A stretch of DNA of 64,000 bases from an uncultured Christensenella sp. (GCA_964620655.1 CAZUJW010000001.1:20651-84650); one strand, 5' to 3'. Shown: positions 1 to 64,000, numbered from the stretch's first letter. The notes: generated by a model from the sequence alone, not told the origin. A program made the numbers and translations.

Positions 1-138
1 AGAGAAGAAAGGACTTACGCCGATATGAACGTCACCCGCAATTCGAGAGGGTGCGACGTATGCGACGTATGCAGCGCTCTTTTATGCGCCGACTGTTGTT
101 GCGAATGTATGGGCGGAGATCTTATTTCCTGCTGTTAG
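1..138 (+). CDS. Small cysteine-rich ORF. It is either the 3' end of a longer ORF or a complete 37-aa form from ATG 25: MNVTRNSRGCDVCDVCSALLCADCCCECMGGDLISCC
   Basis: Frame 1 is open from nt 1 to TAG 136-138. 11 of the last 28 residues are Cys. A tandem 9-mer tgcgacgta x2 encodes CDVCDV. The only weak SD (gaaagga) lies 11 nt before ATG 25, so the ORF may extend beyond the window. Confidence 0.3.
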   Translation, partial: REERTYADMNVTRNSRGCDVCDVCSALLCADCCCECMGGDLISCC

Positions 139-148
139 TCTTTTTAGT

Positions 149-691
149 ATGAGAAACGCTCGCGATATAGGCAGAAGAATAGCCTTTGCAGGCATAGGCG
201 CGGCAATATCGCTTATTTTCGTCACGTTAGCGTATTTCGTATCCAATATGAGCCTTTCTTTTTACGTTCTGAGTTCGGTAGGCATAATGTTACCCCTTAC
301 GCAGAACTATTACAGAGAAAGTATCCTTGCGTCGGTGGCGGTTTCCGTCATCGGCTTTTTTATTGCCAATCTGAAAATTATTCCTTTCGTCATGGCGAGT
401 AGCTTTTACGTCGTTTTCGCCGTGTTTTGGCATAACAAAAATCTTAACAGATGGTTGGGGTATGCGATAAAGTTTCTTTATTCGGGGCTCGTGTTCTTTA
501 TTTTGTACAAACTTACTTCGCTCGTTGCTATAGACTTATCTAATCTTCCCAAAATCGCCGCGTTGTCTTACGCAGCGTCGTACGCTATATTCAACGTAAT
601 TTTTTCGCTTGCCTTTATAGTCTACGATATTTTAGTCGAGCAAGGATATATTTATCTTACCAAATTCGTGGTGAAGAAGATAAAAAGATAA
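149..691 (+). CDS. Polytopic membrane protein of unknown family (about 5-6 TM)
   Basis: 180-aa ORF made of successive hydrophobic segments with a basic N-terminus (RNARDIGRR) and a basic C-terminus (KKIKR). It starts 10 nt after the stop of the Cys-rich ORF and has no obvious SD. Confidence 0.5.
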   Translation: MRNARDIGRRIAFAGIGAAISLIFVTLAYFVSNMSLSFYVLSSVGIMLPLTQNYYRESILASVAVSVIGFFIANLKIIPFVMASSFYVVFAVFWHNKNLNRWLGYAIKFLYSGLVFFILYKLTSLVAIDLSNLPKIAALSYAASYAIFNVIFSLAFIVYDILVEQGYIYLTKFVVKKIKR

Positions 692-702
692 GCCGATTTT
701 AT

Positions 703-1026
703 TTATTGAACGCTTTCTTCGCTTGCGACCACCGCTTGATAAAGTAAGTTTTCGATGTGTTTGTTTTTTAAGTAATAATAAGTCTTTTTGCCGTCTTTAT
801 AGCAGTTTATCGTACCGCCGTCTTTGAGAATTCGGAGTTGGTGACTTACCGCGCTTTGATTGAGTCCGGTGACGAAACTTATATCGTTGACGCACATATC
901 GTCCATGGACAGAAGACAAATTATTTTAAGTCGCGTTTTGTCGGAAAATGCCGAGAAAAAATCGGCGAGATTATCCGTTTCTTTTTCGACGGCAATGTAG
1001 TTTTCCAGTATCTTTTCGATTTTCAT
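703..1026 (-). CDS. ArsR/SmtB-family metalloregulator-type transcriptional repressor
   Basis: Winged-HTH signature DKTRLKIICLL...CVNDIS...GLNQSAVSHQLRILKDGG. The start is moved to the internal ATG at 1026 because AAGGAG lies 7 nt upstream of it. The track start at 1053 has no SD. Confidence 0.85.
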   Translation of the reverse strand: MKIEKILENYIAVEKETDNLADFFSAFSDKTRLKIICLLSMDDMCVNDISFVTGLNQSAVSHQLRILKDGGTINCYKDGKKTYYYLKNKHIENLLYQAVVASEESVQ

Positions 1027-1083
1027 TGATAAGCTCCTTCGCAACGACGCCATAATTTAAGTGTTTTCGTCGGAATTAAGTTT

Positions 1084-1097
1084 TGCGGATATCCGCA
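1084..1097. promoter_or_regulatory. Perfect 14-bp palindrome TGCGGATATCCGCA, candidate ArsR-family operator
   Basis: Self-complementary sequence seen directly. It sits in the divergent intergenic region, 58 nt upstream of the arsR-like start. Confidence 0.3.
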
Positions 1098-1186
1098 TAA
1101 CGTTCGCTCCTGAAATTATGGTAAATTATGCACGAATGCGAAAAGAGTCGCATATTGTAGATTAAAGTTAGATTATGGGGGAACGA

Positions 1187-1318
1187 ATGGATATAACTCT
1201 ACCGATGCTTTTATTTTTGCTGTTAAACAACGGAAACAACGACTCCGATTACGACGGAAACGGCTGTTGCGACAGAACCACGCTCGCTATGTGCCTGTGT
1301 TTGCTCTGTTTATCGTAA
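1187..1318 (+). CDS. 43-aa hydrophobic, Cys-rich micro-ORF: MDITLPMLLFLLLNNGNNDSDYDGNGCCDRTTLAMCLCLLCLS
   Basis: ATG is preceded by GGGGGA at 5-nt spacing. The ORF is divergent from the ArsR-like gene. It has 5 Cys, including a CC doublet and a C-x-C-x2-C tail. It is too short for the ORF track. Confidence 0.3.
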   Translation: MDITLPMLLFLLLNNGNNDSDYDGNGCCDRTTLAMCLCLLCLS

Positions 1319-1398
1319 CCGTAAATTTTGAGCAACCGACGGTTGAAATAATATAGAGGTTATGTTAAAATAAAACCATCAAATTTTGAGGTGGCTCG

Positions 1399-2067
1399 AT
1401 GGTACATATAGGCAACGATTGGGACGAAGTGTTGAAAGACGAATTTAATTCCGAATACTATCAGGTGTTAAGGGGGTTCTTGAAATACGAATATTCGGCG
1501 GAAACCATTTATCCGTCCATGTACGATATCTTCAATGCCTTTAAGGCTACGCCGTATAACGACGTCAAGGTAGTGATACTCGGACAAGACCCGTATCATC
1601 AACCGTCTCAAGCTCACGGAATGTGCTTTTCGGTTAAACCCGGCGTTCGTCTGCCGCCGTCCTTAAAAAATATCTATCGAGAAATAACCAACGAATTGGG
1701 TATCCAAATGGGCGAAAGCGGTTACCTTATGCCGTGGGCAAAGCAAGGCGTGCTTCTTATGAACACGATTTTGACCGTACGGCGAGGGAAGCCTATGTCG
1801 CACGAAGGGTACGGATGGGAAAGGTTCACCGACGCCGTCCTGAAAAAACTTAACGAGCGAAAAAAGCCTATTATTTTTCTTTTGTGGGGTTCGCCCGCAA
1901 GGAAGAAAGCTAAACTTATTACCAACAAAAATCATATCATTCTCGAAGCCGCGCACCCGTCGCCGCTAAGCGCATACTACGGATTTTTCGGTTGCGGGCA
2001 TTTTGCCAAGGTAAACGAAATTCTCGAAAGTATGGGCGAAAAACCCATCGACTGGCAGATTAAGTAA
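1399..2067 (+). CDS. ung: Uracil-DNA glycosylase (family 1)
   Basis: Motifs GQDPYH and HPSPLSA. GAGGTG SD 6 nt upstream of the start. 222 aa. Confidence 0.95.
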   Translation: MVHIGNDWDEVLKDEFNSEYYQVLRGFLKYEYSAETIYPSMYDIFNAFKATPYNDVKVVILGQDPYHQPSQAHGMCFSVKPGVRLPPSLKNIYREITNELGIQMGESGYLMPWAKQGVLLMNTILTVRRGKPMSHEGYGWERFTDAVLKKLNERKKPIIFLLWGSPARKKAKLITNKNHIILEAAHPSPLSAYYGFFGCGHFAKVNEILESMGEKPIDWQIK

Positions 2068-2089
2068 AAAGTTAAAAGGCGGTTTTTCT

Positions 2090-2146
2090 GATGTGAACCC
2101 AAAAGTCTGGACAGAAATGTAAAACTTTTTGGGTGCATTTCACATC
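2090..2146. repeat. Long imperfect hairpin, a possible diverged member of hairpin family B
   Basis: Arms are gatgtgaacccaaaagt and actttttggg(tgca)tttcacatc. It shares the GTGAA..CCCAAAGT / ACTTTGGG..TTCAC core with the copies at 53082 and 59079. It lies just after the ung stop and is followed by a T-run at about 2154. Confidence 0.35.
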
Positions 2147-2178
2147 GACCGTATTTTTTAATAATGAGTGGACGCGGA

Positions 2179-2325
2179 GTGGTCAAATTGCGTTTATTTT
2201 TCGCGAAAGCCGTAGAAAACTATAATTAAATATCCGTTTTTTTATTTTTATCGACGAAAGTATAGTTTGAAAATTTATCTGTGCTCGTTTTTTACGGCGT
2301 AAAGAAATGTGTTTTGGACGCTCCC
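2179..2325 (-). repeat. Intergenic repeat family U, copy U1 (variant without the hairpin core)
   Basis: Aligns by eye along its length with 8957-9140 (same orientation) and with the reverse complement of 8238-8428 and 55347-55536. It lacks the 56-nt core and has a single tttcgcgaaa arm instead. Confidence 0.6.
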
Positions 2326-2339
2326 GCTAATTTTACCAC

Positions 2340-2368
2340 TTGTCAAAATAAGTATATAGCTGTATAAT
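2340..2368 (+). promoter_or_regulatory. Sigma-A-like promoter for the Big_3 lipoprotein gene
   Basis: TTGTCA, 17-nt spacer, TATAAT. It directly abuts the end of repeat U1. Confidence 0.45.
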
Positions 2369-2407
2369 AAGTATATATTATAAAAAGGCTTGTCCTTCGG
2401 AAGGAAA

Positions 2408-5400
2408 ATGAAGAAAAAAGTTTTATTAGTAATCCTGATACTTTTGATAGCCGTGTCCGCCGTCGCTTGTTCGGCGGAAATCGAGTATAAAAAACCTTAC
2501 GTTACGGAAATCGCCGTTACGGACTTTTTCCACGCCGACGAGTACGTAGCGGGCGACTCGCTCAATCTCGAAGGGGCTAAACTTTTTATAAGATATTCGG
2601 ATCTGACCACCGAAGAAATCGACCTTACCGCGGAGATGTGTTCCGACTACGATATGAACGTACCGGAAACGGGCAAGGTAATTACGGTAAACTACGGCGG
2701 CAAGGCCACCACGTTTAAGGTCAACGTTTATGACCTTACTTTCAGCTCGGTGGAATTGGCTTCCGCTCCTACACGTACGCAGTACGTCGTCGGAGAAAAC
2801 GTATCCGCCGACGGAGCCACGATAAACGTTCGTTACGAAGGTGGCAAAACCATCACCGTCAAAGTTACAGAAAAAATGCTCGAAGAGTACGATAATCAGC
2901 GTGTCGGAGAGCAGAAGATTTACATTTCTTACTACGGTTTCAGACTTTTCTTCACCGTATATTTCGACGCGAAGACGGTTATTAAACTCGACGTTTTGCA
3001 TTTGCCTAATCAGAACGCCGTTTTCGTCGGCTACGGCGACAAGCTCGACCTTACGGGACTTCGTCTCCGCCTTACTTACGACAACGGGCTTATGCCGTCT
3101 AAGGAAATAGAAGAAGAAAAGGATAACGTAAAGGTTTATATCGACGACTCCGAAGTCCGCACCGTTATGGCAAGGATAGCTTATATTCCCGCAGATTATC
3201 CCGAAACGGTCACTTATTCTTACAGCGGAGCGGCTCTCGTGTCCATGGGCGAATACGTTTATCCCGATATGGAAATAGCGAGTAATCAGCTTCTCGAAAA
3301 CGTTCGGAGCAAGACTTACGGCAAAGTTACTGCAATTAAGGAAAAAACGATAGAAGTAAGTACTGTGGTGGAATACGAGGTCACTTCGCCCGAAGTGGAA
3401 ATCGGACAGATTCTGAAAGAAAACGAAGTCATCGGCAGAACGGGCGCGAACAACGTGTTTAACGACGGCGGAAGCGGAATAGTTCTTTCCGTCGGCGACG
3501 GCAAGGTGACAATGCAAACCGCACCCGTGGTGGCGTTTAACATTAACGTCAAGGACAGAAGCTATAAGAGTATGGAAATAGACCGCTTCCCCGTGACGGC
3601 GAAGTACGGCAGCGACGTAAGTTCCATTATACAAGGCGACAAGCTCGACCTTTCCACCGGCAGAGTGAGAGTGTATTACGACAACGGTGAAACCGAAGTT
3701 TATTCGATGGACAACGCCCTCATTAAAGTAATCAATTCCGACGACGACCTGTTGCGTTCGGAAATAAAAGATTTGGAATTCACCACCGTCGACAACGTGA
3801 CGGGCATAACAGCCGGCAGGTACGAACTTAAATACGGTCTTACCCATCCTTACGGCGACGCGGTGTCGGTAGTGGCTACCGTAGTCGACGAAACGGGCAA
3901 GAGCGTTTACGTTCAGCAGAACAGATACGTTTCTCTCGAAGAGGGACTCAATTACACCGTATCCCTTACCGCAACGTATAACGACGGCGGAATAATAAAA
4001 GTAAGCGAATGCGTCTATTATCTCGCTACGATAGGAGCGGGCGTAAGGCGTAATCAGCTCGATATAACCGCCGCGGGAAAACATAAACTTCTCGTAATAT
4101 ACGGCGGCGTGAAAGAAAACAACGTAAATATGATAGTCACCGTAATTCAGCGTTACGCCGTTCAGCTCAACGTACTTACGGAAACCGACAATATTAACGG
4201 TAAGTCGTTCAGAAAAGGCGACGTAATTCCCATAGCTACTTTACAATATACCATTACTTATAATAACGGCGACGTAAGCGAACCTACGGGCGTAACTATG
4301 GATATGCTCGGCGAAAACTGCACTTTGACTTGCGATACCGTCACCGACAGAAAAGAAATTTATTTTTACATACCCGGTACGGAAGTTACGAGCGCGACGA
4401 TGATTTGCAAAGTCGTTCCTATGCCAATTACTTCGATTGTTTTCGATACCTTGCCCGTGGACACGTTCCTTAAAGCGCAGGCGTCCGACACGGTAAACGT
4501 GGATTTGTCGGGCGGTGTACTCAGAGTTTATTACGAAAACGGCAAAGTGGAAATAATAGGTCAGTCGGGCGTTTTGCTTAACGACTTAGTCGGCAACGGC
4601 AGCGGGCAGAGAATAGTTCTTTCCTACAATTTCGCCGACAACAGGTTCCTTTCGTTAGAAGAAATAGCCGCGGGCGTTCATTACGAAGCTACGCTTACCT
4701 ACGTAGACGCAGACGGAGCGCAGGCGGATACCACGTTCGATTATTACATAATAGACCCCGATAACGCAATCAGCGCAATAAAAGTCGTGTTGAGTACCGA
4801 TTATTACAAACGTAATTACATTCAGTGCGAAGACTGGGATCTGACGGGCGTAAATATGATAGTGACTTACGCTAAAAACGGTACCACGAGTCAACCTATC
4901 CCCGTCACAAAAGAAATGATTTACGATTCCACTACCGACAATATCGGAAAGGATATCCCCGTCAAGGTAAGGTATCTCGGCAAAGTGGACGCGACTACGT
5001 TCAAGATTAACGTCGAAGCCCGTATGGAAACCGCCGTCTGCGTGGTTAAGACGGGTAAAGACTTGTACTACAACACCGATAAAGAACCCGATTTTTCGGG
5101 ATACAAATTCAGCCTTAGCTACAATGCGGGAGCGAGCGCGGAAGTAAGCGGTCTTACCGAGTTTACCGGAGCAAAAGACAAAGCGGGTTGGTGGTACGAA
5201 ATTTACGACGAAGACGGCTTGCAGCTTACGCAGTTCAGAAGAGTAGGCAGGAAGATAGTCCGTATCTACCACACTACGGAAATCAACGACGGAGGAACCA
5301 CGGCTTACGCTTACGTTTATACCGAATTTTCGATAGAAGTGTTGGAAAAGACCGTAAATATCGTTTCCGTGGCGTACGAAGACGATTCGCTCGGGACGTG

Positions 5401-7198
5401 GAATAACTTAGGAAAAGAACTTAACGTGCTCGAAATCACCGCTCACGGGTGGGAACTTTTCCTTAATAAATACGACTTGTCGAAAGGTTATATCGATGAC
5501 AAGTACCTTACCGTTTATTACGAAGACGCCTCGGTAGGCTACGTCAAAATAACTTCCGATATGGTAATAGGCTACGAAAAAGCCGATTTAACCAAGGGCT
5601 ACAGAGCGGTTACCGTTCGTTACAAGACCTTCTCGGCGGAAGTCTGCGTGCAGGTTCTTAACGCGACGTTCACATCGATAGCCGTGGAAAAAACTCCCGT
5701 AACCAACTTTATAGCGGGAAGCGAGCTTACCAAAAACGGCGGTATCGTAAGATGCGTGTACGAAGTCACCGACGGCGACGGCACGAAGTGGAACTTCTAT
5801 AAGTATCTCGATATGGACGACGATAACGTGACTTGCAGCGGATTTAACAGTAACATAAGCGAAAGTATAGATAACGTGTCGCAGGATATTACCGTTAAAT
5901 TCAGAGATAAGACCACTACTTATCCGATTATCGTCTACAACAAACAGGCGATAGAATTCAAGTATCAGAATACGATATTCTTCTACGGCAACACGAAAGC
6001 GGCGAGCGCGACCCCGTTGCAGAGAATACCCGAATTCGACTTGCCCGAGTCTTCCGATATTACGATGTGGTACGTAAGCAGCGAGTTTTTCATAAACGAA
6101 GAAGACTTCGAGCAGTACCTTATCGATCATAACGACGTAATCCGTGCCGAATTTATGTTGCTTATCTGTGAAGGCGGCGTTAAAAAGTACGTCAAAAAAG
6201 AATATTTGCAATCGAATTATCCGGTAGTTCCGCTCAAAAAAGGATACGATAGGTATATAGTAATGGAAGTTCTCGGCAATACGTATTACCGTCAGGAAAA
6301 CTATTGTTTGCAAAAATATACCGTTATACCTAAGGTTATCGAAGTCAAGGTAGTGTCTTACACCGAAGACGCGTACACTCTCGACTACACCGTCAGCGGC
6401 GAAAACAACTTGCCGAAAGTTATTCTTTATCTCTACGATAATCTCGACGAGATAGTAAGTTCTTACGTCGGTAAGAAAGGCGTTACTTCCATAGAAATGC
6501 TCAGCCCGAACAAGAACTTCTTCCGTATCGGTATATTCGTGGCGGGGAGTTTTACCGACGTCGATTTGTTGAACGAAATATTCGCCGCTATTACGAGTAA
6601 ATGCAACGAGTATCTGCAATCGACGAGCGTAAGCGCGAACGTGGAGAAAAAACGTAAGGGTATAAACGTGGGAGAATACAACGGTATCGCTCCCGAATAC
6701 GTATCCTACCGCTTGTCTGCGGGCGAAACGCTCACCCTTAACGGTATACTCGAACTGCTCGAAGGAAGTCCCGAACTGAAAAATTACGATTATTCCACGG
6801 GATTATACGACGTAGCGGTAGGCACGTTGAAACACGGCGAAGACCACTATACCATCGACTTCACGGGCGGAAAATATAAAGTGACTACGAGAGCGATAGA
6901 CGAGTACGCGTGTACGGGAAGTTGGGATAGGAGTACGAATACGCTTACCGTATCCATTGCCGACTACCTTGCGCGCGGAATATCGATGTACGTCGTCAAT
7001 ACCGCCGACAAGCAGTCGAGAGAGATAGGAGAAGACGAATTCTCGTACTATACCGCCGCAGATATGAGCGACGGAACCAAACTTACCGAAAAGCCTTCGA
7101 CCGCGGGTACTTATTACGTCAAAGTGGGAGCGGACGATAGTTTCAGTATGAACGGAACCAACGTAACAATAACGTTTACGTTAATAATAACAGAGTAA
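2408..7198 (+). CDS. Giant cell-surface lipoprotein with many bacterial Ig-like (Big_3-type) domains
   Basis: Lipoprotein signal MKKKVLLVILILLIAVSAVAC|S after a GGAAGGAA SD. The track's TTG start at 2390 is less likely. It has recurrent modules of about 75-90 aa with the pattern GD.LDL.G..L.V.Y.NG (for example GDKLDLTGLRLRLTYDNG, GDKLDLSTGRVRVYYDNGETEV, VDLSGGVLRVYYENGKVE). Confidence 0.8.
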   Translation: MKKKVLLVILILLIAVSAVACSAEIEYKKPYVTEIAVTDFFHADEYVAGDSLNLEGAKLFIRYSDLTTEEIDLTAEMCSDYDMNVPETGKVITVNYGGKATTFKVNVYDLTFSSVELASAPTRTQYVVGENVSADGATINVRYEGGKTITVKVTEKMLEEYDNQRVGEQKIYISYYGFRLFFTVYFDAKTVIKLDVLHLPNQNAVFVGYGDKLDLTGLRLRLTYDNGLMPSKEIEEEKDNVKVYIDDSEVRTVMARIAYIPADYPETVTYSYSGAALVSMGEYVYPDMEIASNQLLENVRSKTYGKVTAIKEKTIEVSTVVEYEVTSPEVEIGQILKENEVIGRTGANNVFNDGGSGIVLSVGDGKVTMQTAPVVAFNINVKDRSYKSMEIDRFPVTAKYGSDVSSIIQGDKLDLSTGRVRVYYDNGETEVYSMDNALIKVINSDDDLLRSEIKDLEFTTVDNVTGITAGRYELKYGLTHPYGDAVSVVATVVDETGKSVYVQQNRYVSLEEGLNYTVSLTATYNDGGIIKVSECVYYLATIGAGVRRNQLDITAAGKHKLLVIYGGVKENNVNMIVTVIQRYAVQLNVLTETDNINGKSFRKGDVIPIATLQYTITYNNGDVSEPTGVTMDMLGENCTLTCDTVTDRKEIYFYIPGTEVTSATMICKVVPMPITSIVFDTLPVDTFLKAQASDTVNVDLSGGVLRVYYENGKVEIIGQSGVLLNDLVGNGSGQRIVLSYNFADNRFLSLEEIAAGVHYEATLTYVDADGAQADTTFDYYIIDPDNAISAIKVVLSTDYYKRNYIQCEDWDLTGVNMIVTYAKNGTTSQPIPVTKEMIYDSTTDNIGKDIPVKVRYLGKVDATTFKINVEARMETAVCVVKTGKDLYYNTDKEPDFSGYKFSLSYNAGASAEVSGLTEFTGAKDKAGWWYEIYDEDGLQLTQFRRVGRKIVRIYHTTEINDGGTTAYAYVYTEFSIEVLEKTVNIVSVAYEDDSLGTWNNLGKELNVLEITAHGWELFLNKYDLSKGYIDDKYLTVYYEDASVGYVKITSDMVIGYEKADLTKGYRAVTVRYKTFSAEVCVQVLNATFTSIAVEKTPVTNFIAGSELTKNGGIVRCVYEVTDGDGTKWNFYKYLDMDDDNVTCSGFNSNISESIDNVSQDITVKFRDKTTTYPIIVYNKQAIEFKYQNTIFFYGNTKAASATPLQRIPEFDLPESSDITMWYVSSEFFINEEDFEQYLIDHNDVIRAEFMLLICEGGVKKYVKKEYLQSNYPVVPLKKGYDRYIVMEVLGNTYYRQENYCLQKYTVIPKVIEVKVVSYTEDAYTLDYTVSGENNLPKVILYLYDNLDEIVSSYVGKKGVTSIEMLSPNKNFFRIGIFVAGSFTDVDLLNEIFAAITSKCNEYLQSTSVSANVEKKRKGINVGEYNGIAPEYVSYRLSAGETLTLNGILELLEGSPELKNYDYSTGLYDVAVGTLKHGEDHYTIDFTGGKYKVTTRAIDEYACTGSWDRSTNTLTVSIADYLARGISMYVVNTADKQSREIGEDEFSYYTAADMSDGTKLTEKPSTAGTYYVKVGADDSFSMNGTNVTITFTLIITE

Positions 7199-7217
7199 AT
7201 TATCCTAAGGAGAGAGT

Positions 7218-8237
7218 ATGGAAAACAACATTCTTGTGAAGGGCAAAGGTTTAATCACGAAAATAGCGGTCAGCTCGGTCAACGGCGTAGACGCGTTTGA
7301 AGGAAAGAGAAACAAAAGAATTTTCATCGACGTTCTGCAAGACGAAGCCAACGAAAACGTAGTTCTTATAGCGTATTGCGTTTTAGACTCCACCGCACAT
7401 TTTATTATAAAGTCCAACGTTAAAAGCGACGCGGATAAGTATATCGCAGCCGTTACGGGCAGATATGCGGCAAGTTACCGCAGCAACGGCAGAAGCGGAA
7501 ATCCGTTAAGAAGCGATTACGTTTCGCAAAAAATAAAGAGCGAAAACTTAAGCGGAGCGGTAGCGTACGTTCATAGCCTTGCTCCCACGGCACCCTCCGA
7601 TTATCCCTATTGCAGCTACGGATATCTTTCCGAAGGCATTCACGGCGGCACTGCCGTAATAATCGCCGAAAACGGCGGCGAAATGAGCGAAAACGAATTT
7701 TCCGATTGGCTTTCCGCAGATTCGGGCAAAGGTTTTAAGACGATAAATTCAGGCAAAGAAAGTTTCTCTTCCGTATTGAAAGAATGCAGAGAAAAATATC
7801 TCGTCGGCGACGTGAGCGAAGGTAATATTGTGTACGTTCTCGCAGACTTGTGTCAGCGTAGCGGAGCTAAGTACAAAAAAGCCGCCCGCGCGCTCGGCGT
7901 TTCTTATAAGGAAAGAAGAGACCTTATGATATGCACTCTGTTGGAACTTATGCAAAACAGGGGATACAACTTCTCCGAAGCCATCGCCCTTATGCAAATA
8001 TATACCGAAAACAGACACGCTTTGCTTCTCGATTGCATAGTGGAACAAAACAGACAAAACGCTTACTCTTACGACCATATAATAAACTCTTTCGGCGTAG
8101 ACGATTTCTACTACGATATACTTGCCGAAATAATGAGAGGACTTCACAGAAAGTATGCTTTCGGCTTCGAAGAACTCTGCGTCAAGTTCCACGTTCAGAA
8201 CGATATTCTGTCCATAAGAGCAAGGTGCGGTTTTTAA
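7218..8237 (+). CDS. IS200/RAYT-like Y1 (HUH) transposase-fold protein (COG1943-like) with a degenerate HUH motif and an uncharacterised C-terminal half
   Basis: The N-terminal 135 aa align by eye with the COG1943 pattern: IAYCVLDSTAHFII vs AYCLM.NH.HLL, GRYAASY vs GRYAQ.F, and AYVHSLAP...DYPYCSY vs YIH.NPV...DYPWSSY. An AGGAGA SD precedes the start, which is 19 nt after the giant gene's stop. Confidence 0.65.
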   Translation: MENNILVKGKGLITKIAVSSVNGVDAFEGKRNKRIFIDVLQDEANENVVLIAYCVLDSTAHFIIKSNVKSDADKYIAAVTGRYAASYRSNGRSGNPLRSDYVSQKIKSENLSGAVAYVHSLAPTAPSDYPYCSYGYLSEGIHGGTAVIIAENGGEMSENEFSDWLSADSGKGFKTINSGKESFSSVLKECREKYLVGDVSEGNIVYVLADLCQRSGAKYKKAARALGVSYKERRDLMICTLLELMQNRGYNFSEAIALMQIYTENRHALLLDCIVEQNRQNAYSYDHIINSFGVDDFYYDILAEIMRGLHRKYAFGFEELCVKFHVQNDILSIRARCGF

Positions 8238-8428
8238 GAAGCGTGTATATTACGTTTCGTTACGCCGCCGAAAACGAAGTCGGATTTACCGAAAATTTGT
8301 TTGTTCGACGAATCGGCAAAAAGAAGCGGATAAAGAATTAAGTTTTCGACGGCTTTTGCAAAAACTGCGTCTACCGTACTCAGTACGCCTACGCCTTGTT
8401 TTCGCAAAAAATAAACGCAATCTACACG
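8238..8428 (+). repeat. Intergenic repeat family U, copy U2 (full length, with the 56-nt hairpin core at 8354-8409)
   Basis: Starts at the nucleotide after the stop codon of the HUH-like gene. It is the reverse-complement match of 8957-9140 and the same-strand match of 55347-55536. Confidence 0.65.
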
Positions 8429-8505
8429 TTTCTATTTTTGATAATAAATATTGACGATATAATAAAATAATGCTAAAATATATCTATTGACACGGAGGTA
8501 ATAAA

Positions 8506-8859
8506 GTGGAACAGCAACAAGTACAGGCTACGCGCAAAAGAAGAAGTTTGAGATCGTGTTTTTCCGGCACGGCAGGGAAGTATTTTTTCCTTCGTTTGGG
8601 GCTTGCTTTGCTGTCGATAATACCTATAATCGGACTCCCGAACGCCGTATGCATCTGGGAAAGATACAGATGCAGGAACACGCAAATAGTAGGTATGCCC
8701 TTGCAATTCACGGGAAGAGCGGGAGAGTTGTTAAAAAAAATGATCGTCTGGGGCTTTTTTACGATAATCACGATAGGGATTTACGGCTTGATACTTGCTC
8801 CCGTACGTTTCGACCAGTGGAAAGCGGAACACACCATATTCGGACCGGTGACCATGTAA
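8506..8859 (+). CDS. Small membrane protein, DUF898/YjgN-like
   Basis: GTG start after a GGAGG SD. The pattern F.GTAGKYF...LLSI..IGLP...ERYRCRNTQI.G.PLQFTGRAGELL...TIITIGIYG matches the DUF898 repeat-unit logic. 117 aa with 2-3 TM. Confidence 0.5.
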   Translation: MEQQQVQATRKRRSLRSCFSGTAGKYFFLRLGLALLSIIPIIGLPNAVCIWERYRCRNTQIVGMPLQFTGRAGELLKKMIVWGFFTIITIGIYGLILAPVRFDQWKAEHTIFGPVTM

Positions 8860-8892
8860 GTATCGCGGTGATTAAAAAAGGTAATAAAAGTA

Positions 8893-8917
8893 GGGAAGCA
8901 CAGGCTTCCCTTTTTTT
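8893..8917 (+). terminator. Rho-independent terminator
   Basis: gggaagc-acag-gcttccc followed by TTTTTTT. Confidence 0.7.
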
Positions 8918-8956
8918 GCGGAAATAACTTTTACAACGGAATTATCAGGAGCGGCT

Positions 8957-9140
8957 AAGGTGCGTTGATTTTTTGCGAAAACGGAGCGTAGGCGTACTAA
9001 GTACGGTAGACGACGTTTTCGCGAAAGCCACGAAAAACTAAAATCTTAATCCGCTTTCTATTCTGCGACTAAAAGTAGATTTTGAAAATTTACGTAAGGT
9101 CGTTTTTTGCGGCGTAAATAAGCGTGCATTAGACGCTCCT
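8957..9140 (-). repeat. Intergenic repeat family U, copy U3 (full length, core at 8971-9026)
   Basis: Inverted relative to U2. Its non-core part aligns with U1 (for example tttgaaaattta, cgttttttgcggcgtaaa, gacgctcc). Confidence 0.65.
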
Positions 9141-9145
9141 AATTG

Positions 9146-9174
9146 TTGAAAACAACGTTTAATAATGGTATTAT
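9146..9174 (+). promoter_or_regulatory. Sigma-A-like promoter placed so that transcription would start at the uvrC ATG
   Basis: TTGAAA, 17-nt spacer, TATTAT. The A of the uvrC ATG (9181) is 7 nt past the -10 hexamer. There is no SD in the 25 nt upstream. The promoter abuts the end of repeat U3. Confidence 0.4.
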
Positions 9175-9180
9175 TATAAT

Positions 9181-10992
9181 ATGAGCGTAATCAGCGATAA
9201 ACTTGCCACGCTGCCCGAACAAAGCGGCGTATATATAATGCTTGACGAGTACGACAACGTACTCTACGTAGGCAAAGCAAAAATTCTCAAAAACAGAGTA
9301 AGACAGTATTTTCATAAGTGCGTCAAGAACGATAAAACTATGGCGCTCGTCGAGAAGATTAAGAATTTCCGCTATATAATCACGCCCAACGAGTACGAAG
9401 CGTTGATTTTGGAAAACAACCTGATTAAGGAATACAACCCGCCGTATAATATTCTTCTTAAAGACGATAAAACCTATCCTTATATAAGGATAAACGTTAA
9501 GGAAAAATATCCGAGGATAGAAGTCTGTTACAAACTAAGAAGCGACGGGGCAAGATATTTCGGTCCGTATATGCTCGGTATCTCGGTACGAGATATAATG
9601 GAAGTTATCGAGGCGGTTTTTCCGTTAAGAACCTGTCGCAATATGCCGAAAAAGGAGTGTCTTAATTACCATCTGAAGAAGTGCCTTGCGCCATGCGTGG
9701 GCAAAGTCACCCCCGAAGAGTACGGAAAGGTAGTTAAGGACGTAATAAAGTTTCTTAACGGCGACGACGCTTTCGTGTCGGAACTTATCGCAAATAAGAT
9801 GACGAAGTTCGCCGAAATGGAAGAATTCGAACTCGCTCTGCATTACAGAAACGTATCCGAGATACTCGAAAAACTCGTCAGAAAACAAACTATTCCGTTC
9901 AAACAGGACGTAAATATCGACGTTTTCACGTTCGCAACAAACGGTATGTATTCCGTAGTCAATTGTTTCGCCGTAAGGGGCGGCAAGTTTTTGGGCGGTG
10001 ACAATTATCCTTATTACGAAGTGGAAAAAAGCAACTGCCTTGCTTCATTTATCATGCAGTATTACGAAAAAAATCCCGTTTTGTGCAGCGAGATTATCGT
10101 AGGAGAAGAGTTGGAATTCAAGGCGGAGTTAGCCGATTATCTGAGCGTAAAAGCGGGCAAAAAAATAAATATCGCCACGCCTACGGGCGGAATAAGAAAA
10201 CAGCTTGTCGAAATGGGCGAAACCAACTGCGCCGAGTATCTGTCGCGGCAACTCGAACACTTCAATAAGTATCAGGAGATGACGAAAGGTGCGGTCGCGC
10301 AGCTTATGGAAACGCTGAATTTGCCGTGCCTTCCGAGAAGAATGGAGTGTTATGACGTTTCGCACATCGGCGGAACTAACAAGGTAGCAAGTATGGTAGT
10401 CTTTATCGACGGCGAAAAATCGTCGAAAAACTATCGCCATTTCAAGATAAGAACCGTACAGGGAAACAACGATTTCGCGTCCATGTACGAAGCTCTGTCG
10501 AGAAGACTTACCAAAATCGGCAAGTCGGAAGATTTATCATTTAACGCGAAACCAGACCTTATAGTAGTAGACGGAGGCAAAGGACAGCTTACTTACGCTC
10601 TTAAAGCGGCGGAAGACGCAGGCGTGAACGTGAACTTTATAAGCCTTGCCAAAAGGGAAGAAGAAGTCTTTTTACCGGGAAGAGAAGACAGCGTGATTCT
10701 TCCGCGAAACAGCCTTGCGTTAAAACTTATAGTAAGGATAAGAGACGAAGCGCATCGCTTCGCCATTACACATCACAGGAATTTAAGGCTGAAACAAATG
10801 ACGGAAACCGAGCTTACGAAAATCCCCGGTATAGGCAAAGAGAAAGCTAAAATCTTACTCGGAGCGTTTAAAAAAATCGATGCGATTTCGGCGGCTACTG
10901 AAGAAGAACTTACCGCGGTAAAGGGCATTTCTAAAAAGGACGCCAAAGAAATAAAGCGGTATTACGAAGGAGAAAACGATGCTGAAATATAA
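9181..10992 (+). CDS. uvrC: Excinuclease ABC subunit C
   Basis: GIY-YIG N-terminus (GVYIMLDEYDNVLYVGKAKILKNRVRQYF), the UvrC central and endonuclease regions, and a C-terminal (HhH)2. 603 aa. Confidence 0.95.
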   Translation: MSVISDKLATLPEQSGVYIMLDEYDNVLYVGKAKILKNRVRQYFHKCVKNDKTMALVEKIKNFRYIITPNEYEALILENNLIKEYNPPYNILLKDDKTYPYIRINVKEKYPRIEVCYKLRSDGARYFGPYMLGISVRDIMEVIEAVFPLRTCRNMPKKECLNYHLKKCLAPCVGKVTPEEYGKVVKDVIKFLNGDDAFVSELIANKMTKFAEMEEFELALHYRNVSEILEKLVRKQTIPFKQDVNIDVFTFATNGMYSVVNCFAVRGGKFLGGDNYPYYEVEKSNCLASFIMQYYEKNPVLCSEIIVGEELEFKAELADYLSVKAGKKINIATPTGGIRKQLVEMGETNCAEYLSRQLEHFNKYQEMTKGAVAQLMETLNLPCLPRRMECYDVSHIGGTNKVASMVVFIDGEKSSKNYRHFKIRTVQGNNDFASMYEALSRRLTKIGKSEDLSFNAKPDLIVVDGGKGQLTYALKAAEDAGVNVNFISLAKREEEVFLPGREDSVILPRNSLALKLIVRIRDEAHRFAITHHRNLRLKQMTETELTKIPGIGKEKAKILLGAFKKIDAISAATEEELTAVKGISKKDAKEIKRYYEGENDAEI

Positions 10993-11797
10993 ACTCATTT
11001 GCAGCGACCTTGACGACACGCTCATTACGTCGGAAGCTAAACTTACCGAAAGGACGAAAGACGCCGTAAGGCGATATAAGGAAGCGGGCGGCAGATTTTG
11101 CATAGTGACGGGAAGAATGACTCCGGGTGCAATTCCAATATGCAAAGAGCTTGGTTTGGATACCGAAACCGCCACTTATCAGGGAGCGGTAGTCACCGAC
11201 TTATCGACGGGAGAAGTCATCTTCAAGACGGTAATCGACAATAGTAAAGCGGTAAAAATATTGAGATATATAGAAAGTAAAGGCTTCTATTGTCAAACTT
11301 ATTCGGGCGATGAGTTCTGGACTCAAAAAGCGGGAGAACATACCGTATTGTACGGTAAACTTTCTTCCGCCCGTTACAGAGAAACCGTCGTACCGCTCAG
11401 CGAAGCGGTGGAAAAAGAAAAGCTCGAACCGCCGAAAGTTCTTATTATGGCAGAACCCGAAAAAGTCCCCGCTTTCGAAAAAGAACTTAAAGAAAAATTC
11501 GGCGACGATTTTCTTATCAACACGTCAAAACCTTTCATTATAGAAATTATCCCTAAGACCATAAGTAAGGCGAAAGCGGTAGAAAGCATAGCCGAAAGGC
11601 ACGGAATAAAAAGAGAAGAAATAATCTGTATCGGCGACTCGGAAAACGACCTTACCATGCTTACTTACGCAGGGCTCGGCGTTGCGGTAAACAATGCGTC
11701 CGACTATGTGAAAAGTTTCGTCAAAGTTGTCGCCCCCGACAATAATTCCGACGGCGTGGCGTGGGTGATAGATAATTACGGATTATCGAAAGCATAG
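10979..11797 (+). CDS. Cof-type HAD-IIB family hydrolase
   Basis: Motif I CSDLDDTL and motif IV GDSENDLTML. AAGGAG SD. Overlaps the uvrC 3' end by 14 nt. Confidence 0.85.
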   Translation: MLKYKLICSDLDDTLITSEAKLTERTKDAVRRYKEAGGRFCIVTGRMTPGAIPICKELGLDTETATYQGAVVTDLSTGEVIFKTVIDNSKAVKILRYIESKGFYCQTYSGDEFWTQKAGEHTVLYGKLSSARYRETVVPLSEAVEKEKLEPPKVLIMAEPEKVPAFEKELKEKFGDDFLINTSKPFIIEIIPKTISKAKAVESIAERHGIKREEIICIGDSENDLTMLTYAGLGVAVNNASDYVKSFVKVVAPDNNSDGVAWVIDNYGLSKA

Positions 11798-11916
11798 CTT
11801 ACGGTAAGGCAAAAATCGACAGGAAGTTCCGTTCGTATAAAGCATAAACCGCACCCCTTTTTTATAGAATATGGATAGTCGGCGCAGTTGACTAAAATCT
11901 GTAAAGAAGGTATAAT

Positions 11917-12786
11917 ATGAAGACTCGATTTATTACGGCGGAAGCGTCGCTTATATCGTCCGTAAGATGCGGCGGAAAAATAGAAAGATTGTTCGCTCCA
12001 TGCGTTTTAAGCGACGTATTGCGACTAAAAGACGAATATCCCGACGAAAAGTTACGGATAATAGGCGGACTTACGAATACTCTCGTATTAAGTTCGGGCG
12101 TTAAGGATATCGTAATAACTTCCGAAAACATGCGCGGACTTACCGTGGAAGGGAACGTAATAAAAGCTTTTGCGGGAGAAAAATTAAGTAACGTGGCCAA
12201 GACTGCAAGAACCTACGGGCTTAGCGGAATGGAAAGACTTTCGGGAATACCCGGTACGGTCGGCGGAGCGGTTATGGGCAATGCGGGCAGTTTCGGCGAC
12301 AGTATATCCGACGTCTTTATCGGGGCGGAGACAGTCGATCTCGATAAAGGCAAAACGGAATTTATCCCCGCGGAAGAAATAGCTTTCGGGTACAGATACT
12401 GTAATTTGCGAAAACATAAAGATTATATCTATCGGGCGTGGTTCGGACTTACGCAAGGAAGATACGAAACGATAGCCGCCCTTACCGAAAAGGCGAGAGC
12501 AGACAGATTGTCTACGCAACCTAAATACCCGTCGCTCGGGTGCGTATTCAAGAAGTACGCCGACGAGTCGGCAGGGTGGTATATTGAGCAGGCGGGACTT
12601 AAAGGTTATCGTTACGGCGGAATGGAAATATCCGACGCGCACGCTAACTTTATCGTAAATCGCGGGGGCGGAACCCCGGAAGAATATATTTACCTTGTCG
12701 GACTTGCCGAAAGAAAGGTATACGAAACGTTCGGGATAAAACTTGTCAGGGAGATAAAAGTATTAGGTGAGCAGGAAAATAATTGA
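11917..12786 (+). CDS. murB: UDP-N-acetylenolpyruvoylglucosamine reductase
   Basis: FAD-binding N-terminal domain (IIGGLTNTLV) and a MurB C-terminal domain (GMEISDAHANFIVN). 289 aa. Confidence 0.9.
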   Translation: MKTRFITAEASLISSVRCGGKIERLFAPCVLSDVLRLKDEYPDEKLRIIGGLTNTLVLSSGVKDIVITSENMRGLTVEGNVIKAFAGEKLSNVAKTARTYGLSGMERLSGIPGTVGGAVMGNAGSFGDSISDVFIGAETVDLDKGKTEFIPAEEIAFGYRYCNLRKHKDYIYRAWFGLTQGRYETIAALTEKARADRLSTQPKYPSLGCVFKKYADESAGWYIEQAGLKGYRYGGMEISDAHANFIVNRGGGTPEEYIYLVGLAERKVYETFGIKLVREIKVLGEQENN

Positions 12787-13738
12787 CGAAGTAAAACGGG
12801 AACTTCTCGCGGAAGAAATCGGCGGGTGCTGTTCCTACGCCTTTTTGTCTGGAGCGATAAGGGGCGCGGGAGAACTCGGTTTTACCTTCAAAGGCTTTGC
12901 CCTTACTTTCCGTCACGACGACAGAGCGTTCGTTGAAAAAATATCTTCCGTCATAGAAAAAACTTTCGGAGAAAAATTTATCGTCGAAGAAACTTATATC
13001 GACATGGCGATAAAAAAAGGCACGACTTACGTACTCGCAATTCCTGCGGAAACGGCGGTAGGAATACTCGAAAGATGCGAAATAGTCCGTTCTCGTTGCG
13101 AACTCGTAAGCACTTTACCGCGTACGCTCGTAGGCAGGAAGTGTTGCCAAAAAGCCTACCTTGCGGGTTTGTTTTTATCATGCGGATACTTAGGAGTCCC
13201 CGACCAAATCAACGAGTGGACGGGCGGTAAATCCCGTTGCGGGTACTCTTTGGAATATAAACTGAATTCCGATATAATTATGGAGCCGATAAAAAAGCTC
13301 ATAAAAAAAGCTGCTTTTTTGGAAGATAACAGCGTTCTTACTCGCAAGAGGGGTAGCGTAATCTACGTAAAAAACGCCGAAGCGATAGCAAAGGTCCTTA
13401 CCGCCACGGGTAGCAACGTCGGCGTAATGTCCTTGCAGGAAATCGTTCTTGAACGGCAGATGAAAAACAGAATAAACCGAGTGAACAACTTCGATTTAGC
13501 CAACATCGACAAGTCTGTAAACGCCAGCGAAAAACAGATAAACGATATAAAGTATATCGACCGAAAAATAGGCATCGACTCTTTGCCGCCCGCCCTTGCG
13601 GAAACGTGCAGAATGAGATTAGCTTACCCGGACGCAGGGTTGGAAGAGTTAGGTAAGGCGTTCGACCCGCCTATAAGTAAAAGTTGTATAAACCACAGAA
13701 TGAGAAAGTTAGCGTCGATAGCGACGGAAATACGATAA
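12767..13738 (+). CDS. whiA: DNA-binding protein WhiA (sporulation/cell-division regulator)
   Basis: Degenerate LAGLIDADG-like core (AYLAGLFLSCGYL) plus a C-terminal HTH (ELGKAFDPPISKSCINHRMRKL). GTG start gives MSRKIIDEVKREL, typical of WhiA N-termini. Overlaps murB by 20 nt. Confidence 0.85.
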   Translation: MSRKIIDEVKRELLAEEIGGCCSYAFLSGAIRGAGELGFTFKGFALTFRHDDRAFVEKISSVIEKTFGEKFIVEETYIDMAIKKGTTYVLAIPAETAVGILERCEIVRSRCELVSTLPRTLVGRKCCQKAYLAGLFLSCGYLGVPDQINEWTGGKSRCGYSLEYKLNSDIIMEPIKKLIKKAAFLEDNSVLTRKRGSVIYVKNAEAIAKVLTATGSNVGVMSLQEIVLERQMKNRINRVNNFDLANIDKSVNASEKQINDIKYIDRKIGIDSLPPALAETCRMRLAYPDAGLEELGKAFDPPISKSCINHRMRKLASIATEIR

Positions 13739-13762
13739 TAATAACGGATAAAGGAAACACAA

Positions 13763-16700
13763 ATGAAAGAATTCGTACATTTGCATAATCATACCGAATA
13801 CAGTCTTCTCGACGGTTGTACGAGAGTGGAAAAACTCGTTCAGGAAGCCAAAGCGCAGGGGGCGAGAGCCGTCGCCATTACCGATCACGGCAATATGTAC
13901 GGCGCGATAAAGTTCTATAAAGCCTGCCAGAAACACGAAGTAAAACCTATAATCGGTTGCGAATTCTACGTTGCCGACGATTTGAACGTCAAGACGAGAG
14001 AAAACAACGCCCGTTATCACCTTATTTTGCTCGCAAAAAATTTACACGGGTTCCATAACCTTATGAAACTTTCGAGTATAGGCTACGTAGACGGGTTTTA
14101 TGACAGACCGAGAATAGACTATAACGTTCTTAAACAATACTCATCCGACCTTATCTGCCTTAGCGGTTGCGTCGCGGGGGGAGTGAGCAGACGGCTTAAC
14201 GATATGACTCTCGACGACCCGTACGGAGAAGCGTTGGCGTACGCAAAAAAAACGCAGGAGCTTTTCGCCAAAGGCGATTATTATATAGAACTGCAAAACC
14301 ACTTTATTAGAGAAGAATTGCACGCCCTGCCTTTGCTCAGGAAAATAGCGAAAGAAATAGGCGCAAAGACCGTCGCGACCAACGACTTACACTATCTTTA
14401 TAAGTCCGACGCGAAAGCACACGACATACTTTTGTGTATTCAGACGGCGAAAGACTACGACGACCCCAACCGTTTCCGTTTCCCGAACGACGAGTTTTAC
14501 TACAAGACCTACGATGAGATGTTGGCGGTTATAGGGGAAGAAGAATCGCTCGACAACACTCTTGAAGTCGCCGATAAAATAAACCTCGTTATACCGTTCC
14601 ATCAATATACCATACCGTACTATCAGCCACAGGAAGGTTATCCCGAAGACGCAGGGTGGTGCTCAAAGTTGCGTGAAAGACAGGTACTTGCGTATGACGG
14701 AACTACCGTAAGCGTAAAATACGACGACTGCAACCCCTTCTATATGGTGGCGGGCGATTTCGGAGACGTAAAAAACATTTCCAAACACACGACGTTGAAA
14801 GCATTGGACGCGGTAGTCGATTCTTTCGGTAAAGTAAGTGTTCAGTTCTCGAAATTTTTAAGTAACTTCGACATACCGACCGACGGAGCGGAATATTATC
14901 CCGCTGTCGAAGGCAAAGCTGTCGAAGATTACGAAACTTTCGATAAAATCGCAAAAGAACTCTATAACCACGCCCTTTCGGAATTTACGAAATATAAGCC
15001 GGCAGATATAAAAAACACTGCGGTAATAGGCTTGAATTATCCGTATGCGATGACTTTCAGCCCCGAAGTAAGCGCTCACCGCGCCGATTTACTTACCGTT
15101 ACGGCGCATTTGTTCGGATTTAATTCGGCGGACGAATTCGCAAACTACGCAAAAAAACTCGTCGATATTTACTCTGAGTATAGAACAAATCCCGAAAATT
15201 GCAGCTCGGCTTGGAGCAACGGCTGTTTTCTTACAGACAACGGCTCTTTCGTGTTCCCGGTGGCGTTCACGAACAAATTTTCCGACGTAGTAATAACGTA
15301 CATGTTTTTGGACGTCGAAGGAAGATTATCTTTATGGATGCACGACGTCAACGCTGCACTGAGAGCTACCAATTTCGATGCTGTTTATCATTCGGAAAAC
15401 GTAATAAACAGTCTGTATTGCAAGAACGTACTTTTCATAGTAGGCGGAGCGGACGCTGAATATCTCCGTAACATGGCGTATAAGGGACTTGCCGACCGTT
15501 ACGGCAAAGTAACGCCCGAAATTAAAGAGAGAGCCGAAGACGAATTGCAGACCATTATATCGATGGGTTTTGCGTCGTACTATCTCATAGTTTGGGATTT
15601 TATAAATTACGCCAAAAGCAATGGTATTCCCGTAGGAGCGGGGCGCGGAAGCGGCGTTGGAAGCATAATTGCGTACGCCGTAAGAATAACCAACGTGGAT
15701 CCGTTGAAGTACGATCTTTTATTCCAACGTTTTCTTAACTCTTCTCGTCAGAGTATGCCCGACTTCGACGTTGACTTCTGTTCGGACAGAAGAGAAGAAG
15801 TAATAGAGTACGTCCGCAAAAAATACGGATACGATCACGTCACGCAGATAATAACCTTCGGTAAAATGAAGAAAAAGAACGCCATAAAAAACGTGTGCCG
15901 AGTCTTCAAAATACCATTTGCCGAAAGTAACGCGCTCGTAAAAAACATCACCGACAACGATAAAGCAGTTCATATTTCGAACTTGCTCGACCCGAACGAC
16001 GTTCACGCCGTGCCGGAACTTATAGAACTGTACCGTAACGACACCTATAAAGAAATTTTCGACATAGCAATTCAGCTTGAAGATCTGCCTAAGGATAGGG
16101 GCAAACATGCCGCAGGCGTAATTATATGCCCGTATTCCGTCAGTGAAAAAGTGCCTTTGTCGAGGAACGGCGAAGATATAACCACTCAGTTCGATATGAC
16201 GGAATGTGAAGAGTTAGGGTTGCTGAAAATGGATTTTTTGGCACTCAAAACCCTTACCGACGTAAAAATGGCTCAGGACTTCGTCGAGAAGTACGAAGGG
16301 GTTAAGGTAAGTTTCGACGAGTTAGGGTACGAAGATAAAGAAGTCTATCAGATGATAGGCAACGGCGAAACCGATACCGTGTTCCAGCTCGAAAGCGGCG
16401 GGATGAAAGGCTTTATGAAGCAGTTAAAACCCACTCTTCTCGAAGAAATCATAGCAGGAGTGTCGCTGTATCGTCCCGGTCCTATGGCGTACGTCCCGGC
16501 GTACGTTTACAATAAGCAGCACCAGTCGGAGATAGACTATCGTCATCCGCTTTTGGAACCTATCTTAAAAAGCACTTACGGCATAATCGTGTATCAGGAG
16601 CAGGCGATGAGAATTACGCAGCATCTTGCGGGATACTCCCTTAACGAAGCCGACAACTTCCGTAAGTTCATATCAAAAAAGAAAGTCGAAGAAATACCTA

Positions 16701-18073
16701 AACACAGAGCGAAGTTCGTAAGCGGCTGTATAGCGAAAGGTATAGACGAAGGGTTCGCGCTGAAACTGTGGGACGAACTCGAAGCCTTCGGTAACTATGC
16801 TTTCAACAAGTCGCACGCCGCGGCGTACGCCGTCCTTACTTATCAGACCGCTTTCTATAAGCATTATTACCCCGTCGAGTACCTTTGCGCAGTGCTGAAT
16901 AACCGTTTGGGAAGCCCCGACGACACCACTAAATATCTTAAACTCATTAAGGATATGGGAATAAAACTTCTGCCCCCGGATATTAACGAGTCGGAAAGTT
17001 TGTTCCTGCCCGAAAACGGCGGTATCCGATATGGTTTGGTTTGTATAAAGAACGTCGGTAAAGGAGCTATCGACGGCGTGGTCAAGGAGAGAAAGCAGGG
17101 CGGCAAGTTTACGAGTTTTTCCGACTTTGCGAGAAGAGTGCCTATGGACGCTCTTAACAGAAGAATGATAGAGTGCCTTATTAAGGGCGGAGCGTTCGAT
17201 TGCTTCGGACATAACAGAAGCACCCTTATGGCAAACTACGAAAATATCCTTGAGAGAGAGATTAAGTCGAAAGAACTTTTGAACGGCGGACAAATGTTTT
17301 TTGATTTTATGTTGGAAGACGACTATAAGTACGTCGAAGTCAAAGAAAACAGACGAGCAAAACTTATGGACGAAAAGGAAGTTCTCGGAAGATATTTATC
17401 GGGTCATCCGCTCGACGGATACGAAGAAGAATTCAAAGAGTTTAATTTCGATACGTCGAAAATGCTTCCCGTAAGGACGGAAGACGCAGAAGAAGACGTA
17501 AACGACGAAGAAGGCGGCGAAGAAAAACCCGACGTTTATCAGGTAAATAACGGCGACAGAGTGTATTTCGGCGGCTTACTTTCGGGAGTAACGATAAAGA
17601 CTTCGCAAAAGACGGGCAAGAAGTGGGGGTACGCCACGATAGAAGATATGGCGGGCAGTACGGAAATAGTATTTTATTCCCGTACGCTCGAGCAGTACAA
17701 ACCCCTTTTAGTCGACGACGCTCTCGTGAGAATAAAAGGTAAAATAAATATCGGAGCGGACGGAATTCCTAAAATCGAAGTTCAGTCGGTGTCGCAATGG
17801 GCGTTGAAAGAGAAAGAAGAGTTCGTCGATAAAAGAACTCTCTGTATCCGCATAGAAAACAACGATATAGACCTTTTCCAAAAGGTCATGGATTTATTAG
17901 AACGCAACCAAGGCGCCGGGAGCGAAGTCATTATTCAGGTCGACGCATATATAGACGGACAGGTCAAGAAAACGGGTTATGGTATGCCTTACACCGTCGC
18001 TAACCCCGATTCGCTCAAATCCACCCTAATAGGTATGGTCGGATACAACAACGTTAAGTTCATAGGAGGCTAA
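13763..18073 (+). CDS. dnaE: DNA polymerase III alpha subunit, DnaE type, with a large insertion
   Basis: N-terminal PHP domain (HLHNHTEYSLLDG), palm motifs (GAGRGSGVGS, PDFDVDFC), an OB fold and a C-terminal domain. At 1436 aa it is unusually long for a DnaE. Confidence 0.95.
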   Translation: MKEFVHLHNHTEYSLLDGCTRVEKLVQEAKAQGARAVAITDHGNMYGAIKFYKACQKHEVKPIIGCEFYVADDLNVKTRENNARYHLILLAKNLHGFHNLMKLSSIGYVDGFYDRPRIDYNVLKQYSSDLICLSGCVAGGVSRRLNDMTLDDPYGEALAYAKKTQELFAKGDYYIELQNHFIREELHALPLLRKIAKEIGAKTVATNDLHYLYKSDAKAHDILLCIQTAKDYDDPNRFRFPNDEFYYKTYDEMLAVIGEEESLDNTLEVADKINLVIPFHQYTIPYYQPQEGYPEDAGWCSKLRERQVLAYDGTTVSVKYDDCNPFYMVAGDFGDVKNISKHTTLKALDAVVDSFGKVSVQFSKFLSNFDIPTDGAEYYPAVEGKAVEDYETFDKIAKELYNHALSEFTKYKPADIKNTAVIGLNYPYAMTFSPEVSAHRADLLTVTAHLFGFNSADEFANYAKKLVDIYSEYRTNPENCSSAWSNGCFLTDNGSFVFPVAFTNKFSDVVITYMFLDVEGRLSLWMHDVNAALRATNFDAVYHSENVINSLYCKNVLFIVGGADAEYLRNMAYKGLADRYGKVTPEIKERAEDELQTIISMGFASYYLIVWDFINYAKSNGIPVGAGRGSGVGSIIAYAVRITNVDPLKYDLLFQRFLNSSRQSMPDFDVDFCSDRREEVIEYVRKKYGYDHVTQIITFGKMKKKNAIKNVCRVFKIPFAESNALVKNITDNDKAVHISNLLDPNDVHAVPELIELYRNDTYKEIFDIAIQLEDLPKDRGKHAAGVIICPYSVSEKVPLSRNGEDITTQFDMTECEELGLLKMDFLALKTLTDVKMAQDFVEKYEGVKVSFDELGYEDKEVYQMIGNGETDTVFQLESGGMKGFMKQLKPTLLEEIIAGVSLYRPGPMAYVPAYVYNKQHQSEIDYRHPLLEPILKSTYGIIVYQEQAMRITQHLAGYSLNEADNFRKFISKKKVEEIPKHRAKFVSGCIAKGIDEGFALKLWDELEAFGNYAFNKSHAAAYAVLTYQTAFYKHYYPVEYLCAVLNNRLGSPDDTTKYLKLIKDMGIKLLPPDINESESLFLPENGGIRYGLVCIKNVGKGAIDGVVKERKQGGKFTSFSDFARRVPMDALNRRMIECLIKGGAFDCFGHNRSTLMANYENILEREIKSKELLNGGQMFFDFMLEDDYKYVEVKENRRAKLMDEKEVLGRYLSGHPLDGYEEEFKEFNFDTSKMLPVRTEDAEEDVNDEEGGEEKPDVYQVNNGDRVYFGGLLSGVTIKTSQKTGKKWGYATIEDMAGSTEIVFYSRTLEQYKPLLVDDALVRIKGKINIGADGIPKIEVQSVSQWALKEKEEFVDKRTLCIRIENNDIDLFQKVMDLLERNQGAGSEVIIQVDAYIDGQVKKTGYGMPYTVANPDSLKSTLIGMVGYNNVKFIGG

Positions 18074-19059
18074 TCGTATAGGGTTAAATTTTGACGAAAA
18101 ACTGTTTTTTCGGGCGGCGTAGAAGAAGTTTTACGCCGTTTTTTATTGACGATATAAAGAAAAACGTAGCCGGTGGAAACCGTCGCGCCGAGAACGCTTA
18201 ATACCGGATACAGCGTGTCTACCAACGTTCGGAAACCGAATACCGATACGACGAAAGAAACGGAAGTAACGATAATCGCGGTGTAGAGCTTGTTTTCCGA
18301 CGTTATGGATAAGCAACTCGTCATAGTCGTAAAAACGGCAAGGTACATTACTATATTGCCGATAAGAGCGAGGTTACTTAATTTTGCCGCTTCCATAAGG
18401 GGCATATCGGAATTTTGCGTACTCCGTATAGCGAAGAATACGGCAAGAATAAGAAGAGTAATAAAAATTCCGCAGTAAGAAGCGGTTATTACGCAGTCTT
18501 TTTTAGTAAAATCTCTACTCATCGTCGATATGAGATATCCGCCGCCTATTACGTTCATCGTGCAGTACGAAAAGGCGGGCAGAACGGTAAATTTGCCGAG
18601 GATAAAAAGTTCGCCGTTTTTGAAAAACAGCGTAAAAATAAGGACGATTATTACGGGAACGATAATAACGTTGCTTAGTTTAATTTTTTCCACGCCCGCA
18701 ACGACGGTAATAAGGGCAAGTATTCCCGTAATTATTCCGCCGCCGTGAAAAGAAAACAGGGCGTAAACGGTGGTTTCGCTCGCCGCCGTCATTGAACATA
18801 AAGTGACTAAATTACTTATCTTAATTACCGCGTCGGCAAACTTATCTGCCTTTCCCCACAGCAATTTAGGCTTACCTTGCGTGTACGCTCCGATTAGAAG
18901 GAAAAAATAGCAAAAAAATCCCATAAGCAATCCGCTCAGGAAGGGTACGATAGGGGAACAGTCGGCGAAGTACAGGGCGATTTCTCTACCCGAGGCGAAA
19001 CCCGCTCCGGTAAACGCGCCCAAGAAAACAGCCGCCGTCGATAAACGCTTACGTCGCAT
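18070..19059 (-). CDS. YkvI-family-like polytopic membrane protein (putative transporter)
   Basis: N-terminal FTGAGFASGREI motif resembles the B. subtilis YkvI family. About 9-10 TM segments. 329 aa. Confidence 0.6.
   Translation of the reverse strand: MRRKRLSTAAVFLGAFTGAGFASGREIALYFADCSPIVPFLSGLLMGFFCYFFLLIGAYTQGKPKLLWGKADKFADAVIKISNLVTLCSMTAASETTVYALFSFHGGGIITGILALITVVAGVEKIKLSNVIIVPVIIVLIFTLFFKNGELFILGKFTVLPAFSYCTMNVIGGGYLISTMSRDFTKKDCVITASYCGIFITLLILAVFFAIRSTQNSDMPLMEAAKLSNLALIGNIVMYLAVFTTMTSCLSITSENKLYTAIIVTSVSFVVSVFGFRTLVDTLYPVLSVLGATVSTGYVFLYIVNKKRRKTSSTPPEKTVFRQNLTLYD
18115..18144 (+). terminator. Rho-independent terminator for dnaE, embedded in the 3' coding end of the convergent gene
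   Basis: cggcgta-N10-tacgccg followed by TTTTTT. Confidence 0.6.
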
Positions 19060-19104
19060 ACATAATTTATATGTATTTTCGACGGCCGTAAGACCGCCGG
19101 AAAG

Positions 19105-19893
19105 TCAGAATTTTTTCGCTATGAATTTTTCGAGCAGAGCCACTCCGCCGTACATAAGGGCGGCGAGTAAGCATAGTATTACCGTGCTTGCCATTACCAA
19201 ATCCAGCCGGAATACCTGACTGCCGTATACTATAAGGTATCCGATGCCTTCTCTCGATACGAGATATTCGCCCATAATCGTACCGACCCAACTTAATCCT
19301 ACGTTGATTTTCAGTACCGATATAATAGTAGGCAAATTAGCCGGAAAAACGAGTTTTGCGAATATCTGCATTTTGGTCGCTTTCATCGATTTTAAGAGCA
19401 TGATTTTTTCTTTGTCTATCGATAAAAAACCGGTAAGAACGCTTATTATCGTAATCACTATGCAGATAAGAACCGCCATTGTCACTATCGACGCTTTACC
19501 GGCTCCCACCCATATGATAATAATAGGTCCGAGAGCTATTTTAGGCAGGGCGTTAAGGGTAATAAGGTATGGTTCCGCTACGTCTTTTATGACGGGACTC
19601 CACCACAGTATAATCGCGATTACGGTACCCAAAACCGTGGATAACAGAAACCCTAACACCGTTTCGTACAGCGTCGCGAAAAGATGTTGAAAAAGGTTGC
19701 CGCCGCGGTACAGTTCTACTGTTATCTTTGCTATTCTCGACGGAGAACTTATAATAAACGGGTCTACTATTTGCAGGTATGCTATAAGTTCCCACACACC
19801 TATGAAGAGTAGCAAAATTCCCGCTTGAAGTCCTATAATCACGCATTTTCTTATCTTACGTTTTTTAATGTATTTTTTGTGTTCTTCGGTCAT
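19105..19893 (-). CDS. ABC transporter permease (NitT/TauT family)
   Basis: BPD-transporter core with an EAA-like loop (MLLKSMKATKMQIFAKLVFPANLP). The start is moved to ATG 19893, which follows a GGAGG SD and overlaps the ATPase stop by 4 nt. Confidence 0.85.
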   Translation of the reverse strand: MTEEHKKYIKKRKIRKCVIIGLQAGILLLFIGVWELIAYLQIVDPFIISSPSRIAKITVELYRGGNLFQHLFATLYETVLGFLLSTVLGTVIAIILWWSPVIKDVAEPYLITLNALPKIALGPIIIIWVGAGKASIVTMAVLICIVITIISVLTGFLSIDKEKIMLLKSMKATKMQIFAKLVFPANLPTIISVLKINVGLSWVGTIMGEYLVSREGIGYLIVYGSQVFRLDLVMASTVILCLLAALMYGGVALLEKFIAKKF

Positions 19894-20648
19894 TTCCGTA
19901 CCTCCAGAAGACGCCATATTTCTTCGAAATATTTAGAAAACCGCGGACTCTCTCTGCGTTGCAAAGGGGTGAGCGATTTATCCAAATCGACCTTAACGTC
20001 GGCTCTAATCTTTGCGGGACGAGCCGTAAGGACGATTATTCTGTCGCACAGCGAGATACTTTCGTTGATGTCGTGCGACACAAGAAGAGCGGTCTTTTTT
20101 TCCTGTTTTATGATAGAGTGAACGTCGTCGCAAACGTTAAGCCGCGTCTGAAAGTCGAGAGCCGAGAAAGGTTCGTCGAGCAGGAGTACCGACGGAGCGG
20201 TGACGAGAGTCCTTATCAGAGACGCTCTCTGACGCATGCCGCCCGACAGTTCCGACGGGTGCTTTTTAAGAAAGTCTCCAAGTCCGTATTTTTCGAGCAG
20301 TTCTCTGCCGTAAGCCTTGTTTTCGGGAGTGTTCTTTTTCAGAATTTCCAAGCCGAGAAAAACGTTTTTTTCTATCGTTCTCCATTCGAAGAGTTGGTCG
20401 CGTTGCGGCATCAACGCTATTTCGTTTCCTTTCGACGAAAGGGGGGCTCCCCGCAGGAGTATCCGTCCCGAAGAAGGGGTTTCTATTCCTGCGAGAAGAT
20501 TGAGAATAGTGGTCTTGCCGCAACCTGACGGACCCACTATTCCCAAAAATTCTCCTTCGTTTACCGAGAAGTTTATATCGTCTACCGCTTTCGTTTCCGT
20601 ATCCTTACCGTGGTAAGTGAAGGATAAATTTTCTATCTGCAGTATCAT
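19890..20648 (-). CDS. ABC transporter ATP-binding protein (NitT/TauT family)
   Basis: Walker A GPSGCGKTT, signature LSGGMRQR, Walker B LLLDEPFSALD. Confidence 0.9.
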   Translation of the reverse strand: MILQIENLSFTYHGKDTETKAVDDINFSVNEGEFLGIVGPSGCGKTTILNLLAGIETPSSGRILLRGAPLSSKGNEIALMPQRDQLFEWRTIEKNVFLGLEILKKNTPENKAYGRELLEKYGLGDFLKKHPSELSGGMRQRASLIRTLVTAPSVLLLDEPFSALDFQTRLNVCDDVHSIIKQEKKTALLVSHDINESISLCDRIIVLTARPAKIRADVKVDLDKSLTPLQRRESPRFSKYFEEIWRLLEVRK

Positions 20649-20677
20649 CTTGACTCCTTTTGTAAAAATTTGTTCGG

Positions 20678-21679
20678 TTATTTTTCCGCAAGTATTTTTT
20701 CCGCTATCGAATTGTCGATTACGTCGGAGAAAGCTATTCTCTGCGTTATGCTGCCGCTTTCTTCGAGAATATCGAGCATGTGTTCGAAAGCTTCTTCGGT
20801 CATTATAGGATCGTTCATATACGCGTTTATCGCCTTGTAGCTTTCGACGGATTTTTTAAGAAGAGCGTTGTCGGTCGTCGGAAAACTCGGTCTCAACGCT
20901 TCGGCTATTTTGTCGGGATTACCGTTTATTACAAAGTCGATACCCTTAATTACGGCTTTCATAAATCCCGTTATTTTTTCGGGGTTGGCGGCGATATATT
21001 CCTTAGTCGCCATAAAGCAGGTGTAGGGGATTTCTCCCGCTTCTTTGCCCACGCTCGCCACGATGTAGCCTTTGCCGAGAGCTTCGTATTGACTTGCGTT
21101 GGGTTCGAACATCGTGCAGTAGTCGCCTGTTCCGCCTTCAAACGCTGCCGTAATCAGGTCGAACTGTACGTCGTAGTTAAGAGTAAGGTCGGTGCCTGCG
21201 ACGAGATTGTTTTTATTAAGGGCGTGTTCGAGACTCATTGCGGGCATACCGCCTTTTCTTCCGCCTATTATTTCTTTTCCTTTAAGGTCGGTCCATTTGA
21301 AATCGGGTTCGGCTTTTCTGCCTATAAGAAAAGCTCCGTCGCATTTAGTCAGCTGTCCGAATACCACGGGATAGTTGTTGCTGCCGCCGGTTTTTACGTA
21401 TACGGCTGCCTCGGGTCCCATAAGTCCAACGTCCGCCTGACCGCTTATTACCGCCGTCATACTCTTGTCGGCACCGCCGCCGTTGGTAAGCTCGATTGTA
21501 ATTCCGTACTCTTCGAAGTACCCTTTGTTTATTGCGACGTACAAGGGGGCGTAGAATACCGAATGGGTGACTTCGTTAAGTCTTATTACGTCGTCGTCCG
21601 TCTTAGCGCAGGCGGTGAATGCGATTATACTTAACGTAAGTAACGAGATTATCAACACCGCCGTGATGATTTTTTTCAT
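20678..21679 (-). CDS. ABC transporter substrate-binding lipoprotein (NMT1/THI5-like fold)
   Basis: The start is moved to ATG 21679 after a GGAGG SD. Lipobox LSIIAFTAC|A. The periplasmic-binding pattern is typical of NitT/TauT-type binding proteins. The 449-aa track ORF is an upstream read-through. Confidence 0.85.
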   Translation of the reverse strand: MKKIITAVLIISLLTLSIIAFTACAKTDDDVIRLNEVTHSVFYAPLYVAINKGYFEEYGITIELTNGGGADKSMTAVISGQADVGLMGPEAAVYVKTGGSNNYPVVFGQLTKCDGAFLIGRKAEPDFKWTDLKGKEIIGGRKGGMPAMSLEHALNKNNLVAGTDLTLNYDVQFDLITAAFEGGTGDYCTMFEPNASQYEALGKGYIVASVGKEAGEIPYTCFMATKEYIAANPEKITGFMKAVIKGIDFVINGNPDKIAEALRPSFPTTDNALLKKSVESYKAINAYMNDPIMTEEAFEHMLDILEESGSITQRIAFSDVIDNSIAEKILAEK

Positions 21680-21834
21680 AATACCTCCATATTGTGTTTT
21701 CGCCGAAAGATAAAAACGGCGTATAGTACATTCTATGAAGTTGTTTCCCGCAGGGTGTGACGCCCGAGAACGGTTTAAGAAAATTTTAATCTTTTTATTA
21801 TTAAATAATAACGTTAGGAAAAATTTACAAAATC

Positions 21835-21863
21835 GTGACTCTGAAAAAAATGTATGGTATAAT
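21835..21863 (+). promoter_or_regulatory. Extended -10 promoter
   Basis: GTGACT, 17-nt spacer (ending TGg), TATAAT. It lies 28 nt upstream of ATG 21891. Confidence 0.45.
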
Positions 21864-21890
21864 ACTTGTGAATTTTTCCGGGGACTATAT

Positions 21891-23897
21891 ATGGATAAAT
21901 TAAATATAAAAAGAAGTGTTTTAATTTTTAACATATTTTGCTTTCTCGCAATAGCGGGTTTCGTCGCCGGACTTAACTTTGCGACCAACGTCGGCTTTGC
22001 CGCAGATCTGCCCGAACCCACCGTCACCGCCGTAACCGACGCATATTTTACCGACGGAGAGATAACTTATACGCGGGAAAATTATTCGGGAAATTATTCA
22101 AAAGACGTGGAAATAACTTTCGATTTGGCTTCTGCTTCCTACTACAAAATCGACGTAACCGTAAACGACGTTCTGATAGAAGGGAGTAAGACCGCCGCGC
22201 CGACGGAAGGGAACGTAACGTATAAAGTCAGTCAGTCGGGCGTGGTAACGGTCACGCTGTACGCCTACGACAATAGCGGCGAATTATCGGGCTCGGTATC
22301 GAAAACGGTAAAAAGCGACAACGTAGCCCCCGAAACCCCGACGCACACGAAAATGGACAAATACTATAAGACGGGTTCCGTTTATAACGTAAATATAAAC
22401 CTTAACGAAGTATCCGACCTGCACAGCGGTAGGGGAAATATATACTACTCGTTATCGACAGATAAAAGTTCTTTAATCGAAGTCACGAATTCCGACGCGG
22501 TAACTTTGAGTATCTCCGAAAAAACCACCGTTTACCTTTACGTTTTCGATAATGCGAAAAACTGCGTGGTGGAAGAATACGTTTTCGATAAATTCGACGG
22601 AAACGCTCCCGCAAAACCCGAAATTACCGTCACTCCTATATCCGATTTAACCAAAACCAACGGTTTTACGAGCGGATACGAAGTGGAAATAAACTACGGG
22701 TTCGATACCGAAAGCGGAATAAAAAACAGGTATTGTTTCGTCAACGACGCAAGGAGCGAATATAACGGCGCGTTTACGATCGACAGAGCCGCCGAATACG
22801 AAATAAGAGCTTACAGTGCGGACGCCTGCGGCAATATATCGGAAGAAGCCACCGTTAAAATTGCTGCCGACGCTTTCGACAACGACGCTCCGAGCATAAT
22901 AAACGCTACCGTTATCTATGACTTAACGCAGGAAAAACCCGTAAAATTAAGAGTCGAAGCGAGAGATACGCAGAGCGGAATAAAAGAAATAACGGTTGCG
23001 GACGGCGAAGTCTTTTCCGAATCGTCGGAAGGAGTGTACGAACTTTATTTCGACTGCTACGGCGTGTCGTCGGTAGTGATAAACGCGACGGACAAAGTCG
23101 GCAACGTATCTGTTCAACACGTCGCTTTTAACTATTTCAACGATAAAAACTTTTCCGATAAACTGAAATCGTATTCGGCTTCTTACCTTAACGCCGATTT
23201 TTCCGAGTATACCGCAAACGCCGTCGAAAAGATAAACGCGGCTTTCGCAAAACTCAACGTTCTTATATCTTCCGACCTTACTTCGAGCGAAGATTTCGAT
23301 AATTGCTTTAAGGAAATCGACGAACTTATGAGCGGAAAGAGTAGTTTCTCTTACGTAATGGAAAAAGCTCCCACATATCTGTCGGGTGCTTTGACTTACA
23401 CGGTAAACGACGTCGATTTTGCCGGATACAAAAAGGGCGACGAAATAAAACTTACTTTCGCTTCCGTCGGCAACGCTAACGATTTTCTCAAAGCAAGCGG
23501 TTTTAATAAAGGCTTTTCCGAGAACTTTACCCTTAACGTTTTCTATAACGGAGAACTGCAAAAAAGTTTATCGAACGGACTGAAAATAAGTATGAATATG
23601 CCCGTAGGGTTTTACGAAAGGAATTACGCTTTGTTTAACGCCGACACGGGAGAGAAAGTAGATATAACTCTTATCAACAACAAGATAGAATTTACCCTTA
23701 CGGAAAGCGGAAATTACAGTTTGGTAATAAGCGGCGCGTCCACGCCGACGACTAACGTTTCCGCAAGTAAAGGAGTGACGGTATTCGGTCACCGGATAAG
23801 CCTTGCCGCATTCTTAGGCACGGTGATAGGCGGAGTAGTCGTAGCCGCCGCCGGAATAGCCGTCGTAATAACAGTATTCAAAAGAAGAGGGAGATAA
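21891..23897 (+). CDS. Cell-surface protein with an N-terminal signal/anchor, Ig-like repeats and a C-terminal TM anchor
   Basis: The start is moved to ATG 21891 (GGGGA SD). Signal-like VLIFNIFCFLAIAGFVAGLNFA. Recurrent D-x-x-AP linkers (DNVAPETP, DGNAPAKPEITVTP, DNDAPSII). C-terminal TM plus KRRGR. Confidence 0.6.
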   Translation: MDKLNIKRSVLIFNIFCFLAIAGFVAGLNFATNVGFAADLPEPTVTAVTDAYFTDGEITYTRENYSGNYSKDVEITFDLASASYYKIDVTVNDVLIEGSKTAAPTEGNVTYKVSQSGVVTVTLYAYDNSGELSGSVSKTVKSDNVAPETPTHTKMDKYYKTGSVYNVNINLNEVSDLHSGRGNIYYSLSTDKSSLIEVTNSDAVTLSISEKTTVYLYVFDNAKNCVVEEYVFDKFDGNAPAKPEITVTPISDLTKTNGFTSGYEVEINYGFDTESGIKNRYCFVNDARSEYNGAFTIDRAAEYEIRAYSADACGNISEEATVKIAADAFDNDAPSIINATVIYDLTQEKPVKLRVEARDTQSGIKEITVADGEVFSESSEGVYELYFDCYGVSSVVINATDKVGNVSVQHVAFNYFNDKNFSDKLKSYSASYLNADFSEYTANAVEKINAAFAKLNVLISSDLTSSEDFDNCFKEIDELMSGKSSFSYVMEKAPTYLSGALTYTVNDVDFAGYKKGDEIKLTFASVGNANDFLKASGFNKGFSENFTLNVFYNGELQKSLSNGLKISMNMPVGFYERNYALFNADTGEKVDITLINNKIEFTLTESGNYSLVISGASTPTTNVSASKGVTVFGHRISLAAFLGTVIGGVVVAAAGIAVVITVFKRRGR

Positions 23898-23900
23898 AAA

Positions 23901-25433
23901 GTGTTCACTACGGTAAAAAGTTTTGCTTTGGACGGAATAAGCGGGTTTCCCGTCGAAGTCGAAGTCTGCGCGCAGAAAGGTTTGCCGTCTTTCGAGATGG
24001 TAGGACTTGCCGCCGGAGCGGTCAAGGAATCGAAAGAAAGGGTTCGTTCTGCGATAAAGAACAGCGGCTTTGAATTCGGTTCTTTTCACACCGTAATAAA
24101 TCTCGCTCCCGCCGACGTAAAGAAAGACGGCTCGTCGTTGGACCTTGCCATAGCGATAGGATACCTTACGAGTACGGGGAGCGTTCCTTACAAAAACTGC
24201 GGAGAGTACGTATTTTTAGGCGAACTCGGTCTCGACGGGGCTTTGCGTAAAATTAACGGAGTAATGCCTATACTCATATCGGCGTTGCAGTTGGGGTACA
24301 AAAAGTTCGTCGTGCCGTACGGTAACGCCAAAGAAGCGTCTTTCGTGGACGGAGCGGAAGTTTACGCCGTGACGAACCTTGCCGAAGCGGTGAATATTCT
24401 CATAGGACTTAACGTAAAACCCATAGAAAAAGCGGTTTTCGACCAATATTCCGACTACGTTTGCGAAGTGGATATGGCGGATATAAAAGGACAGTCCATG
24501 GCTAAAAGAGCTTTGGAAATAGCGGTAAGCGGAGCGCATAACATGCTTATGTGCGGTTCGCCCGGTACGGGCAAAACGATGCTCGCTAAGTGCGTTACGG
24601 GAATAATGCCCGCAATGACTTTCGACGAAGCGATAGAAGTGACTAAAATCCATTCGGTAAGCGGACTTATTAACGAAGAAGAAGGAATAGTCCGTCACAG
24701 ACCGTTCCGCAGTCCCCACCACACGGCAAGTCTTCCGAGCATAACGGGCGGCGGCAACAACGCAAAACCGGGAGAAGTGAGCCTTGCTCATAACGGAGTG
24801 TTGTTTCTTGACGAAATGCCCGAATATCCGAGAAAAACTCTCGAAGCTCTCCGTCAGCCGTTGGAAGACGGAGTGATAACGGTGTCGAGAGTGAACAGGA
24901 CAGCCGAATACCCCGCCGATTTTATGCTTATAGCGAGTATGAACCCTTGCCCGTGCGGTTATTACGGCAGCTCGGTAAAAAAATGCTCTTGCACGCCGAG
25001 AGAGATACTAAACTACGTTTCCAAGATAAGCGGACCGCTTCTCGACAGAATAGACATTTACGTTACGGTAGATAATATAGAGTACGGCGAATTCCGTTCC
25101 CGCAGAATACCCGAGTCGAGCGCGACGGTGAGAGAAAGGGTGGAAAGAGCGAGAGAAATTCAGCGTAAACGTTTCGCCGAATACGGAATAAGGACGAATT
25201 CGCAAATGAGCAATTCCCTTATAAAGCGTTTTTGCGCGTTGGACGCCGACAGCGAAGATATGCTCGGAAAGGTTTTCGTAAAGAACAATCTCAGCCCAAG
25301 AGCCACTACGAGAATATTAAAGACGGCGCGTACGATAGCCGACCTTGCGGGCAGAGACGATATAACAAGCGACGACCTTGCCGAAGCGATACAATACAAG
25401 ACCGTCGATAAGAAGGAGCTTACGGTATTTTGA
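23901..25433 (+). CDS. comM: YifB/ComM-family Mg-chelatase-like AAA+ ATPase
   Basis: Lon-like N-terminal domain, Walker A GSPGTGKT, Walker B VLFLDE, C-terminal ChlI-like region. GTG start. Confidence 0.9.
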   Translation: MFTTVKSFALDGISGFPVEVEVCAQKGLPSFEMVGLAAGAVKESKERVRSAIKNSGFEFGSFHTVINLAPADVKKDGSSLDLAIAIGYLTSTGSVPYKNCGEYVFLGELGLDGALRKINGVMPILISALQLGYKKFVVPYGNAKEASFVDGAEVYAVTNLAEAVNILIGLNVKPIEKAVFDQYSDYVCEVDMADIKGQSMAKRALEIAVSGAHNMLMCGSPGTGKTMLAKCVTGIMPAMTFDEAIEVTKIHSVSGLINEEEGIVRHRPFRSPHHTASLPSITGGGNNAKPGEVSLAHNGVLFLDEMPEYPRKTLEALRQPLEDGVITVSRVNRTAEYPADFMLIASMNPCPCGYYGSSVKKCSCTPREILNYVSKISGPLLDRIDIYVTVDNIEYGEFRSRRIPESSATVRERVERAREIQRKRFAEYGIRTNSQMSNSLIKRFCALDADSEDMLGKVFVKNNLSPRATTRILKTARTIADLAGRDDITSDDLAEAIQYKTVDKKELTVF

Positions 25434-26500
25434 AACTGACTGCGAAACAAAAAATAATCTACGCTCTCACGAAAGCACAGGGAATAGGTTGCGTCAAGGG
25501 AAGAAAAATCGTTTCTTGCGCGGACTTTTCCGATTTTGGAAATTTTCTCGATTCGTTAAGGAACGTTTCAGCCAACGAGTATATAGAAATTAAAACGGGA
25601 CTGGAAAACACCGACTTCGACCGACTTGAAAATTATTTCGCCGATAAAAACGTAAGATTAGTCACCATTCTCGACGAAGAGTACCCTAAGAGCCTTCTTC
25701 CTTATCAGGATATGCCGCTCGTCCTTTACTGTATAGGCGACGTAAGTCTGCTTAACACTCCGTCTTTTGCGGTAGTCGGCACTCGTTTTCCGACGAGATA
25801 CGGATTGAGAGCGACGGAAGAATTCGTTTCTTCTTTAAGCGACAGGTTTACGATAGTTAGCGGAATGGCTCGCGGAATAGATTCCTGCGCCCATAAATCT
25901 GCGTTGAAAGCGGGCGGAAAAACGGTGGCGGTTTTGGGTTGCGGAGTCGATATTGTATATCCACCCGAAAATCTATCGCTTTACCGTGATATAATAAGTT
26001 TCGGTCTCGTCGTAAGCGAGTATGAACCGGGGACTCCCGCAAGTAGCTTCAACTTTCCCGTAAGGAACAGAATAATAAGCGGTCTGTCGCGGAGCGTTCT
26101 CGTCACCGAAGCGGGAATAAAGAGCGGAACCATGCTTACTATAAACAGCGCGATAGCGCAAGGCAAAGACGTGTTCTGCGTACCCGGCAGCATATACAGC
26201 GCGGCTTCGAGCGGAGTTAACAGGAGTATAAGGGAGTGTCAGTCGAGAGCGGTCACCGACGTGAACGACATTTACGACGAGTTGGGGCTTACCAAACAAG
26301 AAACGGTAAAGCCGTCGTTAATACAACTCGATTTTAACGAAGACGCTATCCTTAACGCCCTTAAACAGAACGGAGAGATGCACGTCGAAGAGATTCTGGA
26401 CGTCGTCGACCTTAGCATATCGCAGTTGAATTCTTTACTTACGAGAATGGAAACCGCGGGACTTATAAACAAAACGAAACATAACTATTGGAGTGTATAA
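25430..26500 (+). CDS. dprA: DNA-processing protein DprA (Smf)
   Basis: Rossmann-like DprA core (VVGTRFPTRYG..., SGMARGIDSCAH, VLGCGVDIVYPPEN) and a C-terminal winged-helix-like tail. TTG start overlaps the comM stop. Confidence 0.9.
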   Translation: MKLTAKQKIIYALTKAQGIGCVKGRKIVSCADFSDFGNFLDSLRNVSANEYIEIKTGLENTDFDRLENYFADKNVRLVTILDEEYPKSLLPYQDMPLVLYCIGDVSLLNTPSFAVVGTRFPTRYGLRATEEFVSSLSDRFTIVSGMARGIDSCAHKSALKAGGKTVAVLGCGVDIVYPPENLSLYRDIISFGLVVSEYEPGTPASSFNFPVRNRIISGLSRSVLVTEAGIKSGTMLTINSAIAQGKDVFCVPGSIYSAASSGVNRSIRECQSRAVTDVNDIYDELGLTKQETVKPSLIQLDFNEDAILNALKQNGEMHVEEILDVVDLSISQLNSLLTRMETAGLINKTKHNYWSV

Positions 26501-28611
26501 TGAAATTAGTAATCGTAGAATCGCCGACTAAGGCGAAAACAATTCAGAAATATCTCGGGAAAGATTTCAGGGTGCTTGCGAGCGGCGGACACGTCTGCGA
26601 CCTGCCCGAAAAAAGTCTCGGGATAGACGTAGAACACGATTTCAAACCCGAATACGTACTTGTCAAAGAAAAAAAGGATTTGATAAAAAAACTTAAACAG
26701 GCTGTAAAAGACAGCGACGCCGTTTATCTTGCAACCGACCCGGATAGAGAAGGAGAAGCGATAAGCTGGCATTTAAGTAACGTATTGGAATTGCCGCACG
26801 GCGACAACAGAATAGAGTTTAACGAGATAAGTTCCCGCGCGGTCAACGCAGCGTTGAAGACTCCGAGAGAAATAAACATGAATCTCGTCAACGCCCAACA
26901 AGCGAGAAGAGTTCTGGACAGACTCGTGGGTTATAAAATAAGTCCTATCCTTAACAAGAAGATAAAACAAGGTCTTTCGGGCGGACGGGTCCAGAGCGCC
27001 GCGCTCAAAATGATAGTGGACAGAGAAAGAGAAATAAGAGCCTTCAAGCCCGAAGAGTACTGGAATATATTCGCATATCTGCAAAAACAAGGCAAATCCG
27101 CCGCAATGAAAGCCGCTCTCGCCGACTTCAACGGCAAGAAAATAAAAGTTACTAACGGCGATGAAGCGAGTAAGATTACCGAAGCTCTCAAAAGAGCGTT
27201 GTATAAAGTCGACGCTGTAAAAAGGGGCGTAAGCAAATCGAGACCGAACGCTCCTTTCACCACGAGTACGCTTCAACAAGACGGAGCGAGCAGACTTTCA
27301 ATCACCGCTCCCGAAGTTATGAAAATAGCTCAGCAGCTGTACGAAGGTATAGAATTGGAAGGAGAAGGGCATACCGCGCTCGTTACTTATATCCGTACCG
27401 ACTCTGTAAGAGTATCGCCCGAAGCACAGGACGCCGCGTTAAAGTTTATTAATGAACGTTTCGGCGAGGACTACGCTCCGAAAAAGCCGAATATCTACAC
27501 GACGAAGAGCGCCAACGTGCAGGACGCTCACGAAGCGATAAGACCCATTACTCTCGCCCGTACGCCCGAAAGTCTGAAAACTATGCTTAGCCGCAACCAG
27601 TACAGGCTGTATAAACTTATTTACGACAGATTTTTGGCAAGTCAGATGTCCGAAGCGGTCTACAACACCCTTAACGTTCACATAAACGGCGAAACCGAAG
27701 AAGGAAACTACGGATTTAAGATTACGGGAAAAACCGTCATTTTCAAAGGCTACACCATAGCGTACGAAAACGACAAGGAAGAAGACGAAGAGAACAGTGA
27801 CAAGTTGCCTAATCTCGAAGAGGGCGAAAATCTCAATCTTAAAGAAATAAAGAGCGAACAAAAGTTTACCAAAGCTCCCCCTCGTTATACCGATTCTACG
27901 TTCATTAAGGCTATGGAAGAAAACGGCATCGGTCGTCCGGCTACCTATGCGTCGGTAGTAAGTATTCTCGCAAAAAGAGAGTACACTACGAAAGACGGAA
28001 AACAGCTCGTACCCACGCAACTCGGCGAAACCGTCGTCGAGTTTATGGAAAAGAACTTCGCCGACATAGTTGATATAAAGTTTACCGCGTCGATGGAAAA
28101 CGACCTTGACACGATAGTAAACGGCACCGAGTGGCAAAAGGTAATAGCAGACTTCTATCCGCCGTTTGAAAAGAGTCTTATTAAAGCCTACGCGGGAGAA
28201 AAGAAAGTTAAATTGGAAGAAGAAGTTACCGACGTAATCTGCGACAAGTGCGGAGCGAATATGGTGGTAAGAAGCGGAAAGTACGGCAAGTTTTTGGCGT
28301 GCCCGAATTATCCCCGTTGCAAAAATATCAAAAACTTCGTCGAACCTGTCGGCAAATGTCCCCGTTGCGGCGGAGATATAGTAAAGAAACATACGAAAAA
28401 CGGCAAAATATTCTACGGCTGCGGCAATTATCCCGAATGTGATTTTATGAGTTGGGAACTGCCCGCTCCGATATTCTGCCCCGATTGCAGACACGTCATG
28501 AGAATGATAATAAAAGACGGCAAAACCAAATACGTCTGCACGAATAAAGAATGCAACAAGACCGTCATACCCGACGCACCTGAACGTCAGGAAGAGAAAG
28601 ACGATGAATAA
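26500..28611 (+). CDS. topA: DNA topoisomerase I
   Basis: TOPRIM domain MKLVIVESPTKAKT, catalytic region, and three C-terminal C4 zinc ribbons. The start is moved to ATG 26500 (GGAG SD). Confidence 0.95.
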   Translation: MKLVIVESPTKAKTIQKYLGKDFRVLASGGHVCDLPEKSLGIDVEHDFKPEYVLVKEKKDLIKKLKQAVKDSDAVYLATDPDREGEAISWHLSNVLELPHGDNRIEFNEISSRAVNAALKTPREINMNLVNAQQARRVLDRLVGYKISPILNKKIKQGLSGGRVQSAALKMIVDREREIRAFKPEEYWNIFAYLQKQGKSAAMKAALADFNGKKIKVTNGDEASKITEALKRALYKVDAVKRGVSKSRPNAPFTTSTLQQDGASRLSITAPEVMKIAQQLYEGIELEGEGHTALVTYIRTDSVRVSPEAQDAALKFINERFGEDYAPKKPNIYTTKSANVQDAHEAIRPITLARTPESLKTMLSRNQYRLYKLIYDRFLASQMSEAVYNTLNVHINGETEEGNYGFKITGKTVIFKGYTIAYENDKEEDEENSDKLPNLEEGENLNLKEIKSEQKFTKAPPRYTDSTFIKAMEENGIGRPATYASVVSILAKREYTTKDGKQLVPTQLGETVVEFMEKNFADIVDIKFTASMENDLDTIVNGTEWQKVIADFYPPFEKSLIKAYAGEKKVKLEEEVTDVICDKCGANMVVRSGKYGKFLACPNYPRCKNIKNFVEPVGKCPRCGGDIVKKHTKNGKIFYGCGNYPECDFMSWELPAPIFCPDCRHVMRMIIKDGKTKYVCTNKECNKTVIPDAPERQEEKDDE

Positions 28612-29902
28612 AGTCACCGTAATCGGCGGCGGACTCGCAGGAGCCGAAGCGTGCTATCAATTGGCTAAAAGGGGCGTAAACGTAGACTTATACGAAATGC
28701 GTCCGGAAAAGACCACACCCGCTCACAAAACGGGCGACTTTGCCGAATTAGTGTGCAGCAATTCTCTTAAAAGCGCCGACGTCAACACCGCTCAAGGAGC
28801 GTTGAAACGGGAAATGAAACTTCTCGACAGTCTTATAATAAGAGCCGCCGAAAACACGTCCGTTCCTGCGGGCGGAGCTCTCGCCGTGGACAGAGAAAAG
28901 TTTTCAGAGTATATAAAAACCGAACTTAACAAGTTCGACAATATTAACGTAATAAGAGAAGAACGCACCGAAATTACCGATTACACGATAATAGCGACGG
29001 GGCCGTTGAGCAGCGACGGAATAAGCGAGTCTTTGGCTTCCGTCACGGGCGGCGGATACCTTAACTTTTTCGACGCGGTAGCTCCGATAGTCACGGGCGA
29101 AAGCGTCTACAGAGAAAAATCCTTTTTTGCGGGTCGCTACGGCAAGGGGGGAGAAGATTACCTTAATTGTCCGCTTAACAGAGAAGAGTACTACGATTTC
29201 GTTGACAATCTCGTAAAAGCCGATAAAGTTATATTAAGGGACTTTGAAAAAAAAGACGTCTTTAACGCCTGTATGCCCGTGGAAGTAATGGCGGGTAAAG
29301 GGGCGGACACGTTACGATTCGGTCCGCTCCGTCCCGTGGGACTTACCGATCCTTCGACGGGAAGAAGACCTTTCGCCGCAGTACAGCTAAGGAAGGAAGA
29401 CAAGGACGGCAGATTATATAATCTCGTCGGGTTTCAGACCAACCTTAAATTCGGGGAACAGCAAAGAGTATTTTCGATGATCCCCGCATTAAGGAACGCC
29501 GAATTCGTCCGTTACGGCGTTATGCACAGGAACACGTTTCTGGACGCACCGAAAGCGTTAAGTTGTGGGTTCGAACTGAAAAACAGACCTACCGTATTCG
29601 TAGCCGGACAACTAAGCGGAGTGGAAGGATACGCCGAAAGCGCGATGAGCGGACTTATTTCGGGTATCAATATGTACCGTAGACTTGTAGGCAAGGATAT
29701 AATAGACCCGCCCGAAGAAACCTTAATCGGCGGACTTATGAAGTACGTAATCACCGAAAACAAGGATTTTCAGCCGATGCACGTAGGGTTTCCGCTGACG
29801 CCGGGACTCGAAGAAAAGATAAAAGACAAACAAAAAAGGAAAGAGGCGTACTCTTTGAGAGCGGAAAAGGCATTTTCCGAATTTATCAAAAACTATATAT
29901 AG
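28604..29902 (+). CDS. trmFO: Methylenetetrahydrofolate--tRNA-(uracil54-C5)-methyltransferase TrmFO (Gid)
   Basis: FAD-binding VIGGGLAGAEA, and 432 aa of TrmFO-type sequence in the conserved position after topA. Confidence 0.95.
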   Translation: MNKVTVIGGGLAGAEACYQLAKRGVNVDLYEMRPEKTTPAHKTGDFAELVCSNSLKSADVNTAQGALKREMKLLDSLIIRAAENTSVPAGGALAVDREKFSEYIKTELNKFDNINVIREERTEITDYTIIATGPLSSDGISESLASVTGGGYLNFFDAVAPIVTGESVYREKSFFAGRYGKGGEDYLNCPLNREEYYDFVDNLVKADKVILRDFEKKDVFNACMPVEVMAGKGADTLRFGPLRPVGLTDPSTGRRPFAAVQLRKEDKDGRLYNLVGFQTNLKFGEQQRVFSMIPALRNAEFVRYGVMHRNTFLDAPKALSCGFELKNRPTVFVAGQLSGVEGYAESAMSGLISGINMYRRLVGKDIIDPPEETLIGGLMKYVITENKDFQPMHVGFPLTPGLEEKIKDKQKRKEAYSLRAEKAFSEFIKNYI

Positions 29903-29914
29903 GAGATTTTTACT

Positions 29915-30445
29915 ATGGAAATGAAAGCGACAACGATATGCGCTGTAAAGCGTAACGGCGTGACAGCCATAGCCGGCGACGGACAAGTAACTATGGGACA
30001 AAGCATAGTTATGAAAGGCAACGCCAAAAAAGTCAAAAGAATTTATAACGACAAAGTAGTGGTAGGTTTCGCCGGAAGCGTAAGCGACGCCTTTACTTTG
30101 AGCGAAAAGTTTGAAGAAATGTTACAAAAATATTCCGGTAACCTTATGCGTAGCGCGGTAGAGCTCGCCGAAAACTGGCGTAAAGGCACTATGCGTAATC
30201 TCGAAGCTATGCTTATAGTCGCCGACAAGGACGACTTGTACGTAATAAGCGGCGACGGCAACGTAATCGACCCCGAAAACGGAGTCTGTGCGATAGGGAG
30301 CGGCGGAAATTACGCTTTGAGTGCGGCGAGAGCCTTGTTGGAAAACACCGATATGTCGGCGGAAGAAATTGTCCGTAAGGCTATGAAGATAGCGGCGGAT
30401 ATTTGTATTTTTACCAACCACAACATAGTTGTGGAAACCGTGTAA
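29915..30445 (+). CDS. hslV: ATP-dependent protease subunit HslV (ClpQ)
   Basis: N-terminal TTI catalytic Thr region and a GSGG motif. 176 aa. Confidence 0.95.
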
Positions 30446-30458
30446 AGGAGGTATATTT

Positions 30459-31781
30459 ATGGAACTTACTCCGAAACAAATAGTCACAGAACTCGACAGA
30501 TATATAATAGGTCAGGACGAAGCTAAAAAAGCCGTCGCGATATCCTTGCGTAACCGTTACAGAAGAAGAATGTTGCCGCAGGAAATGCGAGACGAAATCA
30601 CCCCGAAGAATATTATAATGAAAGGACCTACCGGCGTAGGTAAAACAGAGATAGCGAGAAGGCTTGCCAAACTCGTCAAAGCTCCTTTCGTAAAGGTGGA
30701 AGCCACCAAGTTTACCGAAGTAGGCTACGTCGGTCGCGACGTGGAAAGTATGGTTCGCGACTTGGTGGAAGTGTCCATGCGACTTGTTAAGGAAGAAAAA
30801 TTCGCCGTCGTAGAACCCAAAGCGAGAGAAATCGCCGAAAACAAGATAGTAAACGCTATCTTACCCATAAAGAAAAAAGCCAACCCGGACAAACCCGAAG
30901 AGATAATAAAGCAGGAACTTCTGGAAGAGCTTCGCAAAGGTCAGCTCGACAAAATTCCCGTGGAGATAGAAGTGGAAGAAGCCCCGAAGGCTCTTCAATT
31001 GGGACCTATCGGAATGGGCGGCAACGATAATAACTTCAGTGAAATTCTCGGCGGAATAATGCCTAAACGCAGAAAAAAACGCAAAATCACCGTTAAGGAA
31101 GCCTTTAACATTTTCTTAAACGAAGAAGCCAACAAACTTATCGACGACGACGCTATTCAGAGCGAAGCGCTGACGAGAGCGGAACAGGACGGAATAATTT
31201 TTATCGACGAAATGGATAAGATAGCTTCCGACGGCAACAAGGGCGGCGGTCACGACGTAAGCCGAGAAGGGGTTCAGAGAGATATTCTGCCCATAGTGGA
31301 AGGTTGTACCGTGAACACGAAGTACGGCAACATAAAGACCGATTATATCCTTTTCATCGCAGCAGGCGCATTCCACATATCGAAAGTAAGCGACCTTATT
31401 CCCGAACTTCAGGGGCGTTTTCCGGTGCTTGTCGACTTGCAGAGCCTTACAGAAGAAGACTTTGAAAAGATTTTGAGAGAACCCGACAACGCGCTTGTTA
31501 TGCAGTACGCCGAAATGCTCAAAGTGGACAAAGTAAACCTTAAATTTACCGACGATGCGATTAAGGAAATGGCACACATAGCGTATCTCGAAAACGAAAA
31601 CAACGAAAATATCGGAGCAAGGAGATTGCACACGGTTATGGAAATGTTACTTGAAGACATAAGTTTTAATGCGGACGGCAGCACCGATACCGATATAGAA
31701 CTGGTAATAAACAAAGAGTACGTCCGTGAGCATCTCGAAAAGGCTTTGCGTACCCTTAATCTCAAAAAGTATATTTTATAA
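30459..31781 (+). CDS. hslU: ATP-dependent protease ATPase subunit HslU (ClpY)
   Basis: [17 protein letters not shown], Walker A GPTGVGKT, Walker [10 protein letters not shown]. The start is moved to ATG 30459 after AAGGAGG. Confidence 0.95.
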
Positions 31782-31796
31782 AAACAGAGGAACGGA

Positions 31797-33047
31797 ATGA
31801 TTAACATACCCAAAGGAACGAAAGACGTTTTACCGTCGGAAAGTTACAAATGGCACTACGTTGAAGACACGGTGAGAAAAATTGCGGGAAATTACGGTTT
31901 TCACGAAATAAGGACGCCGGTTTTCGAGCATACCGAATTGTTTTTAAGGGGAGTGGGCGACACTACCGATATAGTCAATAAGGAGATGTACACCTTTACC
32001 GATAAAGGCGACAGAAGTATGACGCTTAAACCCGAAGGCACGGCGGGAGTGGCGAGATGTTTTATCGAAAACGCTCTCGACAACAACCCGCAACCCACGA
32101 AGATGTACTACATAACTCCCGTATTCAGATACGAAAAACCGCAGTCGGGAAGACTTAGGGAACATCACCAGTTCGGAACGGAACTTTACGGAAGCGACAC
32201 TCCGTACGCCGATGCGGAAGTTATTTCTCTCGCGAAGTCCATTTTCGACGGGTTCGGAATTAAAAACCTTGTCCTTAACATAAATTCCATCGGTTGTCCT
32301 GAGTGCAGGGCGGAGTATTCCAAAGCGTTGAGAGAATATTTTGCCGGATACAAAGATAAACTCTGCCCCACCTGCCTTGAAAGACTCGAAAAGAACCCTT
32401 TGCGTATTCTCGACTGCAAGGTGGAAGAATGTAAAGAGATAGCAAAAGACGCGCCCGTAGTACTCGATTATCTTTGCGACGACTGCCAGGCGCATCACGT
32501 CAAGTTGCAGGAAATTCTTACCGCGCTCGGAATAGACTTCAAAGTCAATCCGCAGATAGTAAGGGGACTCGATTACTATACGAGGACGGTATTCGAATTC
32601 GTAAGCACGTCGATAGGCAGTCAGGGTACCGTCTGCGGCGGCGGAAGATACAATAATCTCGTCAGGGAATTGGGAGGCAAGGAAGTGCCGGCGGTAGGCT
32701 TCGGAATGGGCATCGAGCGTCTTCTTATGGTAATGGAAAACGGCGGGTGTTTTATGGGCGACGAAGAAAAATCTTTGGTCTATATCGCGCCGCTCGGCGA
32801 ATCGGCTTACGGCGAAGCTTTGAAAATAGCCGACGCACTCCGTCACGCGAATATAAGCGCGGATTGCGACATTATGGGCAAGAGCCTTAAAGCGCAGATG
32901 AAATACGCCGACAAAATGAAATACAAATACGTTTGCGTACTCGGCGAAGACGAACTTCAAAAAGGAGTTGTTTCCGTCAAGGATATGTTTGAAAAAACCG
33001 TAACCGACGTAAAAATTTCGGACTTAACGGAGTTTTTTCGTCAATAA
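31797..33047 (+). CDS. hisS: Histidine--tRNA ligase
   Basis: Class II aaRS motifs (FRYEKPQSGRLREHHQFG, GGGRYNNL) and an anticodon-binding domain. 416 aa. Confidence 0.95.
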   Translation: MINIPKGTKDVLPSESYKWHYVEDTVRKIAGNYGFHEIRTPVFEHTELFLRGVGDTTDIVNKEMYTFTDKGDRSMTLKPEGTAGVARCFIENALDNNPQPTKMYYITPVFRYEKPQSGRLREHHQFGTELYGSDTPYADAEVISLAKSIFDGFGIKNLVLNINSIGCPECRAEYSKALREYFAGYKDKLCPTCLERLEKNPLRILDCKVEECKEIAKDAPVVLDYLCDDCQAHHVKLQEILTALGIDFKVNPQIVRGLDYYTRTVFEFVSTSIGSQGTVCGGGRYNNLVRELGGKEVPAVGFGMGIERLLMVMENGGCFMGDEEKSLVYIAPLGESAYGEALKIADALRHANISADCDIMGKSLKAQMKYADKMKYKYVCVLGEDELQKGVVSVKDMFEKTVTDVKISDLTEFFRQ

Positions 33048-33065
33048 TCATAAGCGGAGGCATAT

Positions 33066-33383
33066 ATGAGAAAAGTAAGTGAAGAAGAATTCAAAAAGGT
33101 AATAAAATCCGGCAAATTCGTCGTCGACTTCTACGCCGACTGGTGCGGACCTTGCAAAATGCTTGCGCCCAACTTGCAGGAACTCGAAAGAGAACTCGAA
33201 GCGTCCGGCGTGGAAATACTTAAAGTAAACGTGGACGAAGCTCCCGATCTTTCCGAAGAAATGGGCATACAATTTATTCCGTACGTCGTTACTTTCGCAG
33301 ACGGCGAGAAAAAAGACGCTTTCAACGGCTATAAGTCAACGGAAGATCTCAGAGAGTTTATTAAAAATAGTATGGCAATTTAG
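33066..33383 (+). CDS. trxA: Thioredoxin
   Basis: WCGPC active site. 105 aa. Confidence 0.9.
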   Translation: MRKVSEEEFKKVIKSGKFVVDFYADWCGPCKMLAPNLQELERELEASGVEILKVNVDEAPDLSEEMGIQFIPYVVTFADGEKKDAFNGYKSTEDLREFIKNSMAI

Positions 33384-33412
33384 TTGATTTTTCCGTTCGA
33401 TATAATTATAAT
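33384..33412 (+). promoter_or_regulatory. Sigma-A-like promoter for nifS-nifU
   Basis: TTGATT, 17-nt spacer, TATAAT. Confidence 0.45.
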
Positions 33413-33426
33413 TATATTCGGAAATA

Positions 33427-33448
33427 CAATTAAACGATTGTTTAATTG
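33427..33448. promoter_or_regulatory. Perfect 9-4-9 inverted repeat CAATTAAAC-gatt-GTTTAATTG, candidate operator
   Basis: Seen directly. It lies between the predicted -10 and the SD of the cysteine desulfurase gene. Confidence 0.35.
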
Positions 33449-33471
33449 ATTATAAAAGAGGTGCGTAAAAA

Positions 33472-34653
33472 ATGCGCGTATATTTAGATAATTCAGCCAC
33501 GACCGCTTTGGATCCGGAAGTATTCGAAGCGATGAAACCGTATTTTTCGGAAGTCTACGGCAATGCGTCTTCCCTTCACGCCTTCGGCAGAGAAGCTCTC
33601 GCCGCAGTGGACGAAGCAAGACAGACGATAGCCGATTGTATTAACGCCCGCAGGGACGAGATTTTCTTTACGTCGGGCGGTAGCGAAAGCGACAACTGGG
33701 CTTTGACCGGAACGGCTCATACTTACGGAAAACAGGGCAAACATATCGTCACCACCGTTATCGAACACCCCGCCGTTATGGAAACCTGTCGCAAACTTCA
33801 AAAAGAAGGTTATGAAATAACTTACGTCAAAGTCGGAAGCGACGGCAGAGTAAGTCTCGACGATATAAAGAAAGCGGTAAGGGACGACACCATACTCGTA
33901 TCGGTAATGTTCGCCAACAACGAAATGGGGGCAATACAGCCTATCGAAGAAATAGGGGCGTTTTGCAGGGAAGAAGGTATACTTTTTCACACCGACGCCG
34001 TACAAGCCGCAGGAAGCATAAAAATCGACGTCAAGAAGATGAATATAGATATGCTCAGTATGTCGGCTCACAAGTTCCACGGACCGAAAGGAATGGGGCT
34101 TCTGTACGTTCGTAAAGGCGTAAGACTCGAAAGACTAATCGTAGGCGGTCATCAGGAAAGCGGTATGAGAGCGGGTACGACCAATACCCCGGGAATAATC
34201 GGTATGGCTAAGGCTCTCGAAATAAGCTATCGAGATATGGAAAAGAACAACGCTCATATGACGTATCTCAGAGATTACTTTATCGACCGCATATCGAAAG
34301 AAATACCGTATTGCAAACTTAACGGCGGAAGAGAACACAGACTCGTCAACAACGCCAATTTCAGCTTCGATTTTATCGAAGGGGAAAGTATCCTTATGAA
34401 CCTTGATCTTAACGGCATAGCGGTAAGTTCGGGTTCGGCGTGCAGTTCGGGCAGCCTCGAGCCGTCGTACGTCATTCTTTCGCTCGGAGCAAAAATGGAA
34501 GAAGCGCACAGCTCCATCCGTTTTAGTCTCGGCAAGGACACGACGAAAGAAGAAATAGATTACACCATAGAAAAACTTAAAGAAACGGTAGCCAGACTTC
34601 GTTCCTGGTCGCCGCTTTTCAAAGAGATAAAAGGAGAAGACAAATATGTATAA
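33472..34653 (+). CDS. nifS: Cysteine desulfurase (NifS/IscS type)
   Basis: PLP lysine SAHKFHGPKG and catalytic loop SSGSACSSG. 393 aa. Confidence 0.9.
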   Translation: MRVYLDNSATTALDPEVFEAMKPYFSEVYGNASSLHAFGREALAAVDEARQTIADCINARRDEIFFTSGGSESDNWALTGTAHTYGKQGKHIVTTVIEHPAVMETCRKLQKEGYEITYVKVGSDGRVSLDDIKKAVRDDTILVSVMFANNEMGAIQPIEEIGAFCREEGILFHTDAVQAAGSIKIDVKKMNIDMLSMSAHKFHGPKGMGLLYVRKGVRLERLIVGGHQESGMRAGTTNTPGIIGMAKALEISYRDMEKNNAHMTYLRDYFIDRISKEIPYCKLNGGREHRLVNNANFSFDFIEGESILMNLDLNGIAVSSGSACSSGSLEPSYVILSLGAKMEEAHSSIRFSLGKDTTKEEIDYTIEKLKETVARLRSWSPLFKEIKGEDKYV

Positions 34654-35017
34654 CGCAAAAGTATTGGAAACGTTTGCAAATCCGAAAAACGTCGGCGAAA
34701 TCGAAAACGCCAGCGGCGTGGGCACCGTCGGTAACGCAAGTTGCGGCGATATAATGCAGGTTTTCCTTAAAATAGAAGACGATAAGATAGTGGACGCGAA
34801 GTTTAAGACGTTCGGTTGCGCAGCGGCAATAGCAAGCTCCGATACCGCTTGCGAAATGATTAAGGGCAAGTCGATAGAAGACGCTCTTAAAATAAAGAAC
34901 TCCGACGTCGTAGAAACTCTCGAAGGACTTCCCCCGCAGAAAATCCACTGCTCCGTTCTGGCGGAAGAAGCGATAGCCGAAGCTATAAAGGATTACAGAG
35001 CAAAACAGGCTAAGTAG
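34646..35017 (+). CDS. nifU: Fe-S cluster assembly scaffold (IscU/NifU N-terminal type)
   Basis: Three conserved Cys (GNASCGD, FGCAAAIASS, KIHCS). 123 aa. Overlaps nifS by 8 nt. Confidence 0.9.
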   Translation: MYNAKVLETFANPKNVGEIENASGVGTVGNASCGDIMQVFLKIEDDKIVDAKFKTFGCAAAIASSDTACEMIKGKSIEDALKIKNSDVVETLEGLPPQKIHCSVLAEEAIAEAIKDYRAKQAK

Positions 35018-35040
35018 GGTATCGGTAAACGATAATAACA

Positions 35041-35067
35041 AAAAACCGCTCGTATGGGCGGTTTTTT
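35041..35067. terminator. Bidirectional rho-independent terminator
   Basis: aaaaaccgc-N8-gcggttttt, with an A-run and a T-run on either side. Confidence 0.7.
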
Positions 35068-35101
35068 GCATTTTAGTAGGTTAATAAAAATCCGAATAGC
35101 A

Positions 35102-35135
35102 TAAAAAGAAACTGCTTCGGGAAGAAACAGTTTCT
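35102..35135 (-). terminator. Rho-independent terminator of rpmB
   Basis: agaaactg-N13-cagtttct, followed on the minus strand by TTTTTAT. Confidence 0.6.
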
Positions 35136-35157
35136 TCAAAATCAAATTTTAATAAGA

Positions 35158-35346
35158 TTACGCTTCTTTTTTAGCGTTTCTTAAGCAACGGGTGCAAATA
35201 TATTGACTGCTTAAAGAACCGTTGGCGTTTACTACTTTAACTTTATGTACGTTAGCTCCCCAGCTTCTTCTGGTCTTTCTGTTGCTGTGGCTGACTTTAT
35301 TTCCGCTCATTTGACCTTTGCCGCATATGCTACAAACTCTGCTCAT
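35158..35346 (-). CDS. rpmB: 50S ribosomal protein L28
   Basis: MSRVCSICGKGQMSGNKVSHSNRKTRR. 62 aa. GGAGGTG SD. Confidence 0.95.
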   Translation of the reverse strand: MSRVCSICGKGQMSGNKVSHSNRKTRRSWGANVHKVKVVNANGSLSSQYICTRCLRNAKKEA

Positions 35347-35374
35347 GGCACACCTCCTAAATTAAGACTTAACA

Positions 35375-35403
35375 ATTATACAATTAAATTTTCACTTTGG
35401 CAA
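35375..35403 (-). promoter_or_regulatory. Sigma-A-like promoter of rpmB
   Basis: On the minus strand: TTGCCA, 17-nt spacer, TATAAT. Confidence 0.55.
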
Positions 35404-35560
35404 TTGTTTTACCTGCTTTTTTTTGAAACTGCTTGCCTTTTTTTCGGAATTATAATATTATTAAATTGCTGAGTTGCGTCATACCGTAGTTAAGGGCGGG
35501 CGTAACGAAGTTACTAACAGTAAAAATATGCTTTCAATAAGCGGATTTAGAGGAATATAG

Positions 35561-35911
35561 ATGGCTTTGCACACGACTAATATTTACGGTGACATTACCA
35601 TAGCGGACGACGCTGTGGCTATGGTCGTGGCAAAAATCGCGAAAGAAGTACCCGGCGTGGCGGAATTGGTGTCGCGCAGGCTCAGCGACAATATACTTAT
35701 TCTTTTCGGGAAAGAACCCATAGCCAAGGGCGTAAAACTCGTCACTATGGACAATCGTATCTTTATCGAACTTTTTATTCTCGTCACGGACGGCGTAAAC
35801 GTCGAAGCCGTGGTAGAATCTCTCAAATCCGCCGTCACCTATAACGTAGAACAGTTCACGGGAATGAGAGTCAAATCCGTCAACGTGCACGTATTGGGAT
35901 TGAAGCTGTAA
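35561..35911 (+). CDS. Asp23/Gls24-family envelope stress protein (YloU-like)
   Basis: 116-aa Asp23-type sequence (IADDAVAMVVAKIAKEVPGV) in the conserved position before yloV. Confidence 0.85.
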   Translation: MALHTTNIYGDITIADDAVAMVVAKIAKEVPGVAELVSRRLSDNILILFGKEPIAKGVKLVTMDNRIFIELFILVTDGVNVEAVVESLKSAVTYNVEQFTGMRVKSVNVHVLGLKL

Positions 35912-35926
35912 ATATCGAGAGGAATA

Positions 35927-37555
35927 ATGAATTTAATAGATAACTCGCAGCTTATTGCGATGATAAAAGGCGGACGACAAAATCTCGCGCTAAACAAAGA
36001 TTACGTGGACAGCCTTAACGTTTTTCCCGTGCCCGACGGAGATACCGGTACGAACATGGGACTTACGATGGATTCCACAGTGCGGGAATTGGATGCGCAG
36101 AATCCGACCGAATTCAAGGATACCGCCACGGCTTTCTCAAAAGGAGCACTTAAAGGAGCGAGAGGCAATAGCGGCGTTATTTTAAGCCAGATTTTCAAAG
36201 GCATGAGCGAAACGCTCGCCGAAGCGAAAACCATTACCACCAAGGTATTCGCAAAAGCTCTCTTAAACGGTGCGAATAAGGCGTATAAAGCGGTCACAGT
36301 GCCGAAAGAAGGAACTATCCTTACCGTCATAAGAGTAATAGGAGAACACGCCGTAAAAGTGTCCGCAAGGACTTCCGATTTCGAACAGTTTTTCACTAAA
36401 ATATTAAAACGCGGAGAAGAAGCGTTACAGGACACGCCTAAACTTCTTCCCGTTTTGGCGAAAGCGGGAGTGGTAGACAGCGGCGGACAAGGACTTATGT
36501 ATATCCTTACCGGTATGTATAACGTGCTTGCCGGTATCGAAATGAAACCCGTAGAGCTTAAACCCGTAGCCGTGGCTACCGAAAACAAGATGGTTTCTTT
36601 CGAAAGCGACGCACACGACCTGGAGAATATCAAGTTCGCTTACTGTACGGAATTCTTTATCTTTAATTTGAAAAAGCACGTTACCACCGCCGACATAGAC
36701 AGATTACGCGACCAGTTGCAGACGATAGGCGACTGCGTGCTCGTAGTGGGCGACTTGGAGACCGTTAAAGTTCACGTCCATACGAATAACCCCGACAGGG
36801 CGTTAGGATACGCATTGAAATTAGGGGAACTTAATTTACCGAAAATCGAGAACATGCTCGAACAGAACAGACAGTTGCAGAAATCGAAAAAGGTAAAACG
36901 CAAAAAGAACGGTCTTCTTTCCATTTGCAGCGGCGAAGGCTTCCGCGCTATGTTCAAGGAACTCGGAGCGGACGAAGTTTTGGAAGGGGGACAGACCATG
37001 AACCCAAGCGTCGAAAACATCGTGTCGTTAGTCAACGATATTAACGCCGACACCGTTTTCGTCCTGCCGAACAATAAGAATATAGTCCTTGCCTGCGAAC
37101 AGGCGAAAGATATGGTTGAGTGCGAATTGGTAGTCGTGGCTACCGTTAACGTGCAACAAGGTATCGCTGCGGCTATGTCGTACGACCCCGAAGCGGAAAA
37201 GGACGAATTGGTGGACGTAATGACGAGCGCGTACGGCGGCATATCCGCCATACAGGTTACTCACGCGGTAAGAGATACCGAGATAGACGGTTTCGTACTT
37301 AAATACGGAGATATAATCGCTCTCGAAGACGGAATAGTCGCAAAAGGCGACGATATTAACTACGTAGTTAAGCAAGCCCTGCAAAGGCACGACAAGGACA
37401 GCGTATGTCTTATCACTCTTTATTACGGCGAAGACGTAAAAGAAGAAGACGCCAACGCTCTGTCGGAAGAACTCACTTCGGAGTATCCCGACGCGGATAT
37501 AGTCGTGCTTAACGGCGGACAGGCGCATTACTTCTATCTTATCAGCGTGGAATAA
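35927..37555 (+). CDS. yloV: DAK2-domain fusion protein YloV
   Basis: DAK2 motif PVPDGDTGTNM plus the YloV C-terminal domain. 542 aa. Confidence 0.9.
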   Translation: MNLIDNSQLIAMIKGGRQNLALNKDYVDSLNVFPVPDGDTGTNMGLTMDSTVRELDAQNPTEFKDTATAFSKGALKGARGNSGVILSQIFKGMSETLAEAKTITTKVFAKALLNGANKAYKAVTVPKEGTILTVIRVIGEHAVKVSARTSDFEQFFTKILKRGEEALQDTPKLLPVLAKAGVVDSGGQGLMYILTGMYNVLAGIEMKPVELKPVAVATENKMVSFESDAHDLENIKFAYCTEFFIFNLKKHVTTADIDRLRDQLQTIGDCVLVVGDLETVKVHVHTNNPDRALGYALKLGELNLPKIENMLEQNRQLQKSKKVKRKKNGLLSICSGEGFRAMFKELGADEVLEGGQTMNPSVENIVSLVNDINADTVFVLPNNKNIVLACEQAKDMVECELVVVATVNVQQGIAAAMSYDPEAEKDELVDVMTSAYGGISAIQVTHAVRDTEIDGFVLKYGDIIALEDGIVAKGDDINYVVKQALQRHDKDSVCLITLYYGEDVKEEDANALSEELTSEYPDADIVVLNGGQAHYFYLISVE

Positions 37556-37559
37556 AGGA

Positions 37560-39533
37560 ATGAGCAAAACCCCGCTTACGAACGTCAAAGGCGTCGCCGA
37601 CGCCGTCGAAGCGAAACTCAAATCTCTGTCGATAAACACGGCGGAAGAGCTGTTGGATTTTTTCCCTAAACAATATATAGACCTGTCGATGAGCGTACCG
37701 TTGTCGGACGCAGAAGACGGGTCTTATTGTTTGTTTGACGGAGTAATCGCCGACAAGTCGCAACCGTGGAAGAAAAATTCTTTGCAGATTTTCAACGCTA
37801 CCGCAAAGTGCGGCAATACTTTTATAAGGCTCGTTTGGTTTAATCAGAACTACGTTTCGAAACGACTCGAAATCGGCAAAGAATACGCATTTTTCGGCAA
37901 AATAAAAATTCGCAATTTTAATCTTGAAATGGCAAATCCGAACTTCTGTAAATCGGAAGAACACGACCGTTTTACCGGTATTTGTCCCATATATCCGACC
38001 AAAGGAATAATTCCGCAAGGCACTTTCCGCAATATAATGAAAGAAGCGTTAAAATTTATTCCGGACAGCGTGATAAGCGACGAAAACGAACGAAAATTCG
38101 GACTTATGCCCCTTAAAGAAGCATATTTAGCTATTCATTGCCCGCAAAGTAAAGACGTAAAAGAAGCGTATAAACGGATAGCTGCGGAAAAACTAACCGA
38201 AAGAATAGCGGCTTTTTCTTACGCGAAAGAAAAAGGAAAAACCATAAAAAACAGGCGTTACGACAAGGCAGTGGATTTTAACGAAATGTTAAAAAACTTA
38301 CCGTTTTTACCCACAGATTCGCAGAGTTCTGCCGTTAAAAAAATCGTAAATAATCTGAAAAAAGAAGAGCGAATGAACACCGTTTTGTGCGGCGACGTCG
38401 GCAGCGGAAAAACTCTCGTCGCGGCGATGGCTTGCTTTTTCGTAATAAAAAACGGCTATCAGGCGGCGATAGCCGCGCCCACCGAAATTCTCGCGAAGCA
38501 GCATTATAATTTTTTCGTCAAAGCGTTTGCGAATACGGGTATTGACGTAGGGCTTATTTCAGGCAGTACGCCCGCCGCCGAAAAAAGAAAAATTTATTCC
38601 GCCGCCGCCGACGGAAAACTTAATCTCGTCATCGGCACGCACGCCGTTTTTTCCGACAAACTTAAATTTGCAGACTTAGCGTTGGCGATAGCCGACGAAC
38701 AGCACCGTTTCGGCGTGGCGCAAAGAAATTCTCTTGTGGAAAAAGGTTCTGCCGCCGACGTCCTTACGTTAAGCGCAACGCCCATTCCGAGAACGATGTA
38801 CATAGCGGCGTACGGCGAAGCGGAATTTATTACGATAGACCGAAGAGTAAAGGGCAATATAAAGACTTCGATAGTTACGTCGAAAAAAAGAGCGGATATG
38901 TTCGGGTATATAGCCAAACGCTGTGACGAAACGAAAACTTACGTCATAGCTCCTAAGATTTTCGACGCGGAAGGAATAGAGAGCGAATCCTGCGAAGAAC
39001 TGTATAAAGAAATTTCTCGCTACGTTCCGAAAGAGAAGATAGGACTTATGCACGGCAAGATGAAAGCCGACGAGAAGTCCGCAGTTATGGAAAAGTTCCG
39101 CGACGGAATATACAGGGTGCTCGTGGCTACCACCGTGGTGGAAGTAGGGGTGGACGTACCGGACGCTACGATAATAATAATCACCGACGCCGACAAGTTC
39201 GGTTTGGCGGCGTTACATCAGTTAAGGGGAAGAGTGGGTAGAAACGGCGACCAAAGCTACTGTTTTCTTACGAGCGACAAAGAATGCGACAGGCTTAACG
39301 TGCTTACCGCTAACGACGACGGGTTTAGGATAGCGGAAGAAGATTTTGCTTTACGCGGGGGCGGAGAGATGTTCGGACTCGAACAGGCGGGAGCGAGTTC
39401 TCTTAAATACGTCACCGCAAAAACCTTAAAAATTGCTTCCGCGTGTGCAGAAAGCGTCGATAAAGAGCGTTTTAAGGACAGAATTAACGACGTTATCCGG
39501 AAATTTTCCCTTTCCGACGTTACGTTAGGGTAG
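37560..39533 (+). CDS. recG: ATP-dependent DNA helicase RecG
   Basis: Wedge domain and SF2 helicase motifs (GDVGSGKT, DEQHRFG, TATPIPRT, QLRGRVGR). Confidence 0.95.
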   Translation: MSKTPLTNVKGVADAVEAKLKSLSINTAEELLDFFPKQYIDLSMSVPLSDAEDGSYCLFDGVIADKSQPWKKNSLQIFNATAKCGNTFIRLVWFNQNYVSKRLEIGKEYAFFGKIKIRNFNLEMANPNFCKSEEHDRFTGICPIYPTKGIIPQGTFRNIMKEALKFIPDSVISDENERKFGLMPLKEAYLAIHCPQSKDVKEAYKRIAAEKLTERIAAFSYAKEKGKTIKNRRYDKAVDFNEMLKNLPFLPTDSQSSAVKKIVNNLKKEERMNTVLCGDVGSGKTLVAAMACFFVIKNGYQAAIAAPTEILAKQHYNFFVKAFANTGIDVGLISGSTPAAEKRKIYSAAADGKLNLVIGTHAVFSDKLKFADLALAIADEQHRFGVAQRNSLVEKGSAADVLTLSATPIPRTMYIAAYGEAEFITIDRRVKGNIKTSIVTSKKRADMFGYIAKRCDETKTYVIAPKIFDAEGIESESCEELYKEISRYVPKEKIGLMHGKMKADEKSAVMEKFRDGIYRVLVATTVVEVGVDVPDATIIIITDADKFGLAALHQLRGRVGRNGDQSYCFLTSDKECDRLNVLTANDDGFRIAEEDFALRGGGEMFGLEQAGASSLKYVTAKTLKIASACAESVDKERFKDRINDVIRKFSLSDVTLG

Positions 39534-39685
39534 TCGGATTCCGAAAGATAATTTTACTTTTATGAAAATCGTAAAAAGAGTCGGTTTTTAATTTCAACTT
39601 ACCTATTGATTTTATTATCTTTTTTTGTTATATTATTATATATAATTATTTTCGCTTGCGCGTGAAATACTTTGGAGATAATAAT

Positions 39686-42600
39686 ATGAACAAGTTTAAG
39701 AAAATTTTACTTATAACAATCATCGCTGCGTGCGTGGCAGCGACGGCTCTCGGCTGTACGTCGACCGATACGATAGACTATTCGAGAATAGAATCTATTA
39801 CGGTGGACGAAGCGAGCATTGCCGACGGATTTACCGTATCCGATTTCGATATTTCCAAAGTAAAACTCAACGTAAAGTATCTCGACACCGTCGACAAACT
39901 CGGTTCGGCTAAGACCGGAGAAACCGTTCAGATGTCCGCTACTTTAAGTATGGTCAAGGCGGAAGACAAAGCGAAGTTGAGCGTGGCAGGCACTCATAGC
40001 ATTACGCTTATTTACAGAAAATATACCGTTAATTTCCAGCTCGTGTTGAGAGAAGCTCAGGCAGGCACTTATAAAGTAGTGTTTCTCGATTCCGACGGTA
40101 ACCGTCTCGGCGACCCGCAGAACGTAGCTCCCGGAGGAAGAGCGGTTCAGCCCGCATTGCCGACGAAAGAAGGTTATTCCTTTATCGGTTGGCGCGACAG
40201 AGATACCGGCAGTATGTCCACTTTCGACAACGTGCAGAAAGACCTTACGTTGGAAGCGGTCTACGCCGCCAACGCGTATGAAGTAGGTTTTTACACTAAG
40301 ATAAACGGCGAAGAAGAACTTATTTCCGAAGTCAGCGTACCCCGCGGAGGCAACGCCTACGACTACGCCCCCGAAATCCCCGTAAAGCAAGGTTACAGCA
40401 ACGGCAGATGGGAAAATACCGACGCTATGAAGAACGTAAATTCCGAAGGACTCAAATTTTACGCGATTTACGACGCCGACCAGGTGCAGGCTACTTTCAG
40501 ATATATGCGTTTCGGCACGGCTTACAGTTCTCACAACGTGTCTTACGACGTGGGCAGCGAAATAAAGAACCCGCCCGAACCGTCCCGCGACGGATATAAG
40601 TTCGTCGAGTGGAGAGTAAACGGCAAGAAGGTCGATTTCCCGTACACTATTTACACCGAAGTCACTTTCGAAGCGGTGTACATAAGCATAAACGAAGGCA
40701 ACAAGGGTCTTAAATACGAGTCTACCGTAGACGGCGTGGAAGTAATCGGCTTCGACGGAGAAGAAACGGTAGTCGTCATTCCGAAAGAAGTATCCTTTAA
40801 CGGCGAAATAAAAGAAGTCGTCGGAATAAGGGACGGAGCTTTCGAGGGCAAGAATATAAAAGAATTCGCCGTCGGCGACGACAACGAAAGATTTATTACC
40901 GAAGATAACGTTCTGTACAGTAAGGATAAGACCGTATTGTACGCTTATCCCGTAGGAAAAGCCGACGAAAGTTTCACCCTTTTGGACGGCGTGACCGAAG
41001 TAAGACCGTACGCTTTTTACGGAGCGGAAAACCTTACTTCGATAAAACTTAACGATAATCTCGTCGATATAGGAGATTACGCTTTCGCCGAATGTAAAAA
41101 TCTAACCGAAATAGATATTACGAAATCGGTCGTAAGCATAGGAGAATGGGCGTTTGCCGTTACTTCTTCCGACGGGAAATTAGGTAGAATTGGTTTCGAC
41201 GACGCTTTTGCGTTGGAAGAAATCAAAGATAAAGCCTTCTACGGAGCGGCGGGAGTCAGCGGCATAGCTTTGCCGAGTTCGCTTACTACTCTCGGTTCTT
41301 CCGTGTTCTACGGTTGCAAGTCGTTAAGGGGGATTACCGCTCTAAACAACGGTCACTTCACCGTATACGAAGGGGCGTTATACGACGCCGAGCTTACTAC
41401 TTTATATCTCTATCCCGCTTTGTACGGAGCGGACGCGGCGGCAGGTTACGGCAGTACGTTCAGTCCGCAGATAAGTTTGCCGCAGAGTTGCAACGTCATA
41501 AAAAATGGTGCGTTCGGATACGTAAGAATAAGCTCGGTCGTGATAAGCGGAAATACCGTTATCGAAGAAGGAGCTTTCGACTGCCCGACTTTAAGAAAGG
41601 TATTTATTGACGCCGAGTCGGTGACGGTAAGTCGCGGCACGTTCGGCGACTTCGTACCCGAAATAATAGCCAACGAGGACAAGATAAGTAAAGATTGCAA
41701 AGCGGATCTCGAAAATAAGTTCGGCGACAAACTTACCGTTTGCGACAAGAACACCTGGATGCAAATCCGCGACTTCGAGAACGATTTTATTTACGAAATT
41801 TATTCCTATACCGAAACGACGACTAACGGCTCTACCGTATCGAAAAACGGAATAAGGATACTCGGTTCACGTCAGGTGACGGAAGACCTTTATATACCGT
41901 CCACGCTCGGCAACATATCCGTTACGGCGATAGCCGATTACGCTTTCTACGGCGACGACTTCGCAACGAAAATCTATCTGCCGTCCGACCTTAAAGAGAT
42001 AGGCAAAAGAGCTTTCTCGAATATGGCTAACGTGACCGACGTCACCCTTAACGATACCTTGACGTCGGTAGGCGACTACGCTTTTGCAGACTGCCCCGCG
42101 CTTAGATACGTAAAGGGCGGAACAAATATGACCGACGTGCAGTATTTCGGAAAAGCGATATTCGAAAACACTGCTTTTATTGAAAGAACCGACGAAGAAT
42201 TCCTTATCGTAGGTTGCGTGCTCGTTAAGTTTGCAGGGTTCTCTGCAGAAGTTACCATTCCCGAAAACGTGGAATTTATAGCGGCGGACGCTTTCGTCAA
42301 CCACGGCGAAATCACGAGCGTAAGTTTTGCGGGCGACAAAATAAAAACCATCGACAAAGACGCCTTCCAGTTCTGCAACGGCGTACGCGAAATAAAATTC
42401 CCGTCGTCAATTCGGAAAGTAGCTTCCAAAGCCTTCAATTCCTGCGAAAAACTCGTTCTTGCAAGTTTCTCGACCATTAAAGATTACGCGGGACTCGACG
42501 TAGCGACAGACGCTTTCGGCGACGGAGTCGAAGAGGTTTATAGCGACACCGAATTATTTACTCTTACTTACAGAATAGACGATACCGACAGTTTCCAGGC

Positions 42601-45600
42601 AAGGGGAGTGGTTATAGTAAACGCACATGAAGTCGACAATACTTCCCGTGTGCGTTTTGCGGGTTGGTTTACCGACGAAGAGTTCGCTTCGCCTGCGGAA
42701 TTCCCGATGAAACTCACCGAAGACAAGACCGTGTACGCTAAGTGGATAGGAGTAAGCGCAAGTTCTACGGGTATAGTTTATCGTCTTACCGAAGACGGAA
42801 CTTACGCCGTGGCCGGATACGAAGGCAGCGACAAGTACGTAATTATCCCCAACACTTATATGGGTAAAGCCGTTCAGATAATCGACGACGGAGCGTTCAG
42901 AAACAATAAAAACATAATAAACGTAGAATTGCCGCACACCAAGAACTTCGACGGTTCGTGGTCGTCTAATCTCATAAAGATAGGCGAAGACGCGTTCGAA
43001 GGTACGGCATGGTATGATAATTACAACGGCGATTTCGTCATAATCGACGACTTTTTAATTAAATATAAAGGCAGATCTGCCGTAATCAATATCCCCGATA
43101 ACGTGAAAAAGATAGCCCAAGGCGCGTTTAAGGACAACGGATATATTGTAAAAGCCGTTTTACCCGATACTATTACCGAACTCGACGACGACGTGTTCTA
43201 CGGTTGCTCTAAGTTAAGAACGGTAGTTCTGTCCGAAAACCTCCTGGCGATAGGATATAAGGCGTTCAAGGGCTGTTCGGTCTTGTCGGAAGTTAATTTC
43301 GAAGACTGCAAAAATCTGTCGAGCATAGCTTACGACGCATTCGACGGTACGCTGTGGCTCGGTTCTTACGTAGACCCGTGCGTAATAATCAACGGCGTTT
43401 TGTATAAGTATAACGGCAACGCCGCCACTACTTCGGTACATATCTATAACGGCGTCATAAGCATAGGCGAAAGAGCTTTCGCGGACAACACCGCGTTAAG
43501 AAGAGTTTATATTCCGCAGAGCGTAACGAATATCGGCGAAAGCGCGTTCGAAAATTCTTACGTCGAAGAAATCGTCCTTTACGCGGGCGGTAGTAACGTA
43601 ACGTATATTCAGGACAGAGCTTTCTATAATGCGAAATTCCTTTACGAAATAGACCTTACTTTGGCAAAGAACCTTACTTATATCGGCGAATACGCTTTTG
43701 CCAAATGCAGCATGCTCAAATCAATAGAGATACCTGCGGAAACCGTTACCGTAAGCGAACACGCTTTCGAAAACAGCGGTCTTAACAAAGTGACTTTTGC
43801 AAAGGGAAGCAAACTTACTTCCGTAAGCGCATACGCTTTCAGCGGTTGTACTTCGCTTTTTGAAGTAAGTTTTACCGGCAACAGCGCGCTCGTCAATATC
43901 GGCGAATACGCTTTCTATAATTGCTCGTCGCTGTATTATTTCAACAACAGGGGCGGAGTCCTGGAAAGTATCGGCGACTACGGCTTTTACGGTTGTTCTT
44001 CCCTTACTATGTTCTACGTAAACGAAAACACCCTTTCGTCGATCGGCGACAATGCTCTTAAAGACGTAGGTTATACCACGGGCGAAGACGGGTTCGTCGT
44101 TCTCGGCAACATACTTATAGGATACGAAGGGTACGATACATATATAGTTATCCCCGACAACGTGACCACTATCTATAACGGCGCGTTCGAAGGCAATTCG
44201 AGAATAAAGAGAGTTACTTTCGGCGAAAACAGCTCGATAAGAAACGTAAATTCAAGAGCCTTCTTCGGCTGTACGAACCTTTCCGAAATCAATTTCCCGT
44301 CGTCGATAAATTTCGTGGGCGACGACGTTATGACGGGTACGCAGTGGTATAACGACAAGATAAGAAACGGCGAAGAGTTTATAGTAATATCAAACACTCT
44401 CGTAAAATATAACGGAACGACGGCAAAACGCGTTTATATCCCCAATGAAGTTCAGGTGATAAACAAGGGTGCGTTCGACGGCAGTGTGGTTTTTGACGTA
44501 GCGATAGGCAGTAACGTTCTTTCCATAGAAGACGGAGCTTTCGCGAACGTAGATAACGTGACTTTTGCGGAATGGACGATAACTATATCGGGTTCGGTTC
44601 CGCCCGTAATGAAAGAGTCGGCGAAACTTACCGCAAAATATATAATCATTCCGTCCGAAGATTTAAGAGATATGTACAGACTTGACGAAGGTTGGTACGT
44701 TCAGTACGACCTTGTGCAAGTAATTACCGAATATAAAGTAACTTACGTTATTAAGGAAGAAGAAGGCGAATCGATTGCGGAAGAAAGCGTATACGCATTG
44801 TACGAAGAAAAACAGGTATCCACCAAAACTTACGAAGACAGAAGCTACATTTTCGTAGGTTGGTACTTCGACGAAGGGCTTACTAACGCCGTCACTTATC
44901 CTTATATCCTTACCCGCGATATAACGTTATACGCTAAATGTATCGACAATTCCGTCGGAAGTAACGGTGATTCGTTCCAGACCGCAACCGACGGCGACGG
45001 CAAGGTAATAGAACTCTACGTCGGCGAAAAGGACAACAAAATAGTAATAATCAAGTCGCAGGGCGGCGGAGAAATCACCGCTATCGGAAGCGGTTGGATA
45101 CGCGACGAAATTAATGGCACACATTCGAGAAACGGCGACGAGTATATAGAAGATAAGGTAAACGGCAAATACCGCAGAGCGGGCGCGTTCGAGGGTCACA
45201 CCGAGCTTACCGAAGTTTACTTTGCGGCAGGTTCTTCTGTGAGCGTTATAGGTAAAGACGCTTTTAAGGACTGCACCAACCTTGAAAAAATCGTCCTTCC
45301 GGCAAGCGTAAAGACGATAGAAAGCGGAGCTTTTGAAAACTGTACTTCCTTAAAAGAAATCGTATTCACGGGCGATTGCGACGGTCTGAGCCTTGCTACC
45401 GGAGCGTTCAAAGGCTGTTCTTCTCTCGAAAAAATAACCTTGCCGGCAGGACTTGAAAAACTCGGAGACAAAGCGTTCGAAGGTTGCGTAAAGCTTAAAG
45501 ACATATTCGTAAAAGGCGAAATCGCCGTAAGCATTAGCAGAGATGACAGACCTTTCGAAATAATCGAAGGTATGCGTATCCATATTAAAGCGTCGGCTAT

Positions 45601-45673
45601 GAGCAGTTACTCTGCGACGTGGGAAGCCTACGCCGAATATCTCGTAGGCGAAGAAACCGTCGAGGAGGCGTAA
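39686..45673 (+). CDS. Giant surface lipoprotein with an N-terminal Ig-like domain, Listeria-Bacteroides (Flg_new) repeats and a long BspA-type leucine-rich repeat (LRR_5) region
   Basis: Lipobox AATALGC|T after ATG 39686. Three or more Flg_new-like units (Y.V.F...G......V..G......P.K.GY.F.GW). Dozens of LRR_5 units (I.IP..V..IG..AF..C..L). About 1995 aa. Confidence 0.8.
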   Translation: MNKFKKILLITIIAACVAATALGCTSTDTIDYSRIESITVDEASIADGFTVSDFDISKVKLNVKYLDTVDKLGSAKTGETVQMSATLSMVKAEDKAKLSVAGTHSITLIYRKYTVNFQLVLREAQAGTYKVVFLDSDGNRLGDPQNVAPGGRAVQPALPTKEGYSFIGWRDRDTGSMSTFDNVQKDLTLEAVYAANAYEVGFYTKINGEEELISEVSVPRGGNAYDYAPEIPVKQGYSNGRWENTDAMKNVNSEGLKFYAIYDADQVQATFRYMRFGTAYSSHNVSYDVGSEIKNPPEPSRDGYKFVEWRVNGKKVDFPYTIYTEVTFEAVYISINEGNKGLKYESTVDGVEVIGFDGEETVVVIPKEVSFNGEIKEVVGIRDGAFEGKNIKEFAVGDDNERFITEDNVLYSKDKTVLYAYPVGKADESFTLLDGVTEVRPYAFYGAENLTSIKLNDNLVDIGDYAFAECKNLTEIDITKSVVSIGEWAFAVTSSDGKLGRIGFDDAFALEEIKDKAFYGAAGVSGIALPSSLTTLGSSVFYGCKSLRGITALNNGHFTVYEGALYDAELTTLYLYPALYGADAAAGYGSTFSPQISLPQSCNVIKNGAFGYVRISSVVISGNTVIEEGAFDCPTLRKVFIDAESVTVSRGTFGDFVPEIIANEDKISKDCKADLENKFGDKLTVCDKNTWMQIRDFENDFIYEIYSYTETTTNGSTVSKNGIRILGSRQVTEDLYIPSTLGNISVTAIADYAFYGDDFATKIYLPSDLKEIGKRAFSNMANVTDVTLNDTLTSVGDYAFADCPALRYVKGGTNMTDVQYFGKAIFENTAFIERTDEEFLIVGCVLVKFAGFSAEVTIPENVEFIAADAFVNHGEITSVSFAGDKIKTIDKDAFQFCNGVREIKFPSSIRKVASKAFNSCEKLVLASFSTIKDYAGLDVATDAFGDGVEEVYSDTELFTLTYRIDDTDSFQARGVVIVNAHEVDNTSRVRFAGWFTDEEFASPAEFPMKLTEDKTVYAKWIGVSASSTGIVYRLTEDGTYAVAGYEGSDKYVIIPNTYMGKAVQIIDDGAFRNNKNIINVELPHTKNFDGSWSSNLIKIGEDAFEGTAWYDNYNGDFVIIDDFLIKYKGRSAVINIPDNVKKIAQGAFKDNGYIVKAVLPDTITELDDDVFYGCSKLRTVVLSENLLAIGYKAFKGCSVLSEVNFEDCKNLSSIAYDAFDGTLWLGSYVDPCVIINGVLYKYNGNAATTSVHIYNGVISIGERAFADNTALRRVYIPQSVTNIGESAFENSYVEEIVLYAGGSNVTYIQDRAFYNAKFLYEIDLTLAKNLTYIGEYAFAKCSMLKSIEIPAETVTVSEHAFENSGLNKVTFAKGSKLTSVSAYAFSGCTSLFEVSFTGNSALVNIGEYAFYNCSSLYYFNNRGGVLESIGDYGFYGCSSLTMFYVNENTLSSIGDNALKDVGYTTGEDGFVVLGNILIGYEGYDTYIVIPDNVTTIYNGAFEGNSRIKRVTFGENSSIRNVNSRAFFGCTNLSEINFPSSINFVGDDVMTGTQWYNDKIRNGEEFIVISNTLVKYNGTTAKRVYIPNEVQVINKGAFDGSVVFDVAIGSNVLSIEDGAFANVDNVTFAEWTITISGSVPPVMKESAKLTAKYIIIPSEDLRDMYRLDEGWYVQYDLVQVITEYKVTYVIKEEEGESIAEESVYALYEEKQVSTKTYEDRSYIFVGWYFDEGLTNAVTYPYILTRDITLYAKCIDNSVGSNGDSFQTATDGDGKVIELYVGEKDNKIVIIKSQGGGEITAIGSGWIRDEINGTHSRNGDEYIEDKVNGKYRRAGAFEGHTELTEVYFAAGSSVSVIGKDAFKDCTNLEKIVLPASVKTIESGAFENCTSLKEIVFTGDCDGLSLATGAFKGCSSLEKITLPAGLEKLGDKAFEGCVKLKDIFVKGEIAVSISRDDRPFEIIEGMRIHIKASAMSSYSATWEAYAEYLVGEETVEEA

Positions 45674-45676
45674 AAA

Positions 45677-46783
45677 ATGACCTTGCCGAGAGGATTCGTT
45701 AAACGCGACGTAAAGACCGTTGACGACCGAAAACGACTTATCGAAAAGATAAGTTCCGTCCTTATTCCGTCTGGGTTCAGAGAAGGATATATAGCTACTG
45801 CGTACGATGCGAAATCGAGTTTTCCGCGGGATAGTTTCGACGACAGAATAAAGTTTATCGACAGTGACGGAAGCGTACTGTGTCTTGCGGAAGACGCCGT
45901 GACGTCTCTTTTGCAGTCGGCGGAAAGCGAATACGGCAGAGTCTACGGCTGTTGCGAAAGTTATAAATTTTTCGGAGAGAACAGAAACGAACTTACTTTC
46001 GCTGCGCTTTTGGCGGGAGCGGGCGGAGTGGAAGCGGAAGCGGAACTCATTACCGTAGGCGTAAAGATAATGGAAAAACTCGGTATCCCCGTCGGCGAGA
46101 TACGCTTAGGAAACACCAAAGTATTACAGGGCGTCGCGGAAAGCTGTCTTAAAAAAACCGTATCGAAAACCGATATAAAAAGATATCTGTCGGGGAATAT
46201 TTATTCGGAAGAAGATTATTCCGCAATAAAACTATTGCAGGAAATAGCCTCGGTAAAAGGCGGCGTGAGCGCAATAGGGGCTGCCGCCGAGAAAATAACC
46301 AACAAGCAAAGCGTAGACGGGCTTATATCCCTTTTCGAGCTGTCCAAGATACTCGGAGAATACGGTTATACCGAAAACGTGACTTTCGACCTTGCTTACA
46401 CGGGCAATTTTTACGACAACGGCATTACGTTTTTACTGTGCGACGCCGCAGGCAACAAGATAATAGACGGCGGAAGGCACGATTACTTTACCGACGGAAG
46501 CGTAAAAAGGGTGGTTAGCTTACGGCTCTATCCCGATTATATTCTTTCGTTAAGACCCGAACTCAGGGAGAAAGGACCCGATTTTGACGTGGCGATAGGC
46601 GTAGCCGACGGAATAAACGCTCTTAAAGCGGCATATAGATTAAAGAACGGACTTATAGACGAAGGTCTTAAAGTTATGATAACGTACAAAGCAGAGAAAG
46701 AAAGTTTTGCTAAATTCGCCGCCGAAATGAAAATAGAAAACGTGATTTTCATCGACGCCGACGGCAATGTTAAGTACGAATGA
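45677..46783 (+). CDS. HisZ-like class II aaRS paralog (ATP phosphoribosyltransferase regulatory subunit-like), functional assignment uncertain
   Basis: LPRGF.(K)RD N-terminus, a HisRS-like core (GGRHDYF vs GGRYD) and a C-terminal alpha/beta domain. The GAGGAGG SD lies inside the end of the LRR gene. No other his genes are in the window. Confidence 0.55.
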   Translation: MTLPRGFVKRDVKTVDDRKRLIEKISSVLIPSGFREGYIATAYDAKSSFPRDSFDDRIKFIDSDGSVLCLAEDAVTSLLQSAESEYGRVYGCCESYKFFGENRNELTFAALLAGAGGVEAEAELITVGVKIMEKLGIPVGEIRLGNTKVLQGVAESCLKKTVSKTDIKRYLSGNIYSEEDYSAIKLLQEIASVKGGVSAIGAAAEKITNKQSVDGLISLFELSKILGEYGYTENVTFDLAYTGNFYDNGITFLLCDAAGNKIIDGGRHDYFTDGSVKRVVSLRLYPDYILSLRPELREKGPDFDVAIGVADGINALKAAYRLKNGLIDEGLKVMITYKAEKESFAKFAAEMKIENVIFIDADGNVKYE

Positions 46784-46833
46784 AAGGGATTGCGACAGAA
46801 TAAAATTTTTTTTGAAAAACTACCGCAAATCTC

Positions 46834-46862
46834 TTGCAATTTCCTGAGTAGTTTGGTATTAT
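46834..46862 (+). promoter_or_regulatory. Sigma-A-like promoter of the tRNA cluster
   Basis: TTGCAA, 17-nt spacer, TATTAT. It lies about 50 nt upstream of tRNA-Gly. Confidence 0.5.
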
Positions 46863-46910
46863 ATTTAAGCAAAGCAGCGGCAACGTACTTTGCGGAACAT
46901 ATGAAAGTTT

Positions 46911-46985
46911 GCGGGAGTGGCTCAGTGGTAGAGCGTTGCCTTGCCAAGGCAAATGTCGCGGGTCCGAATCCCGTCTCCCGCTCCA
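46911..46985 (+). tRNA. tRNA-Gly (anticodon GCC), CCA encoded
   Basis: Cloverleaf folded by hand: acceptor gcgggag/ctcccgc, anticodon loop ttGCCaa, T-loop tccgaat. Confidence 0.9.
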
Positions 46986-47012
46986 ACTTTTACTAAACTC
47001 CAGAGTGGATAT

Positions 47013-47087
47013 GGCGCCATAGCCAAGTGGTAAGGCAAAGGTCTGCAACACCTCTATTCTCCAGTCCGAATCTGGATGGCGCCTCCA
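47013..47087 (+). tRNA. tRNA-Cys (anticodon GCA), CCA encoded
   Basis: Acceptor ggcgcca/tggcgcc, anticodon loop ctGCAac, T arm tccag-tccgaat-ctgga. Confidence 0.9.
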
Positions 47088-47092
47088 ATTTT

Positions 47093-47179
47093 GCCGTTGT
47101 GGCGGAATAGGCAGACGCAAGGGACTTAAAATCCCTCGATAGCAATATCGTACCGGTTCGACCCCGGTCAACGGCACCA
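47093..47179 (+). tRNA. tRNA-Leu (anticodon UAA), type II long variable arm, CCA encoded
   Basis: Acceptor gccgttg/caacggc, anticodon loop ctTAAaa, long variable arm, T arm ccgg-ttcgacc-ccgg. Confidence 0.9.
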
Positions 47180-47191
47180 CAAAATTGAGAC

Positions 47192-47214
47192 GAACGGAAG
47201 CACCGTTCTTTTTT
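47192..47214 (+). terminator. Rho-independent terminator after the tRNA cluster
   Basis: gaacgg-aagca-ccgttc followed by TTTTTT. Confidence 0.6.
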
Positions 47215-47266
47215 ATATGTTGAGTATAAAGAGCATAGGCGGCTACAGCCGAAAACGGAGATTATT

Positions 47267-47584
47267 ATGACGAAAGACGAAGGCTTTTTCAGACAGGTTT
47301 ACGAAGCGGTAAAGAAAGTGCCGAAAGGCAAAGTTACTACCTACGGGTGCGTAGCCGCTATGATAGGCAGACCGAGAGCCGCACGCTACGTCGGATACGC
47401 CTTACACGTCAATCCGGAACCTATAATAGTCCCTTGTCATCGAGTGGTGAATCGAGAAGGCAGGCTGTCGGGCGGATTCGCTTTCGGCGGACCGGAAGCG
47501 CAGAAAGGTCTGTTGGAAAGAGAAGGCGTAAAAGTAACAGACGACAAGGTTGACCTTGCCGTCTATCTGTGGAACGGAAAATGA
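47267..47584 (+). CDS. MGMT-family protein (single-domain methylated-DNA--protein-cysteine methyltransferase-like)
   Basis: Active-site-type PCHRVV motif with an HTH (TYGCVAAMIG). 105 aa. It has only the C-terminal MGMT domain. Confidence 0.8.
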   Translation: MTKDEGFFRQVYEAVKKVPKGKVTTYGCVAAMIGRPRAARYVGYALHVNPEPIIVPCHRVVNREGRLSGGFAFGGPEAQKGLLEREGVKVTDDKVDLAVYLWNGK

Positions 47585-47633
47585 TACGCCGCTAAGAAAT
47601 AGGGCGTGACAAAAGGAGAATTTTTCCGTCGTC

Positions 47634-48941
47634 TTATTTAAGCCCTATTATTTTTATTGCGGAATATTCGTAGAATGCGGAATTATACGCTATTCCGTAA
47701 GTACCGTTCGGGTAGACTAACAACGTAGCGTTGTCGGTAGCGTCGTGATAGACAGTTTCCGAACCGCTTTCGCTTATTTTAATCGTAATCAATTTACCGT
47801 CGCCGTCGGACGTTAAAAGGGTGAACCCGTCCGAGCCGAACGCTCTGTCATAAATTTTCGATATAGCGGTAGAAGTTTTGTTTAAGGAATAGGACAAAGT
47901 CAGGTTGGTTTTTACCGTCACTATACCGCTTATTCCGCCCGTAAGACAAAGGTATGCGTTGGTTTCGTCCGCTCCGTATCCAATAAGAGCAGCCGAACCT
48001 ATTTTTTTACGGTCGGAAGCCGACTGCGAAAGGTCGGAATAAAATTTCCGTATATATAATCCATTGTCGCTTTCGGCGGCGAGATAAATTTGCTTGCCGT
48101 TTTCAACAAAAGGAATAATGCACTTAAGCGTAGCCGATGATACAAATATCGTTTTTATTACTGTAAAATCGGTTTTCGATAGATCGCTTATTTCGTACCC
48201 GTCGGTAGAGTTGTGGAAGATCTTGAAATACGTTCCGAAGTCGAACACGTCCACTATTTCGCCGAGAGCAAAGGACGAAAATTCAAAACCGTCTTTGCCC
48301 GATTTTAATACGAAAGTTTCTTGTCCGTTGTCGATAAACACAAGGTAACAATCGTTAAGGGAGAATATTTTCGCGCTGTCGGCGTAAGGTACGGCTTCCG
48401 TTGTCGTTTCGTTCAGGTTATAGTCGGTTACTGTCACAAATAAGTATGATTTAGTATCGTCGGCTACAATTACAACGATGCCGTCGTTAGTTAAGTTGGA
48501 CGTGACGTAAGAGTAGGCGCAGCTATTTTGAAGACTAATAGACTTTTCGATATTGCCGATAGAATCGGTCTTTACAATGCCTACGGTTTTTTTCTTGCCG
48601 GCTACGTCGCCCGATTTGCAGTCGGTTTCCGCTATTATATACGTTGCGGATACGGTCTGTAATGCCGCCGCAAGTCTTACGTTGCCGTTTCCGCAGATGG
48701 TCTGTTCGAAGAGATAGCGTTCTGACGGCGAAGAGCTTTTCGGCAAGGTCTGCGAGTAGAAAGGTTTTTCCTGCTTGTCGTCGGGACTTATAGGCGTAAC
48801 CTTCGACGTTTCTTCTAATCGGTCGTCGGTTATCGTTTCGTCCTTTTTCGGAGCGAAAGCCGCTATCGACAGAATTATGATTGCCGCAAGCAAAATTACG
48901 GCGAGTATTCCGACCGTGTGTTTTTTTACAAAGTTTTTCAT
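47634..48941 (-). CDS. Membrane-anchored hypothetical protein with a beta-rich extracytoplasmic domain, no recognisable family
   Basis: 435-aa ORF with a GAGGTG SD, a single N-terminal TM (ILAVILLAAIIILSIAAF), and a Ser/Thr/Asp/Gly-rich remainder with alternating hydrophobic patterns. Confidence 0.5.
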   Translation of the reverse strand: MKNFVKKHTVGILAVILLAAIIILSIAAFAPKKDETITDDRLEETSKVTPISPDDKQEKPFYSQTLPKSSSPSERYLFEQTICGNGNVRLAAALQTVSATYIIAETDCKSGDVAGKKKTVGIVKTDSIGNIEKSISLQNSCAYSYVTSNLTNDGIVVIVADDTKSYLFVTVTDYNLNETTTEAVPYADSAKIFSLNDCYLVFIDNGQETFVLKSGKDGFEFSSFALGEIVDVFDFGTYFKIFHNSTDGYEISDLSKTDFTVIKTIFVSSATLKCIIPFVENGKQIYLAAESDNGLYIRKFYSDLSQSASDRKKIGSAALIGYGADETNAYLCLTGGISGIVTVKTNLTLSYSLNKTSTAISKIYDRAFGSDGFTLLTSDGDGKLITIKISESGSETVYHDATDNATLLVYPNGTYGIAYNSAFYEYSAIKIIGLK

Positions 48942-49081
48942 CGTATCACCTCGTAAACGATGATACGACTTTTCCGTAAAAAGGTTATTTCAATCGCAAA
49001 AGTAGTCAAATAAAAACAAAATTAATCCGTTTTCGACACGCTCTCCATAATCTTTGAACGAGCAGACAAAACGCCCGTTTT

Positions 49082-50098
49082 TTAACAGAATTTTTCTATC
49101 TCGTCTACGATAAGTTTTACAGCGTCTGCGGCGTAAAAAGTCGGGTTGTCGTTTCTTTTTGCATTGCTTATAGCGGCGATAAGTGAGTCTATCGTAAGTT
49201 CGTTTTGCGGAAGAATTTCAAAATATCCGCGTTTTTTATACGATTTCGCATTGTCCAACTGGTCTCCGCGGGAAGCCCCTTTCGGCAAAGGAATTATTAC
49301 GGCGGGTTTATTGAGAGCGGCGAGTTCGGACAGTGCGTTCGCTCCGCCTCTCGATACCGCTACGTCGCACAGGGCGAACAGGTCGGCTATATCCGAAGTA
49401 TACCGAATTTGGTAATAATCTTTACGTTCTTTCGTAAAATCGCCGTTTTTGCCCGCAATATGGATAATATTGTATCTTTTGGTCAGTTTGTCGAGTCCGT
49501 CATAAACTACTTCGTTGATTTTCGTCGCTCCCGAACTGCCGCCGAATATAAGGACGGTTTTTTTATTCGGATTTATCTGATAAAGACTTCTCGCTTTGAA
49601 TTTGTTTCCGCAAAGAATTTCTCTGCGGATGGGATTACCTACGCATTTTCCGCCAGTTTCAGGAAAAGACGTCAGCGTCGTTGCGGCGAATTTTTTTATA
49701 ATCTTGTTGGCTAAACCGAAAGAATAGTCGCTTTCGTGCACGACTACGGGTACGGAAAGTTTTTTTGCGGCAAAGCAGGTCGGAAGAGAAGCGTAGCCGC
49801 CTTTTGCGAACACTACGTCGGGCTTTACGAAACCGAAAATTTCTTCCGCTTCTACTGTCCCTTTAATGAGTTTTGCGGGGATTTTCAGGTTGTTAAACGG
49901 ATTTTTTCTGTCGAATTTAACCACGTTTACCGAATAAAAAGGAATCCCGCTAGCACAAACTAAGTCCTTTTCCATACCGTCGCCGCCGATAAAAACCGCA
50001 TTTATATTCCGTTTTTTCAGTTCTGGCAGAAGGGCGAGAGACGGAATAACGTGTCCCGCCGTGCCGCCGCCCGTTAAAATTACCGTTTTTATACGCAC
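49082..50098 (-). CDS. murG: UDP-N-acetylglucosamine--N-acetylmuramyl-(pentapeptide) pyrophosphoryl-undecaprenol GlcNAc transferase
   Basis: N-terminal GGGTAGHVIPSLAL and C-terminal GT28 motifs. The start is set at GTG 50098 (VRIKTVILTGGGTAGH) because the 37 extra track residues look non-coding. The exact start is uncertain. Confidence 0.85.
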   Translation of the reverse strand: MRIKTVILTGGGTAGHVIPSLALLPELKKRNINAVFIGGDGMEKDLVCASGIPFYSVNVVKFDRKNPFNNLKIPAKLIKGTVEAEEIFGFVKPDVVFAKGGYASLPTCFAAKKLSVPVVVHESDYSFGLANKIIKKFAATTLTSFPETGGKCVGNPIRREILCGNKFKARSLYQINPNKKTVLIFGGSSGATKINEVVYDGLDKLTKRYNIIHIAGKNGDFTKERKDYYQIRYTSDIADLFALCDVAVSRGGANALSELAALNKPAVIIPLPKGASRGDQLDNAKSYKKRGYFEILPQNELTIDSLIAAISNAKRNDNPTFYAADAVKLIVDEIEKFC

Positions 50099-50219
50099 CC
50101 CCGTAGTTACGTTATATGTTATTTTCAAATTTTTCGTTTTGATACCGTTTGCCGAAAATATTCTTGAAAATTTCTGAAAAAGCCGAAAATATTTGCAAAA
50201 AATTTGCAAAAAAAAGGGG

Positions 50220-50248
50220 TTGAAATGTGTTAAGTCTAATGTTATAAT
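50220..50248 (+). promoter_or_regulatory. Sigma-A-like promoter
   Basis: TTGAAA, 17-nt spacer, TATAAT. Confidence 0.5.
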
Positions 50249-50281
50249 ATATTATATTTTATGTAATGGAGATTCTTTGCT

Positions 50282-51196
50282 ATGAAACAATTATATTTGA
50301 AAGCGTTTGACGATACCGATATAGGTATAGATCTTTGGGACGAAGTCGAAAATCCCGTAGGATGCGTGCAGATTGCGCACGGTATGGCGGAACATCCCGA
50401 TCGTTACGACGAATTCGCAAGATTTCTTAACGCAAGGGGATATATCGTAGCCGCCGACGACCACAGGGGACACAGAAGGGGTGCGATTAACGGACAAAAC
50501 GGTATGACTTACGGCGATAGTTGGAATCAGACTCTTGAAGACATGAACACCTTGTGCGATTATTTGAAGACCACCTACAATAAGGGCGTTTTCCTTATCG
50601 GTCACAGCTACGGAAGTTTCCTTTCGCAAAGGTTTATAGAACTTCACAGCGACAAGCTCGAAGGAGCGATTTTAAGCGGAACCGCTCATATGAAGAACGC
50701 TCTCGTCGCTTCCGGTAAACTTATCGCAAATATTCAGGCGTTTTTCGTAGGCGAAGACAAACCCGGCAAACTTATCAATAAATTGAGCTTCGGCAATTAC
50801 AACAAACCTTTCGCCGACCAGGGACAGGAATTTGCGTGGCTTTCGAGAGATAAAGAACAAGTGGCGAAATACGAAGCCGACCCCGACTGCGGATACGTTC
50901 TTTGCATCGGATACTATCTTAGCTTTTTCCGTGGCGTTATGAAAATGTACGGAGCGGACGCCAAGACCATTTCTCCCGATTTCAAACTTATGATAGCGGT
51001 AGGGAGCGACGACCCCGTCAGTAACCGTTCTGTTTTGGCGACGAAACTCAATAACTTCTATCTCGGTCTCGGACTTAAACCCGAATTTAAGGTTTATCCC
51101 GGAGCAAGACACGAAATCCTTAACGAAACCAATAAAGACGAAGTTTACCTTGATTTTGCAAAATTCGTAGACTCCGCTTTTCACGTCGGAGAATAA
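50282..51196 (+). CDS. Alpha/beta hydrolase (lysophospholipase/monoacylglycerol-lipase-like)
   Basis: HG oxyanion region (IAHGMAEH), nucleophile elbow GHSYGS and C-terminal GARHEI. 304 aa. Confidence 0.8.
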   Translation: MKQLYLKAFDDTDIGIDLWDEVENPVGCVQIAHGMAEHPDRYDEFARFLNARGYIVAADDHRGHRRGAINGQNGMTYGDSWNQTLEDMNTLCDYLKTTYNKGVFLIGHSYGSFLSQRFIELHSDKLEGAILSGTAHMKNALVASGKLIANIQAFFVGEDKPGKLINKLSFGNYNKPFADQGQEFAWLSRDKEQVAKYEADPDCGYVLCIGYYLSFFRGVMKMYGADAKTISPDFKLMIAVGSDDPVSNRSVLATKLNNFYLGLGLKPEFKVYPGARHEILNETNKDEVYLDFAKFVDSAFHVGE

Positions 51197-51199
51197 TAT

Positions 51200-53035
51200 A
51201 TGAAAAAAACAATAAGAATTATCCTTGCAGTGTTTATCGTGGCTATCCTTGCTTTCACGGCGACGGCTTGTAAGGATAAAAATAACGACGAGATAACCGT
51301 TTACCCTGCGGAAACGAAACATATTTCCACCGTGGAAGATTTGGTGAATGTAAAAAACTATCTCGGAGAATCTTACAAGAATTTTACTTTCGTTCTCGAT
51401 AACGATATAGACTTAGGGGCGATAGAAGCGTGGACTCCGATAGGAGAAACCATTAACGAAGCCTTTTACGGCACGTTCGACGGCAACGGCAAGAGCATAA
51501 CCAACGTAAAGTTTAACGGTTGGAATGCCGACGGCACGCCCGTACTCGACTTGCTCGGCAAAGATAAAGGCTTGGAAAACACTGCGTCCTTCTCGACGCT
51601 CGCTTTGTTCGGGTACGTCCAATCGGCTACTTTCAAGAACCTGTCGGTCAAGAACGTTAATTTCAATTACTACGCCGACGACGGGTACTGCTACGTTTCG
51701 GGGCTCGTCGCATACAGTGCCGGCGAGAGCGTTTATGAAAATATTTCCGTAGACGGAACTATAAATTTCAACAACACTTATAAAAAGTCCAACGCTTACA
51801 ACGATAAGGGCGAAAGACAGGGCAGCGTGTACGGTAACGATGTCACCGTTTACGCAGGCGGAGTGAACGCGTACAGCAACGGAAACGCGATATTTAAGAA
51901 CGTAGAGTCCGCCGTCGATTTCAATAACGACTATACGCGCGCATACTTATATAATAAGGATAATGCCGAACCCGAAGAGATAAAAGAAGGTTCCGTCGAA
52001 GAAAAATATATCGTATTTGGCGACAGAAGTTACGGAGCGGCGGCAGCTTCTCAGATTTTCGTAGGCGGCGTGTGCGGAGTAATAAAGGGCGGACAAATCG
52101 TCGAATCTTCTTATTCCGGCAAGTGCAATATCTACGGTAAGAGCGTTTACGTCGGCGGAATAGCTGCTGCCGGATATAACGGAAACATAAAAAATTCCGT
52201 CGCCACCGATATTACCGTAAATACCGGCGTACACGTTAAGAGTTCGGTTGCAGGAGTCATTGCTCTTGCGGATAACTGCGTAGTGACCGACGATACTGCC
52301 AAGAAGATAGTTGCTAATTCCACTCATTATTCCAACGCACAGTCCATGAGCGTGGGCGGCGTATTCGCTTTTGCGTGTAACGCTTCCGAAATTAAGGGCG
52401 GCAAGGTGGAAAATATCGAAGCCACCGTTGGATACCAAAGCGCAATGGTCGGCGGCGTGGGCGGCGTATTGAGGGACGCCAAACTTTCCGATTCTTCCTG
52501 CGATTCGGCTAAGTTCAGAATGAACGGCAGCGGCATCACGAGAGAAATCTGCGATACGGCTTTCGCTTCAGTAGTAAATTCTGTTTATAACAACTCCGTT
52601 CTGACGTTAAAAGAGGGTGCCGTGTCGAATGTTACGGCGACTTATTACAATCAGGGTAAGGAAGAAGTGTATACCGTTGAGAATTCTTACAGCAATACGA
52701 ATTCCACTTCATACGTCGACGAAAACGGTAAACCGGGAGTAAGATTTTTCGAAGTCGGCAGAACCGATAAGTTCGTGTACGTTTTCGGGACCCTTGAAGA
52801 CGGCGCGCTCAAAATATCTATATATAACGAAGAACTCAATCTTATTACCGAAGCTACTTACGGCAGAATCGAAGGTTATGAAGACGGCAATAATCTCGCC
52901 GAAAAATACAAAGACGTATACTTTACCGCAGGAAGCGGCTTTAACGCTCCCACAAGCGGCAGCGTCGCGATAGACGGCAGAGATATGACGAAGTACGAAT
53001 ACAGAAGCGGCGAGCCGTCGGTTCCCGCTAAATAA
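51200..53035 (+). CDS. Surface lipoprotein with GLUG-motif repeats
   Basis: Lipobox AFTATAC|K. FYGTFDGNGKSITNV entry motif, then recurrent xxGGhxxx units (YAGGVNAY, FVGGVCGV, YVGGIAAA, SVGGVFAF, MVGGVGGV). It starts 3 nt after the hydrolase stop. Confidence 0.65.
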   Translation: MKKTIRIILAVFIVAILAFTATACKDKNNDEITVYPAETKHISTVEDLVNVKNYLGESYKNFTFVLDNDIDLGAIEAWTPIGETINEAFYGTFDGNGKSITNVKFNGWNADGTPVLDLLGKDKGLENTASFSTLALFGYVQSATFKNLSVKNVNFNYYADDGYCYVSGLVAYSAGESVYENISVDGTINFNNTYKKSNAYNDKGERQGSVYGNDVTVYAGGVNAYSNGNAIFKNVESAVDFNNDYTRAYLYNKDNAEPEEIKEGSVEEKYIVFGDRSYGAAAASQIFVGGVCGVIKGGQIVESSYSGKCNIYGKSVYVGGIAAAGYNGNIKNSVATDITVNTGVHVKSSVAGVIALADNCVVTDDTAKKIVANSTHYSNAQSMSVGGVFAFACNASEIKGGKVENIEATVGYQSAMVGGVGGVLRDAKLSDSSCDSAKFRMNGSGITREICDTAFASVVNSVYNNSVLTLKEGAVSNVTATYYNQGKEEVYTVENSYSNTNSTSYVDENGKPGVRFFEVGRTDKFVYVFGTLEDGALKISIYNEELNLITEATYGRIEGYEDGNNLAEKYKDVYFTAGSGFNAPTSGSVAIDGRDMTKYEYRSGEPSVPAK

Positions 53036-53081
53036 AATTTCGTAAATTTCCGAACCGAAGAAGAAAAGTTTGCGAAAAAAT

Positions 53082-53144
53082 GATAAATTCCCAAAGAAAA
53101 TTCCACTTTAAATCCTGCTGTGGAATTTTCTTTGGGAATTTATC
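53082..53144. repeat. Hairpin family B, copy B1 (perfect 25-bp stem, 13-nt loop)
   Basis: gataaattcccaaagaaaattccac / gtggaattttctttgggaatttatc are exact reverse complements. There is an A-run on the left flank and no T-run on the right. Confidence 0.7.
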
Positions 53145-53181
53145 GCAATGGGCATAGGATACTCCGAAAGTTCTATTTTGC

Positions 53182-53210
53182 TTGACCTTGCGACTAAATA
53201 TTGATATAAT
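53182..53210 (+). promoter_or_regulatory. Sigma-A-like promoter
   Basis: TTGACC, 17-nt spacer, TATAAT. Confidence 0.5.
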
Positions 53211-53252
53211 GTATACAAATTTATTTTATACATATAAGGAGAATTTTTTCTT

Positions 53253-54362
53253 ATGCCGAAAGTTGTATTAGACTGGAAAACAGCAGCTGATTTTGTTACC
53301 GACGCGTTCGTAGGCGTGGGAGTACCCCGTGAAGACGCGGAAATTTGTACCGACGTTTTGCTCGAATCCGACAGACGCGGTATCGAATCCCACGGTTGCA
53401 ATCGTTTCAAACCTATTTATATAGATCGTATCAACGACGGTATCCAAAACCCCGTTACCAATTTCGAAATCGTTAAAGAAACCGAAACCACCGCAGTGGT
53501 AGACGGACACGACGGTATGGGTCAGGTAATCGGATACAAGTCGATGAAACTCGCTATCGAAAAAGCTAAAAAGTACGGTATGGGTATGGTAGTCGTTCGT
53601 AACTCCTGCCACTACGGTATTGCGGGTTACTATCCCACAATGGCATGCAAAGAAGGTTGCATCGGTATCACCGGTACCAACGCTCGTCCTTCCGTCGCTC
53701 CTACTTTCGGCGTCGAAGGTATGTTCGGAACCAACCCCCTTACCATCGGCATTCCTACCGACGAAGAATTCGACTTCCTTATCGACTGCGCTACTTCTAT
53801 TACCCAAAACGGTAAGATTGAATACTACGCAAGGATAGGAGAACCCGTTCACCCCGGTACTATTATCGACATCGACGGTAACCCCGTTGAAGGCGACGCC
53901 GGCGACGCTTTGAAGGCTATCCGTAACGGAACTGCTGCTCTTACCACTCTCGGCGGTATCGGCGAAGCTCTCGGCGGATACAAGGGATACGGATATGCTA
54001 TGGTGGTAGAACTCCTTTCCGCAGTATTGCAGGACGGTATCTACGGCAAAGACCTTAACGGTAAGAACGAAAAGGGTGAAAAGATACCTTATCATCTCGG
54101 TCACTTCTTCATCGCTATCGACACCAACCACTTCCTCGGAGAAGAGCTCTGCCGTAAGAAAGCGGGCGAAATTATCCGTTCCGTACGCGCTTCCAAGAAA
54201 GCACCCGGCTGCGACCATATTTTCTCCGCAGGCGAAAAAGAATGGAACGTATGGCAGTCCAGAAAGGACAGCGGCGTACCCATAAACGAAGCCGTTCAGA
54301 AAGAAATGAGCAAGGTTCGCGACGACCTTAAATTGAAATACGTATTCCCGTGGGAAAAATAG
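53253..54362 (+). CDS. Ldh_2-family (malate/L-lactate/ureidoglycolate-type) NAD(P)H-dependent oxidoreductase
   Basis: N-terminal SDRRGIESHGCNRF motif characteristic of the Ldh_2 family. 369 aa. Confidence 0.85.
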   Translation: MPKVVLDWKTAADFVTDAFVGVGVPREDAEICTDVLLESDRRGIESHGCNRFKPIYIDRINDGIQNPVTNFEIVKETETTAVVDGHDGMGQVIGYKSMKLAIEKAKKYGMGMVVVRNSCHYGIAGYYPTMACKEGCIGITGTNARPSVAPTFGVEGMFGTNPLTIGIPTDEEFDFLIDCATSITQNGKIEYYARIGEPVHPGTIIDIDGNPVEGDAGDALKAIRNGTAALTTLGGIGEALGGYKGYGYAMVVELLSAVLQDGIYGKDLNGKNEKGEKIPYHLGHFFIAIDTNHFLGEELCRKKAGEIIRSVRASKKAPGCDHIFSAGEKEWNVWQSRKDSGVPINEAVQKEMSKVRDDLKLKYVFPWEK

Positions 54363-54432
54363 TCGATAATATCGATTAGTATCGAAAACTTATGTCCCGC
54401 CGACGATAAGCCGACGGGACGTAACGAATTAT

Positions 54433-55344
54433 ATGGCAAACAGACGATTCAGAAATAACAAGAAACCTTTCGTAAAAAACGATTATAATCCGCCTTATCC
54501 CGCCGAACTTATGGCGGAATCGGTGGATACGTTGAAATTACGCGAAGAGACAGCAAATCTTTTGAAAACCGCAGGCATAAGCACTCTACGAGACCTTGCC
54601 GTGCGCGAAGAAAAGGATTTTTATCGCATACACACTTTCAATAAAAAGAACCTTCTCGACGTAAAGAACGCTTTACGTGCGAAAAAAGTGGCGATAAAAC
54701 CCACGCCCGAAGTTAAACCCGCGACGGAAAACGCAGGACAGGACAATAAAAAACCCGACAATAAACAAGAGCAGGGCAAAAAATATTTGCAAAGACCGCA
54801 GAATAACGGAGACAGACGCAACGGAAAAGAAAACGCCGAAAAAGATAAATACGGGCTAAACTCCGATTTCGTTATGACCACTCATCCGCAAAGACCGCCC
54901 CGTCCGAAGACCGTCCCCGTCAAGGAAGAACACGATATCTACGTCAAGGTAAACAAAGGCGGCAAGTGGGGCTTTAAGGACAGAAACGGAAAACAAGTGG
55001 TAGAACCCGTTTACGACGAAGTTTTTAGCTATAAAGAAAACGTTTGTTGCGTGGAAAAGGATGAAAGGTTCGGGTACATCAACAGAGAAGGCGAGCTGAT
55101 CATACCGTTGATTTACGACTGTGCGACTTCTTTCTCCGAAGGTTACGCCTGCGTATATAAACGCGAAAAATGCGGTTATATCGATATGAATAACGAAACC
55201 GTAGTAGAATTTACTTTCGATGCCGGCACACCCGTATCGGACGGCGAATGCCGCGTAAAACGCGACGGGAAATGGGGCGAAATGCACATAGCAAAGAATG
55301 AAAACGGCGGGGTATCGGTAAGCGAAATAAGATGGATAACTTAA
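54433..55344 (+). CDS. Fusion protein: RNA polymerase alpha-CTD-like HhH domain, a basic low-complexity linker, and WG (KWG-type) repeats
   Basis: SVDTLKLREETANLLKTAGISTLRDLAVREEKDFYRIHTFNKKNLLDVKNAL resembles the RpoA C-terminal domain. C-terminal units are GKWGFKDRNGKQVVEPVYD, ERFGYINREGELIIPLIYD, EKCGYIDMNNETVVEFTFD and GKWGEM. Confidence 0.7.
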   Translation: MANRRFRNNKKPFVKNDYNPPYPAELMAESVDTLKLREETANLLKTAGISTLRDLAVREEKDFYRIHTFNKKNLLDVKNALRAKKVAIKPTPEVKPATENAGQDNKKPDNKQEQGKKYLQRPQNNGDRRNGKENAEKDKYGLNSDFVMTTHPQRPPRPKTVPVKEEHDIYVKVNKGGKWGFKDRNGKQVVEPVYDEVFSYKENVCCVEKDERFGYINREGELIIPLIYDCATSFSEGYACVYKREKCGYIDMNNETVVEFTFDAGTPVSDGECRVKRDGKWGEMHIAKNENGGVSVSEIRWIT

Positions 55345-55346
55345 TG

Positions 55347-55536
55347 AGCGTTCATATTACGTCTCTTTACGCAGTTAGGAACGCGATATAAATAATCATA
55401 AATAGCAAACTATATTCCGATAACGATAAAAGCGGACGTGAATTTATAGTTCCTTACTGCTTTTGCGAAAGCGTCGGCTACCGTACTTAGTACGCCTACG
55501 CCTAACTTTCACAAAAAATAAACGCAATCTGACCGC
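55347..55536 (+). repeat. Intergenic repeat family U, copy U4 (full length, core at 55461-55516)
   Basis: Same-strand match to U2: gagcgt 5' end, ttacgc, aaagcgga, tagtt, the 56-nt core, and an aaaaaataaacgcaatctgacc 3' end. Coordinates +/-1. Confidence 0.6.
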
Positions 55537-55691
55537 TTATTTACACGTCTTTACGCAGTTAGGAACGCGATATAAATAATCATAAATAGCAAACTATATT
55601 CCGATAAAAATAAAAGCGGACGTGAATTTATAGTTACTTACTGCGTAAAGAGACGCAATATGACTACTTATTTACACGTCTTTACGCAATT
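55537..55691 (+). repeat. Family U, copy U5 (core-less, with 14-16 nt terminal inverted repeats) plus a truncated third unit
   Basis: About 95 nt nearly identical to the U4 body. It ends in actgcgtaaagagacg, the reverse complement of the U4 5' segment cgtctctttacgcagt. It is followed by a repeat of ttatttacacgtctttacgca. Coordinates +/-1. Confidence 0.55.
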
Positions 55692-55700
55692 AAAATATAA

Positions 55701-55737
55701 AAATAAATCCTTGCAAAGCGCAAGGATTTATTTTTTG
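55701..55737. terminator. Bidirectional rho-independent terminator between convergent genes
   Basis: aaatccttgc-N5-gcaaggattt flanked by an A-run and a T-run. Confidence 0.65.
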
Positions 55738-55771
55738 TAAATCGAGTATCAAAACACAATTTTCAGCCGTT

Positions 55772-57211
55772 TTATTCCGTAACGGCGTTTTTCGTAGAGT
55801 CGTTTTTTTCGGTTACGGGAGAGTCCGGGCGGGAAAGTTGTTTATAAGTTAAGGCAAGTATTATTACCGAAGCGACGAAGGTAAGGGCATCGGACACGGG
55901 CATCGAGTACAACACGCCGTCGAGTCCGAAAAACAGCGGCAAGATAAGAGCAAAACCCACTCCGAATACCACTTCTCGCAGCACGGATAGTAGGGTTGAA
56001 GTCCACGGTTTGCCCATAGCTTGCAGGAATATAAACGCCGCTTTGTTTACGCAGGCTATAGGCATAAGACACAGATAGGTGCGGAAACATTTTACAGCGA
56101 ATTCGGTGTAGTAAGAACTTTCGTTTTGCGCGCCGAAGATAGCGATAAGTTGCCGCGGTAAGAACTCAACTGCGATAAGTCCTATTACGCCTACGATAAA
56201 TTCGGTGATAAGGAGCTTAGTTAACAGTTCTTTTGCACGGGAATTGAGTCCCGCTCCTATATTGTATCCGACTATCGGAATACTTCCCGCGGCGAGACCT
56301 ATCGACACGGATATTACTATCTGAAAGAATTTCATCACTATACCGATTACCGCCATCGGAATTTGCGAATATTCGGGCTGACCGAAAATTTCGTCCATAG
56401 CCCCGTATTTTTTAGTCATATTCTGTATTGCCGCCATTGCCGCGACGAGAGATATTTGTGCCAAAAAACTGCATATTCCCAAAGGAATAAAGCGTTTTAT
56501 TGTGGCAAACTTTAACATAAAATCGGTTTTCGTTATTTTAATCGTTTTCATTTTGCAAAGATAAATTATCGACAGCGCGGCGGTTACTACCTGTCCTATG
56601 GAAGTTGCGATGGCGGCTCCCGCCATTCCCCATTTGGTGACGAATATGAATATCGGATCGAGAATAGTATTCGCTACCGCACCGGCAAGCGTAGAAACCA
56701 TAGCAAAATTCGGACTGCCGTCGGCGCGGATTACGGGGTTCATAGCCTGTCCGAAAACGTAGAACGGTATTCCCGCCGCTATGTAGATAAAATATTCTTT
56801 GGAATAGGCAAAGGTCTGCTCGTTGACGTTGCCGCCGAAGGCTATAATAAGCGGATCCATAAAGATAAAGTAAACCGCAGCAAGCAAAACTCCTGCGATT
56901 ATCGAAAGAATTACGGCGTTGCCGACGGCGGTACCCGCTTCACCGTTTTCGCCGTTACCTAATTTTATACTTACGTACGCGCAGCACCCGTCGCCTATCA
57001 TTACCGCTATCGCGAGTGCAATTACGGTAAGGGGAAATATTACCGTGTTTGCGGCGTTGCCGTACGAGCCGAGATAGTCGGCATTGGCAATAAATATCTG
57101 GTCGACTATGTTGTAAAGAGCGGCGACAATTAAAGCTACCGTGCAGGGAAGACAGTATTTAAGCATAAGTTTGCCTATCGGTTTTTTCGCTAAAAAATCA
57201 TTTTTTTGCAT
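55772..57211 (-). CDS. MATE-family efflux transporter
   Basis: 12-TM MATE architecture with an N-terminal KKPIGKLMLKYCLPCTVA...Y.IVDQIFI motif. The start is moved to ATG 57211 after a GAGGTG SD. Confidence 0.9.
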   Translation of the reverse strand: MQKNDFLAKKPIGKLMLKYCLPCTVALIVAALYNIVDQIFIANADYLGSYGNAANTVIFPLTVIALAIAVMIGDGCCAYVSIKLGNGENGEAGTAVGNAVILSIIAGVLLAAVYFIFMDPLIIAFGGNVNEQTFAYSKEYFIYIAAGIPFYVFGQAMNPVIRADGSPNFAMVSTLAGAVANTILDPIFIFVTKWGMAGAAIATSIGQVVTAALSIIYLCKMKTIKITKTDFMLKFATIKRFIPLGICSFLAQISLVAAMAAIQNMTKKYGAMDEIFGQPEYSQIPMAVIGIVMKFFQIVISVSIGLAAGSIPIVGYNIGAGLNSRAKELLTKLLITEFIVGVIGLIAVEFLPRQLIAIFGAQNESSYYTEFAVKCFRTYLCLMPIACVNKAAFIFLQAMGKPWTSTLLSVLREVVFGVGFALILPLFFGLDGVLYSMPVSDALTFVASVIILALTYKQLSRPDSPVTEKNDSTKNAVTE

Positions 57212-57243
57212 TTTTTTCACCTCAAAAAATCTAACTTTTCGCA

Positions 57244-57280
57244 AAAAAATGCGTAAGTCGTCAAAAACTCGGACTTACGC
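57244..57280 (-). terminator. Rho-independent terminator (gpr terminator and/or attenuator of the MATE gene)
   Basis: gcgtaagtc-N12-gacttacgc followed on the minus strand by ATTTTTTTG. It ends about 33 nt upstream of the MATE start codon. Confidence 0.6.
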
Positions 57281-57419
57281 ATTGTAATATTTTTTGTACA
57301 CGTCGACGGAATTTTCGTTCCGCTAAAAACGGTATAACGCTACTCAGTTGTGATAAGATGATAACAAAATTTTCAGAAAAACGCAAACGATTTTGGCGAA
57401 AAAATTCGTCGCCGCGGCA

Positions 57420-58238
57420 TTATTCTTCGTAGTCGTGGACGGCTCGGTTTATGCTTTCGGCGATGACGTAGGAAAAGTCTTTTATTAAAAAATCAACGTC
57501 TTTTGCCATTACGGCAAGGTCGGTAAGGTTGGTTTTTTCGGCGGTCATGAAGTCGTTTTTATCAAGATAAGCCGCCACTATTTTTTCTGCGGAAATGACG
57601 AGAGGTACGCCTATCGCTATTACGGGAACGGAAAGGGATGCGGACGTAAATTCCTTTTTGGCGTTGCCGACCCCTTTACCGGGAGTAATACCTGCGTCGG
57701 ACAGTTGCACGGACGAGCCGAGTCGTTCGAGACGGTTGGCGGCGAGAGTGTCGACTACTATAATAAATTTCGGGTGTAACGCGTCGCAAAGAGCGGATAT
57801 GTGAACGTAACTTTCTATCCCCGTCACACCGCTTACTCCGCATTTTACCGAAGCGAGATTGCCCATAGTTTCGTCGAAGCGTCTATCCTTATATATATGC
57901 GCGGTGACATACAGCTTATCGACAACAATACAGCCTAATTTATCGGCGGTTAAGTTTTCGTTGCCAATACCGCCGACAAGTACGAGATCGGAAGAAGATA
58001 CTTTGTATTTTTTCAGAAAATATCGTATCTGCGAAGAGATTACGGCAATAAGTTTTTCCAAGAGGGGACGGTTTGCGAAAAGTTCCGCTTTTATTTCGTC
58101 GGTAAAAACCCGGTACTTCCCGTCTACCGAGCTTTCGGTCACTACTATCTTGCCGGAGTAGTATTTTTGCGTTTTCACGGCGTCCGATTCGCCTTTTACG
58201 GCGACGGCAGGTTCTATAAAGTTTCGGTAAAGTCGCAT
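57420..58238 (-). CDS. gpr: Germination protease GPR (spore endopeptidase)
   Basis: GIGNENLTADKLG and VDTLAANRLERLGSSVQLSDAGITPGKGVGN...VPVIAIGVP match GPR hallmarks. It is divergent from rpsT, as in Bacillus. Confidence 0.85.
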   Translation of the reverse strand: MRLYRNFIEPAVAVKGESDAVKTQKYYSGKIVVTESSVDGKYRVFTDEIKAELFANRPLLEKLIAVISSQIRYFLKKYKVSSSDLVLVGGIGNENLTADKLGCIVVDKLYVTAHIYKDRRFDETMGNLASVKCGVSGVTGIESYVHISALCDALHPKFIIVVDTLAANRLERLGSSVQLSDAGITPGKGVGNAKKEFTSASLSVPVIAIGVPLVISAEKIVAAYLDKNDFMTAEKTNLTDLAVMAKDVDFLIKDFSYVIAESINRAVHDYEE

Positions 58239-58282
58239 AATTCGATATTATTGCTTTCGGCAAAAAAAATATACGGTTTTAG

Positions 58283-58311
58283 TTGCAATTTTTTTATCCG
58301 TATGGTAGAAT
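58283..58311 (+). promoter_or_regulatory. Extended -10 promoter of rpsT
   Basis: TTGCAA, 17-nt spacer (ending TGg), TAGAAT. Confidence 0.55.
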
Positions 58312-58356
58312 AGCATACGCAAATTCAAAACGTTACGTTAAAAAAGGAGTTACCGG

Positions 58357-58629
58357 ATGGCTAATATTAAGTCCCAGAAAAAACGCGTTCTTATAAGCAG
58401 AGAAGAAAATGCACGCAATAATAGTTTGAGAAGCGAAGTTAAGACCGCTATTAAGAAATACGAAGCAGCTATCGCCGCTAACGATATCGCTAAGGCGGAA
58501 GAACTTTTGCCCGTTACTTTCTCCGTTATCGACGCCGCTCGTTCCGACGGATTGTTCCATGTAAACAACGTTGCGAGGAAGAAAGCAAGACTCGCTAAAA
58601 TGTTGGACAACGCAAAGAAAGCTCAATAG
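58357..58629 (+). CDS. rpsT: 30S ribosomal protein S20
   Basis: MANIKSQKKRV... 90 aa. AAGGAG SD. Confidence 0.95.
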   Translation: MANIKSQKKRVLISREENARNNSLRSEVKTAIKKYEAAIAANDIAKAEELLPVTFSVIDAARSDGLFHVNNVARKKARLAKMLDNAKKAQ

Positions 58630-58674
58630 TTTTTTCTTTTTAGTAACACAAATATCGAATATCAATAAGCCATT

Positions 58675-58698
58675 GGCATAACGTCGTTATGCCTTTTT
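58675..58698 (+). terminator. Rho-independent terminator of rpsT
   Basis: ggcataac-gtc-gttatgcc followed by TTTTT. Confidence 0.7.
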
Positions 58699-58807
58699 GT
58701 GTATAGCAGCCACGATTTTCGTCACGGGTAGAAAAACCGTTGCACTGTGAAAAATCGCATCGAATATTTTATAAACAGTCTTTTCCCGAAGCTGCGTTTT
58801 GATGGCG

Positions 58808-59044
58808 TTATACCACAAAATAAATTACGTTCCCATCTTTTCGGTTAGGTTTGTAGTCTGTTTCTTTTTGCTCAGGATATTTTTTTACACCCACGGTTTT
58901 CTTTGTATCGAAAAAATACCTTATTTGTTCGGAGGCGACGTGTCTCGCAAAAGTTTTACATTTATGTCCGACTTTTAGGGTTTTCGTCACTTCAAAAAAG
59001 TTATGCGGGTTTATGAATATATTGTTGTTTAGGACTTTATGCAA
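58808..59044 (-). other. AT-rich 78-codon ORF of doubtful coding status (possible gene remnant)
   Basis: TTG start only. An ATG four codons upstream of an in-frame TAG lies immediately 5' of it. There is no SD and no recognisable motif. Confidence 0.15.
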
Positions 59045-59078
59045 ATTCTTGTTCTAAAAAATCGTCATATTAAAAACA

Positions 59079-59140
59079 GGTGAATTCCCAAAGTAAATTT
59101 CACCACTTTCCTATTGTGGAATTCACTTTGGGAATTCACC
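59079..59140. repeat. Hairpin family B, copy B2
   Basis: ggtgaattcccaaagt...actttgggaattcacc is a perfect 16-bp outer stem, with an imperfect inner stem ending in gtggaatt. It shares the core with B1. Confidence 0.65.
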
Positions 59141-59184
59141 GATAAAAGTCTTATCCGAAAAATACATAAAATACATAAAAGCGG

Positions 59185-59213
59185 TTGACAAAAAAGCGTA
59201 TAATTGATATTAT
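59185..59213 (+). promoter_or_regulatory. Sigma-A-like promoter of the infC-rpmI-rplT operon
   Basis: TTGACA, 17-nt spacer, TATTAT. Confidence 0.55.
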
Positions 59214-59219
59214 ATCAAG

Positions 59220-59331
59220 GAAGTAGATATGCGTCTCACCGGCATCCTTAGGATAAGCGGTTTCTTAAATAAGATATTTTAAGAAAAAGATGTGTATTTA
59301 CGCACATCTTTTTTATTGGAGGAAAGGACTT
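59220..59331 (+). promoter_or_regulatory. infC leader with an intrinsic terminator (L20-leader-type attenuator candidate)
   Basis: About 110-nt leader ending in the hairpin aagatgtg-N8-cacatctt plus TTTTATT (about 59287-59317), immediately before the GGAGG SD of infC. Confidence 0.45.
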
Positions 59332-59844
59332 ATTTTTAAGGATTTAGCCATCAACGGCAGTATTACCGATAAGGAAGTGCGTCTCATCGACGAGAACGGA
59401 ACCCAACTCGGTATAATGAGCAAATCGGAAGCTCAGCGTATAGCCGACTTCCGCAATCTTGACCTTGTCAACATTTCTCCCGCGGCGAAACCGCCCGTGT
59501 GCAAGATAATGAACTACGGAAAGTATCGTTTCGATATGATTAAGAAGGACAAGGAATCGAAAAAAGCCCAGAAAGTCATCGAAGTAAAAGAAATCAGACT
59601 TTCGCAAACCATTGACGTAGGTGATATAAACACCAAAGCTAAACACGCAAGATCTTTCTTAGAAGACGGCAACAAGGTTAAAGTCTCGCTGAAAATGTAC
59701 GGGAGACAGCTTTCTCACCCCGAAATAAGTGTGGAAGTGCTTAACGGTTTTTACGAACTCGTTAAGGATGTGGCCGTCGTCGACAAAAAGCCTACAACGG
59801 AGGGCAGAGCCGTCACCATGATGCTCAGTCCTTTGAAAAAATAA
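59332..59844 (+). CDS. infC: Translation initiation factor IF-3, ATT start codon
   Basis: A GGAGG SD lies 9 nt before ATT 59332. The product begins [28 protein letters not shown], matching typical IF-3 N-termini. The track ATG at 59290 lies inside the terminator hairpin. Confidence 0.9.
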
Positions 59845-59866
59845 ACATACAAGGAGAATTTGGATT

Positions 59867-60067
59867 ATGCCCAAAATGAAAACTCACAGCGGCGCAAAAA
59901 AGCGTTTTAGATTTACCGCAAGCGGAAAGCTCAAAAGAGCTAAGCAGAACAAGAACCATATACTTAACAAGAAGACCACCAAGAGAACGAGAAATCTCCG
60001 TAAGGGCGGATACGTTGACGCCACTCAGGCAAAGACCATATCCAATATGATTATCGGGCAGAAATAG
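59867..60067 (+). CDS. rpmI: 50S ribosomal protein L35
   Basis: [14 protein letters not shown]. 66 aa. Confidence 0.95.
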
Positions 60068-60077
60068 GAGGTAAAAA

Positions 60078-60434
60078 ATGAGAATCAAAAGAGCAGTAAA
60101 CGCAGTTAAGAAAAGAAGAAAAATTATGAGAAGAGCCAAAGGTTACTTTGGCGCAAAGAGCAAACTTTACAGAGTAGCAAGACAAGCCGTAATGAAGAGT
60201 ATGCAATACGCATACGTCGGAAGAAAATTAAAAAAGAGAGACTTCCGTCAGCTTTGGATTGCTCGTATCAATGCTGCTGCAAGGATGAACGACCTTTCTT
60301 ATTCTCGCCTTATGCACGGTCTTAAAGTAGCGGGTATCGACCTTAACCGTAAAGTTTTGGCTGACCTTGCAGTAAACGATGCGGAAGCGTTTGCCGGAGT
60401 ATGCGCGAAGGCGAAAGAAGCTCTTCAAAAGTAG
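60078..60434 (+). CDS. rplT: 50S ribosomal protein L20
   Basis: [25 protein letters not shown]. 118 aa. Confidence 0.95.
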
Positions 60435-60440
60435 TAACAG

Positions 60441-60476
60441 AAACGCCTTCGTTGAAAAACGCAGGCGTTTTTTCTT
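60441..60476 (+). terminator. Rho-independent terminator of the infC operon
   Basis: aaacgcct-N14-aggcgttt followed by a T-run. Confidence 0.65.
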
Positions 60477-60518
60477 TTAATTACGACAATAAACAATTCG
60501 CTTTAATGTAAGGAATAA

Positions 60519-61247
60519 ATGGTAATAACAAGCACGTCCAACGACAAAATTAAAAGACTGCGTTCTTTGTATAAAGACAGGAAGAACAGGTATTTGTACG
60601 GCGAATACGTAGCCGAGGGCGTGACTATGGTAAAAGACCTTGACGAGAGCGTTCTTACCGAAGTATTTATTAAAGAAAGCCGTTATGACGAATTAAGTAG
60701 TTTTTTTCCGTCGGAAAAGACAGTCGTGGTCAAAGACGCCGTATTCGATACGGTAGCCGATACAAAGACTCCGTCTGGCGTAATCGTCACGATAAAAATC
60801 CCCAAAAACGCGGAAATAAGCGGAGATAAAGTAATTATGCTTTGCGGCTTATCCGACGCGGGTAACGTCGGCACTATTATAAGAACGGCTTGCGCCAGGG
60901 GAATAAAAACGGTAATATGCGTGGATACCGCAGACCCGTTTTCGCCGAAATCGGTGCGAGCGAGTATGGGCGGAATAGTTAAGACCGATATTATTATTAC
61001 CGACTACGAAAAGGCGTTTTCTTTAATAGACGGCTATATGCTCGTTGCGTTAGATATGGACGGTATTTGTATCTACGACTACAAACAAGCAGGCAAAACG
61101 GTAATCGCCGTCGGTAACGAATCGCACGGTATTCCCGACTGCGTAAAGTCTGAATGCGACGTCAAAATAAATATTCCTATGGCGAAAGACGGCGTCGAAA
61201 GTCTTAACGCCGCCGTATCCGCAGGAATAGCGATGTATTTATTGTAA
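60519..61247 (+). CDS. TrmH/SpoU-family RNA 2'-O-methyltransferase (YsgA-like)
   Basis: SpoU motifs DAGNVGTIIRTA, VGNESHGI and SLNAAVSAGIAMY. It follows rplT, as ysgA does in Bacillus. Confidence 0.85.
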   Translation: MVITSTSNDKIKRLRSLYKDRKNRYLYGEYVAEGVTMVKDLDESVLTEVFIKESRYDELSSFFPSEKTVVVKDAVFDTVADTKTPSGVIVTIKIPKNAEISGDKVIMLCGLSDAGNVGTIIRTACARGIKTVICVDTADPFSPKSVRASMGGIVKTDIIITDYEKAFSLIDGYMLVALDMDGICIYDYKQAGKTVIAVGNESHGIPDCVKSECDVKINIPMAKDGVESLNAAVSAGIAMYLL

Positions 61248-61272
61248 AAATAAAAATTAAGGAGACAACAAT

Positions 61273-62013
61273 ATGAGCGGACACAGTAAGTGGGCTAATA
61301 TAAAAAACAAAAAAGGCAAAGCCGACGCAGCTCGCGGAAGCGTTTTTACCAAGCTCGGACGCGAACTTGCGGTTGCCGTCAAGTCGGGAGGTTCCGACCC
61401 TAACAGCAACTCCCGTCTTAGAGACGTAATCTCAAAAGCCAAAGCCAGCAACATGCCGAACGACACCATAATGCGTTCAATAAAGAAAGCCAGCGGAGAA
61501 CTCAACTCCGTCAACTACGAAGATATGCAGTACGAAGGATACGCTTCGGGCGGCGTCGCCGTAATAGTCGAAGCACTCACCGACAACAAGAACCGTACCG
61601 CCGGCGACGTAAGACACGCTTTCGATAAGTGCGGCGGAGCTTTGGGAAGTAACGGTTGCGTAAGCTACCTTTTTAACAAGAAAGGACTCATCGTCATCGA
61701 TAAAGGCGACATGTCCGAAGACGATATAATGATGCTTGTTCTGGACGCAGGCGGCGACGACGTAGTGACCGACGAAGACGTTTACGAAGTCTACACCAAA
61801 CCGCAGGATACGGGGGCTGTAAGAGAAGCGCTCGAAAAAGCGGGTTGCTGCATAGTAAGTTTCGAAACGGGATTCTTCCCCGACAATTACGTTATTCCCG
61901 CTCCCGACGCTATCCCCGCCATCGAAAAACTCATCGGAATGCTCGAAGACCTTGACGACGTTCAGAACGTGTATCACAACGCAGACCTTCCCGAAGAAGA
62001 GGAAGAAGAATAG
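61273..62013 (+). CDS. YebC/PmpR-family DNA-binding transcriptional regulator
   Basis: MSGHSKWANIKNKKGKADAARG signature. 246 aa. Confidence 0.9.
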   Translation: MSGHSKWANIKNKKGKADAARGSVFTKLGRELAVAVKSGGSDPNSNSRLRDVISKAKASNMPNDTIMRSIKKASGELNSVNYEDMQYEGYASGGVAVIVEALTDNKNRTAGDVRHAFDKCGGALGSNGCVSYLFNKKGLIVIDKGDMSEDDIMMLVLDAGGDDVVTDEDVYEVYTKPQDTGAVREALEKAGCCIVSFETGFFPDNYVIPAPDAIPAIEKLIGMLEDLDDVQNVYHNADLPEEEEEE

Positions 62014-62019
62014 ACTCTT

Positions 62020-63264
62020 ATGTTTGACGTAGAAAAACTTTGTCGCGACGTCAAAGAAGCAAGTTTTCGTTTCGCAGGCGTATCGACCGAATTAAAAAAC
62101 GCCGTTCTGGCTAAAATCAAAGAAAAAATTCTCTCCCGCAAGGAAGAGATTTTTCTATGCAACGCCGAAGACTGTAAAGTAGCCGCGGCGGGCGGACTTT
62201 GCGATGCGTTTTTAGACAGACTCACCATTAACGAAAAACGGCTTAAAACCATGCTCGACGGAATAGACGACGTGATAGCCGCTCCCGATTACGTCGGGAC
62301 TGTGGAAGAAAGCTATACCGTAAGAAGCGGGCTGCAAATAAAGAAGGTTCACGCTCCGTTGGGCGTAGTCGGCATAATATACGAATCGCGTCCCAACGTC
62401 ACCGTCGACGCCGCCGTACTCTGCATAAAGAGCGGCAACGGCGTAGTCCTGAAAGGCGGGAAAGAAGCGATAGGCACAAACAGGAAACTCGTCGAAATCA
62501 TGCGCGACGCTTTTAAGGAAGTCGGACTCGACGACAGGATAGTAGGTTTTATAGACGGCACGGACAGAGCTCTTACGGAAACGATGCTCGGTTGTTCCGA
62601 CAGTATCGACGTCATTATTCCGCGCGGCGGCGAAAAATTGAAAAAGCTCGTCCTTGCGAAAGCAACTATGCCCGTAATCGCTTCGAGCGGCGGAAATTGC
62701 CACGTTTATATAGAAAAAACCGCCGATATGGAGATGGCGAAAAAAGTCGTTCTCAACGCGAAAACTTCCCGTCCGTCGGTTTGCAACGCGGCTGAAACCT
62801 TGCTTATCGACAGAGAAATAGCTCGTAACCTGCCCGAAATTCTTTCGGCTCTGCAAGAAAAAGGCGTCGAAATAAGAGGCACGGAAGAAGTGAAAGGAAT
62901 TTTTGCCGATACGAAAATAATCGACGAAAGCGAATTTTTCACCGAATACGAAGATTTGATAATGAAAGTTAAAGTCGTAGCCGACGAGAGGGAAGCCATC
63001 GACCATATCAACAAGTATGGCACTCATCACAGCGACGCTATAATAACGAGCGACGATAAGGCGGCGGAATTATTCTGCGTCGAAGTGGACAGCGGAGCGG
63101 TCTACGTAAACGCAAGCACACGTTTTACCGACGGATACGAGTTCGGTTTGGGTGCGGAAATGGGGATATCCACGCAAAAACTGCACGTCAGAGGTCCTAT
63201 CGGACTGAAAGAACTTACTTCCGTCAAGTACGTGGTTCACGGAAACGGAACGGTAAGAGAATAG
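62020..63264 (+). CDS. proA: Glutamate-5-semialdehyde dehydrogenase
   Basis: ESRPNVTVDAA and the catalytic-Cys region SVCNAAETLLI. 414 aa. Confidence 0.95.
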   Translation: MFDVEKLCRDVKEASFRFAGVSTELKNAVLAKIKEKILSRKEEIFLCNAEDCKVAAAGGLCDAFLDRLTINEKRLKTMLDGIDDVIAAPDYVGTVEESYTVRSGLQIKKVHAPLGVVGIIYESRPNVTVDAAVLCIKSGNGVVLKGGKEAIGTNRKLVEIMRDAFKEVGLDDRIVGFIDGTDRALTETMLGCSDSIDVIIPRGGEKLKKLVLAKATMPVIASSGGNCHVYIEKTADMEMAKKVVLNAKTSRPSVCNAAETLLIDREIARNLPEILSALQEKGVEIRGTEEVKGIFADTKIIDESEFFTEYEDLIMKVKVVADEREAIDHINKYGTHHSDAIITSDDKAAELFCVEVDSGAVYVNASTRFTDGYEFGLGAEMGISTQKLHVRGPIGLKELTSVKYVVHGNGTVRE

Positions 63265-63282
63265 TTAGTTAAAATTTTCGGA

Positions 63283-63311
63283 AACCGATCGCCGACAGCG
63301 GTCGGTTTTTT
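63283..63311 (+). terminator. Rho-independent terminator of proA
   Basis: ccgatcgc-cgaca-gcggtcgg (one G-U pair) followed by TTTTTT. Confidence 0.7.
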
Positions 63312-63343
63312 CGTGAAAATGCGATAAGTACACGCCAAAATAT

Positions 63344-63372
63344 TTGCATTTATACGCTACTTTTGATATACT
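63344..63372 (+). promoter_or_regulatory. Sigma-A-like promoter of pfkA
   Basis: TTGCAT, 17-nt spacer, TATACT. Confidence 0.5.
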
Positions 63373-63386
63373 CTTAATGTTTATGA

Positions 63387-64000
<614 letters not shown>

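Follow-up and report, generated by a model that had tools for sequence, protein, structure and literature searches.

A repeat with five units in the window

The window analysed here, a 64,000-nt stretch of DNA from an uncultured Christensenella sp., contains five units of an intergenic repeat (U1 to U5), all of which were recovered by repeat finding together with an nhmmer profile of the unit. U1 (2176-2324, + strand) precedes a gene for a ~1600-aa Big_3 surface protein (2390-7198), which is followed by an ORF of 339 amino acids (7218-8237, + strand; ORF-339). U2 (8238-8432, - strand) is a complete repeat of ~195 nt (nhmmer match 8432-8233, E = 1.4e-47) whose 3' end abuts the stop codon of ORF-339, and U3 (8947-9140, + strand) lies beyond a gene for a small DUF898 membrane protein (8506-8859), with uvrC just downstream. 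U2 and U3 are separate units in different spacers, 617 nt apart from core to core. Farther along the window, the 3' end of U4 (55345-55540, - strand; nhmmer E = 3.1e-54) overlaps the stop codon of an ORF at 54433-55344, and U5 (55541-55671, - strand) stands in tandem with U4. Units of the window family end in terminal inverted repeats (GGAGYGG...CCRCTCC), and no target-site duplication is visible around them.

The stop codons abutted or overlapped by the 3' ends of U2 and U4 are the TAA codons (8235-8237 and 55342-55344) of convergent genes, and the distance from core to stop codon is exactly 134 nt in both cases; this placement may reflect either a target preference or a stop codon donated by the unit. 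A repeat family separate from U1-U5 is also present in the window, as two related long palindromes at 53082-53144 and 59079-59140 with 25-nt arms (100% and 92% complementary) and loops of 12-13 nt (GATAAATTCCCAAAGAAAATTCCAC...), each of them upstream of an ORF.

U2, U3 and U4 share a 22-nt core, CTACCGTACTNAGTACGCCTAC, which occurs without mismatch at 8371-8392 (+), 8988-9009 (-) and 55478-55499 (+). The corresponding pattern, GTAGGCGTAC-NNN-GTACGGTAG, is found three times in the window, with none expected (0 matches in 100 dinucleotide shuffles). Around each exact core lies an inverted repeat, giving the 56-nt blocks at 8354-8409, 8971-9026 and 55461-55516 that the first-pass annotation of this DNA had delimited. 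When the window was scanned with a covariance model of the hairpin, the three known hairpins alone were recovered; the match to the hairpin of U2 (- strand) extends over 8347-8416 and scores 75 bits, and its apex reads GTAGGCGTACTGAGTACGGTAG on the - strand. As that annotation had also noted, the outer arms vary among the three copies and remain complementary. Such mismatches as occur are G.T on the strand that carries GTAG. DNA folding z-scores of the hairpins range from -2.4 to -2.9 for the GTAG strand and from -1.1 to -1.5 for the opposite strand. The hairpin is real and non-random.

The hairpin within a predicted three-way junction

On the GTAG strand, the hairpin constitutes helix P2 of the ~195-nt unit, which is predicted to fold into a three-way junction of helices P1, P2 and P3. 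P1 is a long stem that closes the unit by pairing both of its ends and often terminates in ...GCAGAA. P2 is a variable, covarying stem of 13-17 bp capped by the near-invariant apex C-GUAGG-[CGUAC-UNN-GUACG]-GGUAG-AG. P3 is a long-range stem drawn around a further hairpin and the (C)AAC(A/C)UUA motif that comes after this hairpin, and UAGAAA-like linkers are also present. In U3, P1 corresponds to 8947-8967/9120-9140, P2 to 8971-9026 and P3 to 9027-9036/9104-9113. The same layout is common to independent minimum-free-energy folds of eight families of the repeat, which are described below.

Covariation was seen at three depths of sampling. For the window family, 17 full units were aligned with plain MAFFT and passed to RNAalifold, which predicted 44 pairs in P1, P2 and P3 with double changes in 25 of them; 95.6% of cells pair in this register, compared with 38-53% when it is slid, and none of 500 shuffles matches it. 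When 36 hairpins were aligned without gaps, both partners had changed in 12 of the 16 outer-stem pairs; the share of pairing cells is 89.7% (35-48% when slid), and 92 double-change cells compare with 31.8 +/- 4.4 in shuffles. Across all families (84 distinct hairpins), 16 of 16 outer pairs covary and 279 double-change cells stand against 80 +/- 7, in an alignment that was guided by a covariance model and fitted to the structure, so that these counts lean towards the structure. Plain MAFFT across families lets RNAalifold detect the invariant inner stem only, because registers differ among families; the covariance-model alignment solved these registers.

The two strands are not equivalent. The GTAG strand is the more stable one in 76 of 83 distinct hairpins (-25.6 vs -19.6 kcal/mol), and G.U outnumbers A.C by 73 to 12 in units of the window family and by 90 to 22 in the hairpins compared across families. 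Taken with this asymmetry, the covariation indicates that the selection for pairing proposed in the first-pass annotation is right, and that it extends beyond the hairpin to a three-way junction on one strand. Inspection of the internal loop by eye found no register that matches a canonical kink-turn, loop E or sarcin-ricin motif, and these candidates were set aside.

Distribution in gut Clostridia and variation of the apex

A scan with the core pattern, taking one genome per species, returned at least 114 loci. Among those listed, four are chance matches in unrelated GC-rich genomes, and the remainder come from gut or rumen MAGs labelled Clostridia, Eubacteriales, Oscillospiraceae or Christensenella; a scan of metagenomes added 26 further loci of the same kinds. 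The core had no match on viral contigs, on which ground a phage origin was rejected. After masking of the core, the flanks of the loci listed fell into eight multi-member families and 11 singletons (four of which are the chance matches), and at least 15 flank families that are otherwise unrelated in sequence have hairpins capped by the same core. Copies among the loci listed number at least 39 for family 0, at least 38 for family 1 and at least 15 for family 2, to which the window units belong. Unit length is ~195 nt in the window genome and 200-275 nt in other lineages. At least 16 copies occur in one MAG (JAGBEE01), and many copies lie at contig ends, by which the repeat family fragments the assemblies of the MAGs that carry it.

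Part of the apparent fixity of the apex arises because the loci were gathered by the core pattern, a form of collection that inflates apex conservation. Among ~13 copies that were not selected by the pattern, the exact 22-mer is present in ~5, and the others include GTTGG (twice, L006), GTCGG (L087 and L012), GTAGA (L004) and ACAGG...TCGAG (L108). A second type of apex, CGAAG-[6-7-bp hairpin]-CGAGAG, occurs within the same unit architecture in L016 (~545-625, +) and L077 (~4545-4625, -), in each case less than ~250 nt from a unit with the GUAGG/GGUAG apex on the same contig. The apex thus appears, from these copies, to behave as an exchangeable module. Its most constant parts are the inner CGTAC/GTACG stem and the purine-rich internal loop, and the expectation that GTAG might prove invariant did not hold, as some unselected copies have GTTG, GTCG, ACAG or the CGAAG/CGAGAG apex in its place. 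The units with the alternative apex keep the same CAAC motif, which led us to reject a pairing of the GUAG loop with the downstream CAAC.

Two units were found broken right after the 5' GTAG of the apex, one (L052, -, ~144-422) by ~280 nt of foreign sequence with inverted ends of its own and the other (L012, -, 5330-5428) by an insert of ~100 nt.

Insertion into spacers and loss of the hairpin

The spacers that hold U1, U2 and U3 are only 53-152 nt long in related loci (L115, L116, L118 and L119/L120) and contain neither the hairpin nor a unit; the five related loci (L115, L116, L118, L119 and L120; ~94 kb in total) are without any repeat. Since these spacers are short and empty in relatives, the window units are lineage-specific insertions into old spacers. 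Family 0 is a 274-nt element with inverted repeats (CAGNNTGTCGA) at its ends, and 13 of its 18 distinct copies are flanked by direct duplications of 21-34 nt (L018, L025, L026, L039, L045, L047, L053, L060, L071, L074, L078, L087 and L102). In every case the duplicated sequence is a perfect hairpin that has runs of A and T, differs from copy to copy and represents a host terminator; a family flanked in this manner by duplicated host terminator hairpins is mobile. The hairpin, and not a fixed stagger, seems to determine how long the target duplication is. Crude gene calling assigns 39 copies to convergent and six to divergent intergenic spacers.

Several features of a MITE are present: the units are small, have no ORF, occur in many copies and are polymorphic for presence and absence at orthologous sites. 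Within the loci, clustering of ORFs yielded no recurrent transposase ORF and no distant occurrence of the family-0 end motif was found, and no binding protein or autonomous parent was found in ~0.9 Mb of flanking sequence.

The 56-nt block had been described in the first-pass annotation as an insert, present or absent between direct repeats of an arm, and here the direction must be reversed. The orthologue of U1 in a syntenic locus (L121, 2920-3120), where the orthologue of ORF-339 is 89% identical, has the full hairpin (2937-3006), exact core included. In L004, whose DNA is ~90% identical, the U5 orthologue has a hairpin at 4301-4370 with an apex that differs by one base (GTAGACGTAC). As the orthologues in sister genomes carry the hairpin, the window copies have lost P2. 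The accompanying statement that U1 and U5 each keep a single arm is correct for U1, where one TTTCGCGAAA arm remains at 2199-2208, and incorrect for U5, where the whole hairpin block is replaced by CTCTTTAC and neither arm is left.

The TTTCGCGAAA arm is itself palindromic, so that paired arms are also direct repeats, and the loss in U1 reads as a clean deletion between two palindromic arms. In U5, the 5' strand is an almost exact complement of the unit's own 3' strand, a complementarity that would fit templated repair across the junction. The spacers orthologous to that of U3 (in L070 and L121) retain internally deleted remnants only, and the U2 spacer in L121 retains only a remnant of ~50 nt; these units, too, have shrunk by deletion between internal repeats. 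The hairpin would then be missing from U1 and U5 because units decay by deletion between their own internal repeats.

Next to the tandem of U4 and U5, and to a bidirectional terminator at 55699-55735, lies a further indel: the orthologous locus L004 has 137 nt in place of the segment 55644-57391, which includes a gene for a MatE transporter (55772-57244), and a similar gap is seen in the alignment with L096.

Are the units RNA genes?

A covarying structure on one strand raises the possibility of a true family of non-coding RNA genes or of a cis-acting RNA (for example, a protein-sponging small RNA or a stabiliser in mRNA leaders or trailers) whose copies arose by duplication and whose spread is secondary to a cellular function. 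This explanation would account for the three-way junction with its covariation and excess of G.U, as well as for the recurrence of the apex and of (C)AAC(A/C)UUA in families that have no other sequence in common. It would also suit family 3 (L002, L014, L069, L092 and L105), in which five of five units point in the sense direction and have their 3' end 7-10 nt upstream of a Shine-Dalgarno sequence and ATG. The genes that follow these units are unrelated (glmM-like, mnmE-like, an SDR and a Zn-ribbon protein), and the position, which looks like that of a 5' leader, hints at a role at the RNA level.

Several observations weigh against it. Near-identical copies number dozens within a genome and break assemblies; copies of family 0 are flanked by target duplications; and orthologous copies are freely deleted between sister genomes. 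Promoter prediction on 8200-9200 (U2 and U3) and 55300-55800 (U4 and U5) returned none, and in the same two segments no conserved promoter or terminator frames the units. In spacers between co-directional genes the orientation of units shows no preference (12 same, 15 opposite), nor is it related to GC skew (37 vs 37) or to the strand of local genes (36 vs 40); hence neither an obligatory read-through nor a DNA mechanism specific to one replication strand is indicated. A known RNA family was discarded as a candidate, since Rfam release 15 holds nothing that matches: at gathering score the window yields tRNAs only, and no relevant match emerged from 8200-9200 at E up to 10 or from loci of the eight families at E up to 1. 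A literature search with the core string returned unrelated papers only. Overall, we regard a dedicated RNA gene or regulatory RNA as an unlikely account of these units.

ORF-339 and the REP/RAYT explanation

The first-pass annotation had likened the hairpin to the REP elements of Proteobacteria and had put forward ORF-339 as the protein that acts on it. In this explanation, a Y1 HUH protein, here the product of ORF-339, would bind the GTAG mini-hairpin as single-stranded DNA and might also cut it. Much about the hairpin invites the comparison: GTAG stands directly 5' of a palindrome (GTAG, G and CGTAC-N3-GTACG in three of three window copies), the copies are extragenic and at gene 3' ends, the hairpin structure is strand-specific, and U2 abuts the ORF-339 stop codon.

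The protein itself lends some weight to the proposal. Sequence searches with ORF-339 gave no match in Pfam, NCBIfam or PDB, and its family is small, with ~27 clusters of ~340-aa proteins. Its AlphaFold model (pLDDT 81) consists of an N-terminal beta-alpha-beta-beta-alpha-beta-alpha domain and a helical C-terminal part of ~200 aa, and among solved structures the best Foldseek match is a RAYT-REP complex (4er8_A; probability 1.00, TM-score on target 0.59, with an E of 1.1e-3 that is slightly over the 0.001 line), followed by the TnpA transposase structures of ISDra2, IS608 and IS200. An exhaustive profile search returned 648 matches, of which those of ~250 aa carry Pfam Y1_Tnp above cut-off. RAYTs, moreover, are typically single-copy and vertically inherited and are linked to REPs in some groups only (PMC5581495), so that the synteny of ORF-339 does not by itself exclude a link to REPs.

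The residues expected of an active enzyme are eroded, however. The HUH position (H-x-H) reads T-A-H in ORF-339 and R-V-Y or R-A-A in distant members of the family, both of its histidines being lost in P0026 and P0020, and the catalytic tyrosine of YIHxNP, which ORF-339 keeps, is replaced by F, A or E in P0023, P0026 and P0020. The genomic setting agrees no better with a REP system. Orthologues of ORF-339 (32-89% identity) sit in a conserved cluster (UDG, the 1600-aa Big_3 gene, ORF-339, DUF898, uvrC, a HAD hydrolase, murB, whiA and dnaE), and no hairpin or unit occurs within 14-21 kb of those in L115, L116, L118 and L119/L120, the related loci in which the spacers of the cluster are short and hairpin-free. 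In the window, ORF-339 has a unit on its 3' side only, its 5' side lying 19 nt from the upstream ORF with no hairpin. Searches with tblastn and a Y1 HMM found no homologue of ORF-339 near the other cores in the 114 + 26 core-bearing loci listed; the HMM detected one unrelated, canonical RAYT-like ORF (L058, 6587-7087, 166 aa, with NHIHII and YIYENP), which lies at a distance of 2 kb from a unit and has no core on its flanks. The coding sequence of this RAYT contains a 36-nt inverted repeat with GTAG (6699-6734 and 6873-6908).

The hairpin, for its part, is one helix embedded in a larger conserved fold of ~195 nt and not a free-standing REP, so that filing it among REPs is not supported. The BIME-like pairs that had been suggested as a check were not seen: there are no REP doublets (REPIN/BIME), each unit has a single apex, and U2 and U3 do not form a pair. 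The GTAG tetranucleotide varies in unselected copies, and orientation has no bias related to replication. Thus, by the features examined, the marks that define a REP/RAYT system, namely flanking REPs, an intact HUH motif and tyrosine, and doublets, appear to be absent, and a RAYT-like fold beside a GTAG hairpin is insufficient to call one. What survives of the proposal is the kinship of ORF-339, whose Y1/RAYT fold is supported by 4er8 and Y1_Tnp; its role as the partner of the hairpin is not borne out, given the degenerate HUH motif, the lack of flanking hairpins and a cluster that is free of repeats in relatives. Judged from its model and residues, ORF-339 is probably a domesticated Y1 derivative with a degenerate IS200/RAYT-like fold, inactive as a nuclease, and we consider the REP/RAYT explanation highly doubtful.

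Scarcely credible is an ordinary intrinsic terminator, which had been named as the alternative to a REP-like element, or a double-stranded operator for a dimeric regulator: the palindromic CGTAC-N3-GTACG, the position of units near gene 3' ends and, in the window family, the 3-5 T that follow the inner hairpin on either strand would suit it, but a terminator scan called none of the three window hairpins yet called the true terminators that adjoin them, most other families lack a T-run on either strand, the flanks of the palindrome are direct (GTAG...GTAG) and not symmetric, termination does not need a 22-nt motif conserved across unrelated stems, and selection confined to one strand speaks against a duplex site.

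A structured, putatively MITE-like repeat

We favour, with reasonable though far from complete confidence, the interpretation that the 56-nt block represents the P2 helix of a structured, MITE-like repeat that is intergenic, non-autonomous and present in many copies, with the apex as a putative handle for a protein. This interpretation builds on the repeat family itself, on its covarying and strand-asymmetric structure, on the insertion and deletion polymorphism of its units and on the duplication of host hairpins around one family. With no match in Rfam release 15, the repeat family of gut Clostridia is apparently undescribed. We know of no partner transposase for it.

Under the MITE-like interpretation, the life of a unit might run as follows. 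First, units would spread as non-autonomous elements into the spacers of conserved gene clusters, preferentially at gene 3' ends. Second, the GTAG strand would fold into the three-way junction, probably within read-through transcripts of neighbouring genes. There, a trans-acting protein, likewise conserved among these Clostridia, could recognise the unit by its conserved apex. The apex would presumably be read in single-stranded form, for which a transcript is the likelier substrate (for instance, read-through RNA at terminators or a 5' leader) and single-stranded DNA during mobilisation the less likely one. Finally, copies would erode through deletions between their own palindromic arms.

A bolder proposal, which we hold only tentatively and think improbable, is that the repeats constitute a mobile element of a new, structure-defined class in Clostridia, in which the invariant GUAG-flanked mini-hairpin on the three-way junction would be the handle gripped by a mobilisation machinery. 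This machinery would integrate at intrinsic terminators by cutting the base of the terminator hairpin on both strands, thereby duplicating the hairpin over a length set by its structure and not by a fixed stagger (21-34 nt). If this were true, the strand-specific fold would mark an RNA or single-strand intermediate, a mode that bacterial MITEs are not known to use.

For small interspersed repeats, Proteobacteria and a few pathogens are well covered; the uncultured Clostridia of the gut, which dominate the metagenomes of rumen and human gut, have to our knowledge hardly been surveyed for them. The present family reshapes spacers beside housekeeping genes such as uvrC and the glmM-like and mnmE-like genes. 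It joins transposon-like behaviour with an RNA-like covarying junction and a motif that recurs across lineages, and both its partner protein and its mode of spread are directly testable.

Comparison with known systems

The repeats share individual traits with four groups of known elements. Integron attC sites likewise conserve structure over sequence and have covarying stems, and it is the folded form of one single strand that is read. In the present units, however, the R''/R' boxes (RYYYAAC / GTTRRRY) are absent and the conserved part is apical instead of basal, there is neither an integrase nor a cassette array, and the DUF898 gene between U2 and U3, whose locus is repeat-free in relatives, is not a cassette; attC was rejected as an identity for the units on account of the missing boxes and the non-cassette gene. 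The IS200/IS605 derivatives (PATEs) resemble the units in that hairpin ends are recognised on one strand, by Y1 transposases, and in that non-autonomous derivatives are common. They differ in that each unit described here has one conserved hairpin and terminal inverted repeats, one family has target duplications, orientation shows no bias with replication, and the flanks contain no tnpA or tnpB.

With REP/REPIN elements and RAYTs of Proteobacteria, the units have in common, at least in copies gathered by the core pattern, a conserved GTAG directly 5' of a short palindrome, an extragenic location in many copies per genome, mostly at gene 3' ends, and a strand-specific hairpin that tolerates G.T; the window genome also encodes a single-copy protein of Y1 fold nearby. 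In contrast to a free REP of 20-40 nt or a doublet, the hairpin here is an internal arm of a 195-275-nt junction, a second GTAG follows the palindrome in direct orientation, and the same 22-mer is found across lineages whose units share nothing else. The nearby Y1-like protein also departs from a RAYT in its degenerate HUH motif, its 200-aa helical C-terminal extension and its lack of flanking hairpins.

The remaining group is that of structured repeats of MITE-like kind (PMC3049150, PMC2229807), to which belong the Correia elements (CREE/NEMIS) of Neisseria, ERIC/IRU of enterobacteria and BOX, RUP and SPRITE of Streptococcus pneumoniae. These elements are likewise 100-300 nt long without an ORF, have terminal inverted repeats that form a long stem, occupy spacers near terminators in many copies, are modular with an optional internal module (as boxB) and decay by internal deletion. 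The Clostridia repeat differs in its junction of three helices, which includes two long-range stems and clearly covaries, in conserving an apex motif across orders of Clostridia and, in family 0, in duplicating a whole host hairpin of 21-34 nt where the better-known families duplicate a fixed 2-9 bp.
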